Below are positions 1 through 32,000 of a stretch of DNA of 32,000 nt, in pieces; the first letter of the stretch is position 1; each line of letters begins with the position of its first letter. This DNA comes from Microcystis aeruginosa NIES-843 (lineage in GTDB: Bacteria > Cyanobacteriota > Cyanobacteriia > Cyanobacteriales > Microcystaceae): assembly GCF_000010625.1 (NCBI RefSeq), contig NC_010296.1, forward strand, positions 3,630,001-3,662,000, read 5' to 3'. Below the pieces are notes generated by a model. That model did not search any database. It worked only from the letters and a program-made list of their open reading frames with translations, and was not told where the DNA came from. Position numbers and translations under genes: made by a program.

Positions 1-68
1 GATTCGTAGAGTTTTTGCCCTCGCTCGGCTAACTCATCTTTGGGATAACGCCGTTGACGAACTGCCAT
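1..68 (-). CDS. First 22 codons of a third copy of the 91-aa partner-protein family; the gene continues past the left window edge
   Basis: Minus strand from ATG 68..66 reads MAVRQRRYPKDELAERGQKLYES, colinear with MTVRQPRYSKEEFARRGDEIYES of 2423..2698. The same GAGGTCAA SD-like block lies 4 nt upstream in both. Confidence 0.6.
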   Translation of the reverse strand, partial: MAVRQRRYPKDELAERGQKLYE

Positions 69-202
69 CTGGTTGACCTCAACTCAGTATTTTGCCTTAA
101 TTATACTTTGAGTTATTCTAACGAAGTGCTCCCGCTCTACTACTGATGAGCCGCCTCATCGCAAGCCCCCCAGTGGTGCACTTCAAATTTGAATCGGCGC
201 TT

Positions 203-291
203 CAATCAAGGTGCATGGTGCGTTCCCCAAAAATCGATCGCTGGAGCAGTAGGAGCCACATGAGGGAACGTACCCTACAAGATCGGCGATC
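203..291. repeat. Copy 1 of a ~90-bp palindromic repeat (core GTGCATGGTGCGTTCCCCAAAAATCGATCGCTGGAGCAGTAGGAGCCACAT.AGGGAACGCACCCTACAAGATCGGCGATC)
   Basis: Near-identical copies at 979..1071, 2842..2977, 4864..5000 and 5186..5274. Internal inverted repeat GTGCGTTCCC / GGGAACGCAC. Coordinates approximate. Confidence 0.85.
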
Positions 292-646
292 TCACCGTTA
301 AGTCTCTCATTCTAATTTTGTCTTCTTCAATAACTGTAAAGTGTCCATACCAGTCATCCCGCAATGAGATAACCTTGGCAACTTTCTCAGCGACTACAGA
401 TGCAGAAGGTACTCTTATTCTAAACAAAATAATACCAACACTGGCCGGCAACCTTGAACGAAAGGCGAGTTATCCAAAATCTTGATCAAATGTCAAGAGA
501 ATACGATTTTCTGCTTGGGCGCGACTTAAAACTTCACGGTCCGAGATTCCGGGGGATTCCACCCTAATCCACAGGACATCATGGCCATTTTGTCGTAGGG
601 CTTCAACCGCATCAAGGGGGAAATTTTCGTTCGCTAGAAAACGCAT
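275..646 (-). pseudogene. DUF5615-like (PIN-like) toxin partner of DUF433, interrupted by an in-frame TAA
   Basis: ATG 646..644 lies 3 nt after the DUF433 stop. It reads MRFLANENFPLDAVEALRQNGHDVLWIRVESPGISDREVLSRAQAENRILLTFDQDFG, then TAA (472..470), then LAFRSRLPASVGIILFRIRVPSASVVAEKVAKVISLRDDWYGHFTVIEEDKIRMRD in the same frame. The last codons and the stop lie inside repeat copy 1. Confidence 0.7.
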
Positions 647-649
647 CAG

Positions 650-880
650 TTAAGCAGGAATAGCATAGACTTTCTCAGATTTGAGCATTACACTAGCATA
701 GCTAAGACAAGCTTGAATATCTTCTACTGTAATACCTGGGTAGTTTCGCAGAATTTCATCAATACTCCAACCTTGGGCGAGAAGATCGATGATAAATTCA
801 ACCGCAATCCTTGTTCCTTTAATGATAGGTTTTCCCACCAAAATATCGGGATTTAGTGTAATTCGAGTTTCCCAGTCCAT
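650..880 (-). CDS. DUF433 domain protein (antitoxin-like)
   Basis: From ATG 880..878: MDWETRITLNPDILVGKPIIKGTRIAVEFIIDLLAQGWSIDEILRNYPGITVEDIQACLSYA, a typical DUF433 pattern. The longer ORF-track start (1006) lies inside repeat copy 2. Confidence 0.8.
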   Translation of the reverse strand: MDWETRITLNPDILVGKPIIKGTRIAVEFIIDLLAQGWSIDEILRNYPGITVEDIQACLSYASVMLKSEKVYAIPA

Positions 881-978
881 AGCTACATCATTGAAAGTGT
901 TTTCAAAAAGGTAAAGGCTGCGTGGGACGCACCCTACAATATCTCGTTTTATTATAACAGGATTTGGTATCACAACTT

Positions 979-1071
979 CAATCAATGTGCATGGTGCGTT
1001 CCCCAAAAATCGATCGGTGGAGCAGTGGGAGCCACATTAGGGAACGCACCCTACGAGATCGGCGATCGCAC
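979..1071. repeat. Copy 2 of the ~90-bp palindromic repeat
   Basis: Aligns by eye with 203..291. It supplies the last ~7 codons and the stop of the DUF2442 ORF. Confidence 0.85.
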
Positions 1072-1365
1072 TCGATTATTTAACCAACGCTTCAAGGATT
1101 TTTGACTTTCCCCTGATGGTTGGCCAAGAATCAAGTTTTTAGTGCTAATGTCTTCATCTAGTTGATTCCAATGGATTCCACTGCCACCAGCGATCAAGCG
1201 ATAATCATTGCGCTCCTCAATTGAGCCATGCAGGAGCCGAGGATACCATGCCAGGGGAACAGATATAGTGCGCCCATCAGACAAATCTACACTGAGTGTG
1301 TCATCTGTGATGGCCAATTGCTGAATAGCCAATGTTTCAAATACTTCATTCGTTAAAAAAGTCAT
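1051..1365 (-). CDS. DUF2442 domain protein
   Basis: LSVDLSDGRTISVPLAWYPRLLHGSIEERNDYRLIAGGSGIHWNQLDEDIS matches the DUF2442 pattern. It overlaps the upstream DUF4160 gene by 20 nt. Confidence 0.75.
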   Translation of the reverse strand: MTFLTNEVFETLAIQQLAITDDTLSVDLSDGRTISVPLAWYPRLLHGSIEERNDYRLIAGGSGIHWNQLDEDISTKNLILGQPSGESQKSLKRWLNNRVRSPIS

Positions 1366-1583
1366 TCCAGCCTGCTAGTAATTGTTCTTGGTTTTCTTGA
1401 ACAAGTTTTTGAATGCGGTTAATTTCGGTGCGGTTAAATCCTTGGTTACTCTGAAGACGAAGCGGCTGAAGCCAGAATTTAGCGATCTCTCGATCTCGTT
1501 CAACATGGATGTGAGGTGGCTCCGAAGCGATCGCCTGCGTAGCAAAAGAATCGATATGGGCCAACGGTCAACAGCGTGGGCAT
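1346..1583 (-). pseudogene. DUF4160 domain protein with a 1-nt frameshift
   Basis: ATG 1583..1581 opens MPTLLTVGPYRFFCYAGDR (canonical DUF4160 N-terminus). The rest, SEPPHIHVERDREIAKFWLQPLRLQSNQGFNRTEINRIQKLVQENQEQLLAGWNDFF, is in another frame. The switch lies near 1520..1535 (GATCGCTTCGGAGCC). The ORF-track start at 1564 is a TTG. Confidence 0.65.
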
Positions 1584-1673
1584 TCAAAAGTTTTGCTCTA
1601 AATATCTCAAACATAGCTGAATGCCTCGCTGACTGTCAATCTGTGAATATGCTCATGTAGGCCAAAGGCTATT

Positions 1674-1887
1674 TAGGGTCTGCTGAAAAAGTTTTTCGTG
1701 GGGACAGGGTGTGGGAACAGGGTGTGGGGTGTGGGTTTTTACCGATTCTCATCTGGTCAATTACCTAATTTTCAGAGAAAAAGTACCTGAATTTTCCCCG
1801 ATCTCTCCCAGAACTGGTACTTTTTGATTTCCAAAAGGTCTAAAAGTCTTATCCAACAAAGTTTTTAGATTTATTCAGCAAACCCTA
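1674..1887. mobile_element. MITE with terminal inverted repeats TAGGGTCTGCTGAAAAAG / TTTATTCAGCAAACCCTA and an internal G-rich heptamer tract
   Basis: Same element in inverted orientation at 18717..18931. TIR shared with 11273..11489. Confidence 0.8.
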
Positions 1888-1937
1888 TTTAAGGTTAAGA
1901 ACAATACAAGATTAGCGTTCGCAGTTTAGTTCCGAAG

Positions 1938-2010
1938 GTGTTGGATTTCTTTTCGTCAACCCAAGCTACAAGATCAGCGATCTGCTACGCAGTGCCTTCG
2001 GCATCGCACT
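1938..2010. repeat. Composite repeat: hairpin unit (TTGGATTTCTTTTCGTCAACCCAAGCTACA) plus CTGCTACGCAGTGCCTTCGGCATCGCACT unit
   Basis: The hairpin unit recurs at 2790..2824 and, inverted and partial, at 31979..32000. The second unit recurs at 2951..2979 and 4864..4893. Confidence 0.7.
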
Positions 2011-2045
2011 AACGTTCCTGTTAGACCGTGTCTGACGATCAGCTT

Positions 2046-2426
2046 CTAAACTGCGATCGGTAACTCCGAAATCGTAACCAATCCGCCTTTGACTGTATCG
2101 ACTTGCAACCGATAACCGCGCAACAGGCTCATTCCAATCAATGGCTCTGTCTCTGCAGCGTTAATCTCGATTTCTCGATACTGCCCACCCCAAATCACCA
2201 TGCCATCATAGATATCAAATAAGACTTCGCTACCATCGCCCAAGGTTGCCCGATCGCGGTAACTCCAAGACAGTTCAAGTTCTCTAATAGTAGCAATCGG
2301 GAGACTCAAGAACCCTGTAAACCCTGTATCGATCACAGCAGTAATGGATTTAAGTTTGTCGCCGTTCCTCACAACCAAGGAAAGCATTGCTTCGTAATTC
2401 TGATTGACGTAACCCTGCATCATCAT
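2046..2426 (-). CDS. Retropepsin-like (clan AA) aspartyl protease, ~126 aa
   Basis: D-T-G active-site motif in AVIDTGFTGFLSLP. The start is an ATGATGATG run at 2426..2418 that overlaps the TGA (2425..2423) of the upstream gene. The ORF-track start at 2492 would overlap the partner gene by 70 nt. Confidence 0.75.
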   Translation of the reverse strand: MMMQGYVNQNYEAMLSLVVRNGDKLKSITAVIDTGFTGFLSLPIATIRELELSWSYRDRATLGDGSEVLFDIYDGMVIWGGQYREIEINAAETEPLIGMSLLRGYRLQVDTVKGGLVTISELPIAV

Positions 2427-2698
2427 AGAGCGTCTTTCAAACTCCGTGCGCCGAAACGATGAACGGCGCGATAGCCGATCCGAACAACCCAAGGCTGAGC
2501 ATCAGGCAATCGTTCATAAAGTCGCCGAGTCGCAGTCATCGTATCGTCAGCAAGCTCAAACGCTCCAGTTTCGATGTCGATCGCCACAATTCTGCCATGA
2601 TTACCTTCCTCAATTTGGGGGCGCACCTGAGATTCATAAATCTCATCGCCACGTCGGGCAAACTCTTCTTTGCTGTAGCGGGGTTGTCGAACTGTCAT
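2423..2698 (-). CDS. 91-aa conserved partner protein of the aspartyl protease, function unknown (possibly DUF5678-like)
   Basis: Intact ORF with paralogs at 4480..4755 and 1..68, an SD-like GAGGTCAA block, and translational coupling to the protease. Confidence 0.7.
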   Translation of the reverse strand: MTVRQPRYSKEEFARRGDEIYESQVRPQIEEGNHGRIVAIDIETGAFELADDTMTATRRLYERLPDAQPWVVRIGYRAVHRFGARSLKDAL

Positions 2699-2789
2699 AG
2701 ATTTGACCTCTTTTCAACTATGCCCCTTCATTTTACCCTGAGCAATGGAGGTGTCTATCGTTGAGGTGGCGGAGGGGATTAAACTAGAA

Positions 2790-2977
2790 GTTGTTGGGTT
2801 TCCTTTTGTCAACCCAGCCTACATCTGACTTTAACTTGCACTAGGGAACGCACTTAAACCCACAGTAAATGTGCATGGTGCGTTCCCCAAAAATCGATCG
2901 CTGGAGCAGTAAGAGCCACATCAGGGAACGCACCCTACAAGATCGGCGTGCTGCTACGCAGTGCCTTCGGCATCGCA
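2790..2977. repeat. Repeat cluster: hairpin unit (2790..2824) plus copy 3 of the palindromic repeat and the CTGCTACGCAGTGCCTTCGGCATCGCAC unit (2842..2977)
   Basis: Aligned by eye with the copies at 203, 979, 4864 and 5186. Confidence 0.8.
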
Positions 2978-3040
2978 CTACAAATCATCAATCGTTACCA
3001 ACCCACCTTCCGTAAACTGAATCACAAGTTCATGGCTATC
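2978..3040 (-). pseudogene. Detached 3' end of the IS630-interrupted aspartyl protease gene
   Basis: Minus strand reads DSHELVIQFTEGGLVTIDDL-stop (TAG at 2980..2978), colinear with RGYRLQVDTVKGGLVTISEL of the intact paralog. It joins in frame to 4183..4483 once the IS is removed. Confidence 0.8.
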
Positions 3041-4182
3041 TATACTTTGCACGGCTACAACTTGCATTTTTTACTCAAGGACAATAATATAGTTTAAGAG
3101 TCATAATTAGAAGCAAAGCACTCATTAAAAACATGATTAACCTAGAATTCACGGAAGAAGAAAAGAACTCACTGTCTTAGGAAAGATTTCATCATCCCCA
3201 TCCCCGGGTTCAACTGAAGATGGAAGTTCTCTGGTTAAAGAGCCAAAAGATACCGCACCAAAAAATTTGTCAGTTAGCAGGAATCTCGCCAAATACCTTA
3301 TTAACCTATCTTCGAGATTATGAAGAAGGCGGAATAGAAAAATTAAAACAAATCAACTTCTATCGCCCTAAAAGTGAATTAGAGTCTCAAAAAGAAACGC
3401 TCAAAAAATACTTCGAGAAAAATCCACCAGCCACAATAAATGAAGCTGTATATAGGAGAGAAGAATTAACGGGAATAAAACGAAGTCCTACCCAAGTTAG
3501 AAAATTTTTAAAATCAATGGGAATGAAATGTTTAAAAGTAGGTTCTCTTCCTTCTAAAGCTGACCGGGATGAACAAGAGGACTACAAAGAAAAAAAGCTA
3601 GAACCCAGACTAAATGAGGCTAAAGAAGGAAAAAGGGCTGTTTTTTTTGTTGATGCCGCTCACTTCGTCATGGGAGCATTTCTCGGTTTTATTTGGTGTT
3701 TTGAGAGACTTTTTGTTAAGTCACCGAGCGGGCGTAAACGCTTCAATGTTTTAGGAGCATTAAATGCAATAACTCATGAAGTTATTCTGGTTACGAATGA
3801 CACTTATATTACAGCAACTCAAGTCTGTGAACTCCGGTCAAAAATAGCTGCTTTAGGAATAACTATTCCCATCACTCTAGTCTTAGATAATGCCCGCTAT
3901 CAAAAATGTAAAATTGTTGAAGAATTGGCTCTTTCTTTGTCAATAGAGCTACTCTATTTGCCGTCTTATTCGCCTAATCTAAATTTAATTGAAAGGCTGT
4001 GGAAATTTGTCAAAAAGAAATGTTTGTATGGTAAATACTATGAAAACTTTTCTGACTTTTCTTCAGCTATTTATGAATGTCTGAATGATGCCCACCTGAA
4101 ACATAAAAAAGAACTGGATTCCTTGCTCACTCTACGATTTCAGAAGTTTAATAAATCTCAGATTATGAACGTCTAAAGTATA
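3041..4182 (+). mobile_element. IS630-family insertion sequence flanked by a duplicated TA
   Basis: TA at 3041..3042 and 4181..4182. Imperfect TIRs TACTTTGCACGGCTACAA (left) and TACTTTAGACGTTCATAA (right, reverse complement). Single DDE transposase inside; about 1.14 kb. Confidence 0.85.
3220..4176 (+). CDS. IS630-family DDE transposase (DD34E)
   Basis: Motifs DAAHFV, LDNARYQ and, 34 residues later, NLIERLW. An in-frame upstream segment from ATG 3133 (MINLEFTEEEKNSLS) is cut by TAG at 3178..3180, so this ORF lacks the first 29 codons of the family N-terminus. Confidence 0.85.
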   Translation: MEVLWLKSQKIPHQKICQLAGISPNTLLTYLRDYEEGGIEKLKQINFYRPKSELESQKETLKKYFEKNPPATINEAVYRREELTGIKRSPTQVRKFLKSMGMKCLKVGSLPSKADRDEQEDYKEKKLEPRLNEAKEGKRAVFFVDAAHFVMGAFLGFIWCFERLFVKSPSGRKRFNVLGALNAITHEVILVTNDTYITATQVCELRSKIAALGITIPITLVLDNARYQKCKIVEELALSLSIELLYLPSYSPNLNLIERLWKFVKKKCLYGKYYENFSDFSSAIYECLNDAHLKHKKELDSLLTLRFQKFNKSQIMNV

Positions 4183-4483
4183 ATAAAGCAGTTCCAACCA
4201 GGGGTCGCCGCCCTGTGGCAAATACACGAGTTTCTCGCTCCTCACCATTCCAGATAATAATTGCTTTGTGAAGAGGCAGCATTACTTGGCTGTTGTCTGC
4301 TAAATTCGCACGCATATCGTACCTGAAAGGAAGATTCAGTAATGCTACTGCTTCGGGTGGTAAACAAAGCTCATCTGTAAATCCTGTATCTACTACAAAC
4401 TCAATCGGAAAGTCAGCGCGATTTGGAATCCGAAATGGGATAGTGATAAGCGGGTGTCCATTAGCCACAATACCTGAAATCAC
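4183..4483 (-). pseudogene. 5' part of a retropepsin-like aspartyl protease truncated by the IS630 insertion
   Basis: FVVDTGFTDELCLP carries the D-T-G motif. After ...GTALL the ORF reads into the IS end (YFRRS-stop at 4165..4163). Its start overlaps the stop of 4480..4755 (ATGA type). Confidence 0.8.
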
Positions 4484-4755
4484 TTAACTACACGCTCCAT
4501 AACACCCCCACCAAAAGCGGCAGCAACGTTGTAGCCAATTTTGATCCCAAAGAGCCGAGCATGGGGGTGTTTCTCGCTCAATAAGTCAGCAGCGTGTAAG
4601 CCATTTTCATCAACTTTGTAGTCACCTGTTTCAATGTCAATGATAACCATCTTGCCAATGTTTTCTTCAACTTCCACCTCTTGGCGGATTCTGCTTTCGT
4701 ACAGTTTCTCTGCACGTTGAGCAACTTCTTCACGGCTTAAAAGGATTGCTTGCAT
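4480..4755 (-). CDS. 91-aa partner protein, paralog of 2423..2698
   Basis: MQAILLSREEVAQRAEKLYESRIRQEVE...VIIDIETGDY...IKIGY is colinear with the 2423..2698 product. GGAG lies 8 nt upstream of the ATG. Confidence 0.7.
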   Translation of the reverse strand: MQAILLSREEVAQRAEKLYESRIRQEVEVEENIGKMVIIDIETGDYKVDENGLHAADLLSEKHPHARLFGIKIGYNVAAAFGGGVMERVVK

Positions 4756-4863
4756 ATACTAACTCCTGATTACGATTTGACTTCTGGAGACCCCTCTATA
4801 ATATCTCACAGGTCTGTAGGATGAGCTAATGCCCATCCTACTAAGTCTCTATAAGATTGGTGT

Positions 4864-5000
4864 ACTGCTACGCAGTGCCTTCGGCATCGCACTTAAACCC
4901 ACAGCTGCAATCAATGTGCATGGTGCGTTCCCCAAAAATCGATCGCTGGAGCAGTAGGAGTCACATTAGGGAACGCACCCTACAAGATCGGCGATCGCAC
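4864..5000. repeat. Copy 4 of the palindromic repeat, preceded by the CTGCTACGCAGTGCCTTCGGCATCGCACT unit
   Basis: Aligned by eye with the other copies. Module order is swapped relative to 2842..2977. Confidence 0.85.
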
Positions 5001-5185
5001 TGTATAAATTTCAGCTACTTTTGAGCGTAGGCGCTCTCATCGAATTTTATTTTAAGTTAATTATTTGCATAACAATTCCCGAAGAGCCACATTTTTGAAG
5101 ATTATCAACTACTAATAAATAATTAACTGAAAGTCCTTCCCATTATTGTTTCTATCGTTTGTTTTCGGATTTATGCAAGAGGTCT

Positions 5186-5274
5186 AATGTGCATGGTACG
5201 TTCCCCAAAAATCGATCGCTGGAGCAGTAGGAGCCACATTAGGGAACGCACCCTACAAGATCAGCGATCGCACT
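5186..5274. repeat. Copy 5 of the palindromic repeat
   Basis: Aligned by eye. The ORF-track ORF 5187..5423 (+) starts inside it. Confidence 0.85.
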
Positions 5275-5362
5275 TGTGGGACGGATCAACCGTCTCTGAG
5301 CATATAGTCTTAAGTTCAAAGGTCTTGAGTCCATCCTTGTGTTTTTTAAGTCATCAAGGAGA

Positions 5363-5596
5363 TTATGGAGTATTTAAGGCTTCAATAATTCCCGTTATAA
5401 CACAATTAAGAGGGACGTTTTGAAAAGTAGAAGGTAGCTGTTTAATGACATCTGGGTTACTAACATAAATATTAATAACACCATCACCAATTCCTACCCC
5501 TTCAATTCCTGCAATTTGCTGATATTCTTTTTTAACAGCCTTTTTGACAGTCGCTAAATCAGGTTTGCTTTGGGACAATTCTTGATGAGAATTCAT
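5363..5596 (-). CDS. 77-aa protein resembling the N-terminal pro-region of the adjacent serine protease
   Basis: ATG 5596..5594 is preceded by AAGGAG at 9 nt. IEGVGIGDGVINIYVSNPDVIKQLPSTFQNVPL parallels VGVGYGVKISGDTVIDDLALRVYVRSKLPKSQIP of 5627..6592. It lies 30 nt downstream of the protease stop. Confidence 0.6.
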   Translation of the reverse strand: MNSHQELSQSKPDLATVKKAVKKEYQQIAGIEGVGIGDGVINIYVSNPDVIKQLPSTFQNVPLNCVITGIIEALNTP

Positions 5597-5626
5597 AATT
5601 ACCCTCTCCTTGATCACTCTTTACCT

Positions 5627-6592
5627 TTACAGTATATCAATATCAAACCGAGACAGCACTTTATCAATGGGACAAGCAAAGGTTTGATTTCCGCCTCCTG
5701 CAAATAATAATCCCACAGGACGACGAGTCATCGCATCAACAATTAAAGAACCTGAATCTCCTCCTTGACTAAACAAACCATTAACCCCTTGAATGGCTAA
5801 TTGATCTTCAAAATTAGCGATTTTTTGACCAAAGCGGACTCGAACATCTGCCGCAATGTCCATTATTACACCTATTGTGTGTCCTGTTGTACGTCCATGT
5901 TTACGAACAGATTGATATAAAGCAGATGTCATCGGAGGTTGTTGCACATTGCCAATGGTTAGAATACTAGGTCTGACATCATTATTGTTAATAACCTTGG
6001 CGATCGCGGCGTCAATAAAGTTAGGCTTATCATCTAAAAAAATGGTTTCAAAGTCTGTTAATTTAGCAATTGGTTCAGTTCCTTGATCCAATTTACCAGG
6101 TTCAATAATATTATCATCAATTTGAGCTTGATTAGAATCAGCTAAAACGTGATTATTAGAGAGAATAAAGATTTCATTATCATCTCCTGCTGTTTTTTTA
6201 ACTAAGCAGCCTAATGTTCCTGCTGTAATATTAAAATGTCCCACAGAAGTCCCACATTCAACAGGTCTAGCTAAAGCACTTAAGTCATAAACGGGAATTA
6301 CATCGGTGAGTTTACCATTAATTTCTTCAGGAACTTGTTCATTATTAGGAATTTGACTTTTGGGTAATTTAGAACGAACGTAAACTCTTAAAGCAAGATC
6401 ATCAATAACAGTATCTCCTGAAATTTTTACCCCATAACCTACACCAACAATATTGCTATTATTGGGTATTCCACTTAGTAGAGAAGCCCCTACTATTTGA
6501 GGGAACGCACCAAAAATTCTTACTAAAAACTCACCCTTAAAGTTCTTAGCATCTTGTAATAATTCAGGGGTTGGAACTAGACGACTACTCAT
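5627..6592 (-). CDS. Chymotrypsin-fold (S1-like, alpha-lytic/Nal1-like) serine protease, 321 aa
   Basis: Catalytic order H-D-S: SNNHVLAD (H148), FIDAAIAKV (D194), GGDSGSLIV (S280); also GRTTGHTIG. AAGGAG lies upstream of the ATG. No obvious signal peptide. Confidence 0.75.
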   Translation of the reverse strand: MSSRLVPTPELLQDAKNFKGEFLVRIFGAFPQIVGASLLSGIPNNSNIVGVGYGVKISGDTVIDDLALRVYVRSKLPKSQIPNNEQVPEEINGKLTDVIPVYDLSALARPVECGTSVGHFNITAGTLGCLVKKTAGDDNEIFILSNNHVLADSNQAQIDDNIIEPGKLDQGTEPIAKLTDFETIFLDDKPNFIDAAIAKVINNNDVRPSILTIGNVQQPPMTSALYQSVRKHGRTTGHTIGVIMDIAADVRVRFGQKIANFEDQLAIQGVNGLFSQGGDSGSLIVDAMTRRPVGLLFAGGGNQTFACPIDKVLSRFDIDIL

Positions 6593-6614
6593 TTTTTAAT
6601 TAACTCCTTATTTG

Positions 6615-6661
6615 ATAAAAAAACAGGCTTAAAGATCCAGAATAATTAAATCTTTAAGCCT
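6615..6661 (-). terminator. Stem-loop plus T7 tract between the peptide gene and the protease gene
   Basis: Minus strand: AGGCTTAAAGAT-TTAATTATTCTGG-ATCTTTAAGCCT followed by GTTTTTTTAT. The stem is a perfect 12 bp. Confidence 0.7.
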
Positions 6662-6676
6662 AGATTTTAGAAAATT

Positions 6677-6889
6677 TTAGCACGCATCACGACAAAGTTC
6701 TCTGGCTGCTGCCGCTGCTGGAATACAAGCTGCGATAACGACTCCCCCGCTTAAACCGCTGCAAGCTGCTGCTGCCACCGCCGTATCACAACCAATTTTA
6801 CATAAATCTTTTCCTATATTATCAAAAATGCCTTGAGGATCAGCGATCGCTGCTTGCCCACTAGCTACTCCATTACTTTCAATATCCAC
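6677..6889 (-). CDS. Small Cys/Ala/Gly-rich peptide (candidate precursor or bacteriocin-like peptide)
   Basis: The C-terminal 43 residues, DLCKIGCDTAVAAAACSGLSGGVVIAACIPAAAAARELCRDAC, carry 6 Cys. The annotated start is a GTG crowded by GAAGGAG. The frame stays open upstream to 7042 without a canonical start. Confidence 0.55.
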   Translation of the reverse strand: MDIESNGVASGQAAIADPQGIFDNIGKDLCKIGCDTAVAAAACSGLSGGVVIAACIPAAAAARELCRDAC

Positions 6890-7185
6890 TCCTTCATCTG
6901 CTAAATTAGTTGTTTCTAAGATTCTTGAAATTTTTGCTTTTTCCTCATCAGAAATTGCACTAAACAGGTCAGCATCAATCTGAATTTTAAGACGTGGTAT
7001 GACTTTTTTCCTCGTGAATGTGTAATTTAACCTAACTAGGGACTATTCGGAAGCTTGTCGGCATAACGGTTGAATTGAGCGGCAATAGATCGCTTCTCAA
7101 CTCAACACCAAAATCCCTAATATTGTCCGCTCCAATGATTTGTTATGCCCCGATCGCTTATCAAAATTTAATCTTTGCGATCGCA

Positions 7186-7704
7186 CTATGGGGTAGGTCT
7201 TCTAAGAAAACTTGCATCATCGCGGAAAAGGCGGCTACCATTGAATTTATCAAGCCAAAGTTCCCAGTCTCGGTGTCTAATATAATAGCCAGGGAAATTC
7301 GAGGATTCGTAAGAAGTGCCACCTTTAGAACTCAATCCAGTTTTAGGGCAGAATGTAGCATCTTTCCTAAAGAGTGTACTACCATCATTAGATGACAGCA
7401 CTATACGAAAGTTTTGATGACGCAAAAAATAATCGGGAAAATTTTTTGATTCTAACGAAATACAGTTGGGGTCTGCCAAGCCTGTTCTAATTCTGAAGCT
7501 TGAATCAAGTTCATCCAGATTCGTGCTAATAGGCTCAACATATCCTTGAAAGTTTCTGTGTCGAATATATCTTCTTGGGTAATTTACAGATTCAAATCGA
7601 GCATATATAAAGCGTGGCTGAGCTGTTGCAGGTGCTTGATTAAGAATAGCAGGCACCATACCTACACTTACACACACAATTAAACTTGATTTCAATAAAT
7701 TCAT
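7186..7704 (-). CDS. Secreted AbfB-domain (beta-trefoil carbohydrate-binding) protein
   Basis: N-terminal signal-like segment MNLLKSSLIVCVSVGMVPAILNQAPATA. Three repeats of the N(F/Y)Pxx(Y/F)(I/L)RH motif: NYPRRYIRHRNF, NFPDYFLRHQNF, NFPGYYIRHRDW. Confidence 0.7.
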   Translation of the reverse strand: MNLLKSSLIVCVSVGMVPAILNQAPATAQPRFIYARFESVNYPRRYIRHRNFQGYVEPISTNLDELDSSFRIRTGLADPNCISLESKNFPDYFLRHQNFRIVLSSNDGSTLFRKDATFCPKTGLSSKGGTSYESSNFPGYYIRHRDWELWLDKFNGSRLFRDDASFLRRPTP

Positions 7705-8218
7705 TTTCTTTCCTTTATTTGATATTGAGCCTTAGTAGTAGAGAAACCTAAAACAGACAACCTTAACGGACTTCGCGGGCTTCGGCATAACTACATATTA
7801 TACAGAAACTTTCCGTAAAAAACTCTCCAGAGTAACGATATGATTCAACTTTCGGCATATCACTCCATTTAGGCGCAATCGCCCGAACTTTTCCCGATAT
7901 CACGCCCAAAAGCGTGTTAGCCAGATTAGCTTACTGCAAACAGCCTCCTTTTAAGGAGACTTATCACAGAAGCTTTCTAGAAATCTAGCAAAGATTCTTG
8001 TATCTGGCTGCACTTTGTCACAGAATTTCACTATTATTTCGGGTAAGGTATGGTAAATCCCTTGATAGATTCAATCGGGACTAACTTCTGGGAAAACCGC
8101 TATAAATCTCCTGCAAAAATCAAAAATCTGACCTTAAGTGAGGAGAATCCGAGACAGGAGGAGAAAAAAGACAGGAAAATTTAGTACAAAAGCTCTGCTC
8201 TCCCTGCTCTGGCGCTCC

Positions 8219-9670
8219 CTAGTTTGCCAGAGGTCGATTGCGACGACAATTATCGCAATGACCACAGCGAAAATTATCGGCATTTTCCTGAAAACCAAAA
8301 GCATTTAAGAGAAAGTGCCAACGACAGCGACGGGTATAGAGGTAGGGAAACATCTCATTTTTGGGTTTAAAAGTCATCTTGGCGGAATTATGGCGATAAA
8401 TAAGCCGATAATGAAAAGGATCGAGCCATTCTAGGCGATCGAGACTGTGTAAAAGGGAGAGAATGAGCGCACCATCGGGAAATTCGGCACTAATCGCCTC
8501 TACTTTGCCCTCTAGGGGAATTTGGGCTAAAATTTGCCAAGCTTGTCGGTATTGGCGTTCCTGTTGGGAGTTAAAGAATTTTTGCTGGTTTTTATCGCTA
8601 TTATCTAACCATCCCGTCGGTTCACTAATTAAGGTGAGAGCCTGCATTTTGCCGCCATCGCGACCACCGCGGCCGATTTCCTGTAGGTATTCCGATAGTA
8701 AAGCTGGGGGTTGGTAGTGGACAACCCAACGCACATCGGGTTTGTTGATACCCATGCCAAAAGCTGAGGTACAGACAACAAAAGTTAAATCCCCCCGCAG
8801 CCAATTTTGTTCTATTTCCCGACGCTGAAAGGGCGATAAACCGGCATGATAGGCACTGGTGCGATAGTGGAGAGATTGCAACCATGTCGCTAAATTTTCA
8901 CTATGGCGACGGGAACGAGTATAGATCAGGCCGGATTGTCGAGGTTGACTGGTGAGGAAGTTTAATAGTTGATGACGACGACAACCGGGGCTAATACATA
9001 TTTTGGTGCTTAAGTCAAGGTTTTGACGGTAAGGATTTATTAAGAAAAGTTGTGGTTTTTCTAGTTGTAAGATGCGGGTGAGAGTCTCACGGGTGGCGGG
9101 GTTAGCGGTGGCGGTAAAAGCAGCGATCGCTATTTGGCTGCCGGTCGGTTTTGATTGCAGCAGAGCGGGACGGACAGCCCCAAGACGACGGTAAGCAGGA
9201 CGAAAATTATCGCCCCACTGGGTTAAACAATGGGCCTCGTCGAGGATGAGAGCGTTAATTTTAACGTGGGGAAGGGTTAATTTTGACCAGAGGGGCGGAC
9301 TTAAGAGGGTTTCTGGGGAAAGATAGAGAAGTCGCAGGGTTTGATCTGCGATCGCTGCTAAGGTTTTCTTTCTCTGTTGTCGGGGGATTTCGTGATGAAT
9401 CAGGGCGACGGGTAGTTTTTTGGCTAATAATTCCTCCACCTGATTTTCCATCAGGGCAACCAGGGGAGAAATCACTAGGGTTAAGCCAGTTTTTAATAAA
9501 GCGGGCAATTGAAAACAGATAGATTTACCGAATCCCGTGGGCATGACAATCAGAGCATCTTTTGCCGCTAGAATTGTCTCGATAATCTCCTGTTGGGGAA
9601 AGCGAAAGCTATCATAGCCCCAAATTTTTTGAAAAATAGTCTGGATGCTTTCGGTATTGTGGGAAGACAT
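8219..9670 (-). CDS. recQ: RecQ-family ATP-dependent DNA helicase (short form, no HRDC)
   Basis: FRFPQQEII, MPTGFGKS (motif I), LDEAHC (DEAH box), TATA, FGMGINKPDVRWVVHY, GRGGRDG, and a C-terminal CGHCDNC zinc motif. Confidence 0.9.
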   Translation of the reverse strand: MSSHNTESIQTIFQKIWGYDSFRFPQQEIIETILAAKDALIVMPTGFGKSICFQLPALLKTGLTLVISPLVALMENQVEELLAKKLPVALIHHEIPRQQRKKTLAAIADQTLRLLYLSPETLLSPPLWSKLTLPHVKINALILDEAHCLTQWGDNFRPAYRRLGAVRPALLQSKPTGSQIAIAAFTATANPATRETLTRILQLEKPQLFLINPYRQNLDLSTKICISPGCRRHQLLNFLTSQPRQSGLIYTRSRRHSENLATWLQSLHYRTSAYHAGLSPFQRREIEQNWLRGDLTFVVCTSAFGMGINKPDVRWVVHYQPPALLSEYLQEIGRGGRDGGKMQALTLISEPTGWLDNSDKNQQKFFNSQQERQYRQAWQILAQIPLEGKVEAISAEFPDGALILSLLHSLDRLEWLDPFHYRLIYRHNSAKMTFKPKNEMFPYLYTRRCRWHFLLNAFGFQENADNFRCGHCDNCRRNRPLAN

Positions 9671-9682
9671 GGGTTAACTGCT

Positions 9683-9715
9683 GGGGTGTGGGGTGTGGGG
9701 TGTGGGGTGTGGGGG
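9683..9715. repeat. (GGGGTGT)4GGGGG heptamer tract
   Basis: Read directly: GGGGTGTGGGGTGTGGGGTGTGGGGTGTGGGGG, 12 nt upstream of the recQ start codon on the opposite strand. Confidence 0.95.
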
Positions 9716-9835
9716 AGTTGAGCGGTTTTGACTATCCCGGACGGGTAATAATTTTTCCCATAATTGAATTTTTTTGGCACTTTTTTAATAATCTGTTACA
9801 CTTATAGCGATCAATCCTTGTCTGGGGAATTACTG

Positions 9836-10021
9836 ATGACTGAACCTGTTAGCACCACTGACCCCGCAGTAGAAACCGCCACGGAAGCGCAACCCAGTTA
9901 CGTCAAGCTGGCGATGCGGAATATGGTCAAGAAAAAAGGCATCTCGTTAAAACACTTTTTTTTGACTACAGCAGCCCTATTAGGCTTTTTTGTCGGTATT
10001 TCCTATCTGACGCGTCCCTAG
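9836..10021 (+). CDS. Small membrane protein, DUF3285-like
   Basis: ATG at 9836. PSYVKLAMRNMVKKKGISLKHFFLTTAALLGFFVGISYL has one C-terminal TM segment. It lies directly upstream of ybeY. The family name is from memory. Confidence 0.55.
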   Translation: MTEPVSTTDPAVETATEAQPSYVKLAMRNMVKKKGISLKHFFLTTAALLGFFVGISYLTRP

Positions 10022-10032
10022 GGTGAAATCTG

Positions 10033-10545
10033 GTGAGTGAGACTTTGCCCCTAGGGGTGGATTTATGCCTACAGGATAATTATTTTGATCCCGGAAATAG
10101 TCCTGTGGATGGGGAAACTTGGCACTATTGGTTGGAGACATGGTTAGGCTATCTATCGGATTATCTCCCCGTTGCCGCCGGTTATGAACTAAGTTTGCGT
10201 TTAACAGACGATCGAGAAATTCAGACCTATAATTGCCAATATCGCCACAAAGATCAACCGACGGATGTTCTCGCTTTTGCCACTCTCGAAGTGGATTTCC
10301 CAGTCGATGAGCGCATTTTAGAGACAGAACCTTTATATTTGGGGGATATTATCATCTCTGTGGAGACAGCACAACAACAGGCTTTAACACAAAATCATTC
10401 TTTGGCGCGAGAATTGGCCTGGTTAACTGCCCACGCTTGTTTACATCTTTTGGGTTGGGACCATCCCGATGAAACAAGTCTGTTAGAAATGCTATCTTTA
10501 CAGGAAACTTTGTTAAAAACCGTCGAAATGCCGATACATAGTTAG
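10033..10545 (+). CDS. ybeY: rRNA maturation endoribonuclease YbeY
   Basis: Zinc motif HACLHLLGWDH. GTG start 11 nt after the preceding stop. Confidence 0.85.
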   Translation: MSETLPLGVDLCLQDNYFDPGNSPVDGETWHYWLETWLGYLSDYLPVAAGYELSLRLTDDREIQTYNCQYRHKDQPTDVLAFATLEVDFPVDERILETEPLYLGDIIISVETAQQQALTQNHSLARELAWLTAHACLHLLGWDHPDETSLLEMLSLQETLLKTVEMPIHS

Positions 10546-10573
10546 TTATTTTTGTCAAGCATTATTGAGGAAT

Positions 10574-11062
10574 ATGAAGACAAATTATCATCAAGCCAAC
10601 CAATCTACCAGCCTATCTAATCCCTATCTCAACAATAATTTTATCCCTCGATCGGGACAGGTGAGTGAGGGCAACAATTCGACTCAAAGAGAATACGCTT
10701 GGCAAGTCGCCTCGAATCTATTAGTCAGTGTTCGCTACGCTTGGGCCGGAGTCCGTTATGCTTTTGTTAGTCAAAGAAATTTTCGCATTCACACCCTGAT
10801 TACCCTAGTAGCGGTTAGTTGGGGCTTATTTTTGCGGGTTAATGCCATGGAAATGGCGATTGTCACCCTTACCTGCGCTCTGGTGATGGTCTTAGAATTA
10901 ATTAACACTGCCCTAGAATCAGTGGTAGATCTGACAGTGGGGCAATCCTACCATGATTTAGCCAAAATAGCGAAAGATTGTGCCGCTGGTGCCGTTTTAA
11001 TCGCCTCGATCGCCGCTTTACTCGTAGCGGCTTTTATTTTTATTCCCCATTTATTAGTTTAA
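10574..11062 (+). CDS. dgkA: Diacylglycerol kinase (DgkA family)
   Basis: FRIH...LELINTALESVVDL...AKDCAAGAVL with three TM segments. The ATG at 10574 with GAGGA upstream is preferred to the TTG at 10565. Confidence 0.8.
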   Translation: MKTNYHQANQSTSLSNPYLNNNFIPRSGQVSEGNNSTQREYAWQVASNLLVSVRYAWAGVRYAFVSQRNFRIHTLITLVAVSWGLFLRVNAMEMAIVTLTCALVMVLELINTALESVVDLTVGQSYHDLAKIAKDCAAGAVLIASIAALLVAAFIFIPHLLV

Positions 11063-11107
11063 GCTGGAAGCTTTTTTCAGTGTTGCCAAAGGCACGGCGT
11101 AGCCGTC

Positions 11108-11135
11108 CAGTAAACAGTAAACAGTGAACAGTGAA
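11108..11135. repeat. Heptamer tract CAGTAAA CAGTAAA CAGTGAA CAGTGAA (STRR-like)
   Basis: Read directly. It continues as CTGAAAACTCAAAT CTGATCA CTGATAA up to about 11170. Confidence 0.9.
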
Positions 11136-11272
11136 CTGAAAACTCAAATCTGATCACTGATAAGCTGTACTGATTTTAAAACGCTTAGGGGAAAATTCAG
11201 TACAAATGCTCGAACTTCCTCTCCCTGCTGCCAACTCCGGCACTGCGGTGCAGTCTTAACCAGTAATTTAGA

Positions 11273-11489
11273 TAGGGTTTGCTGAAAAAGTACGGGCGAA
11301 GCATTCGGATAGAAAATCTCCGGTTTCACCGATAGGTTATTGCCCGAATGCTTCGCCCCTACAGGACGCGGGCCGATGAAGATGCAAGGTTTTGAACCAC
11401 GATTCTCTCAAAATCTTGCACCTGTTTCGCAAGAAAAGCCCCAAAACCCTTACCTTGCCTACATTTCACATTTATTCAGCCAACCCTAG
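11273..11489. mobile_element. MITE sharing the TAGGGTTTGCTGAAAAAG / TTATTCAGCCAACCCTA termini, with a different internal sequence
   Basis: TIRs match those of 1674..1887 and 18717..18931. Internal long hairpin GGGCGAAGCATTCGG...CCGAATGCTTCGCCC. Confidence 0.7.
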
Positions 11490-11503
11490 ATAGTCAACAG
11501 CTT

Positions 11504-11538
11504 AACTGATCACTGATAACTGATCACTGATAACTGAT
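11504..11538. repeat. Heptamer tract (A/C)ACTGAT x5
   Basis: AACTGAT CACTGAT AACTGAT CACTGAT AACTGAT, read directly. Confidence 0.9.
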
Positions 11539-11738
11539 TTGGCATAAGGGGACTCGACAGCTTTTAGCCGATAAATTTAACTTTTCTTAACCTAAGCCTA
11601 AACTGGCGAGGGGAGAGGGTTTCGCTATATATAAAAAATTGTAATCGTCGATACAGCAAAAAATCTCTTTTGTCCCCATATAGGTTAGAATATAGTTAGT
11701 GATAAGACTTCTTTTGTAGATCTTGCAGGAAATCTCCC

Positions 11739-11978
11739 ATGAGTGCCATAACTTTCTCCACCGCTCCCACCGCTTACTCTATCAGGATGATTAAGGACGA
11801 AGTCCGTCAGATGGTAGAACAGGGGGTAGTGAGCAGACACCAACCGATCTACACCCTCTGTCAGTTCATTCCCCCCCGGGAGTGGGTTTGTGTTGAATGT
11901 GAACTAGAACGATGTGACTACCTTCTCAGAGATCAAATTGGTGACTTGATCGCCTCGGAATCTTGGGATAATGATTAA
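11739..11978 (+). CDS. Conserved small cyanobacterial protein (possibly DUF4327-like)
   Basis: Intact 79-aa ORF with the MIKDEVRQMVEQGVVSRHQPIYTLCQFIPPREWVCVECELE pattern. The family name is from memory only. Confidence 0.5.
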   Translation: MSAITFSTAPTAYSIRMIKDEVRQMVEQGVVSRHQPIYTLCQFIPPREWVCVECELERCDYLLRDQIGDLIASESWDND

Positions 11979-12057
11979 ATTCTCCCGTTTGCCGATGGGC
12001 AAAAATCGGACTGATCAGAAATTTAGCAGCCTTGTCCACTTTCTTAAACTATTATAA

Positions 12058-12085
12058 TTCAGCCCCGGTTAATTCTGGGGCTGAA
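12058..12085. terminator. Hairpin between convergent genes (possible bidirectional terminator)
   Basis: TTCAGCCCC-GGTTAATTCT-GGGGCTGAA, a 9-bp perfect stem. There is no strong U tract. Confidence 0.4.
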
Positions 12086-12206
12086 ACTATGGGGATAGGA
12101 GGGGGATAATTGTTGAGAAAAAAGAAGTTTTTGTAAGATTTAGCCAAGTTAGTTTAAAAGTTACCCATTGCCAAGGGACGCTATCTCTAACATCCCCAAA
12201 TTTTCC

Positions 12207-13397
12207 CTAACTTAAAATCAGTAGTTGGCGCTGTTGTAAAGAACGCACAGCAGTTAATCCTAAAGCAACTTGAGCGTCGATTTCTCCCACGGTTAAACGA
12301 CCATCACAAGCTTGTAAAAAAGCAAATTCTGTCTCCGAGAGATTAACCGGCCGATAATCGTAATCTAGAACACTTGCACTAGGCCAACCGTAAAGACAGG
12401 GATGAACTTCGGCCACTGCATTCTCTAGGACTTGATCCCCGGACCAATCGGCAGTCAAAATCGGTGGTTTAGCGAGGAAAAATTCATAGTGGGTGATTTC
12501 TGGGTCTAATAATTCCGTCAAGCGATAACGTTCCCTTTCCCCTAAATTTTGCGCTCTAGCCATCAATTCGGGGGATTTACCCAATAAACGGTCTAATTGC
12601 CAGTAGGAAGGGTTAGAAAAGCCAATAAAGGCTAATCCTGACGCATCAATCAGTTGAAAGAGGGTATCGATATTGTAGTCCACTTCCCGGGGGTGAACGT
12701 ACATATCAGCGAAGGACTCATCGCGATGATTTTCCATTGACCAACGCTCTTTTTCCCGTTTCAAAATGCGATTATTTTCTGGTAGAGAGGCAAAAATCTC
12801 TCGGCCGACAGCGACCCCATCTTTATAATCCCCGCGTCGGTCTCCCTGCAAAAGTGCGATCGCAGATTGCATTAACTGGATTTCCCAGCGTCCCAATTGA
12901 GCATAGACGAAAATATGCAGCAGACCACCGGGGGCCAGTTTTTGCGCGAGGGATTGAATACCTTTAATCGGGTCCGGGAGATGGTGCAGCACCCCGACGC
13001 AGTTAATTAAATCAAATTCTCCCGGGAGATTAGTGGCCGATTCAAGGGGTAAATGGTGAAAATCCAGAGAACCTCGGTGCTTTGTCGCAACTCCCGAACG
13101 ATTACAGCGTTCTTTGGCAATTTCTAGAGCTTTTTCACTGATATCTATCGCGACTACATGAGCGAAAGGGTTGAGCGCAAGCAGATATTCAGTTCCCGCA
13201 CCAGTACCACAACCTGCATCGAGAATGCGGATATCCTCTCGTTCAGGTTTACGATGACAACAAAAGTTATAGGCAGCAATCCAATTCCAGCGCCAATTGT
13301 AACCCGGAGGAGGTTCATCTAGGAGCGGTTCGGGGGGGAAAGGATAGGTATTGTAGAGACGTTGTACAGCAGTGCGAATAGTAGCGTCGTCGGACAT
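12207..13397 (-). CDS. Class I SAM-dependent methyltransferase, 396 aa
   Basis: Motif I ILDAGCGTGAGTEY, DISEKALE, and post-I/II FDLINCVGVLHHLPDP. Confidence 0.8.
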   Translation of the reverse strand: MSDDATIRTAVQRLYNTYPFPPEPLLDEPPPGYNWRWNWIAAYNFCCHRKPEREDIRILDAGCGTGAGTEYLLALNPFAHVVAIDISEKALEIAKERCNRSGVATKHRGSLDFHHLPLESATNLPGEFDLINCVGVLHHLPDPIKGIQSLAQKLAPGGLLHIFVYAQLGRWEIQLMQSAIALLQGDRRGDYKDGVAVGREIFASLPENNRILKREKERWSMENHRDESFADMYVHPREVDYNIDTLFQLIDASGLAFIGFSNPSYWQLDRLLGKSPELMARAQNLGERERYRLTELLDPEITHYEFFLAKPPILTADWSGDQVLENAVAEVHPCLYGWPSASVLDYDYRPVNLSETEFAFLQACDGRLTVGEIDAQVALGLTAVRSLQQRQLLILS

Positions 13398-13683
13398 GAA
13401 AATTGGCGGAGTTTAGGATAACAATCGATCGATTGTCTCACAGACGGCAGCGATCGGGAAAGTCAGCCGGGGTTTTTTTGAGTTAGTCGAGGGTAAATGA
13501 TAAATAATCATTATGACTATCCAGTTCTGTGCCAAAACTAGATATTATTTCTTTGGTCGATATTTTTTTCTATTCCTTGTCCTACTGTCTCTTAACCCTA
13601 TCTAAGTTTTACTGGCAATTATTCGAGAGTCATTCTCTAACAATTATCTCAAATATAAGCAAATCTTGCCGATACAAAAAACC

Positions 13684-14964
13684 ATGAGAATTAAGTCTAT
13701 AAAGCTTGATAATTATCGAGGTGTAGTTAGTTTAAACATCGACTTTCATCGTCAATTAAACGTATTTATAGGAGTTAATGGTGCTGGAAAATCCACCATT
13801 TTAGATAGTTTGGCGATTATGCTTTCATGGTTAGTTAATCGCCTAAAAAATACTAATGCCAGTGGACGAAAGATTAGCGAAACCGAGATTAATAATGGTC
13901 AGGGTACGGCTATAATTGAAATCACTGGGTTGACGGAAGATAGTCAAGAGATTACTTGGAAAATAGTAAAAACTAGGACTGGATATATCCACGCTGGAGA
14001 ACGGAGTAATTTTAGCCAATTAAATGAATACACTCAACAAATACAACGACAAATTACTGAACATCAAGGACAAATTAACTTACCTTTATTTGTTTATTAT
14101 TCTGTTAATCGAGCAGTGGTAGATATACCCTTAAAAATTAAAACAAAACATCAATTTGATTCTCTAAGTGCCTACGAAAATGCTTTAACCAGTGGATCAG
14201 ATTTTCGCACTTTTTTTGAATGGTTTCGCGAGCGCGAAGATTTAGAAAATGAAAATAGAAAATATCAGGATTATCTAATTAAACCAGAAGGTTTTTGTTT
14301 TCCCGATCCCCAATTGGAAGCAGTTCGGGAAACGATCGAACGTTTTCTACCCGATTTTACTAATCTTAGCGTCCGTCGTAATCCCTTGAGAATGGAAGTA
14401 ACAAAAAAGAATGAAATAGTTACTGTTAATCAACTTTCTGATGGAGAAAAATGTCTGATTGCTATGCTGGGAGATTTAGCTCGAAGAATGGCGATTGCTA
14501 ATCCTCAAAATCCTGATCCCTTAACGGGTAATGGTGTTATTATCATTGACGAAATTGACTTACATTTACATCCTCAATGGCAAAGATTTGTAGTACCTAA
14601 ATTACTAGAAGTTTTTCCTAACTGTCATTTTTTTATTTCCACCCATTCTCCTAATATTATCACTCATGTTCAACCAGAAAGTTTACACTTCATGGAACAA
14701 ACAGAAATGGGAATAAAAGTTCATACCGTGCAAGAGTCCTACGGCAAAAATGTTGATCGAATTTTAGAAGATTTGATGGGATTAGAGACAACTCGTCCCA
14801 AGGAAATCGCTGAAGCTTTGAAAGATATCTATGAACAAATATCTCAAAATCAATTAGAGGCAGCTAAAAATAAAATCAATGATCTCAGAGCTAAAATTCA
14901 AGATGATCCAGAATTAATTAAAGCTGAAGTTATTATTCGACGCAAGGAAATTATCGGAAAATGA
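13684..14964 (+). CDS. ABC/SMC-like AAA ATPase, PtuA-like (Septu-type)
   Basis: MRIKSIKLDNYRG N-terminus, Walker A GVNGAGKST, LSDGEK signature-like motif, Walker B VIIIDEIDLHLHP, STHSP. The ATG at 13684 is preferred over the TTG at 13666. Confidence 0.75.
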   Translation: MRIKSIKLDNYRGVVSLNIDFHRQLNVFIGVNGAGKSTILDSLAIMLSWLVNRLKNTNASGRKISETEINNGQGTAIIEITGLTEDSQEITWKIVKTRTGYIHAGERSNFSQLNEYTQQIQRQITEHQGQINLPLFVYYSVNRAVVDIPLKIKTKHQFDSLSAYENALTSGSDFRTFFEWFREREDLENENRKYQDYLIKPEGFCFPDPQLEAVRETIERFLPDFTNLSVRRNPLRMEVTKKNEIVTVNQLSDGEKCLIAMLGDLARRMAIANPQNPDPLTGNGVIIIDEIDLHLHPQWQRFVVPKLLEVFPNCHFFISTHSPNIITHVQPESLHFMEQTEMGIKVHTVQESYGKNVDRILEDLMGLETTRPKEIAEALKDIYEQISQNQLEAAKNKINDLRAKIQDDPELIKAEVIIRRKEIIGK

Positions 14965-15004
14965 AGTATATTAGAAAAAGACAAGAACCACCAGAGTTTA
15001 AGAA

Positions 15005-15592
15005 TTGGAAAGAGCAAGCTACTCAGATTGGCAGCCCGACTTTAGAAATTTAGGGGGAAAACTAAAAGAAATACTAATTAAAGCGTTGATGACAGAACAG
15101 GGGGAAATATGTTGTTATTGTGAAAGTCGATTGGTTTATGGTGAATGCCATATAGAACATTTTAAACCTCAGAGTGATCCCACTGTTGATCCCTTAGATT
15201 ATGCCAATTTGCTATGTTCCTGTCAGGCAAATCTTACGCCTAGTGAACCTCGGCACTGTGGTAATCTAAAAAATAACTGGTTTGATGAAAATCTCTTAAT
15301 CTCTCCACTTAATCCCGATTGTGAGTCTCACTTTGCCTTTAACTATGATGGTACAATTAAACCCGCACAAGAAGATGATCAAAAAGCAATTAATACTATC
15401 GAAAAGTTGGGATTAAACCTCAATAAACTCAAGGCACTTCGTAAGGCAGCCATCGATCCTTTTTTGGATGAGGAGATAGATAATGCTCAATTAAAAGTTT
15501 TTGTCAATGGATATTTATGCTTAGATGATCAACAAAGATACACTCCTTTCTGGACAACAATCAAATATCTGTTCAGCGATTTAATTGAATAA
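15005..15592 (+). CDS. HNH endonuclease, PtuB/TIGR02646-like; the N-terminus appears frameshifted
   Basis: CCYCESRL...CHIEHFKPQS...HCGNLKNNW HNH motifs. The longest ORF starts at a TTG. A 30-codon ORF from ATG 14961 (ATGA overlap with the upstream stop) encodes the expected N-terminus MKYIRKRQEPPEFKNWKEQA in another frame. Confidence 0.7.
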   Translation: MERASYSDWQPDFRNLGGKLKEILIKALMTEQGEICCYCESRLVYGECHIEHFKPQSDPTVDPLDYANLLCSCQANLTPSEPRHCGNLKNNWFDENLLISPLNPDCESHFAFNYDGTIKPAQEDDQKAINTIEKLGLNLNKLKALRKAAIDPFLDEEIDNAQLKVFVNGYLCLDDQQRYTPFWTTIKYLFSDLIE

Positions 15593-15788
15593 TCTTTCCT
15601 TTACAAAAATACAAGGATTATTATAAAAGTTTAGATAAACAAGAAAAAATATCAAGTCTTATGAAGATTATTCAAGAATTATCTCAAAAGTCAACAATTG
15701 ATGAGATTCTGGCCAGATAATTGGGATGGAGGGGTGAATCAACCTGATCCGAAAAAGAGATTGTTGTCGAGAGTCGGAGAGAAAAGCA

Positions 15789-15938
15789 ATGAATATCAAG
15801 GATACGTTACACAATTTTGTCCAGTACCTAACGGAGGCTTTTGCTCGCATTTTTAGCCCCAACAATGATGAGTATCCCGATGTGGGGATGCAGCCTTTTG
15901 ATTCTGAACCTTACCATGCTCCCAAGAGTAATTCTTAA
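15789..15938 (+). CDS. Possible 49-aa small protein
   Basis: ATG preceded by GGAGAG. MNIKDTLHNFVQYLTEAFARIFSPNNDEYPDVGMQPFDSEPYHAPKSNS. It is below the ORF-track cutoff and no homology could be checked. Confidence 0.3.
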   Translation: MNIKDTLHNFVQYLTEAFARIFSPNNDEYPDVGMQPFDSEPYHAPKSNS

Positions 15939-16017
15939 CTAAAAATGACAGATAGTTGCTTTGAGATAAAAGTTATGGGTAGGGATAATAACCCTACCTG
16001 ATTTTATAGAAAAATAA

Positions 16018-16398
16018 TTAATCCTCTGCTTGCCAATCGGGACAACTATCACTATCCCAACCGTAGGGATGGAAACCGCAGACGAGAAGATTACCTCCGT
16101 AGATATAACCGTGATAATTACGGCAACCGATACAAGCAGGATGGGTGTTAGGATCGGGGTTAACCTTAGGAGTGAGGGTAAAATCCGAGGGTTCATCTAA
16201 TTCCGAAAATAGGGACTCATCGAGGTTAAAAAATTCTTCTAATTCCTGGGGTAAAACCTCTTGAATAAACTGTTCCAGATCGATGATAATTTCCTCATTG
16301 ATTTCTTCGATAGTTTGGGTAACTTCTTGGAAAAAAGTTTCAATTCCCAGTGCCACAGTTTCGATCACTTCCCAAAAATCTTTCGGCCAATCGTTCAT
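16018..16398 (-). CDS. Hypothetical protein with an acidic N-terminal half and a Cys/His-rich C-terminal domain
   Basis: HPACIGCRNYHGYIYGGNLLVCGFHPYGWDSDSCPDW looks like a metal-binding module. Intact 126-aa ORF. Confidence 0.6.
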   Translation of the reverse strand: MNDWPKDFWEVIETVALGIETFFQEVTQTIEEINEEIIIDLEQFIQEVLPQELEEFFNLDESLFSELDEPSDFTLTPKVNPDPNTHPACIGCRNYHGYIYGGNLLVCGFHPYGWDSDSCPDWQAED

Positions 16399-16457
16399 GT
16401 TTATACTTGCATCCCTTGTCTGGTAATAATTAATTATTTGTCGCTAAAATCTAGGTT

Positions 16458-16823
16458 TTAATCCCGTTGCAGTTTCCGTAATTCCTCCTGAAGACGTTCC
16501 ACCTGTTGCCGCAATTCATCTACTTTTGGATCGGCTGCTTTGGTGTCCTCCTCATCTTCAATAATTTCTATCCGTCGGGGTTCATGGGGAATATTAGATT
16601 CGTTACCTGCCACCGTTTGCTGTTGTGCCTGTTTCACCAACTCATCAACGTATTTGCGCGCTTCTTCTGTCGTCATTTCGCCGCGAGAAATCATTTCATC
16701 GGCTAATTTTTGGGCTTGATTTCTTAATTCTTGTAAATTTACTTCAGCTTTTTCGGCGGCATAAGTAGCAATGCCTACGCCCAAATAAACTGCTTTTTTG
16801 ACTAAATCACCTAAGTTCGCCAT
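16458..16823 (-). CDS. Phasin-family (PhaP-like) protein
   Basis: From ATG 16823: MANLGDLVKKAVYLGVGIATYAAEKAEVNLQELRNQAQKLADEMISRGEMTTEEARKYVDELV. The family call is from memory of cyanobacterial phasins. Confidence 0.55.
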   Translation of the reverse strand: MANLGDLVKKAVYLGVGIATYAAEKAEVNLQELRNQAQKLADEMISRGEMTTEEARKYVDELVKQAQQQTVAGNESNIPHEPRRIEIIEDEEDTKAADPKVDELRQQVERLQEELRKLQRD

Positions 16824-16903
16824 AGCAAAAATCCTGAATCGATCGCTCTTACTTCCTAGAATAAACGATCCTTCTCCCAAATGGAGATGGGTTTTGGGAG
16901 TGA

Positions 16904-16938
16904 GTGAACAGTGAACAGTAAACAGTAATCAGTGAACG
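16904..16938. repeat. Heptamer tract GTGAACA GTGAACA GTAAACA GTAATCA GTGAACG
   Basis: Read directly. Same family as 11108..11135. Confidence 0.9.
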
Positions 16939-17012
16939 CTTGCGCCGCTAATGTAACACCGTGAACATTTTTCAGCCAATATCCAAGAGAGCCATCGGTG
17001 AACTGAAAACTC

Positions 17013-17120
17013 ATACTAAATCCGTTGAGTATAAGCTAGTTATGAGGAGAGGCACTCATGCAAAAGGCAAGAGGCAAAAGGGAGAATAAATAATCAGTTT
17101 TTAATAAACGGATTTAGTAT
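17013..17120. mobile_element. Small nested MITE-like insertion with 14-bp perfect TIRs ATACTAAATCCGTT / AACGGATTTAGTAT
   Basis: GAACTGAAAACTCA is followed by this element and then TCACATCTGATAACTGATAA. At 11133..11165 the same flanks are contiguous (GAACTGAAAACTCAAATCTGATCACTGATAA). Confidence 0.65.
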
Positions 17121-17125
17121 CACAT

Positions 17126-17167
17126 CTGATAACTGATAACTGGTAACTGGTAACTGATAACTGATGA
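17126..17167. repeat. Heptamer tract CTGATAA x2, CTGGTAA x2, CTGATAA, CTGATGA
   Basis: Read directly. Confidence 0.9.
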
Positions 17168-17443
17168 GGTAAAGTTTTGTAAATAGATGCGGTGGTGGCG
17201 ACACCAAAATTGATCGCTATAAAGATTAAATTTTAGTCAAATTGCTGGTTTTTCGCCCTCAAAACGACGATAGAGCCTCATCAGGTCATTTTTGACCTAA
17301 ATAGTTTGATTAAGCTCAAAATAACTAAATATTGCGGATAGCTGCCGGCAGCTGGCTGCCGGCTGAATCGATTTGTGTTCATCCTCAGCAAAGATTTAAA
17401 CTAAAGAATCGAGACAAGATTCCCGATTTAATCACAAAAAACT

Positions 17444-18430
17444 ATGTTTCCTATTCATCGCCCCCGTCGTCTGCGTCAAACCCCTCAAATGCGCCGTCTG
17501 GTGAGTGAAACCGTCTTGACAGCCAATGACTTTATCTATCCCCTTTTCGCCACGGCGGGGGAAGGTATTGCCCGAGAAGTCAAATCGATGCCGGGGGTGT
17601 ACCAATTATCAATCGATAAAATTGTTGACGAAGCCAAGGAAGTGCGGGATTTAGGAATCCCAGCGATTATTTTATTCGGGCTGCCGGAAAGTAAAGACAC
17701 AGAGGCGACGGGAGCATGGCACGATCATGGTATTGTCCAAAAAGCGGCCACAGCAATTAAAGAGGCAGTTCCCGATCTACTCATTGTCGCTGATACTTGT
17801 TTGTGTGAATATACTAACCACGGTCATTGTGGTTATCTACAAACGGGAGATTTAACCGGCAGGGTGTTAAACGATCCCACTCTGGGATTATTGCAAAAAA
17901 CCGCCGTTTCCCAGGTAAAAGCGGGAGTGGATATCATTGCACCGTCGGGAATGATGGATGGTTTTGTGCAGGCAATTCGTCAAGGATTGGATGAGGCCGG
18001 TTATAGTGATACACCGATTCTTTCCTATACGGCTAAATATGCCTCTGCCTATTATGGGCCGTTTCGGGATGCCGCCGATTCTACCCCCCAATTCGGCGAT
18101 CGCAGAACCTACCAAATGGATCCGGGTAATGCCAGGGAAGCTTTAAAAGAGGTGGAATTAGACGTATTAGAGGGAGCAGATATGTTAATGGTAAAACCTG
18201 CCCTGTCTTACCTGGATATTATCTGGAGAATCAAGGAAATGACTAATTTACCCGTGGCTGCCTACAATGTATCGGGGGAATATTCAATGATTAAAGCGGC
18301 GGCGTTAAATGGCTGGATTGACGAAAAACGAGTGACTTTAGAGACTTTAACCAGCTTTAAACGGGCGGGTGCCGATATTATCTTAACCTACCACGCTAAG
18401 GATGCCGTGCGCTGGTTAGCAGAGGGTTAA
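17444..18430 (+). CDS. hemB: Porphobilinogen synthase (delta-aminolevulinate dehydratase)
   Basis: Full-length 328 aa. Cys-rich metal site [14 protein letters not shown]; the MVKPA motif contains the Schiff-base lysine; YNVSGEY. Confidence 0.9.
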
Positions 18431-18518
18431 ACTTGATGATTGAACCCACCATGCCGATCAGGATAAGGGGGTGGTGAGGTTGCTACTCTTAATTCTAGGG
18501 ATTACCTGAAAAAAATAC

Positions 18519-18654
18519 TGGCTCTTCTCGAATTTTTTGTGTGACAATTTTTGCTTATGTAATCCTGAAGTGCTTATTTGGCAAGACTTTTAGGACTACT
18601 TTGCGGATATTCTATCAGTATAGACCTCGTTTCCACACAGAAACCAGAAGAGCC
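18519..18654. mobile_element. 136-bp MITE with GGCTCTTCT TIRs and an 8-bp target duplication AAAATACT
   Basis: AAAATACT at 18511..18518 and 18655..18662. The uninterrupted host sequence GGGATTACCTGAAAAAAATACTTTCCAAC is present at 23049..23077. Confidence 0.8.
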
Positions 18655-18716
18655 AAAATACTTTCCAACGATTGAGTTCAGGAGCGGTAGATAACCTCTC
18701 ATTCCAGCAACTACAT

Positions 18717-18931
18717 AGGGCTGGCTGAATAAATCTAAAAACTTTGTTGGGTAAGACTTTTAGACCTTTTGTCAATCAAAAAGTACTGGATCTGGGAGTG
18801 ATCGGGGGGAAATTTAGGCACTTTTTCCCTGAAAATTAGGTAATTGGCCACCTCAAAACTGGTAAAACCCCACACCCCACACCCCACACCCCACACCCTG
18901 CCCCCAGGAAAAACTTTTTCAGCAAACCCTA
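18717..18931. mobile_element. MITE, inverted copy of 1674..1887, containing (CCCCACA)4
   Basis: The reverse complement aligns along its length with 1674..1887. Confidence 0.8.
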
Positions 18932-18984
18932 CATAGCGCACTGCTGCAACAATTTGTAACCGATCGTGGAATCTATGATGCTTT

Positions 18985-21630
18985 TTATTTTTGGATGTTC
19001 AAGTGCCGACGGTTCCACAGTTTTAGTCCTTCAAACCAGAAAATACTGACAACTCCAGAAACTAAGCTGACCAGCAAATCATCAGTATGTAGAAATGAAA
19101 AGCTGAACAGGTGTCGTAGCAGGGGAACATAGAGAACTAATCCCAAAAACAGGAGTCCACCGCCGATCACCCACCACAAAGCCTGATTAGGAGCTTGGAG
19201 CATTTCTGGAATCGTTCGGGACCAGGAACGATTGGTTAAGATCATAGCGAGGTTGGAGATAATCAATGTCGTAAATGCTAAGGCACGAGCATCAAATTCA
19301 CTATTGCCGTTGTTATAGGCGATCGCAAATACAATAACCAGTACCACTAAAACGCTGGTTCCTTGAAGCAAGGCCAATCGCAACGTCCGACGACTGAACA
19401 AGGGTTCTTTGGGATTACGGGGGGGGCGACGCATAATATCGCTTTCTGCCGGTTCAGCTTCAAACACAACCGTGCAGGCCGGATCGATAATTAAGTGCAG
19501 AAAGGCAATGTGGATCGGGAGTAGCACCAAGGGCCAGCCAAACATGACTGGAATCAAGGACATACCGGCGATCGGAACGTGAACGGCCAAGGTATAGGCC
19601 ATCCCCTTTTTCAGGTTGTCAAAGATACGTCTGCCCAGTTTGACCGATTCGACGATGGATGAAAAATCATCTTTCAACAGGACCAGATCGGCAGACTCTC
19701 GCGCTACATCGGTACCCCGTTCACCCATGGCAATGCCGATATGGGCAGACTTGAGGGCCGGGGCATCGTTGACACCATCACCGGTCATGGCCACAATTTC
19801 CCCGGAGCGTTTCAGTGCATTGACAATCAATAGTTTTTGTTCGGGGACGACACGGGCAAAGATGTTGGTGCTTTGAATGCGATCGCGCAGTTCCGACTCA
19901 CCCATTTGCTCCAGTTCCCTACCGGTGATCACCTTGTCTAAAGGCCTGAGTCCAATCTGACGGGCAATGTTCTGGGCTGTTACCGGATAATCACCCGTAA
20001 TCATGACAACGCGAATTCCCGCACCATAGCATTCGGAGATCGCAGGTGCAACAGTAGGGCGCACCGGGTCTTCCAGGCCGATGAGTCCCACAAATTCAAA
20101 CTCAAAGTCGTGTTGTTGCACAGGTAAGCGATCGTCAGATTCCAAGTAGGCTAGAGGCCCAGATGACTCAAGAGCGTGAGTTTTGGGTAATGTTCCAATT
20201 TTGCGTCCTTGAGCGACTCCCAGAACTCGCAAACCTTCTCTGGCCATGGACTGGATCTGTTCGGCAAGCTCCTGTTGTTGAATCGGGCTGAAATGGCAGA
20301 GATCAGCGATCGCTTCTGGGGCCCCTTTTGCCGCAACGGTAAGCTCCCCCGTCAGGGATTCCCAGACACAGGACATGGCCAAGAGATCGGTGGACAGGGG
20401 ATATTCGCGCAGTAGTTGCCAATCGCTATGCAGGTGTTCAGTCTTGGCCAGGTAATCCCAACCAATTTGCTGCAACGCTTTCTCCATCGGGTCAAAGGGA
20501 TCTTTGCGACTCGCTAGAATGCCAAACTCGATCAGGGGATGAAGGACTTCGGGCAAGGGTTCGCGCTCGTGGAGCGTCACATCGTACAGATAAGCATTGG
20601 AGCCGCTGTAAACCAACAATTGTTTGACGGCCATTTGGTTCAATGTCAGGGTTCCAGTCTTATCGACACAAAGAACGGTGACAGAACCCAGGGTTTCAAC
20701 CACTGGAATGCGACGAGTTAGTACCTGTTTTTGCGAGAATCGCCACGCTCCCAGAGCCAGAAAGATGGCCAGCACCACCGGAATTTCATTGGGCAAAATT
20801 GCCATCGCCAGGGCTAATCCTGCCAAAAAGCCATGCAACCAATCGGCCCGGGTTAGTCCATAAATCACGACCACCGCCGCGCAAATGGCAAGCGCAATCA
20901 TCGTCAATTTACCGACAATGCGACGGGTTTCTTTCTGTAAGACCGTGTCTTCCGGTTCAACCGTTTGCAGAGCTTTGCCAATTTTTCCCATTTCAGTATG
21001 TATGCCCGTTGCTTGCACCTGGGCAATGCCCTGCCCTTGCACCGCAAGAGTGCCAGAATAGACAGTGGGTAAGTCGTCTCCACCCGGTCTCAAGGTTGCT
21101 GAAAGTTTCTCTGGGTCTTCTTCCAGCTGGATGGTGCGTTTCCTGACCGGAACAGACTCCCCGGTTAACAGCGATTCATCAATCGTCAAGTGAGTCGACC
21201 ACAGCAAAATCGCATCCGCAGGAACGCGATCGCCCTCCTCCACCACGATCAAATCGCCCTGTACCACTTCTCGCCCCGCAATCCGCTGCCGCTCCCCATC
21301 TCGAATCACCAAGGCCCGAGGACTGGATAAGTCCCGCAGTGCTTCTAGAGAACGTTCCGTTTTTTGCTCCTGGTAAAGATTGATGCCAATAATAAAAAAG
21401 ACAAACCCCAACAAAATCAGAGCTTCTTGAGCATCACCCAAAAAGAGGTAGATGACACCACAGGCAATCAGGAGCAAGAAAATCGGCTCTTGGATAATGT
21501 CTAGGGCGATCCTTAAAAAAGTACGATGCTGGGTTGAGGGCAGTTCGTTGTAGCCATGCTGTTTCAAGCGATCGCCAGCTTCTTGGCTAGACAACCCGTT
21601 AAACTGCCTATTTTGCATAGGTGCAACCAT
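18985..21630 (-). CDS. Cation-translocating P-type ATPase (P2-type, Ca2+-ATPase-like), 881 aa
   Basis: N-terminal GLSSQEAGDRLKQHGYNELP, TGES, phosphorylation site CVDKTGTLT, MITGD, GDGVNDAPALK, and multiple TM segments. Confidence 0.9.
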   Translation of the reverse strand: MVAPMQNRQFNGLSSQEAGDRLKQHGYNELPSTQHRTFLRIALDIIQEPIFLLLIACGVIYLFLGDAQEALILLGFVFFIIGINLYQEQKTERSLEALRDLSSPRALVIRDGERQRIAGREVVQGDLIVVEEGDRVPADAILLWSTHLTIDESLLTGESVPVRKRTIQLEEDPEKLSATLRPGGDDLPTVYSGTLAVQGQGIAQVQATGIHTEMGKIGKALQTVEPEDTVLQKETRRIVGKLTMIALAICAAVVVIYGLTRADWLHGFLAGLALAMAILPNEIPVVLAIFLALGAWRFSQKQVLTRRIPVVETLGSVTVLCVDKTGTLTLNQMAVKQLLVYSGSNAYLYDVTLHEREPLPEVLHPLIEFGILASRKDPFDPMEKALQQIGWDYLAKTEHLHSDWQLLREYPLSTDLLAMSCVWESLTGELTVAAKGAPEAIADLCHFSPIQQQELAEQIQSMAREGLRVLGVAQGRKIGTLPKTHALESSGPLAYLESDDRLPVQQHDFEFEFVGLIGLEDPVRPTVAPAISECYGAGIRVVMITGDYPVTAQNIARQIGLRPLDKVITGRELEQMGESELRDRIQSTNIFARVVPEQKLLIVNALKRSGEIVAMTGDGVNDAPALKSAHIGIAMGERGTDVARESADLVLLKDDFSSIVESVKLGRRIFDNLKKGMAYTLAVHVPIAGMSLIPVMFGWPLVLLPIHIAFLHLIIDPACTVVFEAEPAESDIMRRPPRNPKEPLFSRRTLRLALLQGTSVLVVLVIVFAIAYNNGNSEFDARALAFTTLIISNLAMILTNRSWSRTIPEMLQAPNQALWWVIGGGLLFLGLVLYVPLLRHLFSFSFLHTDDLLVSLVSGVVSIFWFEGLKLWNRRHLNIQK

Positions 21631-21685
21631 AACACTTACCTAGGTTTTTCACACAGGCTATTCTCGCATATAAAGAGTTGGTAAT

Positions 21686-21867
21686 GGGAGCATCTCACCT
21701 TTGCAATGAGCATAAATACTTAGTGGAAAAATAGGCTTTTCGAGGGTAATTCTTGTTTTAATTCTCCATGTACGCAGTCTTTAAAAGCCTCTATTTCGTT
21801 CCAAGACACGATTAAGAGTGGCTTTTAGGCTAAGTATAATTACTTATCGCGTAAGTGAGATGCTCCC
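21686..21867. mobile_element. 182-bp MITE flanked by a 9-bp direct repeat GTTGGTAAT
   Basis: TIR GGGAGCATCTCAC...GTGAGATGCTCCC, extended with similarity for ~45 nt. Flanking GTTGGTAAT at 21677..21685 and 21868..21876. Confidence 0.8.
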
Positions 21868-22249
21868 GTTGGTAATTGCCTCCGGCTTACCGAAAAATTG
21901 GGTTTAAAGCCTCGCCCTTTGAGGGCGACTTTATATGATGTATAATATTAAAAATAGGGGGCCGGGTAAGCAACCGCTGAAAAAACCCAGTCATCAACCG
22001 ATGAACGCACCTTGAAAACTAGAGTTATGGGGTTCTCTAGGGGAATGCTCCTATAGGTAAAAGCTCTCAGCACCAAGTACCAAAGAAACCAATTATTTTA
22101 GAGGTTTGGAACTGTATCGTCGGGCAGACGAAAACAGGCTTCTGTAAGGTCGCGAAAGTCTGAGGAGAGAACCACCTCTAGGTGGGATTTCGCCAGGAAT
22201 CTAATTCAAGTGGACTCGTTGAGCCAGAAATTCACAGCAGTGATGCTAG

Positions 22250-22276
22250 AAAAATCCACGTCCGTTTACGGCGTGG
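22250..22276 (-). terminator. Rho-independent terminator downstream of coiled-coil gene A
   Basis: Minus strand: CCACGCC-GTAAACG-GACGTGG followed by ATTTTTCT. Confidence 0.6.
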
Positions 22277-22303
22277 GGTATGTCAATTCTGTCTGAGATT
22301 AGA

Positions 22304-22618
22304 TCAAATCTTTGAGAAGGTTGTCAGGAAAGCAACGGCGATCGCACTTGCCCCAAGAATAATTAATGTCCAGACCTGATTTTTTTGGGTTCCTTCCACT
22401 GATTTCAGGCGATTATCGATTCCCTCAACCTTTTCGGTTAACTTTGCCTGTCCTACCTCTAGCTTATTTAACCGTTCATCGATTTTGTCAAATTTTTGAT
22501 TAACATCTTTTTGGAGACTTTCAAATTTTTGAGTAACATCTTTTTGGAGATTGTCAATTTTCCCCTCAATCCTAGTCAAAACAGCTTCTAGGGAATAGGT
22601 AACGGTTTCGTTAGACAT
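22304..22618 (-). CDS. Coiled-coil protein with a C-terminal TM anchor (copy A, two QKDVxQKF units)
   Basis: From ATG 22618: MSNETVTYSLEAVLTRIEGKIDNLQKDVTQKFESLQKDVNQKFDKIDERLNKLEVGQAKLTEKVEGIDNRLKSVEGTQKNQVWTLIILGASAIAVAFL. The architecture recalls XhlA-like small membrane proteins. Confidence 0.65.
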   Translation of the reverse strand: MSNETVTYSLEAVLTRIEGKIDNLQKDVTQKFESLQKDVNQKFDKIDERLNKLEVGQAKLTEKVEGIDNRLKSVEGTQKNQVWTLIILGASAIAVAFLTTFSKI

Positions 22619-22763
22619 AGTATCAACTTCCATTAGATATATTTTCTCAGTCCGCTATCGGGGACTATTTTAAGACTAAACCGGTTCGAGGTTGTCTGAG
22701 AAGATCGTTTTTCTGGGATGACAAAACTTGAAACTGTGACTAATAGCCACGGGTTAATTCTAG

Positions 22764-23043
22764 CCCACATTCCGCACCCTAAAGTGTCACATTGAAAATT
22801 TTATCTAAATCGTCAAAACGATTGCCGGCTCTGAATTACAGGCTAGTTTGTTTGCCCAGCCGATGCACAATTAGCCCTAAAAATCTGATAGTTCTGATAC
22901 TAAATTATTGAGAGAAACTCTCATTAAGCTGGCGATCGCTGACTAGAGTGTGACACTTCATAATTCTTAGTAATCGCTAAAAGTCTTACTATACAAGGGC
23001 TAGAGCAACTTTTGATTTCAACAACTAGGGTGCGGAATGTGGG
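22764..23043. mobile_element. 280-bp MITE with perfect 18-bp TIRs CCCACATTCCGCACCCTA / TAGGGTGCGGAATGTGGG and TTCTAG target duplication
   Basis: TTCTAG at 22758..22763 and 23044..23049. The joined flanks TTAATTCTAGGGATTACCTG equal the uninterrupted sequence at 18488..18507. Confidence 0.85.
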
Positions 23044-23045
23044 TT

Positions 23046-23399
23046 CTAGGGATTACCTGAAAAAAATACTTTCCAACCGGCTGTAGCGATCGCACTTGCC
23101 AAAAGAATAATTAATGTCCAGACCTGATTTTTTTGGGTTCCTTCCACTGATTTTAGGCGATTATCGATTCCCTCAACCTTTTCGGTTAACTTTGCCTGTC
23201 CTACCTCTAGCTTATTTAACCGTTCGTCGATTTTGTCAAATTTTTGGTTAACATCTTTTTGGAAAGTGTCAAATTTTTGGTCAACATCTTTTTGGAGACT
23301 TTCAAATTTTTGGTTAACATCTTTTTGGAGATTGTCAATTTTCCCCTCAATCCTAGTCAAAACAGCTTCTAGGGAATAGGTAACGGTTTCGTTAGACAT
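23046..23399 (-). CDS. Coiled-coil protein with a C-terminal TM anchor (copy B, three QKDVxQKF units)
   Basis: ATG at 23399. Near-identical to copy A apart from one extra 33-nt unit and a different C-terminal tail encoded by a repeat element. The stop codon lies in the MITE target duplication. Confidence 0.65.
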   Translation of the reverse strand: MSNETVTYSLEAVLTRIEGKIDNLQKDVNQKFESLQKDVDQKFDTFQKDVNQKFDKIDERLNKLEVGQAKLTEKVEGIDNRLKSVEGTQKNQVWTLIILLASAIATAGWKVFFSGNP

Positions 23400-23458
23400 G
23401 GTGATCAACTCCCATTAGATCATATTTTCTCGGTCTGCTATCGGGGACTATCTTAAAA

Positions 23459-25273
23459 CTAAACCAGTTCACCGCTTTCTTGTAAAGAGTGGAGACGTTG
23501 ATAGATTCCCTGCTGATTTAATAATTGGTCATGGCTACCGATCTCGACAATGCGACCATTATCCAAAACGACAATTTGATCAGCTTCTCGAACAGTACTG
23601 AGACGGTGGGCGATAATAATCGTGGTGCGAGTGCCTAAGATGGATTTCATGGCTAGTTGAATGGCTCTTTCTGACTCATAATCTAAGCTAGAAGTGGCTT
23701 CATCAAAAACTAACACATCTGGATCAACAATTAACGCCCTAGCAATTCCTAAACGCTGTCTTTGTCCCCCCGAAAGACGCACGCCCCTTTCCCCTACAAT
23801 AGTGGAATAACCATTAGGTAATTCCTGAATAAATTCATCAACACGGGCAATTTTACAGGCTTCTTCTACCTTCTCAAAGCTAATATTAGGATTACCGTAG
23901 GTGAGATTTTCTAACACCGTACCATTAAACACATCTACTTCTTGATGGACAATCGCTAACCGTCGCCGATACCAAGTCACATCCAAGCGACTAATATCCT
24001 CGCCATCTATCAGAATTTGCCCTTGACTCGGTTCAAAATAGCGGAAAAGTAACTTAACTAAAGTGGATTTTCCTGAACCAGATTTTCCCACTAATGCCAC
24101 GGTTTGATAGGGTTCAATCAGAAGATTAATATCCTTTATAATCCTTCTTTCAGGACTATAGCCAAAGCTAAGATTACTTAATTCTACTTTCCCCGTAAAA
24201 TGATAGGGATTGTGTTGGGCATGATCGGCTAAAAGACTACCAGCATCAGTGCCACTAGGCAAGTTGATAAATTCCTGTAAACGTGCCATAGAAGCATAGC
24301 GACGAGCGAAAGTTTCTGCCATTTGGGATAGGGGATCTAATTCCGCATAGGCCATACTAGCGAGGGTATAGGTGGTGATAAAATGCCCGATCGAGATTTT
24401 CTGTTGAACGGTGGCTAGGAGAGTAAAGAAAAATACTCCAAATAAACTAGCTTGGACGAGGGTTTTTTCCCAAGTAATTAAGTCCACATAACCCTTATGA
24501 ATGCGATAGATAACGTAGGTAAATTCTCTCTCTAAACGCTGTTTCTGACGATATAATTCCTGTCCTTCTGTGGCAAAAGCTTTGACAGTTTTGATATTAG
24601 TAATAATCTCAGAATTGCGACTTTGGGTATTTTCGATGTGCTGATCCAGAATTCTTTCTTTTTGCATTAAATCTTTTAAATCTCTCAAAATAAAAGCTAC
24701 AATTAATACAAAAGAAACAACAAAAGCGAGGGCGATCTGCCATTGAATTACCCAAATAACAAGAAAAATACCGAAAACTCTAAACAATTTTGGGATCATC
24801 ATTCCCGCCACTTCGGGATAAGTCCAAGTATGATTTTCTATCCCTTTGGCGATCCGGTTAGCGATGCGTCCTGGATTATTTTCATCGTAAAAAGATAGGG
24901 GTAAGGTGAGAATTTTGGCAATAATTTTGTTGAGATGATCTCGTCGCGCTCTTAAGGATATTTCCCAGTGAAACCATACACCCAGCCAAGGCTGAATTGG
25001 TGCTTTAATTACCGTGGTTAGGAAAATTAAGCCTAATAATACTGCCAAACTAACCCACTTTTCTGAGGCAAAGGGAGTTAAAACCATGGTGCGATCGACC
25101 AAAGATTGCACGAATCCATCTAAAGGTTGATCGGAAAGAACATTAAGAATCTGTCCGACAGCGTAGGGAACCATCAGATCGATAATTTCAAAGACGCTGG
25201 ATGCAGCAATGCTCAAAAAGGCGGCTTTTTGATAATTGCGATAGTAACTGAGAATATCGCGTAAGGAAGCCAT
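23459..25273 (-). CDS. ABC exporter, fused permease/ATPase (MsbA-like half transporter)
   Basis: Six-TM N-terminal half, Walker A GKSGSGKST, signature LSGGQRQR, Walker B LVFDEATS. Confidence 0.9.
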   Translation of the reverse strand: MASLRDILSYYRNYQKAAFLSIAASSVFEIIDLMVPYAVGQILNVLSDQPLDGFVQSLVDRTMVLTPFASEKWVSLAVLLGLIFLTTVIKAPIQPWLGVWFHWEISLRARRDHLNKIIAKILTLPLSFYDENNPGRIANRIAKGIENHTWTYPEVAGMMIPKLFRVFGIFLVIWVIQWQIALAFVVSFVLIVAFILRDLKDLMQKERILDQHIENTQSRNSEIITNIKTVKAFATEGQELYRQKQRLEREFTYVIYRIHKGYVDLITWEKTLVQASLFGVFFFTLLATVQQKISIGHFITTYTLASMAYAELDPLSQMAETFARRYASMARLQEFINLPSGTDAGSLLADHAQHNPYHFTGKVELSNLSFGYSPERRIIKDINLLIEPYQTVALVGKSGSGKSTLVKLLFRYFEPSQGQILIDGEDISRLDVTWYRRRLAIVHQEVDVFNGTVLENLTYGNPNISFEKVEEACKIARVDEFIQELPNGYSTIVGERGVRLSGGQRQRLGIARALIVDPDVLVFDEATSSLDYESERAIQLAMKSILGTRTTIIIAHRLSTVREADQIVVLDNGRIVEIGSHDQLLNQQGIYQRLHSLQESGELV

Positions 25274-25587
25274 AACATCAAGTAAATTGCCAATTTTTAA
25301 CTTCTATCTGGTAACTGCTAACTGAAGAGACTAAAGGCACTTTTGGGATTGTTTTTCTGGAGTTACCATTATACTACAATACTACAAAAATCTGCCGACC
25401 TAGAAATTTATAGGACAAAAGCCTTGTCATAGTCTTGTATTCTCAATCAGCTATTAGTCAGGAGACGATGCCAGATCAGCTTATATTTCATCCTTGGCAG
25501 AAGCACCACAGATCAATTTATCGGAAATTTTGGCGAATATTATCACAAAAATTAATAAATTTCTGAAAGGTTTTTAAGTGTTCGGTT

Positions 25588-25656
25588 TTATCGATACGCT
25601 GTATTATAAAGCTTTTTTTCGGTACTTCTTCCTTCAACTAAAAAATAAATATTCAT
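25588..25656 (-). pseudogene. 22-codon remnant of a Toprim-like (RloB/DUF4276-type EGxxTE) partner gene
   Basis: ATG 3 nt after the ATPase stop. It reads MNIYFLVEGRSTEKKLYNTAYR then TAA. No long ORF follows in any frame down to 25274. Confidence 0.4.
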
Positions 25657-25659
25657 CGA

Positions 25660-26838
25660 TTAACTAATTCCTTGGGGAAATTCTTCTAAGACATTGATAA
25701 GATCAATAAAGGCTTTTTGTCGAGTTTTAGAAATATGAAAATCAGCTGCATTGTGTACCTGAATTACTCCTCCTTTACGAGTGACTATTTTCCAATAGGC
25801 AGGACTGATATTATTAATTATATAGGGATGATGACTGGTAATAATAAACTGTAAATCTCGATAATTAACTAATAAATCTTCTGTTAAAGTGTCCAAACAG
25901 TTAACCCCCAAACTATTTTCAAATTCATCGATTAATATAACGCTCCCATCAGGAGATAATTCGATCGTTGCTAAGAACATCAGGCTTTTTATCATTCCAG
26001 AGGAGATATTTGGTTCTACAATCCAGACATGAGAGTTTTTTTCTTTTATTTGTACGCGAGGTGGCTCTTCAAGTAAAACAATTCTATTTGATGAAACAAT
26101 CAGATCACCTAGTTTCAATGGTTCTAAAAATTCTATTTTTAAATCTTCAACTTGAGGAAAAATATCTAAAAACTTTCTCTTTATTATCTCGAACGTATCG
26201 GGATATTTTTGATATGTGATCAGTAGTTTGTCAGAAATAGGAAGTTGACTCGATTGTAATTCAGAGAGAGAGTTATATTTGGCATATTCGTCGTTTTCCA
26301 AGATTTTATCAACTGCTGAATATGAGATATTAAACTCAAGTGGATTGAAAATCATTTTGTTAAATTCCTGTCGAACAGGGAAAACATCTTCTTCTTGATT
26401 GAAAAGCTCTATACAGCTTAAATAAGATGGTAGTTTTGGTGTCTTTGAATGTTTAAACTCAATTACCTCTTGATTTCTTGCGATCAAAACCTCTTGATCT
26501 TTTAAAAGAGTTTCACTAATTATACTAACCCTATTTTCGCCGTCATTACCATTGACTTCATCTTCTTCAATCTTGATGAGAGAACGAGCTTTTCTAACCT
26601 CAAATTCACCCAACCAATGATAACGAACATGATCATTGGTTAAAAGTTCTACATCCCATTTGACTCCATTTATAGACTCACCGTTAGCGATTCTTTTTAA
26701 ATTACTAATAGCCTTTAAAATCGAGGTTTTTCCTGCACCTGAGATACCAACTAATAAATTCAAATCTGGAAAAAATTTGCAAGAATCTATACTTAATCCA
26801 GAGGATAAATCTTGATAGGATAATCTCAAAAGTTTCAT
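25660..26838 (-). CDS. ABC-type AAA ATPase (AAA_21/AAA_15-like), 392 aa
   Basis: Walker A GISGAGKTS, Walker B ILIDEFENSLG, and IITSHHPYII in place of the usual THSP motif. The coding sequence is AT-rich relative to its neighbours. Confidence 0.75.
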   Translation of the reverse strand: MKLLRLSYQDLSSGLSIDSCKFFPDLNLLVGISGAGKTSILKAISNLKRIANGESINGVKWDVELLTNDHVRYHWLGEFEVRKARSLIKIEEDEVNGNDGENRVSIISETLLKDQEVLIARNQEVIEFKHSKTPKLPSYLSCIELFNQEEDVFPVRQEFNKMIFNPLEFNISYSAVDKILENDEYAKYNSLSELQSSQLPISDKLLITYQKYPDTFEIIKRKFLDIFPQVEDLKIEFLEPLKLGDLIVSSNRIVLLEEPPRVQIKEKNSHVWIVEPNISSGMIKSLMFLATIELSPDGSVILIDEFENSLGVNCLDTLTEDLLVNYRDLQFIITSHHPYIINNISPAYWKIVTRKGGVIQVHNAADFHISKTRQKAFIDLINVLEEFPQGIS

Positions 26839-26860
26839 AATAATTCCCCACTGCCAAAAC

Positions 26861-26887
26861 TAAAAAGGGTGAGGATTAACTCACCCT
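26861..26887 (-). terminator. Rho-independent terminator of lepA
   Basis: Minus strand: AGGGTGAG-TTAATC-CTCACCCT followed by TTTTTAG, 8 nt after the lepA stop and only 22 nt before the AAA ATPase ATG. Confidence 0.75.
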
Positions 26888-26894
26888 CTAGACT

Positions 26895-28706
26895 TTACTG
26901 AGGATCGAGTTTTAGGACTGCCATAAATGCCTCCTGGGGTACATCAACAGTTCCGATCGCTTTCATCCGTTTCTTCCCTTTTGCTTGCTTGTCTAACAGC
27001 TTTTTCTTGCGGCTAATATCACCACCATAACACTTAGCTAAGACATCCTTTCTTAAAGCGGGAATATGTTCACTAGCGATAATTTTAGAACCAATAGCTG
27101 CTTGAATGGGAACCTTAAATTGATGCCGGGGAATTAACTCTTTTAACTTTTCAGTTAAAGCGCGACCAACATAATAAGCTTTATCCCGGTGAACGATCAT
27201 CGCTAAAGCATCAACGGGATCACCATTGACCATAATATCTAATTTAACTAGCTCATTTTCCCGATAGCCAATTAATTGATATTCCATACTAGCATAACCG
27301 CGCGATCGAGATTTTAATTGATCAAAAAAGTCTGTCACCACTTCCGCTAAAGGTAACTCATAAATCAAAGCGGTGCGAGTTTTAGTAAAATAACGCATAT
27401 CCTTGAAAACTCCCCGACGACTTTGACATAATTCCATCAAAGCGCCTACATAGGTTTCCGGAGTAATCATTTCCACTTGGATATAAGGTTCCTCAATTTT
27501 TTCCCGTTTTTGTGGGGAAGGTAACAAACTAGGATTATCCACCTCGACAATTTCGCCATCGGTGGTAGTGACCTGATAAACTACCGAGGGAGCAGTGGTA
27601 ATTAAATCTAAGTTATATTCCCTTTCTAGTCTTTCCTGGACGATTTCCATGTGTAGCAGTCCCAAGAAACCGCAACGGAAACCAAAACCCATGGCACTAG
27701 AAGTTTCCGGTTCGTAGGATAGAGCTGCATCGTTTAATTTTAACTTTTCCAGCGCATCTTTGAGATCGGCGTACTGATCAGCATCGGTGGGGAATAATCC
27801 GCAGAAAACCATCGGTTTTGCTTCTGTATAACCGGGTAAAGGCTCTTGTGCTGGTTTAGCGGTTAGAGTAATCGTATCACCCACCCGGGCATCAGCGACG
27901 GTTTTAATCGCGGCTGCCAGATAACCCACTTCTCCCGCGTGCAGTTCATTTACCTGTACCTGTTGCGGTGATAAAATTCCCAATTCATCGATCACAAATT
28001 CTTTACCAGAAGCCATAAAACGAATTTTATCGCCCTTTTTCACCCGACCATCCATGACGCGGAAATAGACAATTACTCCTCGATAAGCGTCGTAATAACT
28101 ATCAAAAATTAAAGCTCGGAAGGGTTCTTCGAGGGTATCTTGGGGAGGGGGAACTAATTGGACGATCGACTCTAGAATATCATTAATACCGATCCCAGCC
28201 TTAGCCGAGGCCCGAATCGCCTCACTACAGTCTAAACCCACCACTTCCTCGATTTCCGCCGCGACTCGTTCCGGTTCGGCACTGGGTAGGTCGATTTTAT
28301 TTAAAACTGGGATAATTTCGAGGTTATTTTCCAGTGCTAGGTAAACATTGGCTAAAGTTTGCGCCTCTACTCCTTGGGACGCATCCACAACTAATAAAGC
28401 TCCCTCGCACGCCGCTAGAGACCGAGAAACCTCGTAGGAAAAATCCACATGGCCGGGGGTATCAATCAGATTAAGAACGTATTTTTGACCATCCTTAGCG
28501 GTATAATCCATGCGTGCCGCCTGTAACTTGATGGTGATACCTCGTTCCCGTTCCAAGTCCATATTATCGAGAAATTGTTCTTTCATCTCCCGTTGGGCTA
28601 CGGTTCCCGTAATTTGCAGGAGGCGATCGGCGAGAGTTGATTTACCATGATCGATATGAGCGATGATGGAAAAATTGCGAATGCGAGAAACGGGAACGTC
28701 AGTCAT
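26895..28706 (-). CDS. lepA: Elongation factor 4 (LepA)
   Basis: [34 protein letters not shown], and full-length colinearity at 603 aa. Confidence 0.95.
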
Positions 28707-29039
28707 CGTGGTTCACTGTTGGCAAAAGTCAGGGGTTTATAAAATTTTAGATTCCTTAATTCATTGTAGAGGTAAAGTCTCTAAGGCTGGAGCAAAAGCG
28801 AAAAGTAAAAGGTAAAAAAAGCTAAACTGCAAGTATAGTCAGGGTTTTGGCCTTGGCTTCCCCTCTCGGCATCCACAGGAAACTATGGTAGGCTTGATTA
28901 TGGGGACAAAATCAGGGAAAGAGCAATGGCTAAGGAAAAGCTCTATGATTTGTCCAAATCGGATTACTATAGATAAACTCTTGGATGAGAATCCTCGACT
29001 GACGGGTAGAATGATAGATAGCAATCATTAATAGAGCTT

Positions 29040-29270
29040 ATGAACGACAATGCTACACCGACTCAGCGCACGGCGGAGAAAGTTGAAATCGCTATTCACC
29101 TTGACTCGGAAGTTTTAGAACAGATTAAACACCTGACTAACGATCCTAGTCGCATTATCGAAACAGCGATTAAACAGTGGCTAAGAGGAGAGAAACAACC
29201 GGATGAGGACTTAACCCGTCATCTTCGACGCAATCCCCCCGTACCACCCAAAGGGGAATGGAATGACTAA
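29040..29270 (+). CDS. Small ribbon-helix-helix-like protein
   Basis: VEIAIHLDSEVLEQIKHLTNDPSRIIETAIKQWL fits a strand-helix-helix pattern. The fold call is by eye only. Confidence 0.45.
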   Translation: MNDNATPTQRTAEKVEIAIHLDSEVLEQIKHLTNDPSRIIETAIKQWLRGEKQPDEDLTRHLRRNPPVPPKGEWND

Positions 29271-29481
29271 GATTTTTCAGTCTCTAATAGGTTATTTCCC
29301 GACGGAGAGACTGAAATATTTTCTTAGGTCAACCATTGATGGTAATTGAGATTTTTCCCCAACTAAGCTGGTTAATAGTAGTATTGCCTGTAACAGCAAC
29401 GCAACGGTTTAAGCTATTTACCTACTGCTCTGGTTTGCAGTAGGCTTAGTTGTCGTGTAACCCATAGGTGTATAGATTATT

Positions 29482-31248
29482 ATGCCGTTGAATAAACAGG
29501 CTATCTTAGATGACATTTTTCGCAAAGCACCACCGTTGAACTCTGAGGACGACTGTGCTGAGAATGTTGTTATTCCTTTCATAATGAGGCTTGGTTACGA
29601 CAGGAACCAGATACGTCGAAAAGTCTCAATCACTGGAACTTCAGGACATAGATTTAGAAAGCAAGCTGATATCGTTGTTTATATTGGGGAACGTCCGGCT
29701 CTTGTGGTTGAAACCAAGCGTATTCAGCATCGATTGAGCGAGGAGGATGTTAACCAAGCGCTTTCCTATGCTCAACTTCTTGAACCATCTACACCAATTG
29801 CAGTTCTGACTAATGGACGTGATTGGGAGATTTATTATTTGGATAGAGACGATATTGGCGGATTAGAATCCGTTCCTGAACCGCAAGAGCTTGAAAGCAC
29901 AATACTTACTGTCTCTAGCAATGTAGTTCAATTGGAAAAGCGACAAGCTGCTGAGCGACTTTTAGTAACTATTGAAAATAAAGGTGACTTAGAAATAGCA
30001 TTTAGGGAATGTCGAAAAGAGTTAGCTAAAGAAGGACTCATTGCCGAGTCTGCATTTGATGAGCTAACTAAAATTCTCACTTGTAAGTTTAACGAAGAGA
30101 AAAGAGATGCTGAAGGCCTTGCACCCAATCGCTTTACATCTTCCTGGCTTCTTGGCAGTGGACCTCTAGCTGCTTTACAGCAAATGTTTACTGACGCAAA
30201 ACAGACTTTTAATGTATTCCCTACGGGAACTCAAATTCAAATTAGAAGCAACGAAACTGTTGAAAAAATTGTTCGTGAATTAGAGCCTTTTGGTCTTTAT
30301 GGTTTTAAGACACCACTTGGCTTGGCTGGAGCAGGAGGAGATGTAGTTGGTTCTGTTTATGAGGCCTTTCTTACTGGAACACTCCGAGGGGACTTAGGAC
30401 AGTATTTAACCCCAAGACAATTAGTTGAGTTCATGGTTGAGATAGCTGATATAAAAATTGGAGAAAAAGTCCTTGATTTATCATGCGGAAGTGGTGGCTT
30501 TCTTATTAGAGCGTTTATTAATGTCCGCAAAAAAATTCGATTTCTTGATTCTAGCCAAGATGAAAAAGATCATTTAGTTAGTAATCTTGTCACGAATAAT
30601 CTATGGGGAATTGAGATAAATCCTCGGTTAGCCACTTTATGTCGAATAAATATGATTTTACATGGTGATGGCTATGAACATATTTATACAGGAGATTCAA
30701 TTAGAGAAGATGTTTTTGAGAATACAGATGGACGCAGAACTGATTTTTTAAATATTGAGCAAAATAACGCAGCAATGTTTGATGTAATTCTCATTAATCC
30801 CCCGTTCAATATACCCTATGAAGATTCTGCTACTTTAAACCGGTATTATCTAGGACGAGGTAAAGCTGCTCAAGGTTCAGACTATTTGGTTCTTGAGAGA
30901 GCAATTCGACTATTAAAGCCTGAAACTGGACGTTTGCTAGTTATTTTGCCCCATGGTGTTGCCAGCGGAGTTTCCGAGACTGAAGTTCGCAACTTTGTGA
31001 AATCTCGTACACATATTCATGGTTGTATAAGCTTACCTGTCGGATCATTTAAGCCGTTTGGGGGGTCTAATGCTAGAACCTGTGTTTTGTATCTCAAGAA
31101 GACTACTGGAGACAATAAAAAGCGTTTTTTAGCACAAGCAGAACACGTTGGCTATGACATTACCTCAAAATATTATAGAGAAACTGATCTCAATGATTTA
31201 CCTGTTATCGCGGAAGCCTATCATAGAGTAAAACTAGAATTGCAATGA
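29482..31248 (+). CDS. Fusion of an HsdR-N-type PD-(D/E)xK domain with a gamma-class N6-adenine DNA methyltransferase
   Basis: N-terminal ADIVVYIGERPALVVETK...LTNGRDWEIY has D...E-x-K and HsdR_N-like features. Methyltransferase motif I is VLDLSCGSGGFLI and motif IV is LINPPFN. Confidence 0.8.
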   Translation: MPLNKQAILDDIFRKAPPLNSEDDCAENVVIPFIMRLGYDRNQIRRKVSITGTSGHRFRKQADIVVYIGERPALVVETKRIQHRLSEEDVNQALSYAQLLEPSTPIAVLTNGRDWEIYYLDRDDIGGLESVPEPQELESTILTVSSNVVQLEKRQAAERLLVTIENKGDLEIAFRECRKELAKEGLIAESAFDELTKILTCKFNEEKRDAEGLAPNRFTSSWLLGSGPLAALQQMFTDAKQTFNVFPTGTQIQIRSNETVEKIVRELEPFGLYGFKTPLGLAGAGGDVVGSVYEAFLTGTLRGDLGQYLTPRQLVEFMVEIADIKIGEKVLDLSCGSGGFLIRAFINVRKKIRFLDSSQDEKDHLVSNLVTNNLWGIEINPRLATLCRINMILHGDGYEHIYTGDSIREDVFENTDGRRTDFLNIEQNNAAMFDVILINPPFNIPYEDSATLNRYYLGRGKAAQGSDYLVLERAIRLLKPETGRLLVILPHGVASGVSETEVRNFVKSRTHIHGCISLPVGSFKPFGGSNARTCVLYLKKTTGDNKKRFLAQAEHVGYDITSKYYRETDLNDLPVIAEAYHRVKLELQ

Positions 31249-31967
31249 CTATCGAGTTAATTAAACCAGACCCTTTAATATTAACAATCACTGAAGAATC
31301 AGCCCGTAGTATCGATACAGTTGATGCTGGTGCAGCTTATACACAATATTTGCATGAGCAAATAGGTGAGTTTGAACAGCAGCCTTTAGGAAACTTTGTA
31401 GATGTTGTATCAAGAAGCGTTAATCCACGCTCTAGTAGATATGCTGGTCAAATATTTGAATATATAGATTTACGAGAAGTAGATGATATTTATGGCTATA
31501 TATTAACTCTTAAACTTAATCAAGGAAATGAGATTGGAAGTACAAAACATCGCTTTCAAAAGAATGACATTCTCTTCGCCAAGATCATGCCCAGCTTGGC
31601 CAACAAAAAGATTGCGCTAGTAACTCAAGATGTAACTAACGCAGTAGCTTCAACTGAATTTATTGTTTTGCGAAAAAAATCACAAGCCGAGATTAATCTT
31701 TATTACCTTTTTCGGGCTTTACGTTCTGATCATTTTACCCGACAAGCGACAGCAAACGTTACTGGTGCAACGGGGCGACAGAGAATTAGCCCGTCTAGAT
31801 TACTAGAATTACAAATAATTGTTCCCCCAGAAGAGATTCAAACACAAATTGGAGATGCTGTCGAACAAGAGTTTACGCTAAGGACATTGGCGGCAGAACA
31901 ATCAAAGAAAGCTGATGACTTAGCTCAGCTTGTACTTGGTAATCTAACTCTTAGAACCGACAGCTAG
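31245..31967 (+). CDS. hsdS: Half-size restriction-modification specificity subunit (single TRD, HsdS-like)
   Basis: ATGA overlap with the upstream gene. DILFAKIMPSLANKKIALV...ASTEFIVLR is a TRD pattern, followed by a C-terminal conserved coiled helix. Confidence 0.75.
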   Translation: MTIELIKPDPLILTITEESARSIDTVDAGAAYTQYLHEQIGEFEQQPLGNFVDVVSRSVNPRSSRYAGQIFEYIDLREVDDIYGYILTLKLNQGNEIGSTKHRFQKNDILFAKIMPSLANKKIALVTQDVTNAVASTEFIVLRKKSQAEINLYYLFRALRSDHFTRQATANVTGATGRQRISPSRLLELQIIVPPEEIQTQIGDAVEQEFTLRTLAAEQSKKADDLAQLVLGNLTLRTDS

Positions 31968-32000
31968 AAAGCGCGGAAGGTAGGTTGGGTTGACGACTGT

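Follow-up and report, generated by a model that had tools for sequence, protein, structure and literature searches.

The 32,000-nucleotide stretch of Microcystis aeruginosa NIES-843 DNA analysed here (the window) carries three copies of a cassette in which a gene for a small protein (the partner) is followed by a gene for a single-domain, retropepsin-like aspartic protease. Comparison with other genomes suggests that partner and protease form an obligate, conserved two-gene unit that has its own promoter and moves between genomes. On the comparative evidence we consider the chances evenly balanced that the cassette is a toxin-antitoxin (TA)-like module with a retropepsin effector; more tentatively, it may represent a new, widespread TA or abortive-infection family, in which a cytoplasmic retropepsin toxin is paired with a co-translated 91-residue inhibitor of undescribed fold.

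Three cassettes in a Microcystis island

All three copies lie on the minus strand within positions 1-4755, with the positions and strand of the original prediction, and a fourth was not found in the other 27 kb of the window. Copy 1 (2046..2757) is the sole intact cassette of the three. Its partner gene (2423..2698, minus strand) encodes 91 residues and its protease gene (2046..2426, minus strand) 126 residues; ATGATGATG at 2426..2418 lies over the partner's TGA stop codon (2425..2423), giving an ATGA overlap; an overlap of protease start and partner stop had been predicted. The catalytic DTG of the protease occupies residues 33-35, and the protein scores 59.8 bits against TIGR03698 (NCBIfam cut-off 57.35). 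The copy 1 partner, which lacks a Pfam domain, has 5236 homologues and is 100% identical at the protein level across 8 Microcystis assemblies. Upstream of it is a promoter-like site, TAGACA-16-TAAAAT (2757..2730, minus strand), which together with a conserved leader containing GAGGTCAA makes up positions 2699..2757 of the same strand.

In copy 2 the partner gene (4480..4755, minus strand) is likewise intact, encoding 91 residues that are 100% identical in strains L166 and L168, and the protease gene is split by an IS630-family insertion sequence (3041..4182, plus strand; 1140 bp). The 5' part of the protease gene (4183..4483, minus strand) encodes residues 1 to ~101 and scores 70.3 bits against TIGR03698, and the 3' part (2978..3040, minus strand) comprises the last ~20 codons and the stop. 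The insertion sequence has 13-nt inverted repeats (3041-3053 and 4170-4182), a TA target duplication and a transposase gene (3220..4176) matching NF033545 (transpos_IS630) with 194 bits. On excision of the 1140 bp an open reading frame of 120 residues is regained, the product of which is 99% identical to that of the uninterrupted 121-aa gene of Microcystis strain L168. The overlap in copy 2, previously given as of the ATGA type, is in fact GTGA, as this protease starts with GTG. The leader of copy 2 (4756..4805, minus strand) has an AGGAG Shine-Dalgarno site and a -10-like TATTAT at ~4803..4798.

Copy 3 is cut by the window edge, such that only the first 22 codons of its partner gene (1..68, minus strand) are present. 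They encode MAVRQRRYPKDELAERGQKLYE, which is 59% identical to the copy 1 partner; in strains L165, L167 and L170 a complete cassette (91+122 aa) begins with residues 100% identical to these. Its leader and -10 box (69..108, minus strand; TATAAT at ~105..100), including GTTGAGGTCAAC with a Shine-Dalgarno site, agree with the upstream consensus of the cassette family. The Shine-Dalgarno block that two copies had been said to share is GAGGTCAA, located before the ATG in copies 1 and 3. Copies 1 and 2 are as divergent as proposed, with partners 39% and proteases 36% identical, and the predicted protease motifs, IDTGFTG and VDTGFTD, are both read in the window.

The anticipated neighbours are also present beside the cassettes, i.e. 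a DUF433 gene (within 650..1006), a DUF5615 PIN-like gene with a premature stop at codon 59 (284..646), a DUF4160 gene (1346..1564) with its pair, DUF2442 (1051..1365), all on the minus strand, and a MITE-like repeat with five occurrences in 215..5218 and none elsewhere in the window. Across strains, this Microcystis locus is a variable TA island.

A conserved, coupled and mobile gene pair

Loci were gathered in two ways, starting from the partner (80 GTDB genome loci) or from the protease (81 metagenome matches). In the partner-first set ~70 of the 80 loci, and 73 of 87 partner genes, have a protease gene directly downstream, with an ATGA overlap in 66 of the 73 pairs, and in the protease-first set a partner lies directly upstream in 80 of 81 cases; the same pairing is seen in contigs of 64-66% GC and in Chloroflexota. 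The pair is kept in ~150 loci of Cyanobacteria and Chloroflexota; a failure of the pair to be neighbours outside this genome, which the original prediction had named as grounds for refutation, is clearly not seen. The comparative hallmarks of TA modules to which the prediction had pointed (small size, tight coupling, multiple copies, and residence among the DUF433/DUF5615 and DUF2442/DUF4160 pairs and MITEs) are all present, several of them in strengthened form. In 88 cassettes a -10 box, TAAAAT, recurs at a constant distance with 93-98% conservation, along with a conserved leader, which suggests that the cassette is an autonomous transcription unit; the leader between the -10 box and the ATG contains no clear palindrome or covariation.

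The flanks of the cassette are hypervariable, with no flanking gene family occurring in more than 7 of 160 loci. Recurrent families are PIN, Uma2, DUF29, DUF5615 and UPF0175, with DUF433, restriction-modification and Fic genes also found nearby. Many single genomes contain several copies, and ten cyanobacterial plasmids, pCC7120alpha among them, bear the cassette. Its patchy distribution, multi-copy state, plasmid carriage and location in variable islands indicate that it is horizontally mobile. In the same neighbourhoods a second small partner, unrelated to the first, is coupled to a second retropepsin-like family, an arrangement suggestive of the partner-effector shuffling that is typical of TA modules.

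The two genes decay asymmetrically. An intact partner stands beside a missing or truncated protease in 17 of 84 cases, whereas an intact protease accompanies a defective partner in 3 of 81 (Fisher p=0.0014); the asymmetry is marginal when only true orphans are counted (11/84 vs 3/81, p=0.048). Within Microcystis, the protease has been knocked out four times independently, by distinct frameshifts in protease 1 (two) and distinct IS insertions in protease 2 (two), and the partners beside them stay 100% identical. This bias is indirect evidence that the protease alone may arrest growth. There are counter-cases, as the partner is frameshifted in L138, and in one lineage (L126, L130) the partner is deleted next to an intact protease of 126 residues. 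These cases imply that the protease is not invariably lethal on its own, unless partners from paralogous cassettes act in trans or the lost coupling silences it.

The protease, its partner and their proposed function

The assignment of the proteases to a TIGR03698-like group of clan AA was borne out by the profile search, both window proteins (120-126 aa) exceeding the family cut-off, and the PGAP label of orthologues is 'clan AA aspartic protease'. The DTG motif is invariant in two sets of full-length relatives (64/64 and 81/81). An AlphaFold2 (AF2) model of the copy 1 protease (pLDDT 72) has the retropepsin fold, matching the RVP domain of Ddi1 (7d66; E=2e-4, TM 0.56), the EIAV, HTLV and HIV proteases and Rickettsia APRc (PDB 5c9b). 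Each chain has one DTG, and its N- and C-terminal strands are conserved, which suggests that the enzyme homodimerizes, two chains sharing an active site. Inspection of the protease sequence by eye revealed neither a signal peptide nor a membrane segment. Both genes are under purifying selection (dN/dS ~0.10 for each).

The partner has no match in Pfam, NCBIfam, PADLOC or the PDB; specifically, no HTH, RHH, AbrB or Phd domain was detected by Pfam or NCBIfam, and a PDB search with the copy 1 model (AF2, pLDDT 78) gave no fold match and no known antitoxin fold. The predicted likeness to DUF5678 fared less well. The two complete window partners do not match PF18929 at E<=0.1, and of 40 diverse family members one has a weak match that falls short of significance (E=0.086). 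The top structural match of the partner model in BFVD is a DUF5678 protein (probability 0.96, Foldseek E=0.12), aligning over 60 columns at 2.4 Å rmsd with TM 0.49-0.53, a weak fold match; the relation is at best one of resemblance, not membership. Model confidence is low in the two segments that are conserved best, residues 4-17 and 73-87, as would be expected if they fold on binding. In 94% of pairs the partner is the better conserved protein (mean identity 72% vs 58% for the protease), and the divergence of the two is correlated (r=0.70), which lends weak support to a putative interaction. At 50% identity the partner family falls into more than 3000 clusters, from Cyanobacteria, Chloroflexota and other high-GC bacteria. 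It includes natural fusions of two or three partner units in tandem, with low-complexity linkers between the units and the protease after them, as would suit a partner and an enzyme that are both dimeric.

We propose that the two genes make up a self-contained module of the TA or defence type that spreads horizontally. The cassette's promoter (-10 TAAAAT), together with the short conserved leader, would give rise to a bicistronic mRNA, from which the 91-residue partner would be made first, the ATGA overlap coupling translation of the protease to that of the partner. The effector would be a cytoplasmic single-domain retropepsin that must homodimerize, two DTG loops combining in one active site. 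The partner, itself probably dimeric, may bind via its conserved, predicted-disordered N- and C-terminal segments and inhibit the protease, by filling its substrate cleft or, alternatively, by obstructing the N/C-terminal dimer sheet. Were the partner lost or titrated, free protease would cleave cellular or invader proteins and growth would stop. The analysis establishes the anatomy of the genes, their coupling, the protease fold with its catalytic motif, and the conservation, mobility and asymmetric decay of the pair; we infer that the protease is toxic and that the partner binds it directly, as well as how it would be inhibited and what would release it. Some observations fit a TA model poorly, i.e. 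the partner lacks a recognisable DNA-binding domain and is better conserved than the protease, and L126 and L130 have a protease without a partner; the absence of the cassette from PADLOC models and phages likewise fits poorly with a TA or defence role.

The better conservation of the partner, as expected of a protein with a function of its own, is one reason to consider that the retropepsin cleaves the partner as its dedicated substrate, the product or the act of cleavage being the output. There are precedents, in that ImmA cleaves ImmR, retroviral protease cuts Gag, and SpoIIGA processes pro-sigma-E, both being encoded in one operon. Strict adjacency and co-translation are consistent with such a relationship, the conserved, predicted-flexible terminal segments could be cleavage sites, and the natural proteins with two or three linked partner repeats ahead of a protease would be small polyproteins. 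Lone partners should then decay, yet there are 11 intact orphans, and partners remain identical beside four independently broken proteases; nor does a substrate role explain why the cassette is present in several copies, on plasmids and in hypervariable surroundings rich in TA genes. We regard it as unlikely, if credible. The same persistence of partners bears on a non-toxic, accessory role, in which the partner would be an obligatory assembly factor, activator or adaptor of a benign cytoplasmic protease serving a dispensable stress or regulatory function. The rarity of proteases without a partner, purifying selection on both genes, the tolerance of one lineage for an intact protease without its partner, and the lack of a detectable DNA-binding domain for autoregulation would all accord with this. 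However, a cofactor with no independent role should vanish with its protease, and several diverged copies in variable islands and on plasmids would be unusual for a housekeeping module; such a role seems rather improbable.

The retropepsin fold, for which the top structural hits include retroviral proteases, and the abundance of IS elements and MITEs nearby also raise the prospect of a remnant of a mobile element or virus, that is, a gag-like protein and protease from a retroelement or prophage with no cellular function. We consider this very improbable: searches of 2.9 million viral contigs, of 50,697 phage genomes and of PHROGs gave no relatives, the loci contain no linked gene for a reverse transcriptase or an integrase, both genes are under selection with DTG invariant, and the cassette has its own conserved promoter.

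Relation to known systems

Single-domain prokaryotic retropepsins (TIGR03698, COG5550) are a large family, one big branch of which is always linked to its own small partner, within a cassette that is mobile, has its own promoter and apparently behaves in a TA-like way. If the protease is a toxin, aspartic proteases would enter the TA and defence repertoire as a new enzymatic class, the first toxins of this kind, and the partner would be a natural protein inhibitor of a retroviral-type protease that structural work could address. In that case, some of the very extensive 'hypothetical' content of TA islands in bloom-forming Microcystis would also be accounted for. Because the pair is present on plasmid alpha of Nostoc/Anabaena PCC 7120 (protease homologue WP_010999818.1), a genetically tractable test case is available.

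The cassette resembles type II TA systems (VapBC, Phd/YefM-linked) in having two small co-directional genes, the putative neutralizer first, with a 4-nt start/stop overlap, and in having its own promoter and occurring in multiple copies, on plasmids and in variable islands beside TA and restriction-modification genes, including the predicted type II pairs DUF433/DUF5615 and DUF4160/DUF2442 of the present island. As in type II systems, the first gene commonly occurs as an orphan and inactivation of the second is frequent. In contrast with these, the putative effector is a clan AA aspartic protease; in the first protein no antitoxin or DNA-binding fold of a known type was detected, and, against the usual pattern, it is more conserved than the effector. 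We know of no characterised toxin of the aspartic protease class. All four cassette proteins lack a match in PADLOC-DB v2 at E<=0.1, and aspartic/aspartyl proteases and retropepsins are unmentioned in the 2009 Makarova survey.

With the TIGR03698 clan_AA_DTGF (AF_0612-type) proteins the window proteases share a size of ~120 residues, a single domain and the DTGF motif; relatives of this type are the COG5550-type 'pSNCAPs' (PMC2642776). A description of an upstream partner for TIGR03698 proteases was not found in the accessible literature. The fold and catalytic DTG are shared with Rickettsia APRc (5c9b), the Ddi1 RVP domain and retroviral proteases, and a homodimeric active site is expected as in these. 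The characterised retropepsin-like proteases of bacteria, APRc and also Caulobacter PerP, Bacillus SpoIIGA and the Pseudomonas Rlo enzymes, are membrane-bound, secreted or parts of larger proteins, and they are not known to have a dedicated small partner gene. The cassette protease differs from them in being a bare ~125-aa domain coupled to a 91-aa gene.

A further comparison is with the COG2856 (ImmA/IrrE) Zn-protease and its Xre partner, proposed to be TA-like, in which the protease cleaves the partner (2009 Makarova survey). The two differ in protease type (metallo in COG2856, aspartic in the cassette), in gene order and fusions, and in that the COG2856 partner is an HTH repressor, whereas in the cassette partner no HTH was detected. 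They are nonetheless alike in their overall design, a mobile two-gene module in which a small protease is combined with a small partner.

Cassettes in the window and their protease

As the original prediction had it, three cassettes lie on the minus strand within 1..4755, the second of them split by an insertion sequence. In copy 1 the gene for the 91-aa partner (2423..2698, minus strand) is followed by that for a 126-aa protease (2046..2426, minus strand), the first ATG of which lies on the partner TGA (ATGA at 2426..2423); the copy has a match of 100% protein identity on a MAG contig. The copy 2 partner (4480..4755, minus strand) likewise overlaps the start of its protease, the 5' part of which runs on the minus strand from 4483 down to 4183, with an IS630-family element beyond. 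The overlap had been described as ATGA, but protease 2 starts with GTG at 4483, making it GTGA. The IS630-family transposase is encoded at 3220..4176 (194 bits on NF033545) and the element has 13-nt inverted repeats at 3041-3053 and 4170-4182; excision of 1140 bp, with one TA left, puts 3040 next to 4183 and recovers a protease 2 ORF of 120 residues ending ...LVIQFTEGGLVTIDDL. The gene is uninterrupted, at 99% identity, in strain L168. Copy 3 (1..68, minus strand) consists of the first 22 codons of a partner; the complete cassette (91+122 aa) of strains L165, L167 and L170 begins identically and occupies the same position, adjoining DUF433/DUF5615. The window flanks recur in complete genomes, and no further copy was found in the other 27 kb of the window. 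The paralogues are indeed divergent at the protein level, with 39% identity between the partners and 36% between the proteases.

The assignment of a single-domain, retropepsin-like protease is borne out by profile, motif and fold. Against the TIGR03698 ('clan AA aspartic protease') cut-off of 57.35 bits, the two window proteases score 59.8 and 70.3 bits, and PGAP gives the Microcystis orthologues that same name; neither window protease has a Pfam match at E<=0.1. A profile search of PDB sequences gave nothing at E<=1, and matches came from the fold search alone: the AF2 model (pLDDT 72) matches the retroviral-protease-like domain of Ddi1 (E=2e-4, TM 0.56) and also resembles the EIAV, HTLV, XMRV and HIV proteases and Rickettsia APRc. 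The DTG motif is invariant across two sets of full-length relatives (64 and 81). Conservation in these sets extends to the segments LGDGS (the probable flap) and PL(I/V)GM and to the terminal strands, which form the dimer sheet in retropepsins.

Conserved pairing and leader, and the partner protein

The pair is kept as neighbours well outside this genome. A protease homologue lies directly downstream of 73 of 87 partner genes in 80 loci of GTDB species genomes gathered via the partner, with an overlap of exactly 4 nt in 66 of the 73 pairs; in 80 metagenome loci gathered via the protease, a partner lies directly upstream of 80 of 81 full-length proteases. The same order occurs on contigs of 64-66% GC and in Chloroflexota MAGs. 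With dN/dS values of ~0.10 and 0.11, both genes are under purifying selection. Their divergences are correlated (r=0.70), the partner being the more conserved of the two (mean identity 72% vs 58%; higher in 94% of pairs).

Conservation extends upstream of the genes. A TAAAAT -10 box, 93-98% conserved and ~36-41 nt before the ATG, precedes 88 cassettes, with a conserved leader, GTTGAAacGAGGTCAAacc, after it; the GAGGTCAA block, correctly seen as common to two window copies, thus proves to be a family-wide leader. The corresponding regions of the window copies are at 2699..2757, 69..108 and 4756..4805 (all minus strand), and a promoter scan of copy 1 gave TAGACA-16-TAAAAT at 2757..2730. Non-coding conservation of this kind across genera is unusual, and the role of the leader may be that of an operator or of a translational element. 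A specific hairpin or operator, GTTGA...TCAAC, seems unlikely: upstream inverted repeats barely exceed shuffled controls (mean arm 5.6 vs 5.1), and inspection by eye showed a 5' arm that varies without compensation and no evident covariation.

The partner belongs to a large family (5236 hits at 90% clustering; 3307 clusters at 50% identity) and has no significant match in Pfam, NCBIfam, PADLOC or PHROGs. Two profile searches of PDB sequences returned chance hits and Foldseek against PDB no match (best E=1.3); Pfam, NCBIfam and PDB fold searches revealed no recognisable DNA-binding domain. The AF2 model (pLDDT 78) comprises a long N-terminal helix, a strand-strand-helix-strand arrangement and a low-confidence tail, and model confidence is lowest in the stretches with the highest conservation, residues 4-17 and 73-87. 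The proposed likeness to DUF5678 survives as a weak resemblance, short of membership, and as the sole lead on the fold: this domain is the top BFVD structural match (probability 0.96, E=0.12, TM ~0.5), and 1 of 40 family members has a Pfam match to it (E=0.086). The JGI name 'peptide subunit release factor RF-3' carried by partner homologues P0065, P0095 and P0107 is almost certainly a mis-annotation.

Long family representatives are partner-partner tandems or have unrelated extensions, with no natural partner-protease fusion among them. Two or three tandem partner domains, separated by low-complexity linkers, occur in the family proteins P0128, P0141, P0142, P0150 and P0166/P0392. At locus L172 (3001-3780) a triple partner precedes a protease with the 4-nt overlap, and at L171 (3001-3603) a double partner stands alone upstream of another cassette, within a type I restriction-modification operon. 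Such fusions point to a partner that is dimeric, as the enzyme is expected to be.

Asymmetric decay in a mobile setting

Loss within the cassette falls mainly on the protease. Among the loci gathered via the partner, true orphans make up 11 of the intact partners, and a further 6 lie beside a truncated or frameshifted protease (17 of 84 assessable genes); among those gathered via the protease, a defective partner accompanies 3 of 81 intact proteases (L126 and L130, which represent one lineage, and L138). For this asymmetry p=0.0014 by Fisher's test (p=0.048 with true orphans only). Eight Microcystis assemblies share a 100% identical partner 1; in five of them protease 1 has lost 1 bp, and a sixth has a different lesion, an insertion of 1 bp. 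Protease 2 is disrupted by IS630 in the window and, in L166, by another IS, again with partner 2 unchanged. The resulting tally of four independent protease knock-outs and zero partner knock-outs has p ~0.11 (0.58^4) from target size alone, and is suggestive of asymmetry only in combination with the census. The L126/L130 lineage, with an intact 126-aa protease that keeps DTGFT and an upstream partner that is deleted or in fragments (L126 2504-2884; L130 1824-2398), is a counter-example to strict toxicity. A separate observation concerns locus L036 (3382-4110), where an orphan partner is followed ~100 nt downstream by a 242-aa ORF with an apparently caspase-like N-terminus (by eye), which may be a chance neighbour or a swapped effector.

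In its surroundings and spread the cassette resembles a mobile toxin-antitoxin or defence module. No flanking family occurs in more than 7 of 160 loci, the recurrent ones being PIN, Uma2, DUF29, DUF5615, UPF0175 and a second aspartic protease; elsewhere restriction-modification genes (type I or type IIG) flank the cassette, or it adjoins Fic. Several cassettes, frequently in clusters, occur in many genomes (L007, L028, L034, L052, L056, L172), and ten cyanobacterial plasmids have the cassette. One of these is pCC7120alpha of Nostoc PCC 7120, on which the genes for WP_044523651.1 and WP_010999818.1 share 4 nt. Viral contigs (IMG/VR), phage genomes and PHROGs contain no relatives, and a viral origin was rejected on their absence from IMG/VR and phage genomes.

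Another type of cassette, found no more than 3 kb from the first at 5-7 of the 160 loci, consists of a 72-98-aa ORF overlapping a 137-141-aa Asp_protease_2 (DTGAS) gene (L081 3490-4120; L052 1907-2532; L105 1228-1873; L162 1510-2191 and L155 1288-1969, the last two on the minus strand). Kinship of its 72-aa partner with the 91-aa partner was rejected (hhalign probability 0.1).

On the downstream side of a conserved DEAD/RecQ-like helicase, Microcystis has an island that varies between strains and is built from PIN, Phd/YefM, UPF0175/DUF3368, DUF433/DUF5615, DUF4160/DUF2442 and one to three cassettes. The predicted residence among DUF433/DUF5615 and DUF4160/DUF2442 pairs and MITEs accordingly holds: a MITE-like repeat with core ATGGTGCGTTCCCCAAAAATCGATCG occurs at 215-240, 991-1016, 2875-2900, 4920-4945 and 5193-5218 (all plus strand), five copies against none expected by chance and limited to the first 5.3 kb of the window. 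Also in the island, the DUF5615 (PIN-like) gene at 284..646 (minus strand) has a premature stop at codon 59 relative to the 121-aa gene of L165 (97% identical, full length), and its DUF433 partner (within 650..1006) is intact, a second case there of a broken putative toxin with a kept partner. At the island edge (5363..6592, minus strand), a gene for a 321-aa Nal1_C (serine-protease-like) protein and, 10 nt downstream of it, an 84-aa ORF that matches no family make up another pair of a protease and a small protein. Farther along, at 13666..15592 (plus strand), a 432-aa AAA_21/AAA_15/AAA_23 ATPase (AbiEii-like P-loop) gene and, after it, a 195-aa ORF lacking a Pfam match may constitute a two-gene defence system.

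Interpretation and relation to known systems

The most economical reading, which we consider to have about an even chance of being correct, is that the cassette is a toxin-antitoxin-like (TA-like) module, in which a cytoplasmic retropepsin dimer would act as effector and the co-translated partner would inhibit it. Several features fit: the low model confidence of the conserved partner stretches is what segments folding upon binding would show, the two- and three-fold fusions would match a dimeric partner to a dimeric enzyme, and the same neighbourhoods contain a second retropepsin family that is coupled to a small upstream gene unrelated to the 91-aa partner. Other features fit poorly, namely the lack of a recognisable DNA-binding domain in the partner, its better conservation than the protease and the retention of the protease without it in one lineage. 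It is unlikely, though worth keeping in mind, that protease and partner instead form a protease-substrate module; that the pairing is one with a benign cofactor is less probable still, and that the cassette is an element remnant is very improbable.

If the TA-like reading is correct, what is new here would be the effector class of the module, together with a partner not described before, within the bounds of an incomplete literature search, which found no mention of TIGR03698 or of a retropepsin-TA link; an earlier description may exist. PADLOC has no model for either protein, and the 2009 TA survey of Makarova makes no mention of aspartic/aspartyl proteases or retropepsins. According to a 2009 survey of clan AA, little was known about prokaryotic single-domain proteases of this kind. 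A 2014 CRISPR survey notes that small proteins with a retropepsin domain occur close to the type III systems of Sulfolobales, which hints at a link with defence.
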